From Candidatus Enterousia sp. (GTDB lineage Bacteria; Pseudomonadota; Alphaproteobacteria; Rs-D84): a stretch of 24,539 nt of DNA. Numbering within the stretch: position 1 is the stretch's first letter; each line of letters begins with the position of its first letter. The position numbers were made by a program, and so were the translations under genes. The stretch is from contig JAZRUN010000062.1 of the NCBI GenBank assembly GCA_045652565.1, positions 1 through 24,539 on the forward strand. Reading direction: 5' to 3'. This document shows positions 1-24,539 of the stretch, piece by piece. Under the pieces are notes generated by a model. The model saw nothing but the letters and a program-made list of their open reading frames with translations, had not been told where the DNA came from and did no database searches.

Positions 1-197
1 ATGGCAATATCACCGTCAGAAACCACGGGCGCAGTTTTTGGTGCGGTCCACATATTTATCAACCACCAAGAGCCAAAGAATAAAATCATCCACCACAAAA
101 AGCCGGACAGACGCGATTTAGGTTTTGCATTTGTTGCCGCCCTGTTTGCGTTCCACGCATTAAACCCAGAATTATTGTTATCAAGATATTTTACCAT
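1..197 (-). CDS. Membrane protein, N-terminal part (runs off window); possibly YidC-like
   Basis: Not in the ORF track. ATG at 197-195 overlaps the lspA stop (TAATG). Reads MVKYLDNNNSGFNAWNANRAATNAKPKSRLSGFLWWMILFFGSWWLINMWTAPKTAPVVSDGDIA with one TM segment, open to the window edge. YidC identity is only a guess from the N-terminal anchor. Confidence 0.6.
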   Translation of the reverse strand, partial: MVKYLDNNNSGFNAWNANRAATNAKPKSRLSGFLWWMILFFGSWWLINMWTAPKTAPVVSDGDIA

Positions 198-730
198 TAT
201 TTAGCCTTTATATTTTTTAAACATTTTTTGCGCGCCAAATACCAATTCAGCACATAGAGCATCACACCAACCGTAATAAACACATCCGCCACATTAAATG
301 CCGGCCAATGCGCGCCACCAATATGCAGGTCCAGAAAGTCAACCACTGCACCAAAGCGGATGCGGTCAATCAGATTTCCAAATGCACCACCAACGATAAA
401 TATTAGTGGCACACGTTCGTAATTCTTTGCGCGCGCAAACAGATAGTAAGTCAGCCACGCAATAATTAAACCCGTCAGAATTATCATAACAATCGGCGCG
501 TTGTCGCCCAAGCCCCTAAACAAAGAAAACGCGGTTCCCGGATTCCAAGTAAAAACTATATTGAAAAAGTTAGTCACGCGCGTCATTAAATACGGCACAG
601 GCACCACAGACCAAGCGGGGCCGAACACAAACGCCGAACCAGTTATTAAAAACAATAAAATACCTTTGGCAATCTGGTCAAGCAAGACTATGCCACAGAT
701 GCCCATAACAGTTTTTAAGATTCTATTCAT
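197..730 (-). CDS. lspA: Lipoprotein signal peptidase II
   Basis: Motifs NPGTAF, GGAFGNLIDR, VVDFLD, FNVAD. Start placed at MNRILK (730) behind AAAGGA. Confidence 0.93.
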   Translation of the reverse strand: MNRILKTVMGICGIVLLDQIAKGILLFLITGSAFVFGPAWSVVPVPYLMTRVTNFFNIVFTWNPGTAFSLFRGLGDNAPIVMIILTGLIIAWLTYYLFARAKNYERVPLIFIVGGAFGNLIDRIRFGAVVDFLDLHIGGAHWPAFNVADVFITVGVMLYVLNWYLARKKCLKNIKAK

Positions 731-811
731 CGTTTTTCCTTTCTGACCGACACAATATAGCAACATCGGAAACCAAACGCAAATATAAAAAACACCCGCG
801 CACGAAACGAA

Positions 812-840
812 TTGACAGCAGTATTTTTTGTATGTATGCT
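812..840 (+). promoter_or_regulatory. sigma70-type promoter
   Basis: TTGACA-17 nt-TATGCT upstream of GGAG and the ATG at 868. Confidence 0.6.
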
Positions 841-867
841 GATAACAGTAAATATCAGGAGTAAAAA

Positions 868-1311
868 ATGATAAAAAAATGGATAATTTTACAGAACTTT
901 GAAACGGTGCTTACTGGTCGGCCGACACAATTAAATCTTGGACAAATATCAGAAGAGCAATTAAACAAATTCTTGTCAATTATTCGCAACAGCAAACCAG
1001 AAAGAGGCGAAAAATATCACTGTGGTTTTGATGTATTCTTGATAGATAAGGCGTTTGCAGTCGAACCGAAACCCATTGGGCGCAATCTGCCAACGACGAT
1101 AGAATGGCTCCCCGCATCATATATAAGTCCTGCAAAACCGGACGAAGTTGTTATTGTTATGCGGCCTGGTGTATTGGATGATACGGATTGCGTTGTATCA
1201 GATACACATAATTGCCCAATCTGTATCCAAAGCGGTATGTGTCCATCACCATTTATCAGAAAATATATTGGCAAAGTGTTATTTCCAAATAAGTATGCCA
1301 AACAAAAATAA
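868..1311 (+). CDS. Hypothetical protein with C-terminal Cys cluster
   Basis: 147 aa with promoter, GGAG RBS and terminator. C-x7-C-x2-C-x5-C near the C-terminus. Confidence 0.75.
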   Translation: MIKKWIILQNFETVLTGRPTQLNLGQISEEQLNKFLSIIRNSKPERGEKYHCGFDVFLIDKAFAVEPKPIGRNLPTTIEWLPASYISPAKPDEVVIVMRPGVLDDTDCVVSDTHNCPICIQSGMCPSPFIRKYIGKVLFPNKYAKQK

Positions 1312-1336
1312 AACGCGCCCAACTGGGCGTGTTTTT
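1310..1336. terminator. Bidirectional intrinsic terminator
   Basis: AAAACGCGCCC-aact-GGGCGTGTTTT between convergent genes. Confidence 0.75.
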
Positions 1337-3044
1337 AATTACACCTGTCTGCGATTGCGTTATCCAGTTCTGAATAATTATCCATACGCATTTCGGAAAC
1401 CAAATCAGATATTGCCGTTTCAGAAACACCAAGTTGCCCAAGCACACCGCGCGCCAACATTAGTGAAGATTCGATAGTTTCTGGCCATACTTCTTGGGCG
1501 CCTTCTTTCATCAGTGTTCTGGATTCTGGCAAATTGCGCGCGCGCGCAAAAATTTTAACGCGTGGTGCAACACTCTTTACAGACAACACCGCATTCCGCG
1601 CAGTCGCGGCATTATCAAGCGCAACAACAACCGCACGAACATTGCGCGAGGCAAGTCCAAATTCACGCAAAACCGCCGGATTTGTACTGTCGCCATAAAA
1701 TACATTGTACCCGCTTTCACGCCCAAGCATCACTGCATTCACATTTAAATCCAATGCAATATATGGAACTTTTTTTACACCCAGAACATAGGCAATTATT
1801 TGCCCAACGCGCCCAAAGCCGCAAATTATCACCTCGGGCTGTATGTTAGCACCGCCGCCATTCAATCTGCGGCCACGCGCACGCGCAAACAATTTTGACG
1901 AATTTATAATTTTATCGTGCACCGCAAGCAAGAACGGTGTCGTTATCATAGATAAAATAATTATCGCAGTTAAAATTTCTTGATGCGCCGCAGGCACCGC
2001 CTGGATGCCACTGGTTTTCATCGTTTGAAACATCAACAGAGCAAATTCCCCGCCCTGACTTAACATCAGTGCAATAAGGCGCGCATCGTGCAACGGCACA
2101 TTACGCACACGCGCAACAATGAACAGGGCGATAAACTTTATACATACTAAACCAATCATCCCAAGAACAACGATATACCAATTCGCCCCAAGTATATCCA
2201 TATTTAACCCCATCCCCAGCGAAATGAAAAACAACGACAAAAACAGTATCGCATATGGTGACATTTCCACCCTAATCTGGTGACTGTATATTGTTTCCGA
2301 CATCAGCATACCCGCCAAGAACGCGCCAAGACCCGCCGGCAGTCCAAGCAAATCCATTATTACCGCCCACAAAACTATGTTTAACATAACAACCAATAAA
2401 AATGCTTCGCGCGAACGCAACTTTGCAACACGCTTTAATAACGGGTTCAGCACAAAACGACCAACAATAACAACACCACAAATCAACGTCACAGATGTGA
2501 CAACAACATCCACCAGCGCCGCGCCTAAATTAAATGAACGCCCCGCCAAAACCGGCAACATTGCAAGCAATGGAATTGATAACAAATCTTGGAATAACAG
2601 AATAGAAAAAGTTTGATTACCCATACTGGTGTTTAACTGGTTCCTGTCTGTCAATAACTGAATATCTTCTGATGTACTGGACATTGCAAACAACAATGAC
2701 ACAGTTATAACGCCCAACAATGACCAAGGTGTTATACCAACCAAAATCGGGAACAACATAACCGCAACCATAAGAACCTGGGCCGCACCAAATCCGAAAA
2801 TCATCCGACGCATTTGCCACAGGCGCTTCATATTTATTTCAAGTCCAATTGTGAACCACAAAAATAAAATGCCAAGGTCACCAAGAAAAGTCCAGGTGTC
2901 ATTGACTTGGAACAAATCAAGAACAAACGGCCCAGAAATAATTCCCGCCATCAAGAACGCAACCAATGTCCCGATGCGCGCAGTGCGTAAAAAATACACC
3001 AACACAAAAATTATCGCAAAAAACGCAAGAACCGATAGTGACAT
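1335..3044 (-). CDS. CPA2-family K+/H+ antiporter with C-terminal KTN (TrkA-N) domain, KefB/KefC-like
   Basis: Multi-TM N-terminus with FTIGLE, LLFQDL, LGAFLAG and SQGGEFA motifs; C-terminal GFGRVG Rossmann motif and FYGD. Confidence 0.9.
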   Translation of the reverse strand: MSLSVLAFFAIIFVLVYFLRTARIGTLVAFLMAGIISGPFVLDLFQVNDTWTFLGDLGILFLWFTIGLEINMKRLWQMRRMIFGFGAAQVLMVAVMLFPILVGITPWSLLGVITVSLLFAMSSTSEDIQLLTDRNQLNTSMGNQTFSILLFQDLLSIPLLAMLPVLAGRSFNLGAALVDVVVTSVTLICGVVIVGRFVLNPLLKRVAKLRSREAFLLVVMLNIVLWAVIMDLLGLPAGLGAFLAGMLMSETIYSHQIRVEMSPYAILFLSLFFISLGMGLNMDILGANWYIVVLGMIGLVCIKFIALFIVARVRNVPLHDARLIALMLSQGGEFALLMFQTMKTSGIQAVPAAHQEILTAIIILSMITTPFLLAVHDKIINSSKLFARARGRRLNGGGANIQPEVIICGFGRVGQIIAYVLGVKKVPYIALDLNVNAVMLGRESGYNVFYGDSTNPAVLREFGLASRNVRAVVVALDNAATARNAVLSVKSVAPRVKIFARARNLPESRTLMKEGAQEVWPETIESSLMLARGVLGQLGVSETAISDLVSEMRMDNYSELDNAIADRCN

Positions 3045-3095
3045 AAATTCTCTCTCCTATTTAACTGAACGTATTATAGCAAAAAAACATACCTG

Positions 3096-3923
3096 CTATG
3101 CAATCAATTTTTTTGCCATTTCAAGAAATTTTTCTGGCGTGATTTCTTCTGCACGCTCTGTGCCGTTTAAACCAAACAGAGTCCAATCGACATCGCGCAT
3201 AATACCACGTATCATTTTTCGTCGCATACCAAACAAACGCGCCGTCAAATTTTCCACGCGCGTGATATCGCCAACACGCTTTATCTTGTCCAGATTTGGA
3301 ATAATTTGCACAACCGCACTTTCAACCTTGGGGCGCGGCACAAACGCGGTTGACGGCACATCAAATAAAATCTTGGCATCTGCAATCAAAGACGTCAAAA
3401 CTGCAAGTCGTCCATAAGATTCTGTATTCGGGTGCGCAACAATACGCCAGGCAACTTCACGTTGAAACATCAAGGTCATAGATTTTATCGGCGCGCCGTT
3501 CGCAATATCGTGCAACCAATGTATCAACAATTCTGTACCGATATTATAAGGCAAATTTGCACATATCGAAAAAGCATCGGATGCAATTTTTGCCATATCT
3601 ACGCGCAATGCATCGTCATAAATAACATTCAGGCGTTCGCCCGCAACAGATTCGATTTGTGATAAAATCGCTTCTGTGGTTTTATCTTTTTCAATCGCAA
3701 TGACTTTTTTTGCACCCGCCAAAAGCAATGCGCGCGTAAGGCCGCCAGGGCCTGGGCCAACCTCTATCACCGTTGATTTTTCTATGTCGGGCACACTGCG
3801 CGCAATACGCCCAGTCAAATTTAAATCGAACAAAAAATTCTGCCCGAATTGCTTTTTGGGTTCCAAGCCCGTTGCGCGCATCATTTCGGAAACTGGTGGT
3901 AAAGATTTAAGTTCATTTATCAT
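3096..3923 (-). CDS. rsmA: 16S rRNA m6,2A dimethyltransferase KsgA/RsmA
   Basis: GQNFL, EVGPGPG, NLPY and FVPRPKVESAV motifs. Confidence 0.96.
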   Translation of the reverse strand: MINELKSLPPVSEMMRATGLEPKKQFGQNFLFDLNLTGRIARSVPDIEKSTVIEVGPGPGGLTRALLLAGAKKVIAIEKDKTTEAILSQIESVAGERLNVIYDDALRVDMAKIASDAFSICANLPYNIGTELLIHWLHDIANGAPIKSMTLMFQREVAWRIVAHPNTESYGRLAVLTSLIADAKILFDVPSTAFVPRPKVESAVVQIIPNLDKIKRVGDITRVENLTARLFGMRRKMIRGIMRDVDWTLFGLNGTERAEEITPEKFLEMAKKLIA

Positions 3924-4513
3924 ATCGCGCGCCGCCCCCCAAAGGCCAATGACAAAGTACCATCATCCAAATAATCCAAATCGCCACCAAGTGGTACCCC
4001 AGATGCCAATTCTGTAAAACGCACATTCGCCTCAATCACAGACATAATATATTGCTGGGTCGTTTTCCCTTCGACAGTATTCGGCAAGGCAAAAATAATC
4101 TCGCTGATTTGTTCGTCTTTTATTCGTACGGATAAATTTTTCAAATTTAAATCTTCTGGCGTCACCCCAGATACCCCAGACAACAAGCCGCCCAAAATAT
4201 GATACCGCCCATTAAACACACCAGACTTTTCAAGTGTCCAAACATCCGCCAAATCCCGCACTATACAGAGCATTCCATTCCCACGCGACGCGTCACGACA
4301 AAATTCGCAAACGCCTGCGCTGCGGTCTGTCAAAATTCCACAATTCGGACACGCACAAATGTTTTCACTCGCATCAGTCAGCGCATCAACCAATTTATCT
4401 ATGCGGCCCGTTTTATCTTGCAACAGCCCCAGAACAATTCTGCGCGCCGCCCTGTTTCCTACACGTGGCAACTTTGCAAATTGTTTAACAAGTTTTTCTA
4501 TTATCGGATTCAT
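3920..4513 (-). CDS. recR: Recombination mediator RecR
   Basis: N-terminal HhH (LPRVGNRAARR), C4 zinc finger CPNC/CEFC, Toprim segment GRYHILGG, GVPLGGDLDYLD. Overlaps the rsmA start (ATGA). Confidence 0.95.
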   Translation of the reverse strand: MNPIIEKLVKQFAKLPRVGNRAARRIVLGLLQDKTGRIDKLVDALTDASENICACPNCGILTDRSAGVCEFCRDASRGNGMLCIVRDLADVWTLEKSGVFNGRYHILGGLLSGVSGVTPEDLNLKNLSVRIKDEQISEIIFALPNTVEGKTTQQYIMSVIEANVRFTELASGVPLGGDLDYLDDGTLSLAFGGRRAI

Positions 4514-4526
4514 ATTTCAATCCATA

Positions 4527-5645
4527 TCAATGAAAGATAAAACAGTCAATACCGGCGGCGGTTGCGCGATTTTTTAACTCTGTCGCGGCCGATTCAGACA
4601 GGCCGCCAACACGCACACGATAAAGTCCAGAATCGGTCATCTCTGTATGCGCATTTGCACCAAGCACGTTTTTAACACGCGCAATCATCGCATTCGCAGA
4701 GCCCACCGATGAAAATGCACCAAACTGAACCCCTGTGCCACCAACCATTGGGGCATCAACCGCGTATTTTTGCACAATCGGTGAAGACACCGGCGCAGGA
4801 CGCCGCGACGTTTCAACAGGTGTTTCTTTGATGACCATTGGCGCATCGGTCCCAAGCATTTCAAAACCACGATTCAAAAGACGAACCGATACATCCGCAC
4901 GCACATCTTTGTCTTCCGCCCCCAACACCACAGACATCAAACGCCTATTGCCACGCGCCGCCGTCGCAACCAAAGAATACTTTGACTTGTTTGTATAGCC
5001 CGTTTTCATACCGTCACACCCAGGATATGTTTCCAAAAGCCGATTGCCGTTTGTATATGTTTTTCCGCCATAGGTCCAACTTTTGATTCCAAAATATTTC
5101 CAATACTGCGGAAAATGCTTATAAACCGCCATAGACAACAATGCAATATCGCGTGCCGTTGACAGATGATCATCATCAGGCAGCCCCGAAGAATTTTCAA
5201 AATGTGTCCGTGAAAGACCGATTTCGCGTGCAATACGCGTCATAAGTGATGCAAAAGTTTCTTCTTTCCCACCCTTTAAATTTTCCGCCAAGACACGCGC
5301 GACATCATTTGCGCTGTAAACCGCAACTGCAATTATCGCATCTTCAACACGAATCTTGGACCCCGCCGCAAGCCCCAGTTTTACAGGTTCTGCGTTTGCC
5401 GCACTTTTTGAAACGATTAAATAATCGTCCAAATGCAGCCGCCCGTGTTCCAACGCATCAAAGGTCAAATACAGCGTCATTATCTTGGTTAAACTTGCGG
5501 GATAATTTTCAACATTTGCATTTTCTTGATAAAGCACGCGCCCAGAGTCCATATCTGCAACCAATGCCGCACGATAGTCCGCCCCAGACGCCCCCAGCGC
5601 AAACAACGCAGTCAATAAAAACGTAAAAATTTTTCTTGTTCTCAT
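4527..5645 (-). CDS. D-alanyl-D-alanine carboxypeptidase (peptidase S11) with C-terminal SPOR domain
   Basis: Signal peptide, SLTK (SxxK), SAN (SxN) and KTG motifs; SPOR-like VQFGAFSS...YRVRVG. Start placed at MRTRKI (5645). Confidence 0.9.
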   Translation of the reverse strand: MRTRKIFTFLLTALFALGASGADYRAALVADMDSGRVLYQENANVENYPASLTKIMTLYLTFDALEHGRLHLDDYLIVSKSAANAEPVKLGLAAGSKIRVEDAIIAVAVYSANDVARVLAENLKGGKEETFASLMTRIAREIGLSRTHFENSSGLPDDDHLSTARDIALLSMAVYKHFPQYWKYFGIKSWTYGGKTYTNGNRLLETYPGCDGMKTGYTNKSKYSLVATAARGNRRLMSVVLGAEDKDVRADVSVRLLNRGFEMLGTDAPMVIKETPVETSRRPAPVSSPIVQKYAVDAPMVGGTGVQFGAFSSVGSANAMIARVKNVLGANAHTEMTDSGLYRVRVGGLSESAATELKNRATAAGIDCFIFH

Positions 5646-5701
5646 ATCACCTATGTTAGTAAAAAACATCTAACCAGGTCAACAGAATTTATATGAAAAA
5701 A

Positions 5702-5903
5702 TTATGCTTTTTTCTCTTCTTGTAAAAAACCGCCCGATTGCATTTTCCAAAGACGCGCGTATTCACCGCGACGCCGCAACAAAACCAATAATAAACCTTA
5801 ACAGCCATGCCGCACTTAAATAGCCGTAAAAACCACGAAACGTATTTGCATAAAAGCCCAACAGAGTTTTGGGCATAGAAATATTTGATTGATTGGTTTT
5901 CAT
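5702..5903 (-). pseudogene. Internally deleted remnant of an MsbA/MdlB-like ABC exporter
   Basis: One frame from ATG 5903 reads MKTNQSNISMPKTLLGFYANTFRGFYGYLSAAWLLRFIIGF. A different frame over 5782-5702 reads LLRRRGEYARLWKMQSGGFLQEEKKA*, resembling the GxYAxLWxxQxGGF C-terminus of ABCB exporters. Confidence 0.7.
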
Positions 5904-5933
5904 AAAATTGCCCCCATTGCAGATAATACGGGA

Positions 5934-5978
5934 ATTTTATCACATACAACTTGCATCGGCAAGAATATTTTCTATAAT
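5934..5978. promoter_or_regulatory. Overlapping divergent sigma70-type promoters
   Basis: Plus strand: TTGCAT (5951-56)-16-TATAAT (5973-78). Minus strand: TTGCCG (5962-57)-17-TAAAAT (5939-34) with TGn extension. Confidence 0.55.
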
Positions 5979-5987
5979 CACTGCGCT

Positions 5988-6521
5988 ATGGCGCTTGAAA
6001 TCAAAGAATTTTCTTTACTAAACATTGGTTCGCAGTTTCACGAATTTAATTCCGCGGTTAAAAAGAATCGTAATCGCTTGGCGCCATATTTTTGGTGGGC
6101 AAACATGAATGCGGGCGCACGTTTTTGTTTTATTTTATCTGGACTGGTTGCGGAAAAGTTGACCGTTGTTTTTCACGATTTGCCATATAACAAAAAATTT
6201 ATCATTCGCAGGAATGGCGAATTTGCGGGGATTGTCGGACTTGACGGCCTTGCGCAAGGCGCGCCACGCGCAGAATTATGGTTTTTTGTGGTTCGCGAAC
6301 ACGAATGCCAACACGCGGCATCGCGTGCGATAAAACAGGTAGAGGCTTTTGCACAAAAGAAATCAGTAAAAAAACTTTATGCGCAAACCAAGTGGGATAA
6401 TATGGATGCGCGGCAATTATTGCACCACAATAACTTTGAAGTCTATGATATCAAACGTTATGCCAAAGAACAAATACTCTGGTGGGAAAAGACACTGTCG
6501 ACAAAAGTTATTGAAAAATAA
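5988..6521 (+). CDS. GNAT N-acetyltransferase, RimJ/RimL-like
   Basis: FAGIVGL, AELWFFV, QHAASRAI, N..ARQLL...NF pattern. Start placed at MALEIK (5988). Confidence 0.75.
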   Translation: MALEIKEFSLLNIGSQFHEFNSAVKKNRNRLAPYFWWANMNAGARFCFILSGLVAEKLTVVFHDLPYNKKFIIRRNGEFAGIVGLDGLAQGAPRAELWFFVVREHECQHAASRAIKQVEAFAQKKSVKKLYAQTKWDNMDARQLLHHNNFEVYDIKRYAKEQILWWEKTLSTKVIEK

Positions 6522-6551
6522 AATAAAATCGTTAAAATGAATTTGCTTTTT

Positions 6552-6626
6552 GGTCCCATCGTCTAGCGGTTAGGACATCGGATTCTCATTCCGGTAACAT
6601 GGGTTCGATTCCCATTGGGACTGCCA
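6552..6626 (+). tRNA. tRNA-Glu(CTC)
   Basis: Cloverleaf: acceptor GGTCCCA/TGGGACT (G1:U72), anticodon loop TT-CTC-AT, T-loop TTCGATT, encoded CCA. Confidence 0.95.
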
Positions 6627-6637
6627 AAAATCAAGAA

Positions 6638-6659
6638 TCACCCGTTTGGGTGACTTTTT
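6638..6659 (+). terminator. Intrinsic terminator after tRNA-Glu
   Basis: TCACCC-gttt-GGGTGA followed by CTTTTT. Confidence 0.7.
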
Positions 6660-6682
6660 GTTAGATTTCTAAGCATTTCACA

Positions 6683-6734
6683 AGTTCGTAAGTCTGGCAT
6701 TGAAAACAGCCACCGTTTTGCACATTTACGAACT
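6683..6734. repeat. 52-bp palindrome-ended element, copy A1
   Basis: AGTTCGTAA-34 nt-TTACGAACT, preceded by TTCACN. Confidence 0.9.
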
Positions 6735-6743
6735 ATTAAAAAG

Positions 6744-6767
6744 AAAAGGTTAGAAATCTAACCTTTT
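6744..6767. terminator. Perfect hairpin, likely terminator of the lipoprotein gene
   Basis: AAAAGGTTAG-aaat-CTAACCTTTT. Confidence 0.65.
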
Positions 6768-6798
6768 TCATGCTTCGTATACATTGTGGGTGTTTGAA

Positions 6799-7221
6799 TT
6801 ATTTAAACAATATTTCTAGTTCCTTTTGTGTATTTTCATCTATCAGTTTTGCTTGCAAATGTTGATTAGGGTTTGCGGATTCCACTTCTTGCCAGAAACA
6901 TTTGCGGTCATTTAAATTAAATCCCATTTCAATCCAACCTTCTCGCAATCCAATATTTTTGGTGTCTAATATATAAAAATCTAATTTGTAATCAGTATTT
7001 GAATACGTTATGAACGTGTTCTTCACGCTTTCCTTTTTCAATTTTATATCTTTTCCATCAACAGATATTACAGCATAATTTTTATATAATTTTATATCTG
7101 TTGTTGGATTGCCTTCTTCTGCACCATTACAGAAAAAACCAGTCCCAACATACACAGGTTTGTCAGAACAGGCACTTAGACTAATTAAAATTGGCAAAAT
7201 TAACAAAGATAATTTTTTCAT
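6799..7221 (-). CDS. Hypothetical lipoprotein (cargo 1)
   Basis: MKK, hydrophobic core, lipobox LSAC; AAGGAG RBS. Confidence 0.8.
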   Translation of the reverse strand: MKKLSLLILPILISLSACSDKPVYVGTGFFCNGAEEGNPTTDIKLYKNYAVISVDGKDIKLKKESVKNTFITYSNTDYKLDFYILDTKNIGLREGWIEMGFNLNDRKCFWQEVESANPNQHLQAKLIDENTQKELEILFK

Positions 7222-7251
7222 TTTTTACTCCTTAGTTATAGCATCATTATA

Positions 7252-7344
7252 TCATAAATTTTTCAAAAACACTTTAATATCTTTCCCGAACTGCAACAAA
7301 TCTTTGATTTCATCGGTTCGTGAATTGCACAGTATGTCCTGCCA
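7252..7344 (-). repeat. Right-end segment B1 (att-like, ends in CTGCCA)
   Basis: Homologous to 8041-8139. Minus frame from the CCA reads WQDILCNSRTDEIKDLLQFGKDIKVFLKNL*. Confidence 0.85.
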
Positions 7345-7352
7345 AAATAGAT

Positions 7353-7377
7353 AAAACCGCATTTTTGCGGTTTTTTT
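7353..7377 (+). terminator. Terminator-like hairpin at the left end of unit 2
   Basis: AAAACCGCA-tttt-TGCGGTTTT(TTT), positioned like the hairpin after the tRNA. Confidence 0.65.
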
Positions 7378-7400
7378 ATTAGTTTTGCAACACTTTCACG

Positions 7401-7452
7401 AGTTCGTAAGTTGAGTGTCAAAAACCGTCCCCGTTTCGCTGATTTACGAACT
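7401..7452. repeat. 52-bp palindrome-ended element, copy A2
   Basis: Same arms and length as A1. Confidence 0.9.
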
Positions 7453-7455
7453 TTT

Positions 7456-7992
7456 TTATTTGGTTTTTATCAAAAATGTATCCAAATATGGAAACAATTT
7501 CATCCTTTCAGCAGACCAGGCTTTGGTGCTTTGTAAATTTGGAATTGGTTTCAAAGTCATTAAATAATCTATGGTTCGTTTTGTCTCTGCTGAACGCTCT
7601 TTGTACGCAGTTAGACATTTAAAACCAGAGCTGAGAATAAAGAAATATAATGCGGACAGATAATTATAACCATGGTCGTTATCTTTGAAAAACGCAGCCT
7701 GGTCATTTTTTTTATAATAACCGCATGTATCACCAATTCTGATAAGTTTGTTATTAACATCAAATCTTATATAATGATCATCTGTACGCAGTTTATGAAA
7801 AATAGAAAAATGCAAGCTTTTATCGCTTTGGTCGTTCTGTTTATTCTGAGCAAATATAGCTTCTTCATATGAATAATTAACGCGTTTTACCTGCAAAGGA
7901 ATAGTTTTAGTTATTTGAACCATTTTTTGTAATAACAATATGGATAAATCTCTCTGTTCCATTTCTATTGATTTTTCATCAAGGCCTGCCAT
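7456..7992 (-). CDS. Hypothetical protein (cargo 2)
   Basis: AT-rich ORF with no recognised motif. Start at MAGLDE (7992) or 8025; the stop lies 3 nt from A2. Confidence 0.7.
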   Translation of the reverse strand: MAGLDEKSIEMEQRDLSILLLQKMVQITKTIPLQVKRVNYSYEEAIFAQNKQNDQSDKSLHFSIFHKLRTDDHYIRFDVNNKLIRIGDTCGYYKKNDQAAFFKDNDHGYNYLSALYFFILSSGFKCLTAYKERSAETKRTIDYLMTLKPIPNLQSTKAWSAERMKLFPYLDTFLIKTK

Positions 7993-8040
7993 TGTCCATC
8001 TCTTTATTTTATGAGAAATATACAATAAATCTTGATATTG

Positions 8041-8139
8041 TCAATAAAAACAATTGTTCAAAAATAGTTTGATTTCTTTCCCAAACTGCAACAAATCGCA
8101 TATCTTATTAGTTCGTGAATTGCACAGTATGCACTGCCA
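8041..8139 (-). repeat. Right-end segment B2 (att-like, ends in CTGCCA)
   Basis: Minus frame reads WQCILCNSRTNKICDLLQFGKEIKLFLNNCFY*. Confidence 0.85.
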
Positions 8140-8296
8140 TCCGCTTTCGCTTACGCTACAGCGAGATTGAGCATCACGCCGTAGCCAGCGCGTTCGGAGC
8201 AAAAAACTTTATCAATTCCTGATTTTTTATTCATCGAAATTAAGCACCAGCATAGGCGGACCTGTCTCGCCGTAGTTTTACGAAGGCGGATGCCAT
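8139..8296. repeat. REP/MITE-like element with imperfect terminal inverted repeats
   Basis: Left ATCCGCTTTCGCTTACGCTACAGCGAGA matches the reverse complement of right TCTCGCCGTAGTTTTACGAAGGCGGAT. TGCCAT occurs at 8135-8140 and 8291-8296. Confidence 0.7.
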
Positions 8297-8307
8297 ACTT
8301 ATTCACT

Positions 8308-8359
8308 AGTTCGTAAGTTGGTAATTAAAAACAGACCCTATTTTGCTAATTTACGAACT
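8308..8359. repeat. 52-bp palindrome-ended element, copy A3
   Basis: Same arms and length as A1 and A2. Confidence 0.9.
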
Positions 8360-8372
8360 TTTAATATCATTA

Positions 8373-8672
8373 TTAAAATCCCAAAGCATATAAACCAAAC
8401 AAAGAAATGGCAAATAAAGGGAACAATATAATCGAAACCCAAGCGGCTATGTTTTTGTGTGTTGGTGCTATATATCTTGCAATAAAGTAAGCCACAACAG
8501 ACTGTACCAAGAACCAAATAATCAGAAAAGGTGTTTTGAATTTTTCAAAATCACCAATAAAATGGGCTATATATGCAGATAGCACTGAAACAAAATATAC
8601 TGTGAACAATACAGCAGGTACTAATAATATCCAACGCAAAATATTTAGGTTGTCATTTTTTTGTTTTTTCAT
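8373..8672 (-). CDS. Hypothetical membrane protein, about 3 TM (cargo 3)
   Basis: Three hydrophobic stretches; AAGGAG RBS. Confidence 0.78.
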   Translation of the reverse strand: MKKQKNDNLNILRWILLVPAVLFTVYFVSVLSAYIAHFIGDFEKFKTPFLIIWFLVQSVVAYFIARYIAPTHKNIAAWVSIILFPLFAISLFGLYALGF

Positions 8673-8719
8673 TTTTTACTCCTTTTGCAGTTCGTCTAGC
8701 ATTTTTTGGAGCTAAACAA

Positions 8720-9268
8720 TTATCTTTTTGGTTTATAAACTGTGTGGCCCTGGGTCACATAATCTTTTAAAACCTTTTCGCCCGCATCTTGTTCTATTTG
8801 GCCGTAAACGGTTATACCGCGTTTTTTAAATTCGTTGTGCCAGTTTTGCTTAAACCCTTCGTCAAATCCGGTTATTTTGGTGACATGCCTAGAGGGAACG
8901 CCATAATAAACCGCTTTGATACCCGACCACATAATACTGCCCAGACACATCATACACGGTTCAGATGTCACATACATACTCAAATTATATGGCGATAAAT
9001 CATAAGTCCCCAGTTTCTTTTCTGCCATTTTTATCGCATTCATTTCGGCGTGATTATTACTGCAAGATTTATTCACAACATTATTGGCGGCCTTGGCAAC
9101 CAGATTGCCTTTTGAATCATAAATGGCGGCCAAAAACGGGCCATAACCTTTGTTGATATGTTTTTTCAACTCTTGCTGTAAATCCAATATAATTTTATTG
9201 GCCCTAATCAGTTTGCGATTATCAATTTTTTCATTAGCAATCACAGATGTTTTGTTATTTGTTTTCAT
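8720..9268 (-). CDS. Zn-dependent nucleoside/nucleobase deaminase (CDA superfamily, guanine deaminase-like)
   Basis: GPFLAAI, HAE and EPCMMC motifs, then WSGI..VYYG. Confidence 0.9.
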   Translation of the reverse strand: MKTNNKTSVIANEKIDNRKLIRANKIILDLQQELKKHINKGYGPFLAAIYDSKGNLVAKAANNVVNKSCSNNHAEMNAIKMAEKKLGTYDLSPYNLSMYVTSEPCMMCLGSIMWSGIKAVYYGVPSRHVTKITGFDEGFKQNWHNEFKKRGITVYGQIEQDAGEKVLKDYVTQGHTVYKPKR

Positions 9269-9379
9269 ACTGCTACCTTTTTAGAGAATTATGGCATAAT
9301 TTAGACTAAATTGCAAAACAGCTTTTGAAAATCTTTGCCGCCCAACCACAAATCGTGCCACCGACAGGTATGTTTAATA

Positions 9380-9408
9380 TTGCTTTTTTGGGCAATTTAT
9401 GATATAAT
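9380..9408 (+). promoter_or_regulatory. sigma70-type promoter
   Basis: TTGCTT-17-TATAAT. Confidence 0.6.
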
Positions 9409-9499
9409 AAGGAACAATCAGCAGACGGCTTTTGCCGTCTTGTTTTATTTCCGCCTGCGTGCGGAATTTTTTTATTTAATTATAAACAAAGGCTAAACA

Positions 9500-10090
9500 A
9501 TGAATAAAACACCAGATAATATATTCGACGCTGTGCAAAGTTCACAAGCCCTACGTAAACCCGTTATTGATAACCGCAAGCAAAACATTATTCATAAAAC
9601 AATGGCGGAAGAAGGCGGATATGCAGATAATCCAAAACTGATTGACCAGCCAACAAATTCAGGCATAACACAACCAACACTGGACAAATACAATGCAGAT
9701 CATCCAGACTTTAATTTCCCAGATAAAGTAAAAGATTTATCCCCAGAACAAGCACGGCAAATATACGGCGAAGATTATTATGATGAACGCCGTATTGGCG
9801 ATATAAAAAATGAACGCATTGCAGCGACTGTATTTGATATGGGGGTTATGAGCAATTTCAACAATGTTGGAAAAATTATTCAACAAACATTAAACGATTC
9901 AATAGGCGCAAATTTAAAAATAGACGGCAAAATTGGCGACAAAACAATAGATGCCTTGAACAATATCCCGGACAATAAAATTGATGATTTTATGCAAGAT
10001 TTAAAAGATAACAGAATTAAATATCTGCGCGGCCTGCCCGATTGGAACAAATATGGAAACGGCTGGACAAGTCGTACAAATAGATATTGA
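9500..10090 (+). CDS. Glycoside hydrolase family 108 muramidase with C-terminal peptidoglycan-binding motif
   Basis: EGGY catalytic motif, T-NSGIT, IY..DYY, DGKIG.KT, KYGNGWTSR. Confidence 0.85.
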   Translation: MNKTPDNIFDAVQSSQALRKPVIDNRKQNIIHKTMAEEGGYADNPKLIDQPTNSGITQPTLDKYNADHPDFNFPDKVKDLSPEQARQIYGEDYYDERRIGDIKNERIAATVFDMGVMSNFNNVGKIIQQTLNDSIGANLKIDGKIGDKTIDALNNIPDNKIDDFMQDLKDNRIKYLRGLPDWNKYGNGWTSRTNRY

Positions 10091-10140
10091 GTTTTATACA
10101 ACTGTTTTGCAGCAATTAATATATAGGAGTGTGGGAATTT

Positions 10141-10201
10141 TGTGAATAATACAGACAGCAATAATATACAACGTACGATATTTATCTTGTCATTTTTTCA
10201 T
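10141..10201 (-). pseudogene. Frameshifted 5' fragment of a paralog of cargo 3
   Basis: Aligns with 8601-8672: NDKINIVRCILLL-SVLFT vs NDNLNILRWILLVPAVLFT. The ATG is followed by an A6 run that puts it out of frame (ATG AAA AAA TGA). Confidence 0.7.
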
Positions 10202-10256
10202 TCTTTTATCTGTTGATGTTCATATACAAAACAGCGCGCCAAGTGGCATGCCGATG

Positions 10257-10715
10257 TTATCTCGCAGATTTGCTGCCCGTCAAACCTTGGGCTGGGCCAT
10301 AATGCGTGGTCTTGCAGTATTCAAAATAAAATGCAACAACATCCCTGTGCGGACGCGCAATCAGTTTATATGCATTCACATTTTGTTTTACAGCCGCCAT
10401 TTGGACTTCGCGTGATGGATTCCTAATAAACTTTATCGCCATACCATTTTGTTTTACCGCCGCAATTTCAATTTCTTCGGTCGCACCGTTCACATATTCC
10501 AATGCAAGACCATTTTGGCGCACTGCACGCAGGCGCAAATCATAGGACTGGTTAGACACAAAGCGAAGGACAAAAGGATCGATATGCACCGCGCGACGCA
10601 AAAATTCGGTGCTTGGATTTTTTATATCTGCACCTGTAAATACACCACCAGTTTTTTTAAATTTTTTCACCTGCGCCAATAATTGTTTTTCGTATTCGGT
10701 CATCTTTGTTGTCAT
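10257..10715 (-). CDS. DUF4116-like repeat protein
   Basis: Tandem AV(R/K)QNG(L/M)A(L/I)x(Y/F) repeats. Confidence 0.75.
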   Translation of the reverse strand: MTTKMTEYEKQLLAQVKKFKKTGGVFTGADIKNPSTEFLRRAVHIDPFVLRFVSNQSYDLRLRAVRQNGLALEYVNGATEEIEIAAVKQNGMAIKFIRNPSREVQMAAVKQNVNAYKLIARPHRDVVAFYFEYCKTTHYGPAQGLTGSKSAR

Positions 10716-10730
10716 AGTGCAACCTTTTAA

Positions 10731-11099
10731 TTATTTCAACAATTCTCTCGCTTGATTTAACAAACCGATTGCCAAATCTATCTTGGTCGTGTCCAATGCC
10801 GTTGCAGACGAACTGCGTGAAGGTGCGTTGTCCGCCCCAGGCGCAAAATTGGTGGCGATAAATTCGCCCCCGCGTATTAGTTTTTTTACACCTGCGATTG
10901 TCATTCCGCGATTATAAAGCAAATCTTGAATCGTTTTTAACCGCGCAATGGTTTCTGGTCTATAATAGCGTCGCCCACCTGCGCCCGCGACAGGACGCAC
11001 AACGGTCGGAAATTGCTTTTCCCAATAGCGTAAAGTATGCGTCGGAACCCCAAGTTCGCGCGAAACAGTGTTTATTGGAGCAAAGTATTCACTATCCAT
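10731..11099 (-). CDS. MerR-family transcriptional regulator
   Basis: [19 protein letters not shown]...GGRRYYR w[13 protein letters not shown]. Start MDSEYF (11099) overlaps the gyrA stop. Confidence 0.88.
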
Positions 11100-13833
11100 T
11101 TTCAACCGACCCCGCATCTGGTTCAGAGTTTGTTTCATCCGCATCCGCGCCATCCGATTCAATAGATATCGCAGACATAACCTTTTCGTTTTCGGCCGTA
11201 CGGAACAATGTCACCCCCGCGGTGCTGCGGCCTGCAATCCTGATATCTGATGCAGGAGTGCGAATAATTTTGCCGCCGTCCGTCACCATAATAATATCGT
11301 TATCAGAATTTACAGGGAACGAACCCGCAACCGCAGTATTCTTGCCACCAAGTTTGATGTTCGTAAATCCGCCACCACCACGATGGGTCAAACGATATTC
11401 ATAAGAACTGGTGCGTTTGCCGAACCCATTTTCAGAAATGGTCAAGATAAATTCTTCGCGCGCGGCCATTTCCGCCATCTTGGCATCATCCAGGACAAGT
11501 GTTGTTGTTTCTTCTTCGGTATCTGCTTCTTCTTCTACGCCCGTTTCTGCGCGGCGTGCAGCGCGCGACTGTTTCACATACGCCGCACGAACCGCAGAAT
11601 CTGATTCACCACGATTTAGCATAGACATACCGATGATTCTATCATCTTTGCCAAGTGTGATTCCACGGACACCTGTTGAATTGCGACCTGCGAAAACACG
11701 AATTTCTGGCACAGGGAAACGGATGCAACGGCCCCGATATGTTGCCAAGAATACATCTTGGTCTTCGGCGCATGGCAACACAGAAACCAAACTGTCACCT
11801 TCGTCCAACTTCATCGCAATCTTTCCATTGGCGCGTATAGAATCGAAATCTTCTAAACGATTTCTGCGCACAGTACCTGATGCCGTCACAAACATCAAGA
11901 AATGTTCTTTGCCAGAATCTTTAATTGCCTGAACATCTTCTTCTGGCACCGGCAAAATAGCCGTAATCGTTTCATTTTCCGCCAACGGCAACAGATTGAC
12001 CAGTGGCCGTCCCTTGGCAGCCGCCGCCGCTTCGGGCAATTTATATGTTTTTAATTTATAACACAATCCACGTGACGAGAAGAACAACAACGGCGTATGC
12101 GTATTCGCAACAAACACCTGGACAACATAGTCGTCATCTTTTGTTGTCATCGCATTGCGTCCTTTGCCGCCGCGTTTTTGCGCACGGTATGTATCCAGCG
12201 ACACGCGCTTGATATAACCAGTATTCGAAACCGTCACCACCATATCTTCACGCGCAATCAGGTCTTCTATATCAATATCAATTTCCGCATCAGAAATTTC
12301 TGTTCTGCGTGGCGAAGCCCAGTTATCACGTACCGCAGCGGTTTCTTCACGGATAATTTGCACAATGCGTTCATGTGATGCCAAGATATCTAACAAATCA
12401 CGAATTTGTGCACCAAGTTCGACCAAATCCGCGTGCAATTTGTCGCGTTCCAGTCCTGTCAATCTGTGCAATTGCAATTCCAAAATTGCGCGCGCCTGGT
12501 CTTCGGACATATAGAACATACCGTCTTTATATTCTGTATTTGGGTCGTCAATCAATTGAATATAGTTTTCAATATCAGACGCCTTCCATCCGCGCGAAAC
12601 CAGCGCAACACGCGCATCTTCGGGGCTTGCCGACGATTTGATAAGTTCAATCACTTCGTCCAAATTGCCGACCGCAACCGACAGGCCCAGTAATGTATGT
12701 GCACGATTACGCGCTTTGTTCAAATCGAAAATCGTTCTGCGGCGAATAACTTCTTCACGGAATTCAATAAACGCATCCAAAACGCCACGAACATTAAATA
12801 ACATTGGGCGGCCACGATTCAATGCCATCATATTTACAGGGAAATTCGCCTGCATTTCTGTGTATTGAAACAGGTGATTCAGCACCACATCAAAAATCGC
12901 ATCGCGTTTCAATTCAATAACTATGCGCAGACCTTCTTTGGACGATTCGTCACGAATTTCGGAAATGCCTTCGATTTTTTTATCTTTGGCAAGTTCCGCA
13001 ATTTTAATGATAAGTTGCGCCTTGTTCACTTGGTATGGAATTTCATCAACAATGATTGCGTCATGGTCGTGAAATTTTTCCATATGTGTTTTTGCGCGCA
13101 CTATGATAGAACCGCGCCCAGTTGTATGCGCTTTGTATGCGCCACTGCGTCCCATAATGATTGCACCTGTTGGAAAATCAGGTCCCGGGATAATTTCAAA
13201 CAATTCATCATCAGAAATCGATTTGTTATCCAAAATCGCCAAAATACCATTGCAGATTTCACCAAGGTTATATGGCGGAACATTTGTTGCCATACCAACC
13301 GCGATACCCGAACCGCCATTCACCAAAAAGTTTGGAAACTTGGTCGGCAAAACAACCGGTTCTTGCAGAGTGCCATCAAAATTCGGCTGCCAATCAACGG
13401 TGTCTTTGTCCATATCTTCCATAAGTGTCGCACCAAGTTTGGAAAGTCGCGCCTCGGTATAACGCATAGCCGCGGCCTTGTCCCCGTCGCGCGAACCAAA
13501 ATTACCTTGACCTTGGACCAACATTTCGCCCATAGAAAAATCTTGTCCCATACGAACCATCGCTTCGTAAATAGAACTGTCGCCGTGGGGATGATACTTA
13601 CCCATAACATCACCAACGATACGCGCAGATTTCACAGTCGGTTTTGTTGCGGGCGCAACCTCGTTCATAACATACAGAATACGACGATGCACAGGCTTGC
13701 AACCATCGCGAACATCAGGCAACGCGCGGTCTACAATAACCGACATCGCATAGTCCAAAAAGCTGGTTCTCATTTCGTGTTCCAACGAAGATTGTGGAAC
13801 TTTGATTTCGTTTGTATTTTCTATTTCTGACAT
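11092..13833 (-). CDS. gyrA: DNA gyrase subunit A
   Basis: [17 protein letters not shown], catalytic AAMRY, GyrA-box QKRGGKG, C-terminal beta-pinwheel repeats. Confidence 0.98.
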
Positions 13834-13974
13834 AACTTGCTCTTTCCTTGGTTTTTAACAAATAAAACATAGCAAATTTTTGCGGCCCAGGTCAAGAAAT
13901 AAAGCGTCAAAAATCATATTGACAAACAATTATATTGTGATAATATAAAAAACAAATAACATAGGGATAAAAGT

Positions 13975-14103
13975 ATGAAACAAGGAACTGTTGCGGCGAC
14001 TGGTGCGTTGTCTGGTATTTTTTGGAATTTGTTTGCGGCACTGCTTGCATATCATTTGTTTTTACTTGTACTGCAAAAACTGGGTTTGGTAAAAAGTAAA
14101 TAA
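13975..14103 (+). CDS. Small hydrophobic protein, 42 aa
   Basis: Not in the track. MKQGTVAATGALSGIFWNLFAALLAYHLFLLVLQKLGLVKSK*, with promoter TTGACA (13919)-16-TAATAT and a GGGA RBS. Confidence 0.6.
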   Translation: MKQGTVAATGALSGIFWNLFAALLAYHLFLLVLQKLGLVKSK

Positions 14104-14158
14104 AATAGTTGCGTTTTTAAAAAACTTATGATTAAATATACGCACAAAAGGATTTGAA

Positions 14159-14311
14159 ATGGCAACAAAAAGAACATATCAACCGTCAAAAACACGCCGC
14201 ATTCGTACACACGGCTTTCGCGCACGTATGGCGACCAAGGGCGGACGTGACGTTTTAAATCGTCGTCGCGCGGCGGGTCGCAAAAAAATTGCTGTGACGG
14301 CAGAAAATTAA
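14159..14311 (+). CDS. rpmH: 50S ribosomal protein L34
   Basis: Not in the track (50 aa). [44 protein letters not shown]. Confidence 0.97.
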
Positions 14312-14336
14312 AAAATCGCCAGTTGGCGATTTTTTT
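14311..14336. terminator. Bidirectional intrinsic terminator
   Basis: AAAAATCGCC-agtt-GGCGATTTTT between rpmH and cvpA. Confidence 0.8.
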
Positions 14337-14366
14337 AATTCAATTTTTTATCAAATCTTTATTATT

Positions 14367-15113
14367 TTACTCTGCCGCCGCCTCTTTGGCTTTTTCATGC
14401 TGCTCAACGGCCTTTGCAACACTTTCGATTTGCAATAACTGATTTTCCAAAGAACTCCGTTCCGAATTTTTATAGCCTGTTTCTTCATCTGATTTTTGCG
14501 CCGTATTTTGCGCATCCTGCTTTGTGGCGGCATCAACCACACGCGGATTTATCAAATTATCAAATATTTTTTGTGCCTCACGCGCGCCTTCTAAATCGCG
14601 TTGCAATAATTTATTTGCGGCCCCAGGTATAAACCATTCATCTAACTTTATGGCCGTCAACTGCATTATCGGACGCGTACGCGCATCGGTTAACCAACGC
14701 GGCACCACGGGGCTATCGGAAAAATACCACAAGGCCGCCCAATAACAAATACCCATAAGCACGACCCCGCGAATAAGGCCAAAAATTACGCCCAGAGTAT
14801 GATCTGTGACACTCATAATACTGGCGTGGATTCTGTCCCGCAGTTTTTGATTAAAAAATCCAACTATCAATAAAATAACAAAGAAAACGATAAAGTAAGA
14901 CGCGACCAATGTTCCAACCGTTGATTCAGAAAGCCCGAACCAACCCTGTAATAACTTGTCCAACATTGGTGATACAAACCGCGCCGCAATCGCCGCGACG
15001 ACCCACGACAAAGTCGCAATCGTTTCGTATATTCCGCCACGTATCGTCGCCCACACAGTGGACGCTATTAAAACCCCAACGTATGCATAATCAACCCACG
15101 TTAAATCCAGCAT
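14367..15113 (-). CDS. cvpA: CvpA (colicin V production) family membrane protein
   Basis: N-terminal D, RGGIYE..A, D..LG.IFGL.RG; four TM segments plus a charged tail. Confidence 0.85.
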   Translation of the reverse strand: MLDLTWVDYAYVGVLIASTVWATIRGGIYETIATLSWVVAAIAARFVSPMLDKLLQGWFGLSESTVGTLVASYFIVFFVILLIVGFFNQKLRDRIHASIMSVTDHTLGVIFGLIRGVVLMGICYWAALWYFSDSPVVPRWLTDARTRPIMQLTAIKLDEWFIPGAANKLLQRDLEGAREAQKIFDNLINPRVVDAATKQDAQNTAQKSDEETGYKNSERSSLENQLLQIESVAKAVEQHEKAKEAAAE

Positions 15114-15124
15114 ATCAAAACCCG

Positions 15125-15694
15125 TTATTTTTTGTTGCCTTTACGCAGAACCAAACCCAATCCAATAACAAACACCGCTAACACTACATAAAACACCCAA
15201 CTGTCGTCAGATTTTTTAATTTTTTTTTGCACAGGTGTTTCGTCAGGCGCATTTACTTCGCGTTCAACAATAACATTTGCACGTTCAGTATGTGCCGCAC
15301 GAAATGCCGCCGCATCCTTTGCCATTTCGGCCTTGTTTCCCGCCGCCGCAGTTTTGGAATCTTCGGTCAAGTCAACTTCGACCGCCGCGCGCAACTCGTC
15401 CGCCATAGAATCCCCATAACCTTGGAAACATTTTTCACCGATGACCAAAACAGGAACACCGCCCGAGGAATATTCGCACTTTTTCAATACGTCCATAAAT
15501 TCAGGTCTGTTTGCTTCTTGCGTGACATCGACCGCCATAACCTTTAAATCGGGGTATTCATAAACCAACTCGTTCGAAATAAATTCGCGTGCGTGATGAC
15601 AATGTGGACAGGTTGGTGAATAATATAATGTGATATCAGATGCCGAAGCCGCGCCACAAACCAGTGCACAAACCAAACCGAATATTTTCTTCAT
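15125..15694 (-). CDS. Exported thioredoxin/glutaredoxin-fold protein with CPHC and a C-terminal membrane anchor
   Basis: Signal peptide MKKIFG...ASA, YYSPTCPHC, GVPVLVIG...QGY, C-terminal TM. Start at 15694 behind AAGGAG. Confidence 0.8.
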   Translation of the reverse strand: MKKIFGLVCALVCGAASASDITLYYSPTCPHCHHAREFISNELVYEYPDLKVMAVDVTQEANRPEFMDVLKKCEYSSGGVPVLVIGEKCFQGYGDSMADELRAAVEVDLTEDSKTAAAGNKAEMAKDAAAFRAAHTERANVIVEREVNAPDETPVQKKIKKSDDSWVFYVVLAVFVIGLGLVLRKGNKK

Positions 15695-15836
15695 AATATC
15701 TCCTTTCGTTAACCTGTGTTTATTATAGAAACATATTATAGATGTGCGCAAGTCATTTTTACAAAAAATAAACTATTTTTCCTGTGGCGGCAAATACACC
15801 AAGTGTATAAAATAGAATTAAAAAGGAGCCTTTCCA

Positions 15837-16424
15837 ATGTTCAACCTTATTGACCACCCTTTACCATTTCGCGAAACAGACCTTGAACCATATATGTCCC
15901 AAGATACTGTGCGCACACACTATGGTAAGCACCTGGCGACATACATTGCGAATCTGAACAGCCTGGTTGCAGGAACAAAGTATGCAGATATGGATTTACG
16001 TGAAATCATAATCGCAACAGCAAACGACGCGGCGACCCAAAAAATTTTTAACAATGCGGCACAAGTTTCCAATCATATATTCTTTTTTAACTGTCTTGGG
16101 CGCGGTAATAATGAAACACCAGATATAATATCAAGTGCGTTCGGTGGCAAAGAAGAATTTATGAAACAATTTAAATCTGTCGCCATGGATGTTTTTGGTT
16201 CTGGATGGGTTTGGTTATTGCACAATGGCGAAAATAAATTTGAAATTGTTGCGACAAAAAATGCAGACACGCCCGTTGCACACGGTCAAAAGCCTGTATT
16301 AGTTTTAGACCTGTGGGAACACGCATATTATTTGGACTATCAAAATCGGCGCGCAGAATTTGTAGATGTTTTTTTGAATCATCTGATAGATTGGAAATTC
16401 GTTATTGATAATATGAATATGTAA
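15837..16424 (+). CDS. sodB: Superoxide dismutase, Fe-type signature
   Basis: HYGKH, FNNAAQ..NH (AAQ typical of FeSOD), FGSGWVWL, DLWEHAYY. Confidence 0.92.
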   Translation: MFNLIDHPLPFRETDLEPYMSQDTVRTHYGKHLATYIANLNSLVAGTKYADMDLREIIIATANDAATQKIFNNAAQVSNHIFFFNCLGRGNNETPDIISSAFGGKEEFMKQFKSVAMDVFGSGWVWLLHNGENKFEIVATKNADTPVAHGQKPVLVLDLWEHAYYLDYQNRRAEFVDVFLNHLIDWKFVIDNMNM

Positions 16425-16429
16425 AAACA

Positions 16430-16732
16430 CTATGCCGCAACACGAATTAAACGCACATCGTCAAATTCCGCATAACGATTAAATACAGATTGTGCGCGCG
16501 GACACATAGATAAAATTTTTCTGTGCGTGCGGCGTGCAAATTCCGCAACACACCGGACAAGATCATGGCAAAGTTCACTGTCTTGATATTCTGGCACAAT
16601 GTGTGTTGATTCTATAATCAACCTGTCTGAACCGATGGCAACGATATCTATTTCACCAATTTGGCGACCATGCAGACGCGCGCAAAAACCATTTCCATTT
16701 TCAAGTTCTGTATATTCTATATCTGTTGGCAT
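16430..16732 (-). CDS. Small GNAT-like protein (YjdJ / Acetyltransf_CG type)
   Basis: IGEI, IIESTHI.PEY, and C-terminal KI...CP.A...F pattern. Confidence 0.7.
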   Translation of the reverse strand: MPTDIEYTELENGNGFCARLHGRQIGEIDIVAIGSDRLIIESTHIVPEYQDSELCHDLVRCVAEFARRTHRKILSMCPRAQSVFNRYAEFDDVRLIRVAA

Positions 16733-16819
16733 TTATGCGTTCCTTTGCATAAAACCCTAGCATACAAAACCCGACACTGGAATATGAATGAATGCCAAAA
16801 TACGGGGATGTTTTCCGCG

Positions 16820-17740
16820 TCACAACAAAGAAAAATTCTTTTTAATAATGCGCGCACTGGCACGCAGTTCTGCGGATTCTGTCTTTGACATTTTTGGTGT
16901 CAAACTGAACACCACACCAGAGGCGCCGACAACACGTGGCAAAGACATTGCAACCGAATCTTTGGCAACCATGGATACCGTTAAAATTCTGCGTTCATCG
17001 TTTACTATGCAACGCAACAAATCTGCGACAGCGGCACCAATACCGTCCCAAGTTGCGCCACGACCGTGAATAATCTCGTACGCGGCATTACGAACACGAT
17101 ATTCTATTGTGCGTCGCCCAGACACCGAAATCGGCGTTTTTGTTTGACGACAAAATTCATCCAGCGACAAACTGCCAATTGTAATCGCAGACCAATCAAT
17201 AACACTTGCATCACCATGTTCGCCAAGCACATAAGAATGTATAGATTGTGGCGAAACATTCAATGTCCGCGCAAGCATTGTTCGCAAACGCGCAGAATCA
17301 AGCATTGTGCCGGTTCCTATGACGCGCGCGGCTGGCAATCGTGACAATTCGCGCGCAAGCATCACCATAACATCCAATGGATTTGTGACAATAATTAGAA
17401 TCACATGACGCGAATCCACATTTGCCATAACACGCGGAATAATGTCACGAATAACTTCGGCATTATGCTGCAACAAATCTGTACGCGTTTCGCCAACTTT
17501 CTGATTTGCACCCGCCGCAATTATAACAATATCAGACCCACGAATGCCGCGATAATTATTTACCGCATTGATTTTAATATCAAATCCAAAAGTCGCGGCG
17601 TGCCCTAAATCTTCGGCGGCGGCGCGTGCGCGAATCCCATCGCGGTCAAACAAAACTATTTCATGAACCAGACCGGTATTTTTAACCGCGGTTGCAACCG
17701 CAGACCCCACAGAACCAACACCAATAATTGCGACTTTCAT
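16820..17740 (-). CDS. ldh: L-lactate dehydrogenase
   Basis: GVGSVG, GANQKVGETR (Gln specificity residue of LDH), TNPLD, LDSAR, GEHGD. Confidence 0.92.
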   Translation of the reverse strand: MKVAIIGVGSVGSAVATAVKNTGLVHEIVLFDRDGIRARAAAEDLGHAATFGFDIKINAVNNYRGIRGSDIVIIAAGANQKVGETRTDLLQHNAEVIRDIIPRVMANVDSRHVILIIVTNPLDVMVMLARELSRLPAARVIGTGTMLDSARLRTMLARTLNVSPQSIHSYVLGEHGDASVIDWSAITIGSLSLDEFCRQTKTPISVSGRRTIEYRVRNAAYEIIHGRGATWDGIGAAVADLLRCIVNDERRILTVSMVAKDSVAMSLPRVVGASGVVFSLTPKMSKTESAELRASARIIKKNFSLL

Positions 17741-17834
17741 TTCTTTTCTCCTAACTATGACTATTATAGCACATTTTGTCGGTCAGTGTAAGCGGATAGT
17801 AATTTTAATCAATCTGTGGGGCCGCGATTTCTTG

Positions 17835-17863
17835 TTTACAGACCCAGGCAAATTTGTTATAAT
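17835..17863 (+). promoter_or_regulatory. sigma70-type promoter
   Basis: TTTACA-17-TATAAT. Confidence 0.6.
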
Positions 17864-17950
17864 GAAGTGGGAAGGTGGTGAATTCTGGATTCAGAATTCG
17901 CCTGTGTTGCCTGATTTCTGGGCACACCAACGAGATTTAGGAGACTTTCA

Positions 17951-20029
17951 ATGAAAAGACGTTCTTTTGGAAATTTGTGCAAGAATGCCCTTGGCACTGT
18001 GTTTTTATTACTTGGTGCGTTTTTCGTTTGTTCAACTTTGTTGTCTATGCGCGCGGTGTTTGCAGACCCGATTGCACCAACTGTACCGAATGACACCCAA
18101 GCATCAAATCAGCAATCTGGTCGCAGCAGTCCACGCGCAAATCCGCGTGCTAACTCTGGTAACACCGCCCGTCCAACGCGTCAAACAAATGCAAATCGCG
18201 GAACCGCTGGTCGGAACGTTGTATCACGCACAACCCCTACAAAAGCAAGCACAGCAACCCCTGCACGCGCCGTTGTCGCACGCAGCACCCCCAGTCGTCA
18301 AACTGCCGCAACACGTGGCACAACAACCCGCAATGTTCGTGCACGCAACGCATCACAATCGCGCGTTTCATTGACTGGCGATGCCATCCGCGGCAGCAAA
18401 ACAAACAACAGCACATATTATACATATTTGAATGGGAAACTTTATACTGGCAATTATTCAACCATAATTGACGCATCAACTGGTTTGATTTCTGCCGACG
18501 CATACAGCACATGTTTAGAATCATACTATACATGTATGGATGAAATTTGCACTGCGCGCAACGAAGCACAACGCCGGTGTGCCTGTGCGGGTCGCGTAAA
18601 GTCTTTTGCGGCGGCCGAAGACGCATTGGAATCTGCAAATGCAGAACTGTTAAAGATTGCGGGCCAGGTTGCCTTGTTGAATATGAGCAAGGGCAAAGAA
18701 GTTAGTGCGGCTTTTTCCCTTACTGACGCAGAAAAGGTTATGAACTGTGTTTCCTGGAAAGAAGCAAGTGAAAACGGCACAAATAACGATAAATTTGGAG
18801 AATGGTGTGCAGAACACGGGTTGTACAAGGATTCGGAATGCTCTTATACCAATGCACCGACTTACTGTTCGTCCGCCAGCAACGGTGGCCTGTTCGACAT
18901 AGGCAAACTTGATGGCACAAGCAGTGATATTTTGGCAACGCTGTCTTCTTGGGCGGATACAATCAAAGACAACACAAATACAATTTTAACAAACAACAAT
19001 GATGCCGTTGCCGCCGCGCTTGAATCTGTTGGTGGTATCGTGACTGGGATTACGGGGTCGTTGATAGATCTTGGGGACCAAGTCGAAGATACCGTATCCG
19101 AAACTTGGGGTTATGATTTGTTTGGCTATGCACACAATAATGTTTGCGCGCGCGTTTTGGATTCTTGCTTTAATGGCATTTACGAAGCATGTGGCACACC
19201 TCCGTCGGGTGGCCGTTGCGCAAATGGCGCAAACTCTTCTTGCCCATATAATTACAACAGCAAAATAACGATTTCTTCGTCTGGTGACGTGACATTGAAT
19301 GAACGCAGCACCAGTGGCGCAAATGCATCCGCTTCGTGCTTTGGTTATACATCAACGTCGGGTGACCCGTATTCTGCGTTGCGTGGGCCGGTTGCCGATG
19401 CGCGTCGCAGTATAATGCAAAAATATTTGTTGGATGCAAATGCAGACTGTGACCTGTATGGCGAACAATTAAAGAATGCTGCACAAAAGATAAACTATCA
19501 GAAAGTTGCGGCGCAACAGGCATTGCAACAAAAACGTTTAGAATTTTATAACGAAGAACAAGATAAAATTTTGTCCGAAGCAATTACCGCAGGAACAAAC
19601 TTTAACGAATGCATAAGTGAATTGTGGGATTGCTATGAAACACAAGAGACCGCACATCAAGATTGGCCCGAGGCACGCATCAAAACATATTGTGCACAAA
19701 TTGCAAACGTACCACATTGCTATCAAGATATGATTTGCAATCCATCGTATGTACAGTTCAAGGCGATAATTGACAAGGAAGACAGCACTGCTTGCAAATG
19801 GGACACAAGCGATTATACCAAAAACACTTGTCGTAATGTCGTGACATTAAACGAAATATTAAACAAAGCGGATAGTACCGCTGCTGACCCATCCAGCAAC
19901 AGAACAAACGCTGGTAATTCTGCGCAATTCCGTGAACACTGTCTGCAGCAGGCACTCGGTTGTTCGACGACCAACGACGCATCTGGTTGCATCCGCAATT
20001 GGCACAAGGCAAGTTCCACGGGTAATTAA
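17951..20029 (+). CDS. Exported cysteine-rich hypothetical protein (paralog 1)
   Basis: Signal-like N-terminus, R/T/A-rich linker, CxxxYxxCMDxxC...RRCxC motif. GGAG RBS and a downstream terminator. Confidence 0.85.
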   Translation: MKRRSFGNLCKNALGTVFLLLGAFFVCSTLLSMRAVFADPIAPTVPNDTQASNQQSGRSSPRANPRANSGNTARPTRQTNANRGTAGRNVVSRTTPTKASTATPARAVVARSTPSRQTAATRGTTTRNVRARNASQSRVSLTGDAIRGSKTNNSTYYTYLNGKLYTGNYSTIIDASTGLISADAYSTCLESYYTCMDEICTARNEAQRRCACAGRVKSFAAAEDALESANAELLKIAGQVALLNMSKGKEVSAAFSLTDAEKVMNCVSWKEASENGTNNDKFGEWCAEHGLYKDSECSYTNAPTYCSSASNGGLFDIGKLDGTSSDILATLSSWADTIKDNTNTILTNNNDAVAAALESVGGIVTGITGSLIDLGDQVEDTVSETWGYDLFGYAHNNVCARVLDSCFNGIYEACGTPPSGGRCANGANSSCPYNYNSKITISSSGDVTLNERSTSGANASASCFGYTSTSGDPYSALRGPVADARRSIMQKYLLDANADCDLYGEQLKNAAQKINYQKVAAQQALQQKRLEFYNEEQDKILSEAITAGTNFNECISELWDCYETQETAHQDWPEARIKTYCAQIANVPHCYQDMICNPSYVQFKAIIDKEDSTACKWDTSDYTKNTCRNVVTLNEILNKADSTAADPSSNRTNAGNSAQFREHCLQQALGCSTTNDASGCIRNWHKASSTGN

Positions 20030-20046
20030 ATAACCCAAGACAACTT

Positions 20047-20070
20047 CGGGGGCAATGCCCCCGTTTTTTT
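20047..20070 (+). terminator. Intrinsic terminator
   Basis: CGGGGGC-aat-GCCCCCG followed by T7. Confidence 0.8.
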
Positions 20071-20194
20071 ATTCGCCCCATTCCGTAATTGCATAAATTT
20101 TTATGCAAAACACTTGACTTTTGAATAAAAAACGGTATTATTTGCATAAACTTTTGAACAAAAGTTAAAAACGAACCATAAAAGGAAATAAAAG

Positions 20195-20494
20195 ATGAGT
20201 GACTTTGCAATCTTTCAAACCGGCGGGAAACAGTATCGTGTTAAGGTCGGCGATGTTATCAAGGTTGAAAAACTGGACGCAGACGGTGATGTCACATTTG
20301 ACCAGGTTTTAATGCTGGGCGACCGCGTTGGCACACCCATTGTTGCTGGTGCAAGTGTTATAGCCTCTGTCGTTGAACAAAAACGTGCAGATAAAGTTTT
20401 GGTGTTTAAAAAGAAACGCCGTCAAAACTATCGCCGCACGCGTGGTCATCGCCAGTTTATAACTGTATTGAAAATAAAAGAAATCAAGGGCTAA
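20195..20494 (+). CDS. rplU: 50S ribosomal protein L21
   Basis: [28 protein letters not shown]. Confidence 0.97.
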
Positions 20495-20518
20495 GCCTGG
20501 AATTAAAGGAGTTTAATT

Positions 20519-20785
20519 ATGGCACATAAGAAAGGTGGTGCAAGTACCGCAAACGGCCGCGACTCGGCGGGGCGCAGACTTGGTATTAAAAAATCTGGTG
20601 GCGCACGTGTGATTCCGGGCAATATCATTATTCGCCAACGTGGCACTGCGGTGCATCCTGGTGAAAATGTTGGTATGGGCAAAGATCATACTTTGTTCGC
20701 CAAGGTTTCTGGAACTGTTTCTTTCAAACGCGGTTTTCGCGACAGAAAAACAGTTTCTGTTATACCAGATACCGAAAGCAAATAA
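20519..20785 (+). CDS. rpmA: 50S ribosomal protein L27
   Basis: [40 protein letters not shown]. Confidence 0.98.
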
Positions 20786-20864
20786 AAAAATGCCCCGTGG
20801 GGCATTTTTTTAGTGGTTAGTGCAAGTGGTTAGTAAAAACATTGGCAGAGGCCAATGTTTTTTT
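20784..20864. terminator. Two tandem terminator-like hairpins after rpmA
   Basis: A7TGCCC-cgtg-GGGCAT7 (20784-20811) and A5CATTGGC-agag-GCCAATGT5 (20835-20864). Confidence 0.7.
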
Positions 20865-20871
20865 CTAAAAC

Positions 20872-20900
20872 TTGAATTCTTGTTTTATATACGGTATAAT
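20872..20900 (+). promoter_or_regulatory. sigma70-type promoter
   Basis: TTGAAT-17-TATAAT. Confidence 0.65.
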
Positions 20901-20905
20901 GTGCG

Positions 20906-21061
20906 TGCATTGGGTGACACCCAGTGTGAGGTCCTGAAATACCCCTCAATACATATAACTCCACGTGGTTGGAGAGTTGCGAATATATTGAATAAGCGAC
21001 ACTGTTATGTATTGCAGTTTTTCAGGTCTCCAACCGTCAATTCGTCATTGACGGTATTTTT
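20906..21061 (+). ncRNA. Candidate structured RNA or attenuating leader
   Basis: Several long complementary segments and a 9-bp terminator-like stem between the promoter and a small ORF. Family not recognised. Confidence 0.45.
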
Positions 21062-21079
21062 AATAAAAAGGAGAAAAAA

Positions 21080-21235
21080 ATGAAAAAAGTTCACGTAAAA
21101 ACCGATTCCAATAAAGAAGAACTGATTATGGCAATTTTAGATTTTTATGCCAAACACCCCGGGTATAGGATGACCCAAGGTGAATTCGTTGGGGCAATTT
21201 GTGCACTAAGCCAACAAATGCTGAGTGATATTTAA
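21080..21235 (+). CDS. Small hypothetical protein, 51 aa
   Basis: Not in the track. AAGGAG RBS; MKKVHVKTDSNKEELIMAILDFYAKHPGYRMTQGEFVGAICALSQQMLSDI*. Confidence 0.65.
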   Translation: MKKVHVKTDSNKEELIMAILDFYAKHPGYRMTQGEFVGAICALSQQMLSDI

Positions 21236-21294
21236 TACTAACCACTAATCACTGTTGCATAATTTTTGGAACTGTGGTATAATTCCTCCGAGAT

Positions 21295-23901
21295 ATGAAG
21301 GCTTTTACTTTATCATTGCTGATTACTGCGTCTGCGCTGCCCACGTTGGCGGCGGGGGCGTCGCGTATTATACCCGGCACAGATATGACGACCAGTGGCA
21401 CACAAATCGAAGCCGGCGAACAAATCACCGAACGCACAGAACCTGTACGTGGGGCGATTGTTTCGCGTGCAACGCGTACGGCCGGGAAAACAAGGACGGC
21501 GGTGACACGCAATGTCGCTGGGCGTGCGGCTGCATCAACAACAGATGATGGACGGACGGCAAACCGTTCTGCGGCGGCGCGCACTGCTTTGACATCGGGC
21601 GACGCACGTGCGGGACTTGCCACAACTGTACGCAAAAGCGGCCTTTCCAGCCGCGTAGAATCCGCCAGTATAAATGCAAATCCGGCGGTGCGGCGTGCGG
21701 GCTTGACTTTGCGTCCTTCGGTTGCCGAAGTTGGCGGTCGCGCAACACTTGCGTCCGGCGAACAAACTGGTTCAAATATGGATTCTGAAATCAGAAAACT
21801 GCAATCGCGGGCGGCGACGCAAAAACCTGATGCTGCGACACTTGCAGACGCCAAACAACGTATGGAACAGGTGGCAGAGTTGAACAAATCTTGCCAAGAG
21901 CAATATAACGACTGTATGGACCAGTTTTGTGCGGTGGTTGACACGAACCAGCGTCGCTGTTCTTGCTCTGCGAACCTGACAAAGTACACCAAGGTTGAAA
22001 CCGCAGTAAAAGAAGCGAACACAAAGTTAAACGAAGTAGCCCAAAATATTCGCTATGTTGGTTTATCGGCGGATGAAATTTCTGCGATTATGTCGGCGAC
22101 CGAGGCCGAAGAAGCAATGTCTGGCAAGACAGATACGACGGAAAGCCGCAAGATGCTTGCAGAAATTGAAAAAATGATAAAAGACCCAACAACCAGTTCT
22201 TCTTCGTATTCGTCAGAGTCGGATTCTTATGGTTTGCTTGATATGGATTTGGATTTTTCGTCATCTGATGTTGCGGATATATTCAGTTTGGATTTCCTAA
22301 GCAGTGGCAACAACAGCATCGCAAAATTGCGCGGTACAAGTTTATATAATGCCGCAAAAAAACGCTGTGACACCATAATTACGCAGTGTAAAGAAATCGG
22401 CGCGAGTCCGAACCAAATTACGGGAAACTATGATTTGGCTATCGACAAAGATTGTATCGCGTATGAACAAGGCCTGACCAAGATGAACGAAACCTTGGTT
22501 TCCAATGTGCGCAGTGCTACGCGAATGTTGCAAAAGGCGCGCCTTGCGGTGCTTGAAAACCAAAATACTTATAATGCGCGCGAATGTATCAATGCACTGG
22601 AAACCTGTATGAAAGACGATATGGTTTGCGGTGAAAATTACAACAAATGTCTTGACCCGACCAAGATGTTCATTGACGAAAACGGTAATGTCGTGCTGGG
22701 CAAGAATGTTAGCAACATCCAGGCCTATATGGAAGGCTATAACAACGCGGCCGTCAATGCGAGCTATCTGTCCAATGTATATACCAGCACTGTTGTATCC
22801 GATACGAATTGCAAGAGCGACACCAGTCGTGACGGTGGCGGCAACGATGGCAGATGTGTTGTAAAATATTTACTTAGCAAAATCGGCACAAAACAAGACG
22901 AAGGTCTGTGTCGCCCGGTATTAGACAAGTGCCGCGCATATACTTATGATTCGTCTGGAAAATATATATGGAATAATGATATCGTCGTGAACTATATTCA
23001 ACGCGCGATGGTGAATATTAGGGCGGCGCAATATCAAATAGTATCAGACTATGCGTCCAGTTGCTTAACAGATATCGCATCTTGCTATAATGACCAAGTG
23101 TCCCAGATTACGTCTTGGTCCGCTACGGCAACGGCATCCAGCATTTATAACATTATGCGCGGCGCGTGTCGAAATGTTGCGTTGACCTGTGGCTATGCGG
23201 TTTTTGCAAAAGACAGCGAAAGTTGCCCCGCTGATAATGCATCGACGTGTATAAACAGCATATCGGAAGTATTTTACCAATCTCTGTTGTGTCCGGACAA
23301 TTCGCTGTACCAATATGGCGCAACACACACTATTGATGCAAATAATGAACACGAGGGTTATGTTAATCCTATGTGTAAGTGTCAGACTGGTTTCGTCACC
23401 TTTAATGGTTCTTGTTTGCCCCAGTGCCCAGGCGGACAATATTTATCTACTGGCGTGTGTTCTAAAACCGTTTGCCCGGCACATTCAAGCGAAGTTGAGT
23501 CGGAATTTGCAGAGTTTTGGGATCATTGCAGATGCAATCTGGAAGGGACAACGCAATATCATTGGTTTGCCAGTCAGTGCCGTGCCTGTCCTGCCTCTAC
23601 TGTGGAGGTTTCCGCCCAGGGCGAAGGCGGCGCATCGGTTCTTGGCGGCTGGTGCAAGTGCAAAACAAGCACCGACGAGACGGATTACCCATTTATACCG
23701 ACCGAAGACGGTTTGAAATGCGTTCAATGCAAACTTAAAAAAGCGGACGGCACTTATCAGGCTATTTATAACAGCGCAAAAACGGCTTGTGTATGTCCTA
23801 CGGCCGGCCATAATTATTACCCCGACGTTCAATGTTGTGCACGCAGACTGGCGGATTGCGCAGCAGGCGATGGCGGCACTGGCGGCGTCACAGCCGATTA
23901 A
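21295..23901 (+). CDS. Exported cysteine-rich hypothetical protein (paralog 2) with C-terminal Cys-rich repeats
   Basis: Signal peptide, R/T/A-rich linker, same CMD/RRCxC motif as paralog 1, and CP...CxC...C repeats in the last ~200 aa. Confidence 0.87.
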   Translation: MKAFTLSLLITASALPTLAAGASRIIPGTDMTTSGTQIEAGEQITERTEPVRGAIVSRATRTAGKTRTAVTRNVAGRAAASTTDDGRTANRSAAARTALTSGDARAGLATTVRKSGLSSRVESASINANPAVRRAGLTLRPSVAEVGGRATLASGEQTGSNMDSEIRKLQSRAATQKPDAATLADAKQRMEQVAELNKSCQEQYNDCMDQFCAVVDTNQRRCSCSANLTKYTKVETAVKEANTKLNEVAQNIRYVGLSADEISAIMSATEAEEAMSGKTDTTESRKMLAEIEKMIKDPTTSSSSYSSESDSYGLLDMDLDFSSSDVADIFSLDFLSSGNNSIAKLRGTSLYNAAKKRCDTIITQCKEIGASPNQITGNYDLAIDKDCIAYEQGLTKMNETLVSNVRSATRMLQKARLAVLENQNTYNARECINALETCMKDDMVCGENYNKCLDPTKMFIDENGNVVLGKNVSNIQAYMEGYNNAAVNASYLSNVYTSTVVSDTNCKSDTSRDGGGNDGRCVVKYLLSKIGTKQDEGLCRPVLDKCRAYTYDSSGKYIWNNDIVVNYIQRAMVNIRAAQYQIVSDYASSCLTDIASCYNDQVSQITSWSATATASSIYNIMRGACRNVALTCGYAVFAKDSESCPADNASTCINSISEVFYQSLLCPDNSLYQYGATHTIDANNEHEGYVNPMCKCQTGFVTFNGSCLPQCPGGQYLSTGVCSKTVCPAHSSEVESEFAEFWDHCRCNLEGTTQYHWFASQCRACPASTVEVSAQGEGGASVLGGWCKCKTSTDETDYPFIPTEDGLKCVQCKLKKADGTYQAIYNSAKTACVCPTAGHNYYPDVQCCARRLADCAAGDGGTGGVTAD

Positions 23902-23962
23902 TTACAGCCCCAAATATGCACTTGATTTTTACCAAATATATAATATAATATGCGGGCATTTC

Positions 23963-24037
23963 GCGGGCATAGTACAAGGGCTAGTACGCAAGCCTTCCAA
24001 GCTTGATATGCGGGTTCGAGTCCCGCTGCCCGCACCA
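23963..24037 (+). tRNA. tRNA-Gly(TCC)
   Basis: Acceptor GCGGGCA/TGCCCGC, anticodon loop CT-TCC-AA, TTCGAGT, encoded CCA. Confidence 0.95.
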
Positions 24038-24110
24038 GAAAAAACTGTTTGCATTTGCAAAACAAATGTATATAATGCGTGTTGTAAACGCGAAAGAGTT
24101 TTGTGTGATT

Positions 24111-24197
24111 GGGCGTGCGCCGGAGTTGGAGAGCCGGGGCAGACTGTAAATCTGTTGGCTTAAGCCTGAGGTGGTTCGAATCCACCCACTCCCACCA
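24111..24197 (+). tRNA. tRNA-Tyr(GTA)
   Basis: Anticodon loop CT-GTA-AA, long variable arm, GGTGG-TTCGAAT-CCACC, encoded CCA. C4:U69 mismatch and C at position 8. Confidence 0.88.
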
Positions 24198-24286
24198 AAA
24201 ACACAAACCGACCTTTATGGTCGGTTTTTGTTTTTGGCTATGGGTGGTGAGATGAGAACCACGGGTTCGAAACCAAGTAGATTTCG
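24182..24286 (+). repeat. 105-bp exact direct repeat, copy 1 (tRNA-Tyr 3' 16 nt plus downstream hairpin)
   Basis: Identical to 24435-24539 (period 253 bp). Confidence 0.95.
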
Positions 24287-24434
24287 GAAGCGCCCGCGCA
24301 CCGAAATCGTCACGGGTTGCGCGCAGCCGGCACATAGTGCCGAGCGAGCGAATACGAGAATACACAATTAGAAAAATCATAAAAATCGCAGGAACAAGAT
24401 TTTTATAGATTTTTATTATTGCGTATCGAGGCAC

Positions 24435-24539
24435 CCACCCACTCCCACCAAAAACACAAACCGACCTTTATGGTCGGTTTTTGTTTTTGGCTATGGGTGG
24501 TGAGATGAGAACCACGGGTTCGAAACCAAGTAGATTTCG
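24435..24539 (+). repeat. 105-bp exact direct repeat, copy 2 (runs off window)
   Basis: Identical to 24182-24286 up to the last base of the window. Confidence 0.95.

Follow-up and report, generated by a model that had tools for sequence, protein, structure and literature searches.

The window, a 24,539-nt stretch of a Candidatus Enterousia genome (G000), carries a tRNA-Glu(CTC) gene followed by three units of cargo genes set between repeated non-coding modules (Table 1). The source assembly is 82% complete and holds two such arrays (contigs C62 and C34), of which this locus is one. Enterousia are uncultured gut Alphaproteobacteria with genomes below 1 Mb (~0.9 Mb), and mobile DNA is expected to be shed from genomes this small. 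Over 6500–10000 the G+C content is 31–36% vs ~43% elsewhere. On the distal side, gyrA (11092–13833) follows the DUF4116/MerR flank, and the same flank is found in relatives.

Table 1. Features of the tRNA-Glu(CTC) locus in window coordinates (RE, right end; TS, junction half with terminator and S52)
Feature	Position	Strand	Evidence
tRNA-Glu(CTC), array anchor	6552..6626	+	ARAGORN; Rfam tRNA 61.7 bits
Junction half TS no. 0: bidirectional terminator 6636-6655, then S52 6677-6739 (repeat family D1)	6627..6739	+	nhmmer TS profile E = 4e-24
Unit 1 cargo gene's own terminator	6744..6767	-	
Unit 1 cargo, 140-aa predicted lipoprotein (MKKLSLLILPILISLSAC...), no Pfam family	6799..7221	-	
Right end RE no. 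1: parts RE-a, RE-b, RE-c	7257..7344	+	repeat finder, RE profile
Junction half TS no. 1: bidirectional terminator 7353-7374 and S52 7395-7457	7345..7457	+	nhmmer E = 2e-29
Unit 2 cargo, protein without assigned function	7456..8025	-	
Right end RE no. 2, closing CACTGCCA	8052..8139	+	repeat finder, RE profile
Non-coding insert, 156 nt, core to next S52	8140..8295	+	
S52 no. 3, without preceding terminator module	8296..8364	+	nhmmer TS[47-111] E = 4e-12
Unit 3 cargo a, 99-aa membrane protein, no family	8373..8672	-	
Unit 3 cargo b, 182-aa zinc deaminase (dCMP_cyt_deam_1 / MafB19-like)	8720..9268	-	
Possible degenerate RE remnant, weak	9316..9360	+	read from sequence
GH108 / PG_binding_3 muramidase-like gene	9500..10090	+	
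Conserved distal flank: DUF4116 protein and MerR-family regulator	10257..11162	-	

Cassettes are separated by a conserved junction of ~200 nt, made up of the RE, a bidirectional intrinsic terminator and S52. The RE is an imperfect palindrome (TTCCCGAACTG ... CAGTTCGTGAA) with three parts: RE-a (...TCTTTCCCGAAC) is co-inherited with the cargo, RE-b is variable and ~20 nt long, and RE-c (GGTTCGTGAATTGC...CCTGCCA), the final ~30 nt, looks like a degraded version of the tRNA-Glu 3' end. Over its full length it can be aligned to the closing ~32 nt of tRNA-Glu (shuffle p ~0.01), but only CTGCCA is exactly identical. In tRNA-Glu(CTC) these six bases are the last acceptor bases, the discriminator G and the encoded CCA. 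S52 is a hairpin with arms GTTCG(T/A)AA / TT(A/T)CGAAC (AGTTCGTAAGT / ATTTACGAACT in TS no. 0) and a fixed length of 49–50 nt; among the pattern matches listed the length is 49–51 nt. Its arms are at least 90% conserved and its centre is variable yet still pairs, giving an MFE of -14.4 kcal/mol vs -7.3 in shuffles. In 64 of 88 sites the hairpin folds more stably on the + strand than on the - strand, and where only one side of the outer stem has changed, the + strand mostly has a G.U pair. Arm conservation, hairpin stability and strand asymmetry are signs of sequence- and structure-specific constraint. Each junction also contains the tRNA-T-loop-like motif GTTCGNAA four times, and the half-sites are separated by gaps of 23–34 nt. 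Promoter-like sites precede the cargo genes outside the RE, and the bidirectional terminator separates one cassette from the next. The muramidase-like gene lies in a low-G+C variable interval without RE or S52 borders. Since the junction parts in G000 are confined to the two arrays and a single site behind tRNA-Leu, we rejected a dispersed repeat of the REP/MITE type.

An earlier note, made from the sequence alone, had read this locus as a tandem array of non-autonomous cassettes anchored at a tRNA-Glu; its observation is confirmed and its interpretation backed in part. ARAGORN and Rfam both place a tRNA-Glu(CTC) at the gene that it described as ending in CTGCCA. The three 52-nt sites were recovered by a repeat finder as a 63-nt block (6677-6739, 7395-7457 and 8302-8364, 73–79% identical), and the conserved right end as two 88-nt copies, 82% identical, both with terminal CTGCCA; in profile searches the repeats of the locus score E = 1e-12 to 1e-29. 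The note's lengths of 718 and 795 nt for the first two units hold, as does the core-to-TTCAC offset of 51 nt in both (6626 to 6677; 7344 to 7395). The hairpins behind each core score as terminators on both strands, and 12 terminator-like sites lie within 6400-9600 vs 2.0 +/- 1.5 in shuffles. The TGCCA marked at 8295 closes the 156-nt insert, whose two ends pair. The first 30 nt of this insert also occur in G055, behind a 19-nt duplicate of the tRNA-Glu(CTC) 3' end, and 13 of 53 junctions of relatives hold inserts of 66–247 nt. Of the third unit, the S52 and the two cargo genes stand. Its proposed end at 9360 is the weakest part: 9316-9345 resembles RE-a/b at ~70% over ~27 nt, RE-c is deleted, TGCCA is present at 9360, and the RE profile gives no significant match at 9316..9360.

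Cassettes are 0.3–1.8 kb long and usually contain one accessory gene with its own promoter, in either orientation (about two thirds opposite to the tRNA, about one third in the same direction). Most of the 79 cassettes in the cargo sample are singletons, with only 14 clusters of more than one member, and shared cargo occurs at differing positions with differing neighbours. The cargo families, which include GNAT, subtilase, HAD, LRR, OMP and NERD, are unrelated to each other. Some cargo genes are paralogues: a 140-aa and a 130-aa lipoprotein have a signal peptide in common, and a 171-aa and a 133-aa protein on C34 are related. The terminator of the unit 1 gene is an extra module common to a subset of cassettes in other genomes, and the first ~70 nt of cargo are common to many cassettes. 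In unit 2 the likely start is the ATG at 7992, with a promoter (TTGACA-16-TATATT) upstream at 8044-8017. The unit 3 deaminase is 83% identical to the deaminase that closes an array in G007.

We then asked how widely the system occurs. The junction was matched at 73–86% identity in 37 of the 60 genus genomes sampled (~60%), and at comparable strength in 0 of 16 genomes from other families. The S52 pattern (GTTCGWAA-N26-38-TTWCGAAC) was present in 113 of 151 genus genomes, in 4 of 20 from other genera of the same family and in a single one of the 29 from outside the family; the control with the pattern reversed hit 3/201. Thus, the cassette system is specific to the genus Candidatus Enterousia, and the junction is almost absent outside it. 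Arrays begin directly behind tRNA-Glu(TTC) or tRNA-Glu(CTC) in G001, G002, G003, G004, G011, G019 and G077, and across the genus they range from 1 to 8 or more cassettes.

The earlier note had proposed a comparison across relatives. Unit number, order and cargo behind tRNA-Glu all differ between them. Unit 1, over 6700-7308, is 99.6% identical at the DNA level to a cassette in the array beside tRNA-Glu(TTC) of G077, a species whose gyrA is only 83% identical to that of the window species; the same cassette thus sits in different arrays and positions, as expected of the exchangeable cargo proposed earlier. At the tRNA-Glu(CTC) locus, G077 has a homologue of unit 2 (74% DNA identity) directly behind the tRNA, and G000 has unit 1 in between. 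Empty-site alleles were also found: G062 has the flanks of the window and zero cassettes, lacking the muramidase-like gene as well, and G076 has only the tRNA, a terminator and S52. In assembled Logan contigs of four other metagenomes, the depth of unit 2 is near zero and the flanks are present, a sign that the unit comes and goes at the level of strains; no circular or excised cassette forms were seen among such contigs. The near-identity of unit 1 across species, the G077 locus and the empty alleles together show that cassettes move and mark unit 1 as a recent gain on the tRNA-proximal side. Turnover of cassettes, by gain, loss and exchange, occurs within species as well as between them. Insertion at the tRNA end, also proposed in the note, fits both the position of the newest unit beside the tRNA and the apparent tRNA-Glu 3' copy that ends the RE. 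Exact duplicates of tRNA 3' ends, 14-19 nt long, occur in neighbouring non-coding mini-elements, showing that these ends are active insertion targets in the lineage.

We compared 11 near-identical cargo pairs (91–99.6% identity; segment background identity 0.78) and scored which junction segments had travelled with the cargo. Identity reached 0.91–1.00 in the S52 right arm and 0.83–1.00 in RE-a. The terminator, the S52 left arm, RE-b and RE-c were at background, and the CTGCCA core was not co-inherited, even at 99.6% cargo identity. Hence the unit borders drawn earlier, from CTGCCA to CTGCCA, did not hold: apart from the S52 right arm and the left third of the RE, no junction segment is co-inherited, and the exchanged block appears to start at the S52 right arm and to reach the left part of the RE. 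The left breakpoint is unfixed: it varies over ~45 nt of S52, between a point ahead of the loop and one immediately short of the right arm. The junctions are mosaic, with adjacent segments showing no linkage, which is what gene conversion or homologous recombination would produce.

Which enzyme could act on these junctions? The window encodes no integrase, as the note had stated. In the 82%-complete G000 assembly we found no serine recombinase, no IntI and only two tyrosine recombinases, XerD (297 bits) and XerC (297 bits), which score 106–117 bits against the integron-integrase model (cut-off 265). No cognate integrase was found in this assembly, and supply in trans from unassembled or foreign elements is possible. 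G071 (96% complete) has junctions, no serine recombinase and only two tyrosine recombinases; several genus genomes encode extra tyrosine recombinases of 360–440 aa. The note had proposed a search for a recombinase next to the repeats, and none is consistently linked to the arrays across genomes. An Mpi-like serine recombinase gene (260.7 bits vs a cut-off of 272) is found next to array ends in G007, in G002 and on a single metagenome contig. It is invariably paired with a divergent surface-protein gene in 10 other genomes, with no GTTCGNAA motifs nearby, and arrays also occur without it; these three observations argue against an Mpi-type invertase as the array recombinase, and the gene near arrays is probably part of a surface-protein switch. 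Both RecA and ComEC are encoded by G000 and by 12 of 12 genus relatives tested.

The arrays resemble chromosomal (sedentary) integrons and CALINs in several respects. Each is a row of cassettes that mostly carry one gene, accessory or without known function, with a recurring imperfect palindrome of ~50–60 nt at the cassette borders, a content that differs between close relatives and the newest cassette at one fixed end; the same cassette in different arrays is likewise an integron-type trait. As in CALINs, which are attC clusters lacking an integrase, there is no integrase at the array. However, the sites are not attC, as the note had said: judged by reading, the arms lack the attC core GTTRRRY / RYYYAAC, since the fourth base of the Enterousia site GTTCGTA is C and not a purine. 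The Enterousia site is also strongly conserved in sequence, whereas attC conserves structure only, and each cassette has two kinds of site, S52 and RE. Integron cassettes are promoterless, co-oriented and served by a common Pc, whereas Enterousia cassettes have their own promoter and a bidirectional terminator, one third of their cargo genes run against the others, and their anchor is a tRNA gene instead of attI. With no IntI in the 82%-complete assembly, no attC core as judged by reading and no promoterless co-oriented cassettes, the arrays do not qualify as an integron.

Three other systems offer partial parallels. Non-autonomous elements accrete in tandem at tRNA or similar att sites as CIMEs of Streptococcus ICEs and as tycheposons and satellites in Prochlorococcus. 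These share with the Enterousia arrays the tRNA 3' anchor, the stacked integrase-less units, a distal tRNA 3' remnant in each unit, a putative one in Enterousia, and a variable cargo in a genomic-island hot spot. Unlike them, Enterousia units are 10 to 100 times smaller, with one gene each, their tRNA remnant is decayed to an exact CTGCCA only, a long conserved junction with additional hairpin sites is common to them, the tRNA-like core is not where the exchanged block ends, and no cognate integrase was found. Xer-dependent dif modules (pdif modules) of Acinetobacter plasmids are bordered by 28-bp sites (XerC-arm / 6-bp spacer / XerD-arm). They too are modules of one to few genes with short conserved border sites, varied contexts and no recombinase of their own; a housekeeping recombinase is therefore a suspect here, and XerC and XerD are the only site-specific recombinases in the G000 assembly. 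However, S52 and RE do not look like such 28-bp sites, with half-sites 23–34 nt apart, and the Enterousia arrays are chromosomal and tRNA-anchored. By eye, no XerD-arm-like TTATGTTAAAT was seen in S52 or RE, and the GTTCGTAA arm bears only a loose likeness to the XerC arm. For the minimal mobile elements of Neisseria, cassette exchange has been proposed to occur via homologous recombination between conserved flanks. Here too, different whole-gene cassettes lie between conserved sequences without mobility genes, in a host with RecA and a DNA-uptake channel. Unlike in Neisseria, the flanks are dedicated, structured, repeated non-coding modules, not housekeeping genes, and multi-cassette arrays are formed.

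Taken together, these results lead us to favour, tentatively, an integron-like array behind tRNA-Glu whose S52 and RE sites are recombined by a site-specific recombinase supplied in trans. Small accessory-gene cassettes accumulate directly behind tRNA-Glu genes, with the tRNA-proximal site as the probable entry point. The S52 and RE palindromes, with their four GTTCGNAA copies, would be the recombination sites, and exchange would occur between the two S52 arms at one flank of the cargo and between the pair of RE arms at the other. The recombinase would not be encoded at the locus. The result would be a gene-capture array functionally like an integron, without IntI or attC, in which each cassette is probably insulated transcriptionally. 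Against this reading count the lack of a matching recombinase in G000 and G071, the mosaic junctions, the missing excised forms, the unfixed left breakpoint, the half-site gaps of 23–34 nt, which are unlike known tyrosine or serine recombinase cores, and the fact that all genomes compared are MAGs. It is possible, if rather unlikely, that the arrays are a previously undescribed and independently evolved integron-like platform, anchored at tRNA-Glu, with two kinds of hairpin site composed of the T-loop-like motif, working through folded single strands or a housekeeping or unrecognised recombinase. These means are proposed because no dedicated integrase was found in ~0.9-Mb genomes.

Because no cognate recombinase was found, the mechanism is one that we infer, and homologous recombination is its main rival. 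Junctions and tRNA would then be portable homology, and RecA-dependent recombination or gene conversion after DNA uptake would swap, add and delete cassettes with no dedicated enzyme; junction conservation would reflect transcriptional insulation of the cassettes and protection of the tRNA, or concerted evolution. This is quite conceivable, though we do not consider it probable. It accounts for S52-side breakpoints spread over ~45 nt, for unlinked mosaic segments and for arrays in genomes with only XerC and XerD and no consistently associated recombinase, and both RecA and ComEC are at hand. Moreover, gene conversion cannot enter non-homologous cargo and would by itself leave only the cargo-proximal segments linked, as seen. 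However, identical stretches between junctions are mostly 30 nt or shorter at 75–80% overall identity, a poor RecA substrate, especially between species. Homology alone also leaves unexplained the fixed S52 length, the arms conserved to at least 90%, the strand asymmetry, the four motif copies per junction and the mimic of the tRNA 3' end in the RE.

The favoured reading, with S52 and RE as the sites, also differs from a strict form of the note's model, in which mini-elements running from CTGCCA to CTGCCA are inserted at the tRNA-Glu 3' end by the integrase of a co-resident element, with crossover in or beside CTGCCA. Several features would suit that model: the RE closes in an apparent, decayed tRNA-Glu 3' copy and is followed by the same kinds of terminator as tRNAs are, in G055 the RE is succeeded by a duplicate of the sequence natively downstream of tRNA-Glu(CTC), the newest unit adjoins the tRNA, and the array on C34 stops precisely at a degenerate core, CCTGGA. 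The mini-elements with exact 14-19-nt direct repeats of tRNA 3' ends show that such integration occurs in the genus, several of whose genomes have the extra 360–440-aa tyrosine recombinases. We nevertheless regard it as improbable. Core, terminator and RE-c are not inherited with the cargo in 11 of 11 pairs, even at 99.6%, so that later gene conversion between junctions would have to have erased the linkage of the core-proximal parts; exact sharing with the tRNA is limited to 6 nt; the TS module also stands behind tRNA-Leu, whose 3' end differs; and the assembly contains no integrase. Finally, immobile arrays made by local tandem duplication of a gene and its regulatory flanks with later divergence, the conserved parts being ordinary promoters and terminators, would fit the paralogous cargo and the genuine terminator in the junction, but are very improbable, being already contradicted by mutually unrelated cargo families, both orientations within the same junction frame, promoters outside the RE, empty alleles and a 99.6% identical cassette in species with gyrA at 83%.

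Despite their tiny genomes, most Enterousia species maintain one or two hypervariable arrays behind tRNA-Glu, and identical cassettes cross species. If the junction hairpins are true recombination sites, the arrays would be a second, independent route to integron-style gene capture, with distinct sites, self-expressed insulated cassettes and no cognate integrase. In that case they could bring to light a new pairing of recombinase and site, or show XerCD or folded single-stranded DNA in a new role. The conserved 200-nt junction is, in addition, a practical probe to harvest Enterousia accessory genes from metagenomes.

Behind tRNA-Glu(CTC), three successive cassettes (units 1, 2 and 3: 6627-7344, 7345-8139 and 8296 to about 9360) are separated by a junction built of a right end (RE), the hexamer CTGCCA (the core), a bidirectional terminator and a hairpin site (S52, with arms AGTTCGTAAGT and ATTTACGAACT in the window). 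For units 1 and 2 we recovered the lengths that the earlier note had given, 718 and 795 nt, and its constant distance of 51 nt from core to S52 side; at 9360, where it had ended unit 3, an RE-like remnant is present but weak. All cargo in the window is carried on the minus strand. The region has 12 terminator-like sites, versus 2.0 ± 1.5 in shuffles, and the G+C content at 6500-10000 is 31-36%, versus ~43% elsewhere. Rfam, run at a permissive threshold on 6000-11000 and on a second array of the same genome, found no RNA family besides tRNAs.

Features of the tRNA-Glu(CTC) array in the window
Feature	Position	Strand	Remarks
tRNA-Glu(CTC)	6552-6626	+	ends CTGCCA; ARAGORN and Rfam
Terminator hairpins, core-to-S52 interval	6636-6655, 7353-7374		score as intrinsic terminators on both strands
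63-nt block, three copies	6677-6739, 7395-7457, 8302-8364		each holds a 52-nt imperfect palindrome (S52)
RE, 88 nt, two copies	7257-7344, 8052-8139		both end CTGCCA
Cargo, 140-aa lipoprotein	unit 1	-
Cargo, protein of unknown function	unit 2	-	probable start ATG at 7992
Cargo, 99-aa membrane protein	unit 3	-
Cargo, 182-aa MafB19-like zinc deaminase	unit 3	-

The cumulative GC skew of the window reaches a minimum at ~18000-18500, its sign being negative before and positive after. This turn suggests a replication origin inside the window, near gyrA; if the origin is there, the array would lie on the left replichore and its plus strand would be the lagging (nascent) strand.

The MAG to which the window belongs as contig C62 (G000; 663 kb, 82% complete) carries the second array, of the same build, at the end of contig C34, where at least 5 junctions are followed by a degenerate closing core, CCTGGA. 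tRNA-Glu(TTC) and tRNA-Asp are absent from this assembly, and in relatives they sit exactly at the position of the C34 break. A terminator+S52 module also lies behind tRNA-Leu(TAG) on C34. Copies were found in arrays only, ruling out a dispersed REP or MITE family. Of 60 genomes sampled in the genus, 37 have matches to the 201-nt junction (RE, CTGCCA, terminator and S52), with identities of 69-86%; the 16 genomes searched from other families gave no match of similar strength. A strict S52 pattern (GTTCGWAA-N26-38-TTWCGAAC) matched 113 of 151 genomes of the genus, 4 of 20 from other genera of the family and 1 of 29 from other families of the order, and the reversed pattern, our control, matched 3 of 201; every match listed was 49-51 nt long. 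Arrays start directly behind tRNA-Glu(TTC) in G001, G002, G004, G011, G019 and G077, and directly behind tRNA-Glu(CTC) in G003, G077 and the window. Named records with this element come under Candidatus Enterousia or under unnamed Alphaproteobacteria of gut and rumen; Candidatus Enterousia is a genus of the order Rs-D84 with genomes of <1 Mb (PMC12306168). Carriage by phages or plasmids was rejected: the RE pattern had only two IMG/VR matches, neither confirmed by profiles, and the IMG/VR viral contigs were without the element. At other loci of relatives, further subfamilies of 49-50-nt palindromes keep the arms GTTCGAAAGT...ACTTTCGAAC around differing centres and are paired ~1 kb apart (for example G006:C4:7728-7776 and 8709-8757; G191:C4:16313-16361 and 17601-17649; G124:C15:24388-24436 and 25157-25205); they may be signs of additional cassette sites belonging to this system.

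We aligned 59 terminator+S52 modules and 119 REs. The terminators comprise a handful of stem variants with one geometry (for example CACCC/GGGTG, ACCGC/GCGGT and CCGACC/GGTCGG). The S52 arms are conserved at ≥90%, and the centre varies with its pairing usually kept. The mean MFE of S52 is -14.4 kcal/mol, versus -7.3 for shuffles; the plus strand is more stable than the minus strand in 64 of 88 sites, and where the outer stem has changed on one side only, the plus strand mostly shows G.U. The RE is an inverted repeat too (TTCCCGAACTG ... CAGTTCGTGAA), so that GTTCG(T/A/G)(A/G)A occurs in four copies per junction. It also mimics a tRNA: an end-to-end alignment pairs its final ~35 nt with the final ~32 nt of tRNA-Glu, a stretch running from the T-loop GGTTCGAAT to CTGCCA (p ≈ 0.01 versus shuffles).

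The RE is contiguous with the next module (gap 0 ± 1) in 35 of 53 junctions, and non-coding inserts of 66-247 nt occupy 13 of the 53, the window's 8140-8295 among them. A tmRNA origin of these inserts was rejected: ARAGORN found no tmRNA in the arrays or the whole assembly, and Rfam likewise had no hit in the window or in the locus L006. The tmRNA gene that ARAGORN did not find in the 82%-complete G000 may be unassembled or too divergent. Several non-coding mini-elements close in exact 14-19-nt copies of tRNA 3' ends (tRNA-Glu in G004 and G055, tRNA-Leu in G002, tRNA-Tyr in the window at 24198-24450); thus, tRNA 3' ends are active insertion targets in this lineage. Behind tRNA-Tyr (24198-24539), a 253-nt non-coding unit stands in tandem; it includes the following terminator and is closed by 16 nt that repeat the 3' end of tRNA-Tyr. 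An AT-rich long-hairpin module of ~85 nt in this unit (GAATACGAGAATACACAATTAG...TTATTGCGTATCGAGG) is seen again in the non-coding inserts of many tRNA-Glu arrays of Enterousia. One metagenome contig (run X2) carries the tRNA and terminator to 6669 and resumes at 6739, so that the unit 1 S52 is exactly skipped (6670-6738); an inverted repeat (6660-6679 / 6743-6762) flanks the skipped site. This single contig, with a 30-nt side, may represent an S52-less allele at unit 1.

Individual cassettes have moved horizontally. Over ~600 nt, unit 1 shares 99.6% identity with a cassette of G077, a MAG from yak rumen whose gyrA is 83% identical to that of the window; this cassette is the third one visible in a large array. 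At the window's locus, G077 has tRNA-Glu(CTC), a homologue of the unit 2 cargo (74%), a different 219-aa cassette, two genes, MerR and GyrA; unit 2 is therefore old here and unit 1 a recent tRNA-proximal gain. The variation between relatives that the earlier note had predicted is borne out at this locus by G077 and by three further alleles: G062 has the flanks of the window with zero cassettes, G076 only the tRNA, terminator and S52, and G055 a single 963-aa helicase cassette, with a copy of the native tRNA flank behind its RE. Empty alleles thus occur alongside tRNA-proximal gain. Metagenome presence and absence were read from Logan contigs only. Contigs of four other gut metagenomes hold the flanks, but the unit 2 cargo has a depth close to zero there; one run is low in unit 1 and another lacks unit 3. 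Individual joints in these contigs have short sides or derive from related junctions of other strains, and we neither relied on them nor counted them as circles or deletions. The interval between a PBP5-like gene and tRNA-Glu(CTC) is occupied in G077 by an intact ABC-exporter-like ORF of 595 aa (L288:964-2751), of which the window keeps only short remnants at 5689-5949, with 5838-5978 77% identical to the gene start.

We delimited 79 cassettes in about 45 loci. Their cargo is 313-1822 nt long, consists of a single ORF in 70 of them, and points against the tRNA in ~2/3 and with it in ~1/3. Cargo clusters with two or more members number only 14, and those members occupy differing positions with differing neighbours. 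The families have typical accessory functions (GNAT, subtilase, HAD, LRR_5, OMP barrel, methyltransferase, NERD and LD-carboxypeptidase), and large proteins include subtilases, LRR proteins, a Tlde1-like protein and a helicase. A recombinase hidden in the cargo was looked for; the top Pfam families hold none. The product of one cargo in the G019 array (L032:9210-10406), 398 aa long, has an L,D-transpeptidase domain of the Tlde1 / YkuD type. This fold is known among type VI secretion effectors, and part of the cargo may have a role in inter-bacterial competition.

The earlier note had seen no integrase, and the 82%-complete G000 assembly agrees: its only site-specific recombinases are XerC and XerD, with no IntI and no serine recombinase. 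An integron integrase, absent from this assembly, was rejected. XerC adjoins an array only in G016 and G066, and G071 (96% complete) has junctions, no serine recombinase and two tyrosine recombinases only. Reverse-transcriptase or CCA-primed mobilisation was dismissed because the reverse transcriptases, found in 24 of 61 genomes, are not near arrays. A gene for an Mpi-family serine invertase (260.7 bits versus a cut-off of 272) lies 0.2-1 kb past the last RE in G007, G002 and one metagenome contig, where a second small serine recombinase stands at the opposite end of the array. In 10 other genomes its orthologue is always beside a divergent surface-protein gene (470-690 aa), with no GTTCGNAA motifs nearby. 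Arrays occur in 10 of 12 carriers of the orthologue versus 27 of 48 sampled genus genomes without it, which is not significant. We downgraded this invertase as the array recombinase, given its constant partner, the motif not being nearby and the arrays that exist without it. Throughout the genus, the Mpi-family gene and the 'MKKHLILTSL...' surface-protein gene (470-690 aa) consistently stand head to head across a 250-370-bp gap (L292:3269-5742, L294:2811-5660, L296:3023-5616 and L297:3223-5629 in relatives); by its layout, the pair looks like an invertible-promoter phase-variation switch.

Exchange breakpoints were mapped in 11 cassette pairs with cargo 91-99.6% identical and different contexts. 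Identity in these pairs was 0.91-1.00 in the S52 right arm (background 0.91) and 0.83-1.00 in the left third of the RE (RE-a), through TCTTTCCCGAAC (background 0.78). The S52 loop was shared in 3 of 10 scorable pairs (background 0.64). The terminator, the S52 left arm and the remaining RE segments, RE-b and RE-c with the CTGCCA core, were at background. The moving block is therefore S52 right arm, cargo and RE-a, and the CTGCCA-to-CTGCCA unit borders of the earlier note are not supported. Each breakpoint falls in a palindrome, inside the interval between its arms, and the left one varies over about 45 nt. Among 27 complete junctions, adjacent segments showed no linkage at all, and a "junction module" defined by linkage analysis was dropped: the junctions are mosaics. 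"Empty" composite sites, with S52 fused directly to RE-b/c, were absent from the loci examined. All compared genomes are MAGs; because exact stretches common to junction copies are only about 30-40 nt or less, assembly chimeras at junctions are unlikely, though possible.

As the mechanism of movement we infer, and tentatively favour, site-specific recombination by an enzyme supplied in trans, for which the S52 and RE palindromes would be the sites. We favour it because S52 combines fixed length, conserved arms, a compensating centre and strand bias, and because of the fourfold motif and the tRNA-end mimicry; these are hallmarks of a recognition site and not of mere homology. They count against a serious rival, possible though less likely: homologous recombination or gene conversion, with junctions and tRNA as portable homology. 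This rival accounts best for a left breakpoint that varies, for mosaic junctions and for the lack of a recombinase, and RecA and ComEC were found in all genomes tested. Crossover strictly at CTGCCA, as first proposed, is improbable: the architecture leaves it some support, but only rapid gene conversion would reconcile it with the linkage data, which otherwise contradict it.

Our search of the literature found no published description of such a system. The array works like a sedentary integron or CALIN, but of the features that define an integron only variable cassette content was found. CIMEs and tycheposon satellites share with it the tRNA anchor and the tandem accretion of integrase-less units, and pdif modules and Neisseria minimal mobile elements likewise have no recombinase of their own. 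Taken together, these results establish in Candidatus Enterousia a hypervariable array that is anchored at tRNA-Glu, occurs genus-wide and consists of self-contained cassettes between conserved structured junctions.

Follow-up and report, generated by a model that had tools for sequence, protein, structure and literature searches.

A 52-bp inverted-repeat element at the cassette joints of hypervariable tRNA-anchored arrays in Candidatus Enterousia

Hypervariable gene arrays lie behind tRNA genes in Candidatus Enterousia, and their cassettes meet at a 52-bp element with inverted ends that is confined to these arrays. We hold it moderately probable that this element forms the core of the joint between cassettes, that it is recognized by a protein as double-stranded DNA and that cassettes are exchanged there. 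A protein-binding or recombination site is the best reading of the element because of its location at array boundaries, the lack of attC boxes and of an Rfam match, and the shuffling that occurs at the sites. A binding or recombination site had also been proposed in a first-pass annotation of the window, by which we mean the whole 24,539-nt stretch analyzed here (contig JAZRUN010000062.1). That proposal stands as the best reading, while its recombination part is drawn from breakpoints and no recombinase, relaxase or resolvase can be linked to the site. Candidatus Enterousia and its relatives are widespread Alphaproteobacteria of the farm-animal gut with genomes of about 0.9 Mb (PMC12306168).

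Sites of Constant Length in the Window and the Genome

The three 52-bp copies reported in the first-pass annotation are present and non-random, as the arm pattern matches exactly three times in the window, at 6683–6734, 7401–7452 and 8308–8359, against zero matches expected from 100 shuffles. A repeat search of the window groups the three copies as one 63-nt family with 73–79% identity. Their arms, AGTTCGTAAGT and ATTTACGAACT, form nine perfect pairs plus G:T and T:A, and the spacer between the 8-nt arm cores, which had been described as fixed, measures 34 nt in every site found in the genus when 28–44 nt were permitted. On either strand the site reads 5'-A GTTCGTA ... TACGAAC T-3'. The boxes of attC sites are arranged as R''/L''...L'/R', with RYYYAAC proximal to the gene and GTTRRRY distal to it; these boxes are absent here, as had been noted, GTT and AAC being placed on the outer side of the arms. 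The sites repeat at distances of 718 and 907 nt, and a CRISPR array was rejected because these intervals hold genes and no short regular spacers separate the repeats.

The number of three sites holds for the window, and the genome contains four further sites on contig C34, giving a total of seven. A search of the genome with exact arms returned the three window copies alone, a misleading result in which four copies with degenerate arms stayed hidden because these arms read GTTCGAAA or GTTCGCAA. The distances of 64, 3 and 13 nt between the right arm and the cargo stop codon are as originally given. An open frame ends to the right of the site in 80% of cases compared with 58% on the control side, which makes stop-codon proximity weakly discriminating.

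Anatomy of the Junction

The 52-bp unit first described applies to the copies but not to the extent of conservation, which reaches from about -160 to +52. The alignment of 112 internal junction units yielded a consensus of about 215 bp, in which the cargo promoter is followed by a tRNA-like end (CCTGCCA), a two-way terminator, the motif TTTCAC and then the site as core. Repeated between units are the last 6–8 nt (CCTGCCA) together with the downstream terminator, spacer and site, and homology between units begins at about -63. The GC content of the array is 32.7%, compared with 43–44% in its flanks.

The array is anchored at tRNA-Glu(CTC) (6552–6626, plus strand; ARAGORN and Rfam). Behind it lie a two-way terminator hairpin detected on both strands by a terminator scan (6636–6655, no strand assigned), which represents the T module of unit 1 and is homologous to the T modules of internal units, and a conserved spacer ending in TTTCAC (6656–6682, plus strand; alignment of the 112 internal units, and column counts). 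Site 1 (6683–6734, plus strand; arm pattern and model R1, E=8e-13) is followed by the terminator hairpin of cargo gene 1 (6744–6767, minus strand; terminator scan), a module that recurs beside the right arm in several cassettes of other genomes. Cargo gene 1 (6799–7221, minus strand) encodes a predicted lipoprotein of 140 aa, with a signal peptide and an LSAC lipobox and without a Pfam match, and its cassette is also found in another genome (L165:12327–13103). A putative extended -10 promoter element for this gene (TGATATAAT; 7246–7256, minus strand), read from the sequence, corresponds to the conserved left end of the junction consensus. B segment 1 (7257–7344, plus strand; repeat family D3 and junction consensus) contains an arm-like GTTCGTGAA motif and terminates in CCTGCCA, a mimic of the tRNA 3' end.

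The second unit comprises a two-way terminator hairpin as its T module (7353–7374, no strand assigned; terminator scan), site 2 (7401–7452, plus strand; arm pattern and model R1, E=2e-13) and cargo gene 2 (7456–7992, minus strand), which encodes 178 aa from ATG or 189 aa from TTG at 8025 and has no Pfam match. Its sigma-70-like promoter (8017–8044, minus strand) consists of TTGACA, 16 nt and TATATT, agreeing at 11 of 12 positions, and B segment 2 (8052–8139, plus strand) is 82% identical to B segment 1 in the repeat comparison. The CACGAAC-type motif reported for both B segments and the AGTTCGT near 8690 were recovered, the latter belonging, as its left arm, to a decayed fourth site. A derivation of the B segment from the tRNA-Glu 3' half by decay was rejected, with agreement limited to two motifs, CCTGCCA and GGTTCG.

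In unit 3, a REP-like insertion (8140–8296, no strand assigned; read from the sequence) takes the place of the T module, and related units, CTCGCCGTAGC...GCGAAGGCGGAC, occur after other tRNAs of the genome. Site 3 (8308–8359, plus strand; arm pattern and model R1, E=6e-12) is followed by cargo gene 3 for a membrane protein of 99 aa (8373–8672, minus strand), whose cassette lacks its own B and T modules and is 87% identical to the first post-tRNA cassette in L026. The decayed fourth site (8689–8741, plus strand; left arm AGTTCGTCTAG, right arm GTTTATAAACT), recognized when aligned with the terminal site of L165, extends into the 3' end of a cytidine/deoxycytidylate-type deaminase gene (8720–9268, minus strand; Pfam PF00383). 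At least four other genomes have a match to this gene on the right-hand side of their arrays.

A typical cassette forms an expression unit complete in itself and lies on the opposite strand to the tRNA. It runs from the right arm through the cargo gene, whose stop codon abuts this arm, its own promoter, the B segment with CCTGCCA, the two-way terminator and TTTCAC to the left arm. In the mechanism that we propose, the site would be bound by a protein as double-stranded DNA, with two inverted 11-bp sequences (AGTTCGTAART) as putative outer half-sites and, inside them, a second inverted pair (about 9 nt with AAAAC at the end, and GTTTY) flanking a centre of 7 nt, and cassettes would be gained, lost and reshuffled there.

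Distribution, tRNA Anchoring and Cargo

Model R1 matches 66 of 107 genomes within the genus; outside it, matches occur in 3 of 14 genomes from the family's other genera and in 1 of 29 from other families. There are up to 8–11 sites per genome, with one shared orientation within a locus, and a scan of viral contigs for the site gave no match. In many genomes, about 57 nt separate tRNA-Glu(CTC) from the first site, and sister classes of sites with the same length (50 nt) lie behind tRNA-Leu(TAG), tRNA-Gln (TTG and CTG) and a tRNA-Asn remnant. The arrays are therefore anchored 3' of a tRNA gene, as are arrays of tRNA-targeting integrative elements.

This distribution bears on the idea of a small selfish palindromic repeat, akin to REP or MITE elements, that spread by chance within the locus. 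Such a repeat would account for a short sequence with inverted ends in several copies, and it is nevertheless highly improbable given that all seven copies of the genome lie at cassette boundaries within two tRNA-anchored arrays, which also contain all of its junction units and the second of which is on contig C34, that the copies are co-oriented in each array and that the first copy keeps its distance from the anchoring tRNA. The same confinement led us to reject a dispersed REP/BIME or MITE repeat, and the copies scattered over ordinary gene ends that the first-pass annotation had considered were not encountered among the seven.

Across 68 inter-site intervals, 114 ORFs fall into 78 families, and their Pfam matches include GNAT and HAD proteins, a restriction-modification pair, lysozyme and peptidases. 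The arrays carry restriction-modification genes, cell-wall enzymes and acetyltransferases in addition to many uncharacterized exported proteins. They appear to be the main variable loci, which bears on how the reduced Enterousia genomes maintain a flexible gene pool.

Folding of the Site

It is improbable, in our estimation, that the element acts as a folded single strand, either as an attC-like DNA hairpin or as an RNA hairpin in the 3' UTR that affects the stability or processing of the cargo mRNA. The 11-bp arms can indeed pair, with standard pairs in 93% of structure cells, the dominant combination G10/T43 forms a wobble pair on the plus strand only, and in genes 2 and 3 the site is located between the cargo stop codon and the terminator. 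However, the observed level of arm pairing is reached by 126 of 500 column shuffles, compensated cells number 10 as opposed to 6.8 expected, and arm position 7/46 is broken in 21 of 114 sites and compensated in only 3. RNAalifold predicts 0 pairs, the interior blocks show no long-range complementary covariation, and the covariation tests taken together (mutual information, helix counts, structure-pair counts and RNAalifold) lend no support to a structure. Furthermore, the terminator of gene 1 precedes its site.

The plus strand had been thought to fold better, with G:T pairs and a bulge, like the bottom strand of an attC site, and a small structured RNA had been offered as an alternative. Neither idea is supported, as the DNA folding energies of sites 1–3 are about equal on the plus strand (-9.2, -7.4 and -7.8 kcal/mol) and the minus strand (-9.4, -8.1 and -8.0 kcal/mol) and pairing is no better than in the column shuffles. 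An attC site acts as an imperfect hairpin with extrahelical bases whose structure is conserved in preference to its sequence, whereas it is the sequence and not the pairing that is conserved in the site described here. Since arm covariation is absent and changes are mostly uncompensated, a double-stranded protein-binding or recombination site is favored over an RNA or an attC-like hairpin. A match to a known Rfam family had been named as an outcome that would speak against the first-pass proposal; at the gathering score, the three tRNAs of the window match and nothing else does. The site is also not called as an intrinsic terminator, which would have a GC-rich stem and a trailing T-run, and separate terminator hairpins adjoin it at 6636–6655, 6744–6767 and 7353–7374.

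Probable Cassette Exchange at the Site

The same cassettes recur in different orders and with different neighbors across genomes, and unique cargo starts exactly at the right arm. In 61 pairs of sites with the same right flank (at least 92%) and different left flanks, the break is found inside or at the site in about 90%, and where segments of at least 90% identity are shared, their ends cluster between +50 and +59 and between -60 and -51. In contigs from other samples, the right half of site 1 is fused at 6703 to different left halves, assembled contigs of public runs contain alternative joints at the repeats, and hybrid arms with GTTCGAAA on one side and TTACGAAC on the other are common. These comparative breakpoints suggest that the site itself may be a recombination substrate.

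Breaks are located at the two arms, at the GTTT and AAAAC boxes and at the boundary between CCA and the terminator. Exchange points range across both arms, the centre of the site and the CCA boundary, and they do not define a single crossover point. Such a point was sought with site pairs sharing one flank, with change-point fits, which are dominated by general junction conservation, and with triples, and the breaks fell at several places. A search for triples of empty versus occupied sites found none, and neither a circular cassette nor an excision junction was seen in the assembled contigs. The site interior shows only weak linkage with the right flank and none with the left.

The mosaic could equally arise by general recombination through a conserved intergenic module. 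The element might accordingly be a regulatory or insulating protein-binding element of a promoter–terminator module, for instance an operator of the degenerate integrase homologue described below, with swaps resulting from homologous recombination or gene conversion, an explanation that we judge rather unlikely. It agrees with the presence of a promoter and a two-way terminator in the junction, with the free reassortment of B, T, left interior, centre and right interior and breaks at several conserved stretches, with the failure to find a linked recombinase, and with the conservation of a DNA-binding integrase relic in every genus genome examined. Yet the invariant stretches span just 11–18 nt, which is short for RecA-driven exchange, and the sites look like attachment sites in their strict spacing of 34 nt, their anchoring at tRNAs and their sister classes at other tRNAs. 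The half-site AGTTCGTAA occurs 11 times in the genome as opposed to about 7 expected, with 8 of the 11 inside arrays and no enrichment elsewhere. In addition, identity among sites is 74.4% within arrays and 74.0% between arrays; sites of one array are thus no more alike than those of different arrays, and local homogenization was rejected. Cassette exchange at a protein-recognized double-stranded site is the reading that we prefer.

Candidate Recombinases and Proposed Gene Capture

The window contains no PF00589 match. The tyrosine recombinases of the genome are two Xer-like genes on other contigs and one degenerate homologue, XerC/D being the sole complete ones found, and none adjoins the arrays in five other genomes. 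Across about 200 site-bearing loci (1.4 Mb), no tyrosine recombinase belongs to an array, the two hits being integrase loci that were fetched on purpose, and four serine recombinase homologues lie 1.4–7.5 kb from a site. Of 120 good genomes of the genus, 113 have serine recombinases, which are not linked to the arrays. Searches of five genomes found neither Y1/HUH nor IS110 transposases, and the arrays yielded no element-borne integrase. P4-type integrases sit at other tRNAs without sites, and a catalytically degenerate homologue of this type, represented by the 334-aa protein at G000:C33:2501–3505, is encoded in every genus genome examined. The integrase near a site in L210 was rejected as a candidate, as its insertion lies within the body of tRNA-Asn, the site being just the sequence downstream of that tRNA. 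The enzyme acting at the site would be host XerC/D, a serine recombinase of the genus or an integrase supplied in trans, and the degenerate P4-type homologue may be a site-binding factor.

The arrays are read as a new form of cassette-array gene capture. Only tentatively do we extend this to an undescribed gene-capture platform, functionally analogous to the integron, in which cassettes with expression signals of their own would enter at 52-bp double-palindrome sites behind several tRNA genes with the help of an enzyme other than an integron integrase, possibly host XerC/D or a serine recombinase directed by the degenerate P4-type homologue; this is possible, though doubtful. If the elements are recombination sites, the cassette system would be independent of IntI and attC, with a new site architecture and probably a new enzyme–site pairing, and it would provide an engineering handle for uncultured gut symbionts. 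Binding and recombination assays are directly feasible with a site that is short, sharply defined and represented by hundreds of natural variants.

Comparison With Known Systems

Sedentary chromosomal integron arrays likewise consist mostly of co-oriented accessory cassettes with a single ORF, a palindromic attC site at the 3' end of each gene and sites that are alike within one host, and their cargo is likewise highly diverse and includes GNAT acetyltransferases. In contrast, the arrays described here are devoid of intI, attI and Pc, start after tRNA genes and consist mostly of cassettes with their own promoter and terminator. Their site has a fixed length of 52 bp and reads 5'-GTTCGTA...TACGAAC-3' instead of RYYYAAC...GTTRRRY, evidence of a folded strand is absent, and the interior is not linked to the upstream gene as it is in attC. 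The Alphaproteobacteria, the class of the host, have been reported to be devoid of integrons.

The tycheposons of Prochlorococcus and tRNA genomic islands are likewise hypervariable islands that are serially stacked 3' of tRNA genes, with a repeated tRNA-like 3' end at their borders, adaptive cargo and streamlined hosts with small genomes (bioRxiv 10.1101/2020.12.28.424599). A tyrosine or large serine recombinase is encoded by the tycheposons themselves, whose attachment site is a tRNA piece of about 40 nt (bioRxiv 10.1101/2020.12.28.424599). The units of Enterousia, in contrast, measure 0.7–2 kb, mostly contain a single gene and are free of recombinases; CCTGCCA alone recalls the tRNA, and the joint is a non-tRNA 52-bp double palindrome after the terminator.

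As for the sites of serine invertases and resolvases (hix, gix and res site I), a likeness consists in the prevalence of serine recombinases in the genus noted above, and the inner left half-site of many copies, TATCAAAAAC, presumably resembles a hix half-site. Serine invertase and resolvase crossover sites span about 26–28 bp with a 2-bp centre, whereas the inner repeats here are 7 nt apart and nested in a second pair of arms, and the serine recombinases are unlinked. The pdif modules of Acinetobacter plasmids and IMEX are likewise small, bounded by short inverted-repeat sites and without a recombinase of their own. Sites of the dif type are 28 bp long (11-6-11, with a XerC and a XerD arm) and alternate in orientation around modules; unlike these, the 11-bp arms described here are 30 nt apart, differ from the dif consensus and belong to sites that all point in the same direction.

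Occurrence of the Site

Three copies of a 52-bp site with inverted arms were reported in the first-pass annotation, and the pattern AGTTCGTAAGT, 28–36 nt, ATTTACGAACT indeed has exactly three matches in the window (6683–6734, 7401–7452, and 8308–8359), where none is expected by chance. A repeat search of the window assigns them to one repeat family extending to 63 nt. As noted earlier, they lie 64, 3, and 13 nt from the stop codons of three minus-strand ORFs, and related motifs are present both in the B segments of the junctions (7257–7344 and 8052–8139) and near position 8690. A fourth site, at 8689–8741, has decayed and extends into the 3′ end of the deaminase gene (8720–9268).

The fixed length extends to the genus: with the spacer left free between 28 and 44 nt, the arm cores of all exact-arm sites detected in the genus are 34 nt apart. 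Under this spacer range, 14 of 36 genus genomes contained such sites, and 24 genomes representing the order's other genera yielded none. The covariance-model scan proposed by the annotation, performed with a model built from 114 distinct sites, matches 66 of 107 genus genomes; beyond the genus, hits fall to 3 of 14 genomes within the family and 1 of 29 in other families. Within the genome carrying the window, this model detects seven sites, namely the three in the window and four on contig C34 that were overlooked by the exact-arm pattern; junction units identified by an HMM of the whole junction are confined to the window array and C34. Sites were also found in 111 metagenome stretches and in none of the viral contigs scanned. 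The genus belongs to the order Rs-D84, with genomes below 1 Mb (PMC12306168); the present assembly comprises 663 kb in 78 contigs and is 82% complete, and the relatives bearing the same sites are designated Candidatus Enterousia sp. or Alphaproteobacteria bacterium and derive from ruminant and horse guts.

Anatomy of the Junction

The repeat unit far exceeds 52 bp, with similarity between units spanning about −160 to +52. In an alignment of 112 internal units, the leftmost element is an extended −10 promoter of the cargo gene. Next comes a B segment, which contains a GTTCGTGAA motif resembling an arm and terminates in CCTGCCA, a mimic of a tRNA 3′ end. It is followed by a two-way terminator hairpin, a conserved spacer whose last bases are TTTCAC, and finally the 52-bp site. 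Predicted terminators and promoters fall at the expected places. In the first unit, tRNA-Glu (CTC) takes the place of the B segment, and the first site follows this tRNA by about 57 nt in many genomes. The site itself is a nested palindrome: the 11-nt outer arms enclose an inner pair, one member being about 9 nt with AAAAC at its end and the other GTTTY, around the 7-nt center ANCCACC.

A terminator hairpin (AAAAGGTTAGA...TCTAACCTTTT) that recurs in many loci just right of a site, in the window at 6744–6767, adjoins the right arm in several unrelated cassettes. In junction 3, the place of the terminator module is taken by a REP-like unit (CTCGCCGTAGC...GCGAAGGCGGAC) some 150 bp long, at 8140–8296. 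The same genome has similar units after tRNA-Ala, tRNA-Leu (TAA), tRNA-Val, and tRNA-Lys.

Cassettes and Cargo

All detected sites of a locus point one way. The 68 inter-site intervals contain 114 ORFs from 78 families, and 39 of the intervals have a single ORF. Pfam matches among the cargo include GNAT acetyltransferases, HAD hydrolases, a HinP1I-type restriction-modification pair, lysozyme, peptidases, transporter parts, and flavodoxin, among others. The three window cargo genes (6799–7221, 7456–7992, and 8373–8672) gave no Pfam match; they encode a predicted lipoprotein, a protein of 178 aa, and a small membrane protein. The window array (6627–8719) has a GC content of 32.7%, as opposed to 43–44% in both flanks. 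Among the cargo proteins of other arrays, one has a match to serum amyloid A (PF00277, E = 1e-20), a family that is unusual in bacteria.

The cassettes move: gene 3 (8373–8672) closes the array in the window, yet comes first after the tRNA in locus L026, and the cassette of gene 1 (6799–7221) recurs with other neighbors in locus L165. Some arrays contain short-form joints, where an AAAAAC box marks the fusion of B with a right half-site, and these would read as deletion or exchange between two AAAAAC boxes. Those in L167 (G094:C22) and L182 (B end ...CTGCCAAAAATCAAAAAC) carry neither terminator nor left arm.

Position of the Exchange

Three interior blocks were scored in 61 site pairs with matching right flanks (at least 92%) and different left flanks. 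Every block differs in 32 pairs, which therefore break at the right arm, while the right block alone is shared in 20, the center and right blocks in 3, and all three in 5; for reference, 74% of unrelated pairs have no block in common and 16% have just the right one. Among pairs with the same left flank, all blocks differ in 7 of 13, and the interior is thus not tied to the left flank. The ends of shared segments of at least 90% identity cluster in two places: directly past the right arm (+50 to +59) and where CCA meets the terminator (−60 to −51). The B and terminator modules likewise reassort, and in contigs of other samples, different left halves are joined at 6703 to the right half of site 1. 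The joint is thus a recombination hotspot of reassorting modules, with breaks at several places and no single crossover point evident. The right arm is the exact start of unique cargo. Two sites of one array resemble each other no more than sites taken from separate arrays do.

Structure Versus Sequence

The arms are able to pair, and standard pairs make up 93% of the cells that the proposed structure covers. The folded structure considered in the annotation is not supported by the covariation check, as 126 of 500 column shuffles pair equally well. The claim that the plus strand folds better is not supported either, since the two strands fold about equally well. Compensated changes (10 cells versus 6.8 expected) do not exceed expectation; at arm position 7/46, pairing is lost in 21 sites and restored by compensation in 3. 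RNAalifold predicts no structure for the site, and mutual information links only neighboring columns. Together, these results argue for sites that would be read as independent half-sites in double-stranded DNA.

Relation to Known Systems

The layout works like that of an integron array, but the site has no attC boxes, the arrays have no intI, and there is no sign of a folded strand. It also works like a stack of tRNA-targeting elements, but the cassettes lack an element-borne integrase, and of the tRNA only the last 6–8 nt (CCTGCCA) are repeated, compared with about 40 nt in the attachment sites of such elements. The arrays depart from both systems in these defining features, and we rate them as cassette-array gene capture of a variant kind not known before. 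The role of the site in the cassette junction is well supported, and judging from sequence comparison it is probably a recombination site. REP, MITE, and terminator were each rejected as identities of the site; so was a known RNA, as the window sites have no match in Rfam.

Candidate Enzymes

Two Xer-like tyrosine recombinases are encoded in the same genome on other contigs, and the active P4-type integrases of relatives lie at other tRNAs without sites. No array-owned tyrosine recombinase was found in about 200 site-bearing loci, the only two matches being integrase loci that had been included deliberately. Of 120 good genomes, 113 encode serine recombinases, but only 4 of 201 site-bearing loci do; HUH and IS110 enzymes were sought in five genomes and not found. 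A 334-aa P4-type integrase homolog, P0001 (G000:C33:2501–3505), is encoded once per genome in 34 of 36 genus genomes (58–76% identity), with only distant relatives outside the genus. Its arm-binding and central domains are intact, and its catalytic domain is degenerate: another residue stands in for the first arginine, the lysine hairpin is shortened, aspartate occupies the position of the box II histidine, and the tail that would bear the catalytic tyrosine is absent. P0001 is a plausible candidate for a site-binding factor.

Sister Classes and Other tRNA-Linked Repeats

A sister-class site follows tRNA-Leu (TAG) on C34, and sites whose arms read GTTCGAAAGT and ACTTTCGAAC, again 50 nt long, form arrays after tRNA-Gln (TTG) and tRNA-Gln (CTG). 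Hybrid arms would be the expected product of exchange between site classes. The sites of the tRNA-Gln arrays (L197, L198, L199, L200, and L201) have different interiors; a histidine phosphatase, an RNase T-like exonuclease, and a nucleotidyltransferase are among the genes carried there. Downstream of a tRNA-Asn remnant lies a third arm class (GTTCGATAAT). In L210 (9372–9590), a partial tRNA-Asn (GTT) adjoins a P4-type integrase island and is followed by a terminator, a spacer, and a site of this class (GTTCGATAAT...GTTATCGAAC); the classical integrase crossover lies inside the tRNA-Asn, not at the site.

A second kind of tRNA-linked repeat is found downstream of tRNA-Tyr, where the last bases of the tRNA and about 89 nt downstream are repeated exactly 253 bp apart (24182–24286 and 24435–24539). 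A related module (GGTTCGAAACCAAGTAGATTT...) follows tRNA-Gln (CTG) in the same genome, with looser forms after tRNA-Gly (CCC) and tRNA-Pro (GGG).

Follow-up and report, generated by a model that had tools for sequence, protein, structure and literature searches.

A short conserved segment, here called B, closes the right ends of two neighboring small units beside a tRNA-Glu gene of Candidatus Enterousia. On the minus strand, it reads as the end of a protein that has no beginning. Is B a piece of a gene, and if so of which one, or is it a DNA element whose open frame is accidental? The stretch of DNA analyzed here in full (the window; 24,539 nt) belongs to a 663-kb, 82% complete MAG of the order Rs-D84 (Alphaproteobacteria), from a gut and rumen genus with genomes of <1 Mb (PMC12306168). 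A first-pass annotation of the window had proposed that B is the C-terminal piece of a recombinase whose gene contains its own attachment (att) site, so that integration splits off the gene end. We found this split-recombinase reading of B to be only partly supported.

Cassette arrays at tRNA-Glu

The array in the window starts at the tRNA-Glu(CTC) gene and comprises the following features, listed with their positions in the window and their strand.

6552 to 6626, plus strand: tRNA-Glu(CTC), the anchor of the array (ARAGORN; Rfam tRNA, 61.7 bits; sequence)
6621 to 6626, plus strand: CTGCCA, the final six bases of tRNA-Glu(CTC), common to every intact B end
6638 to 6659, no strand: two-way hairpin terminator at the left end of cassette 1, directly after the tRNA (terminator scan, both strands)
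6677 to 6739, plus strand: D1 copy a, 63 nt, with inverted arms AGTTCGTAA ... TTACGAACT (repeat family D1; exact 9-mer matches)
6799 to 7221, minus strand: cargo ORF of cassette 1, a predicted lipoprotein of 140 aa without a Pfam family
7252 to 7344, minus strand: B1, 30 codons and a stop, WQDILCNSRTDEIKDLLQFGKDIKVFLKNL (translation; B profile match)
7315 to 7323, plus strand: 9-mer GGTTCGTGA within B1, codons 8-10, conserved at the DNA level and shared with the D1 arms
7353 to 7374, no strand: two-way hairpin terminator forming the left end of cassette 2 and, in coding orientation, immediately preceding B1
7395 to 7457, plus strand: D1 copy b (repeat family D1; 9-mer matches)
7456 to 8025, minus strand: cargo ORF of cassette 2, up to 189 aa, without a Pfam family
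8044 to 8017, minus strand: cargo promoter of cassette 2, TTGACA-16-TATATT
8041 to 8139, minus strand: B2, 32 codons and a stop, WQCILCNSRTNKICDLLQFGKEIKLFLNNCFY (translation; profile match; 9-mer)
8110 to 8118: 9-mer AGTTCGTGA within B2
8140 to 8296, no strand: ORF-less inverted-repeat insert (MITE-like), which fills the terminator position between the CTGCCA of B2 and D1 copy c
8302 to 8364, plus strand: D1 copy c (repeat family D1; 9-mer matches)
8373 to 9268, minus strand: cargo of the last unit, with a 99-aa membrane ORF (8373-8672) and a 182-aa cytidine/MafB19-like deaminase (8720-9268)
9314 to 9358, minus strand: degenerate third B at the array end, without CTGCCA, abutting the promoter of a GH108 gene (nhmmer E 0.007 within 3.2 kb)

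The stop codon of B1 overlaps the -10 box of a cargo promoter (TGnTATAAT type, 7247-7257). Several parts of this array recur elsewhere: short pieces of the MITE-like insert on other contigs of the source genome, the deaminase as the last cassette of other arrays, and the junction type of the third B at three further loci (L026, L027, and L038). The neighbors of the array encode a GNAT acetyltransferase and a D-Ala-D-Ala carboxypeptidase, and a second array of the source genome lies on contig C34.

Approximately 70 arrays share this organization, in which tRNA-Glu (mostly TTC) is followed by 1 to 9 or more units and then by chromosomal flank. Read on the plus strand of the window, a unit of 0.7-1.5 kb consists of a terminator, a D1 copy, a cargo with its own promoter, and a B segment ending in CTGCCA; in related arrays, the terminator layout follows nearly every CTGCCA. 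D1 is invariant in length in 171 of 185 copies. The cargo is diverse and includes lipoproteins, MafB19-like deaminase, Tlde1, GH108, MFS transporters, peptidases, TyrRS, and DnaJ-MORN proteins, and a Pfam scan of the longer array ORFs and of the window ORFs detected no integrase, integrase remnant, or transfer gene within the units.

Four observations bear on how the units arrived. In a cassette-free genome (L164), the tRNA is joined straight to the flank that is found elsewhere after the last B (AATCTGATT... junctions), and cassettes common to different genomes end at CTGCCA. Cassette 1 reappears in another MAG in a different array context, with 96% identity over 693 nt, and some B ends include 12-13 nt that belong to the acceptor end of the tRNA itself, GTTGGGGCTGCCA or TTGGGACTGCCA. 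Together, these features argue for site-specific insertion at the CTGCCA of the tRNA, and we infer that recombination takes place at this motif. Cassette edges are blurred by homologous exchange among B and D1 copies. Past the core, one always finds the terminator and D1 of the next unit, a small insert without an ORF, or the flank that originally adjoined the tRNA. Because no remnant of a gene body was ever found beyond the core, the units appear to have lacked an integrase already at insertion and never to have carried the gene body, which speaks against the earlier suggestion that an N-terminal part was lost from each unit.

B is widespread in the genus. A genus-wide search matched it in 156 of 233 Candidatus Enterousia genomes, and two other searches, with B DNA or peptide, in 29 of 36 and 71 of 120 genomes; 105 copies at 42 loci were placed in this same genus. 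In loci fetched from genomes, nucleotide-profile matches to B numbered 297, of which 229 were distinct and flank-complete. The sister genus yielded a single, broken occurrence, and when 185,579 species genomes were searched, all 80 loci among the matches listed came from Enterousia-type rumen or gut MAGs. The likeness among B copies is far beyond chance.

Conservation of B at the codon and DNA levels

The minus-strand peptides described in the first-pass annotation are borne out. Read from the TGG that complements the CCA of CTGCCA (7339-7344 and 8134-8139 for B1 and B2, respectively), the frame in 7252-7392 closes with MRFYLFWQDILCNSRTDEIKDLLQFGKDIKVFLKNL and a stop codon, and the frame in 8041-8205 with SGWQCILCNSRTNKICDLLQFGKEIKLFLNNCFY and a stop codon. 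The gapless resemblance that it noted likewise holds: the two 88-nt segments (7257-7344 and 8052-8139; family D2) are 82% identical, and they match the B profile with E values of 1.7e-24 and 6.7e-23. Its description of an orphan gene end in frame with the core, located at the attR-like end of each unit, is right in form. The statement that neither segment has a start codon is inaccurate for B1, where an in-frame ATG lies six codons upstream (7360-7362), in the loop of the terminator hairpin and without a Shine-Dalgarno (SD) site. Its substance stands, since in-frame ATGs are found in 31 of 159 copies, with an SD-like site at one of those, so that neither start codons nor SD sites are enriched and B has no real start.

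The genetic-code fingerprint of B was examined in indel-free copies, first 87 and then 168. Frame 0 is the only one of the six frames that stays largely open, with stops in 14 of 87 copies as compared to 36-86 of 87 in the other five. In both sets, codons 13-24 vary almost solely at third positions, and the number of third-position alleles tracks the degeneracy of the code, with two at TTY, AAR, and TTR and four at GGN and ATN. For example, among the 168 copies, codon 19 is TTT in 83 and TTC in 81, and codon 24 is AAA in 96 and AAG in 66; TTG and TTA also alternate among the codon alleles, codon 20 uses GGG, GGA, GGC, and GGT, and codon 13 uses ATG, ATT, ATC, and ATA. Residue classes are kept as well: codon 14 (CGT, CAT, AAA, CAC, CGC, or AAG) encodes a basic residue (R/H/K) in every case, and codons 13 and 23 remain within I/V/M/L. 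The multiple hits at four-fold sites point to a long evolution under protein selection.

pN/pS is 0.49 in the B frame and 0.72 and 1.30 in the shifted frames. Across 43 independent close pairs, differences are distributed 58:61:129 over codon positions 1, 2, and 3, and 40% of single-base codon differences are synonymous, compared with 19% expected. D1, a genuine DNA site of the same units, shows no 3-base periodicity. Judged by this pattern of variation, B is clearly a sequence of protein-coding type that evolved as a protein tail, coding now or formerly.

Analyzing the codons nearest to the core, we further noted a layer of conservation at the DNA level. Codons 5-9 (CTG TGC AAT TCA CGA) are fixed at each codon position, with low entropy, and their region holds AGTTCGTGA, the 9-mer of which both arms of the 63-nt D1 also consist. 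Exact matches to AGTTCGTRA occur seven times in the 24.5-kb window, all of them in D1 arms or in B2, and the 9-mer of B1 deviates by one mismatch. Codons 26-27 are also conserved at all three positions, the stop codon overlaps a -10 or -35 box, and GAC and GAG are almost absent at two acidic codons. With codons 5-9 fixed around the 9-mer and the remainder shaped by the code, B appears to be a composite of a core-side DNA site and a coding-type tail. Other identities that we considered for the two repeats were rejected. B is not a degenerate tRNA-Glu copy, as only GTTCG and CTGCCA are common to both and neither ARAGORN nor Rfam makes a call; D1 does not fit an integron attC or a dif site in motif order and spacing, and its missing periodicity does not fit a second coding fossil.

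Signs of present translation were sought in the same copies. The B frame does not differ from another frame in upstream open length or in how often start codons occur, and no promoter was found between terminator and B. Indels occur in 61 of 229 copies; the frame is kept in only 19 of these 61, and is thereby broken in 42 of 229. Of the 168 indel-free copies, 14 contain a stop and 92% are open over all 26 codons. Singletons are distributed 11:15:11 among the codon positions and are synonymous in 16% of cases (19% expected), and rare variants in general are even over the codon positions, with 11-20% synonymous. Intact copies make up 76% of the B segments adjoining the tRNA and about 40% of those deeper in arrays. 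Between cassettes whose cargo is identical, B can still vary at 9-12 positions that cluster toward the core, which indicates that B alleles are shuffled as blocks, independently of the cargo; such differences arise from segment exchange rather than from mutation in place and are uninformative on present selection. Taken together, the evidence points away from translation of B in the arrays today. The rare-variant pattern by itself is not decisive, because ongoing purifying selection would also keep deleterious changes rare.

Search for a parent gene and a recombinase

If B is a gene end, a full-length gene that carries it might be found. A profile of 50 B peptides (alignment A1) was run against 1.84 billion protein representatives and matched 76 proteins, the genuine ones being called proteins 34-138 aa in length. 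Two longer matches were discarded: a 201-aa protein, in which a deletion has joined a partial B with its own cargo, and a 1591-aa protein with a spurious repeat hit. The longest B-bearing proteins (104-138 aa) are not parent genes either, as their N-terminal parts stem from read-through of D1, terminators, MITEs, or antisense tRNA. The B peptide has no match in Pfam at E values up to 10 and nothing usable in PHROGs (best E 0.059), the B profile gives nothing usable in the PDB (best E 0.84), and the ESM Atlas returned only unnamed short clusters. Six-frame searches of the genus, with about 300 copies listed, gave open frames of at most 123 aa, bar one of 226 aa (G102) that proved to be a read-through of B into the next cargo ORF without upstream extension. 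No long ORF ending in B was found in IMG/VR, the upstream extension of B in JGI metagenome contigs reaches 124 codons at most (median 14), and the long ORFs of the source genome include no weak relatives of B.

A recombinase linked to the arrays was equally elusive. The source genome has only two tyrosine recombinases, both Xer-like and encoded on other contigs, and its relatives hold extra integrases of 350-520 aa. None of the tyrosine and serine recombinase C-termini fetched from the genus resembles B. The tyrosine-recombinase loci fetched contain no D1 profile match and no AGTTCGTRA, and match B twice at a marginal level (E 0.02-0.04). Serine recombinases are encoded in 102 of 121 genus genomes, including genomes that lack B; none of the serine-recombinase ORFs inspected matches the B profile, and three large-recombinase loci have neither AGTTCGTRA nor the core motif nearby. 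A small serine recombinase lies beside the tRNA-Glu array in one genome (G104), and another genome (G028) has a large one at a distance of ~8 kb from the tRNA, but no consistent link between arrays and recombinases of either type emerged among the loci examined. The genomes, viral contigs, and metagenomes searched yielded no autonomous relative of the cassettes that encodes an integrase of matching specificity.

The proposal that B is the tail of a recombinase is therefore unsupported: no full-length carrier appears among the 1.84 billion representatives or in Pfam, PHROGs, the PDB, and the ESM Atlas, the expected matches at the C-termini of full-length recombinases did not appear, and the recombinase C-termini of the genus are unlike B. 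The first-pass annotation had reasoned that missing protein matches, together with frameshifts and stops in further copies, would reduce the conservation to DNA-binding sites or promoter sequence. Protein matches are indeed missing and such frameshifts and stops exist, but the conservation comprises more than DNA sites and promoter.

Origin and present role of B

In form, integrases that contain their own att site appear to be the closest known systems. The intP gene of the Myxococcus phage Mx8 is an integrase gene containing its own attP. In the archaeal SSV-type 'suicidal' integrases, the att site also lies inside the gene, and integration leaves an orphan 3' fragment (PMC8371274). The cassettes resemble both in targeting a tRNA gene at its 3' end and in bearing, at one end of the unit, a 3' gene fragment without its gene. 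A frame that extends through the att core may be a further resemblance: the B frame begins exactly at TGG CAG, the complement of CTGCCA, and only the downstream side is coding. Unlike in Mx8 and SSV-type elements, only the last 30 codons are present here, the other side of the core is occupied by a terminator and a DNA site, and no N-terminal gene body lies beside the tRNA or the internal cores; moreover, B has no recombinase homology and no full-length version in the databases searched. The units are also cassettes of 0.7-1.5 kb, unlike the SSV viruses.

In lifestyle, the closest counterparts seem to be CIME-type accreted elements (ICESt1-type, streptococcal tRNA-Lys islands), which keep att sites, lack integration genes, and accrete in tandem (PMC5704250). 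The cassettes likewise lack integration genes, stack in tandem at one tRNA or gene 3' end, and are bounded by repeats of the target end, with CTGCCA at the tRNA and at every intact B. CIMEs, however, are decayed remains beside integrase-bearing relatives, whereas here hundreds of uniform single-gene units occur throughout a genus without an autonomous relative, and the repeated fragment is a foreign coding tail rather than the target's own 3' end.

The arrays also behave like integrons, as mostly single-gene, recombinase-less mobile units accumulate at one fixed site with the newest nearest to it, yet none of the features that define an integron is present. The array has no intI, attI, or Pc beside it, and the insertion point is a tRNA 3' end. 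In contrast to attC (RYYYAAC ... GTTRRRY), D1 has GTT first and AAC last and mismatches R''/R'. Each unit further brings its own promoter and terminator, and integron cassettes have nothing like B. Finally, the orphan modules of polymorphic toxin loci (CDI, Rhs, MafB) are comparable as tandem start-less fragments that each precede a different small gene, and some cassette cargo is toxin-like (MafB19-type deaminase, Tlde1, GH108). In those loci, it is the 5' side of a variable toxin domain that is conserved, downstream of a full-length gene; the cassettes instead conserve a 30-aa C-terminal tail and lack any full-length gene.

The explanation that we favor, tentatively and at slightly less than an even chance, is that B is the fossil end of a gene, retained as the left arm of the site by which the cassettes attach; a fossil is the most likely state of this gene end because no gene with a B tail was found anywhere. 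According to this model, small integrase-less cassettes would insert successively at the CTGCCA 3' end of tRNA-Glu, with B as their right-end module. The core-side part of B (codons 5-9, AGTTCGTGA) would be a DNA site, a third copy of the D1-arm 9-mer, and codons 10-27 would derive, as a fossil, from the 3' end of a protein-coding gene that formerly extended across the core. Circularization of a cassette would bring B, core, terminator, and D1 together as an attP-like region of about 200 bp, in which B may act as an att arm. B would be kept as long as the cassette is mobile or the DNA function is selected and would decay once buried in the array, and its old code-shaped polymorphisms would outlast translation. 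The parent gene, we infer, belonged to an ancestral element that was autonomous. Several points weigh against a fossil. No parent gene or autonomous element with a B tail turned up anywhere searched, a complete absence that sits ill with a fingerprint implying long protein-level selection. With saturated synonymous sites but only ~1% change at constrained ones, a fossil would require that coding was lost very recently in every lineage or that each position remains under constraint, and the rare-variant pattern is compatible with a living function under purifying selection.

The parent may also still be living. An autonomous element may carry a gene, perhaps for a recombinase, that spans the att core and ends in B, and the cassettes would be its non-autonomous satellites, receiving fresh B alleles by recombination. 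Such a source would fit the code fingerprint with its multiple hits at four-fold sites, the start-less frame in register with the core, the better preservation of the copies nearest to the tRNA, and the movement of B alleles independently of cargo, and integrases with an internal att site are known (PMC8371274). We nevertheless consider it unlikely, given that none of several hundred copies examined is joined to more than 124 upstream codons, that neither the 1.84 billion protein representatives nor IMG/VR hold a long genuine match, that the recombinase C-termini of the genus are unrelated to B, and that the tyrosine-recombinase loci lack D1 and AGTTCGTRA and match B in two marginal cases. The fingerprint and the 92% of indel-free copies that are stop-free over 26 codons could also reflect translation in place, as a micro-protein of ~26-30 aa made by unconventional initiation or from transcripts that read through the terminator. 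The candidate initiation codon would be the conserved CTG/TTG codon 5, located 4-5 nt after CAGGG or CAGGA and present as CTG or TTG in 143 of 168 copies, and the predicted peptide, read directly from the sequence, is an amphipathic helix. CTG start codons are very rare in bacteria, and the DNA site explains codons 5-9 equally well; with no promoter between terminator and B, no enrichment of ATG or SD sites, no preference for frame-keeping indels, and decay of copies with array depth, we give translation in place a slim chance.

At the opposite extreme, B might never have been coding and consist of recombinase or regulator sites and the upstream cargo promoter, with an accidental open frame. 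The conservation of codons 5-9 and 26-27 at all three positions and the stop overlapping a -10/-35 box would suit this reading, and the near-absence of GAC and GAG at acidic codons hints at an additional DNA-level constraint. However, third-position allele counts follow codon degeneracy, multi-base alternatives hold the residue class (R/H/K at codon 14; I/V/M/L at codons 13 and 23), and D1 lacks 3-base periodicity. A never-coding B is thus close to refuted, and we regard it as extremely improbable. It is distinctly unlikely, if somewhat less so than translation of B in place, that the translation of B is required for cassette movement or retention, be it through a recombinase split between helper and cassette, with B completing, in trans or upon recombination, a gene whose body would lie in an unsampled element, or through unconventional decoding of the start-less frame.

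Despite genomes of <1 Mb, most of the species searched keep an open-ended array of swappable genes at tRNA-Glu. These arrays show no visible recombinase, and B is the most informative part of the system, as it points to a cassette attachment site built on the end of a protein-coding gene and supplies an exact sequence with which to look for the parent element or enzyme. If B is a fossil, as we favor, it would be a recombination site that preserves a genetic-code fingerprint long after translation ended. If B is still decoded, it would represent a rare conserved start-less frame tied to DNA mobility, and if its translation is required, the cassettes would follow a new mobile-element logic, with a coding tail inside the att site of integrase-less units.

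Second array and small elements at the tRNA-Glu end

The genome from which the window derives carries a second cassette array on contig C34 (14766-17400), with four copies of B, the start-less coding-type tail of about 30 codons at the right end of each cassette; one of these copies has a 10-nt deletion. One cargo gene of this array is a paralogue of the lipoprotein gene in the window, and the signal peptide MKKLSLLILPI is common to both.

The tRNA-Glu end is also used by small integrating elements of a second type, since ORF-less elements of 150-250 nt, found in genus loci L162, L165 and L166 and in the same genome on contig C34 (~17400-17700), follow the tRNA gene and terminate in a copy of its last 12-18 nt, both in genomes that have B cassettes and in genomes that lack them.

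In a further locus (L163, G013:C3), from a genome without B, a site resembling D1, the 63-nt site with inverted 9-mer arms present once per unit, lies ~100 nt after tRNA-Glu and has different arms (AGTTCGAAAGTAG ... CTACTTTCGAACT). It may represent another specificity class within this cassette system.

Inserts, fusions and remnants within the arrays

Several sites in the arrays depart from the usual arrangement, in which the terminator and D1 follow the CTGCCA that ends B:

Window 8140-8296: ~157-nt insert that lacks ORFs and has inverted repeats CCATCCGC...GCGGATGG at its ends
L025:~2616-2690, also L033, L039, L054, L060 and L066: ~70-nt element CTATGAGTAGCAGAGCG...GCCGAGCGAAAC at array junctions
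L053:~785-830, L064:~1951-1990, L067:~3372 and ~4217: fusions of terminator and D1 halves
Window 8686-8705: short remnant GCAGTTCGTCTAGCA, resembling the AGTTCGTGAATTGCA part of B

The window insert immediately follows the CTGCCA of B2, where it takes the place of the usual terminator, and short pieces of it are found again on further contigs of the same genome. The ~70-nt element, which is distinct from this insert, directly abuts CTGCCA before the terminator and D1, and was counted in at least six arrays, all from other species.

The fusions link the terminator's left half straight to the D1 right half (..GACCACC|GTTTCACACATTTACGAAC). The D1 centre (AAAAC..CCACCGTTTT) is similar to a terminator half, and deletions arise between the two. 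In the window, the B-like remnant separates the deaminase gene from the 99-aa membrane ORF, which suggests that these genes were formerly two separate cassettes.

Neighbouring recombinases and toxin-like cargo

Just past the array-anchoring tRNA-Glu of genome G104, we noted a gene for a 189-aa serine recombinase (L257:4910-5479; G104:C126), and in G028 a 529-aa serine recombinase (G028:C7:125669-126121) is located ~8 kb from the tRNA. This proximity may be due to chance, because serine recombinases are present in 102 of the 121 genus genomes.

Cargo and flank genes include those for MafB19-like deaminase, GH108 muramidase-type and Tlde1-domain proteins (window 8720-9268 (-) and 9500-10090 (+); L026:10210-11406). 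The array region may therefore contain genes that encode toxins or effectors, along with their immunity partners.

Follow-up and report, generated by a model that had tools for sequence, protein, structure and literature searches.

A previously undescribed ~160-base structured leader RNA with hundreds of members looks like a major gene switch of small-genome gut Alphaproteobacteria

Transcription attenuators of the trp, his and pyrBI type lie between a promoter and a start codon, where pairing of segments 1:2 and 3:4 terminates transcription and pairing of 2:3 allows read-through. The leader RNA described here, from Candidatus Enterousia sp., occupies the same position and has the same alternative pairings, 1:2, 2:3 and 3:4, of which 3:4 is the terminator, as seen through three-way covariation. 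It differs from these attenuators in that the switch forms part of a more extensive fold, with a rod, a conserved loop and two additional alternative hairpins, and in that it precedes dozens of unrelated genes per genome. In contrast to trp-type attenuators, it has no conserved leader peptide ORF, which rules out ribosome stalling as the trigger. T-box leaders (RF00230) resemble it as a many-copy family with a terminator/antiterminator choice, occasional tandems and a highly conserved antiterminator amid otherwise variable stems. However, the T-box model gave no match here at E up to 10, there is no specifier-loop architecture, the genes concerned encode regulators and exported proteins rather than aminoacyl-tRNA synthetases or amino-acid functions, and the element is found in Alphaproteobacteria.

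As in riboswitches, a conserved structured domain is joined to an expression platform upstream of a gene. Riboswitches of the c-di-GMP-I class (GEMM) can reach tens of copies per genome, occur in tandem and precede genes for surface proteins and regulators rather than those of one pathway. The present RNA differs from them in having no match to their model, no GGDEF gene in five genomes and an unrelated architecture. Leaders recognised by PyrR, TRAP, BglG/LicT (RAT) or ANTAR proteins are similar in that a conserved hairpin or loop beside the terminator could be a protein site, through which a single factor would control many leaders, but their motifs are absent here (no Rfam match, no dual hexaloops). 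The 'cuckoo' CcsR RNAs of Alphaproteobacteria occur as several to many homologous copies, some in tandem, with CUCC-type motifs and their own terminators. Here, in contrast, the CUCC and GGAG motifs pair inside the same RNA, the RNA adjoins a predicted downstream gene and five genomes yielded no Hfq gene; Rfam scans returned no cuckoo family.

The locus lies in a 24,539-nt stretch of DNA that was analysed as a whole and is referred to as the window. Its elements are as follows.

20872..20900, + strand: sigma-70-type promoter from the promoter scan, with -35 TTGAAT at 20872-20877, a 17-nt spacer and -10 TATAAT at 20895-20900.
20907..20927, + strand: P1, the 5'-terminal hairpin of the fold, GCAUUGGGU, loop GAC, ACCCAGUGU.
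20928-31, 20933-39 and 20944-47, + strand: GAGG, then after one linker base the 5' strand of P2, CCUGAAA (7 nt), and CCUC, from the folds.
20947..20955, + strand: 5' strand of the inner rod P2a in the fold, CAAUACAUA, with its partner at 21006-21014; different in each copy.
20959..20963, + strand: segment 1, CUCCA, which in the fold forms the small hairpin P4 with UGGAG (20970-74) of segment 2.
20967..20975, + strand: segment 2, GGUUGGAGA, whose partner is segment 1 or, as an exact 9-bp complement, segment 3 (the antiterminator helix).
20976..21000, + strand: P5 hairpin, stem GUUGC/GCGAC with the 15-nt loop GAAUAUAUUGAAUAA (20981-95), a candidate sensor or binding site.
21001..21018, + strand: hairpin H-B, ACUGU (21001-05) with GCAGU (21014-18), which appears once 2:3 pairing is enforced.
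21020..21026, + strand: 3' strand of rod P2 in the fold, UUUCAGG.
21027..21035, + strand: segment 3, UCUCCAACC, common to the rod base, the antiterminator helix and the left arm of the terminator.
21033..21061, + strand: intrinsic terminator from the terminator scan, ACCGUCAAU, loop UCGUC, AUUGACGGU, then A and five U.
21070-73 and 21080-21235, + strand: Shine-Dalgarno sequence GGAG and 51-aa ORF (ATG at 21080) from the ORF list.

Every stem proposed in a preliminary description of this locus was present, both on direct reading and in the fold. The arms of P1 read CATTGGGT (20908-15) and ACCCAGTG (20919-26), the rod pairs GAGGTCCTGAAA (20928-39) with TTTCAGGTCTC (21020-30), and P2a pairs CAATACATA (20947-55) with TATGTATTG (21006-14). 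The terminator-like hairpin noted in that description, which in the DNA is ACCGTCAAT (21033-41), tcgtc and ATTGACGGT (21047-55) followed by ATTTTT ending at 21061, was also listed by the terminator scan. The promoter, described there as good, scored 10/12 consensus matches (TTGAAT-17-TATAAT), and judged from the sequence it would start transcription at ~20906-20908, at the foot of P1. The complementarity reported between 20967-75 (GGTTGGAGA) and 21027-35 (TCTCCAACC) was exact and does overlap both the rod and the terminator: segment 3 shares 21027-30 with the rod base and 21033-35 with the first three bases of the terminator (ACC). GAGG (20928-31) likewise has two partners, the distal UCUC of segment 3 at the rod base or the local CCUC in a hairpin termed H-A. 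The loop of H-B is the 3' strand of P2a (UAUGUAUUG, 21006-14), and the pseudoknot geometry suggests that H-B and P2a are mutually exclusive.

The minimum free energy fold of 20901-21066 had -54.9 kcal/mol and included every listed stem. Two hundred dinucleotide shuffles of the same stretch gave -37.4 +/- 4.2 kcal/mol, and none folded as well (0/200; z = -4.16). The 51-aa ORF starts 19 nt past the U-tract, and a promoter of its own would not fit between the two. The stretch 20872-21235 is probably a single transcription unit made up of the promoter, a ~155-160-nt leader and a 51-codon gene, and this arrangement is part of the best explanation given below.

Structural conservation was assessed in homologous copies, and compensatory changes were found to keep the stems in ~140 of them. 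Across 90 members, 92.9% of the cells of the terminator fold were paired compared to 64% after shuffling and 39-48% when the partners were displaced by 1-3 columns, and 44 of its 47 pairs changed on both sides; these pair statistics, and those of the single stems, are inflated by the fitting of the alignments to the model and by the mutual relatedness of the sequences. Both-side changes were seen in 9/9 pairs of P1 (96% of cells paired in 90 sequences), 10/11 pairs of P2 and 8/8 pairs of P2a. All five pairs of the P5 stem covaried, with 98.8% of cells paired, as did all nine pairs of the terminator stem, which is followed by a U-run in nearly all copies. The P5 loop is the most conserved stretch genus-wide, as judged from a plain DNA search as well as from the model-based alignment A3; its invariance in alignment A4 is partly by construction, since the collection scan used the P5 loop as its pattern. 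The loop differs in relatives beyond the order Rs-D84.

Segments 1, 2 and 3 (CUCCAACC / GGUUGGAGG / CCUCCAACC) vary in concert, the upstream member of the set, segment 1, being CUCCA(ACC). Co-variant triplets, in the order 1/2/3, include CUCCUGA / GUCAGGAGG / CCUCCUGAC, CGUCCAGC / GGCUGGAGG / CCUCCAGCC and CCUUCUGCC / GGCAGGAGG / CCUCCUGCC; relatives from beyond the order Rs-D84 add GGCGGAG / CUCCGCC and CUUUUUGCC / GGCAGGAAG / CUUCCUGCC. Segment 2 is variant in 17 copies, and when these were tested independently of register, segment 3 contained a perfect 7-mer complement in 88%, compared to 14% after shuffling (maximum 35%), and segment 1 contained a complement of at least 6/7 in 82%, compared to 31%. 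The two local hairpins of the alternative fold behaved similarly. The 4-mers flanking H-B were complementary in 90% of copies versus 46% with shuffled partners, with the variant types CUGU/ACAG, CUAU/AUAG, CUAC/GUAG, CAAU/AUUG and GCA/UGC; a column-based count gave 67% paired, and since register shifts blur the columns the register-free test was used. For H-A, a local 4-nt complement was present in 76% of copies versus 49% with shuffled partners, the variants being GGGG/CCCC, GAGG/CCUC, GGAG/CUCC, GGAA/UUCC, UGGG/CCCA and GCGAGA/UCUCGC. Collectively, covariation among the sequences supports the terminator fold and also an alternative fold that would be mutually exclusive with it.

This is a leader RNA family with hundreds of members. 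All model searches used a covariance model built from four copies of the RNA's own genome, which is 82% complete and has 8-9 copies; these have only the core in common, their stems differing and compensating. Five near-complete relatives of ~1 Mb each carry 11, 22, 26, 40 and 46 copies, and between species the number ranges from 1 to 46. Of the 101 genomes of the genus, 94 contain the RNA, as do 116 of 121 genomes in the family (Candidatus Enterousia and kin, order Rs-D84); elsewhere in the order its occurrence is patchy, and among the other alphaproteobacterial families it was found in 3/149. Lineages of Rs-D84 with the RNA include family f1 and genera g5, g11, g12 and g22; it was not found in g3 (0/14), f2, f4 or f6. 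Relatives in the order and beyond keep the architecture with a different sequence. The window scanned against Rfam at the gathering threshold, and the surrounding region scanned with E values of up to 10, gave no family, 6S RNA included, that covers the element; the weak Rfam hits close by come from the rpmA terminator region. The element was also absent from the full-text literature searched for the motif and the genus and from the first 200 of the 408 supplementary files of a human-microbiome RNA survey. A 200-base spacer of the tRNA-Glu cassette array in the window was ruled out as a further copy, as the model gives a single hit in the window.

The surroundings of the copies are uniform. 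A promoter with the consensus TTGmAA-17-TATAAT (at least 8/12 matches) immediately precedes the RNA in 100 of 136 units, and the ends of the unit are this promoter and the U-run. A Shine-Dalgarno sequence and an ORF follow 116 of 133 evaluable units (87%), with the start codon at a median of 20 nt past the RNA (IQR 17-23). Some units are arranged head-to-tail in arrays of 2-4, in which every unit keeps a promoter-like site and a terminator of its own. The inner units of arrays have no ORF; the arrays examined all end in an ORF with a Shine-Dalgarno sequence, except one where none was detected (L194). A few isolated units also lack an ORF behind them. The copies are scattered among housekeeping genes. 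Approximately half of the downstream genes encode small Xre-type regulators; in about a third the N-terminus looks like that of an exported protein, and small unknown proteins form a further class. The product of the 51-aa ORF in the window matches no Pfam family, and is conserved and lineage-restricted (19 clusters at 73-96% identity); other copies of this ORF likewise stand behind a unit of the RNA.

We consider it likely, with a probability of roughly 0.75, that the leader acts as a transcription attenuator, adopting one of two mutually exclusive folds to gate the downstream gene. A terminator/antiterminator switch over the small ORF had been suggested in the preliminary description, and this suggestion gains support from the covarying GGUUGGAGA/UCUCCAACC pairing, from the 1:2 / 2:3 / 3:4 layout and from the tight ORF spacing in 116/133 units. 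In the terminator fold, fold T, the P1 hairpin and the long rod P2 plus P2a would form, and CUCCA of segment 1 would hold segment 2 in P4, away from segment 3. Segment 3 would then close the rod base and begin the terminator, and RNA polymerase, having started at ~20907, would halt at ~21061 and release a short RNA, leaving the gene silent. In the alternative fold, fold A, segments 2 and 3 would pair over 9 bp, opening the rod base and stripping the terminator of its ACC foot. The strands released would fold locally into H-A and H-B. P2 would probably retain its central 7 bp, as a pseudoknot with H-A, and the polymerase would continue into the Shine-Dalgarno site and the ORF. For the nascent RNA of the window copy, the calculated energies were -43.4 kcal/mol for fold T and -40.3 to -41.8 kcal/mol for fold A. 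At the decision point, fold T was better than fold A by a median of 6.5 kcal/mol when only nested pairs were counted, which implies that fold A depends on help from a ligand, from kinetics or from the pseudoknot left uncounted. Fold T is presumably the default state, and a common trans-acting signal may tip the balance between the two. The switch would operate at 10-46 units per genome, chiefly ones for small Xre-type regulators and exported proteins.

The units could instead encode mainly stand-alone, trans-acting small RNAs of ~155 nt, with downstream read-through being incidental or secondary. We regard this as unlikely. Stable small RNAs are usually built from a 5' hairpin and a terminator, and every unit here comes with a promoter of its own and a strong terminator; the few isolated units without an ORF and the arrays of 2-4 with ORF-less inner units also fit this explanation, the arrays fitting serial gates as well. 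However, 87% of the evaluable units lead into a Shine-Dalgarno sequence and an ORF within ~20 nt, where a separate promoter cannot be fitted, and the arrays examined, L194 excepted, end in such an ORF. An RNA acting purely in trans would have no use for three-way covariation of segments 1, 2 and 3 that overlaps a terminator. As the variable parts are self-complementary, they are not free seed regions, and the conserved loop GAAUAUAUUGAAUAA has no complement with up to two mismatches in its own, 82%-complete genome outside the copies. The genes for Hfq and ProQ were not found in five genomes.

It is considerably less probable that the family is a dispersed repeat of the MITE, REP or BOX kind, spread by transposition or recombination and without a switch function. 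The many copies per genome, their scatter among housekeeping genes, the tandems and the wide copy range between species (1 to 46) are features of such repeats. The near-identical copies by which MITE and REP elements are recognised were, however, not found: copies of the same genome diverge strongly in all stems and keep their pairing by compensation, which argues for selection on RNA structure at each locus rather than for recent copying. Furthermore, the orientation and the spacing to the start codon are fixed, and the same architecture is kept with other sequence across an order and beyond. A diverged 6S RNA, an open-promoter mimic that binds RNA polymerase, had also been suggested in view of the rod, and we dismiss it despite the length of ~150-160 nt, the long-range rod and the lack of a 6S match elsewhere in the 82%-complete genome (the 6S model did match control genomes), since RF00013 gave no match in 20700-21400 at E up to 10, 6S RNA is normally a single gene and not one of 8-46 copies, the interior is branched with two hairpins instead of a central bubble, and the RNA has its own terminator immediately followed by a predicted ORF.

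If the leader is an attenuator, the sensor might be the P5 hairpin with its near-invariant loop, together with the junction that P5 would form with the 2:3 helix and H-B. Our first, tentative candidate for the signal is a partner molecule, protein or RNA, with the P5 loop as its recognition site; a small metabolite is somewhat less probable, and a purely kinetic or physical cue is doubtful. Gene presence and absence disfavour c-di-GMP, ppGpp, c-di-AMP, Hfq, ProQ and CsrA as the trigger. A GGDEF cyclase was found in 0/5 genomes, so self-made c-di-GMP cannot be the ligand, and RelA_SpoT was found in 1/5. The DAC cyclase is absent from many high-quality genomes with 6-19 or more copies of the RNA (for example G141, G088, G153 and G082) and from the f3 lineages that carry it. 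Hfq and ProQ were each present in 0/5 genomes, and CsrA gave no match over the cut-off. None of the c-di-GMP-I and c-di-GMP-II, ydaO c-di-AMP and ppGpp riboswitch models matched, be it the window at the gathering threshold or the region around the element with E values of up to 10.

Several other candidates were rejected. A DNA operator for the downstream regulator does not fit a flanking stem that covaries rather than keeping its sequence, and the downstream regulator itself is disfavoured as the trigger because the strong small-HTH family is absent from genomes with 14-28 copies of the RNA. An 87-aa frame over the RNA (20820-21083) is not kept in paralogous copies and was discarded as a leader peptide; no ORF with a Shine-Dalgarno sequence is conserved over segment 1 between copies, and frames from a UUG start within the P5 loop would shift with the variable stems. 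Dimerisation by palindromic loop-loop contact was set aside since the palindrome AAUAUAUU is lost in the variants AAUACAUU and AAUAAAUU and in 13-nt loops. The attenuator may represent a new class of sensing leader, either a riboswitch whose ligand or a target whose RNA-binding regulator has yet to be recognised, serving as the main circuit of Rs-D84; we put this forward as a possibility that falls somewhat short of even odds.

Neither Candidatus Enterousia nor its relatives have been cultured; they live in the gut and rumen, their genomes measure ~0.75-1.0 Mb, and few regulators can be recognised in them (PMC12306168). An RNA device standing before up to 46 units in a genome of ~1 Mb would be the dominant known regulatory element there, and the leader looks like a major gene switch of these small-genome gut Alphaproteobacteria. 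If this is true, the main circuit of Rs-D84 would act mainly on Xre-type regulators and exported proteins, in genomes where Hfq, ProQ, CsrA and a c-di-GMP cyclase were not found (five genomes) and RelA/SpoT was found in one of five. With the usual second messengers and RNA chaperones disfavoured, its trigger could prove to be a novel ligand or an RNA-binding regulator of a new kind. Two alternative folds documented by covariation over hundreds of natural variants are rare, and the family is therefore well suited as a model of co-transcriptional switching. The family can join the RNA family libraries, and it accounts for many of the 'empty' intergenic regions in these genomes.

The leader RNA upstream of the 51-codon ORF (approximately 20901-21066) belongs to a new and very abundant family that probably acts as a terminator/antiterminator switch. 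On re-reading the sequence, we found every element listed in the preliminary description in its place. The parts of the window copy are as follows (forward-strand coordinates).

20872-77 and 20895-20900: promoter from the promoter scan, -35 TTGAAT and -10 TATAAT, 17-nt spacer
20907-27: 5' hairpin, P1
20928-39 and 21020-30: outer strands of a long-range rod, GAGGUCCUGAAA with UUUCAGGUCUC
20947-55 and 21006-14: inner strands of the rod, CAAUACAUA with UAUGUAUUG
20967-75 and 21027-35: alternative pairing, the perfect complements GGUUGGAGA and UCUCCAACC
21033-55: terminator, followed by AUUUUU
21070-73: GGAG
21080-21235: 51-codon ORF from the ORF list

Segment 21027-35 (UCUCCAACC) is shared with the base of the rod and the left arm of the terminator. 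The 166-nt stretch folded at -54.9 kcal/mol compared to -37.4 +/- 4.2 for shuffled controls (z = -4.16; 0/200 equal or better), the comparison that the preliminary description had called for. Its minimum-energy structure contained every stem proposed there and two inner hairpins. An 87-aa open frame (20820-21083) spans the promoter and the entire RNA, and its final ATGA overlaps the beginning of the 51-aa ORF; because the paralogous copies do not preserve this frame, it was treated as chance. The interval between rpmA and the promoter contains a pair of terminator-like hairpins (20783-20866): a two-way hairpin directly downstream of the rpmA stop (20783-20812), and CATTGGC-aga-GCCAATG followed by seven T (20840-20866). 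The downstream gene for an 868-aa cysteine-rich exported protein starts at ATG 21295. It may have its own promoter, TTGCAT 21255-60, 17 nt, TATAAT 21278-83, whose -35 is weak and which the promoter scan did not list. If this site is the promoter, the mRNA may be nearly leaderless, with a 5' UTR of only ~5 nt that lacks a Shine-Dalgarno sequence.

At the gathering threshold, Rfam 15 returned three tRNAs in the window and nothing else, and even with E relaxed to 10 no family covered the element. A diverged 6S RNA, suggested earlier as a fallback, is very unlikely: the 6S model had no match across the 82%-complete assembly of the window's genome.

A DNA search of relatives revealed several copies in the same genome and, in related genomes, numerous partial matches that centre on 20966-21007. 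BLAST and hand alignment identified six copies in this assembly (663 kb, 78 contigs, 82% complete) and a seventh on contig 70. All share one architecture and have a promoter and a terminator; their stem sequences differ but compensate. On contig 70 (1806-2676 of locus L031) the module of promoter, RNA and 51-aa ORF occurs as a tandem duplication, in which the second RNA has diverged far more than its ORF. On contig 1 (2600-3018 of locus L032) the RNA is followed by a disrupted Xre-type ORF, which differs from the intact 75-aa copy on contig 52 by an internal deletion or a frameshift. A single covariance model, built from four of these copies, was used for all searches, and all genomes searched were metagenome bins. 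It detected 8-9 copies in the same genome and, counting candidates scored, matches in at least 94/101 genomes of the genus and at least 116/121 genomes of the family, plus other lineages of the order (g5, g11, g12 and g22). Among the order-level candidates scored, none matched in genus g3 (14 genomes) or in families f2, f4 and f6. When five near-complete genomes of 0.9-1.0 Mb were scored more fully, they gave 11, 22, 26, 40 and 46 copies. Members of the order, Rs-D84, have reduced genomes (PMC12306168). Matches were found in 3 of 149 other alphaproteobacterial families in a class-wide sample, at 1-2 copies each. When one genome per species was scanned for an exact pattern, the matches listed all came from alphaproteobacterial MAGs of gut, rumen and termite gut, many of those listed being labelled Candidatus Enterousia. 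One listed match, L134, is identical in DNA to G063:C6:6180-6346, part of a genome assigned to the window's genus, which identifies that genus as Enterousia. Distant relatives occur in small-genome Alphaproteobacteria of other orders (L201 1501-1673 and L202 638-837, in genomes G278 and G239), one upstream of a likely HTH gene and the other upstream of a lipoprotein gene.

In the 90 members aligned to the model, 92.9% of cells formed standard pairs; the corresponding values were 64.3% after shuffling columns and 39-48% after shifting partners by 1-3 columns. These figures come from an alignment fitted to the model and from interrelated sequences. Both-sided changes were observed in 44/47 pairs, with four or more pair types at most positions. 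As judged from this comparison, the RNA structure is under selection. The segments run 5' to 3' as P1, a, b, a', c, an optional extra hairpin, r1, r2, P5 (a hairpin with a near-invariant loop), d, c', d', b', r3 and the remaining terminator. Here a is GGGG or GAGG and a' is CCUC; b (7 nt) and b' are the 5' and 3' strands of the rod stem P2, and c and c' those of P2a; d is CUAU or CUGU and d' is AUAG or ACAG; r1, r2 and r3 are CUCCAACC, GGUUGGAGG and CCUCCAACC. The terminating fold, T, would pair a with CCUC of r3, b with b', c with c' and r1 with r2, and would form P5 and the terminator. The read-through fold, A, would pair r2 with r3 and form the small hairpins H-A (a with a') and H-B (d with d').

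The three switch segments co-vary. One r1/r2/r3 variant, CUCCUGA / GUCAGGAGG / CCUCCUGAC, occurs in nine copies; others are CGUCCAGC / GGCUGGAGG / CCUCCAGCC, CCUUCUGCC / GGCAGGAGG / CCUCCUGCC and ACUCCUC / GGGGAG / CUCCCC, and the last pair, set by itself, is G-C, U-A or A-U. The relatives outside the order have GGCGGAG / CUCCGCC and CUUUUUGCC / GGCAGGAAG / CUUCCUGCC. In a register-free test on the 17 copies with uncommon r2, r3 offered a perfect 7-mer complement in 88% (14% with shuffled partners, 35% at most) and r1 at least a 6/7 complement in 82% (31% with shuffled partners). H-B was present in 90% of copies, in five covarying types, and H-A in 76%, compared to 46% and 49% with shuffled partners. 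The comparative data support each of two mutually exclusive folds. From the established geometry of H-type pseudoknots, H-B and c:c' would be incompatible because the linker crossing the 7-9-bp helix would be 0-1 nt, and H-A and b:b' would be compatible because a loop of 1 nt is enough to cross the deep groove of a 7-bp stem. With the window copy cut before the 3' arm of the terminator, fold T was predicted at -43.4 and fold A at -40.3 to -41.8 kcal/mol. Across 79 copies, nested-only models, which leave out the b:b' pseudoknot, put fold T ahead with a median margin of 6.5 kcal/mol. This fits, without proving, a default-off switch requiring help for read-through.

The family promoter, TTG(A/C)AA, 17 nt, TATAAT, ends 6-7 nt 5' of P1 and scored at least 8/12 in 100 of 136 units. 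A Shine-Dalgarno sequence and ORF followed the RNA in 116 of 133 evaluable units, at a median RNA-to-start-codon distance of 20 nt (IQR 17-23); these genes have no space for a promoter of their own. Covariation of r1/r2/r3, ORF spacing and the family itself support, and much enlarge, the switch originally proposed. Among the 116 ORFs, 53 encode members of a single family of Xre/Cro-C1-type helix-turn-helix proteins of 55-119 aa (Pfam HTH_19, HTH_3, HTH_31). In ~34 the N-terminus resembles a signal peptide, and 11 of these form a cysteine-containing family. A family-2 glycosyltransferase accounts for one ORF, and small unknown proteins, including the window's 51-aa family, for the remainder. 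Short units, which have no extra hairpin, mostly precede regulators, and longer ones exported proteins. The regulator genes are monocistronic and dispersed between housekeeping genes. A small Xre-type family (~72-84 aa) has 21-24 paralogues in some ~1 Mb genomes (e.g. G081, G181, G193) and none in other species of the genus; each strong match checked against RNA coordinates lay directly behind an RNA unit.

Head-to-tail arrays of 2-4 units were found at loci L192, L193, L194, L195, L196, L197, L198 and L199, the longest having four (L192 1030-1834; G081:C1:310829-311633). A full -35/-10 promoter precedes the first unit; later units have at least a -10-like box, and inner ones often nothing more. 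Every unit has its own terminator. An ORF, usually Xre-type, stands behind the last unit only (none was detected in L194). The arrays fit serial gates, and the short terminated RNA may also have a role of its own, like the stand-alone RNA of the preliminary description.

The P5 loop, GAAUAUAUUGAAUAA, with two GAAUA repeats, is the only long sequence common to all copies in the order. The relatives outside the order keep the entire switch in unchanged layout with different, longer P5 loops, suggesting that the loop serves a lineage-specific partner or tertiary contact. Several candidate triggers were disfavoured: c-di-GMP (GGDEF in 0/5 near-complete genomes), ppGpp (RelA/SpoT in 1/5), Hfq and ProQ (neither gene found in the five), CsrA, a trans RNA complementary to the P5 loop, and the small Xre-type regulator itself (no match at E <= 1e-5 in genomes that carry 14-28 copies of the RNA). 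c-di-AMP was disfavoured because its cyclase is absent from many high-quality RNA-rich genomes and from RNA-bearing lineages of family f3; the diadenylate cyclase (DAC domain, ~252-297 aa) was found in 81/121 family genomes, patchily within the genus (72/107) and in 0/19 genomes of f3. As all tested triggers were disfavoured, we commit only to the attenuation mechanism. As the signal we rank first a partner, protein or RNA, that would bind the P5 loop, then a metabolite, and last a cue that is purely kinetic or physical. The mechanism is of a known kind; what is new is the family, its architecture of two folds, how widely reduced genomes carry it and its putative signal.
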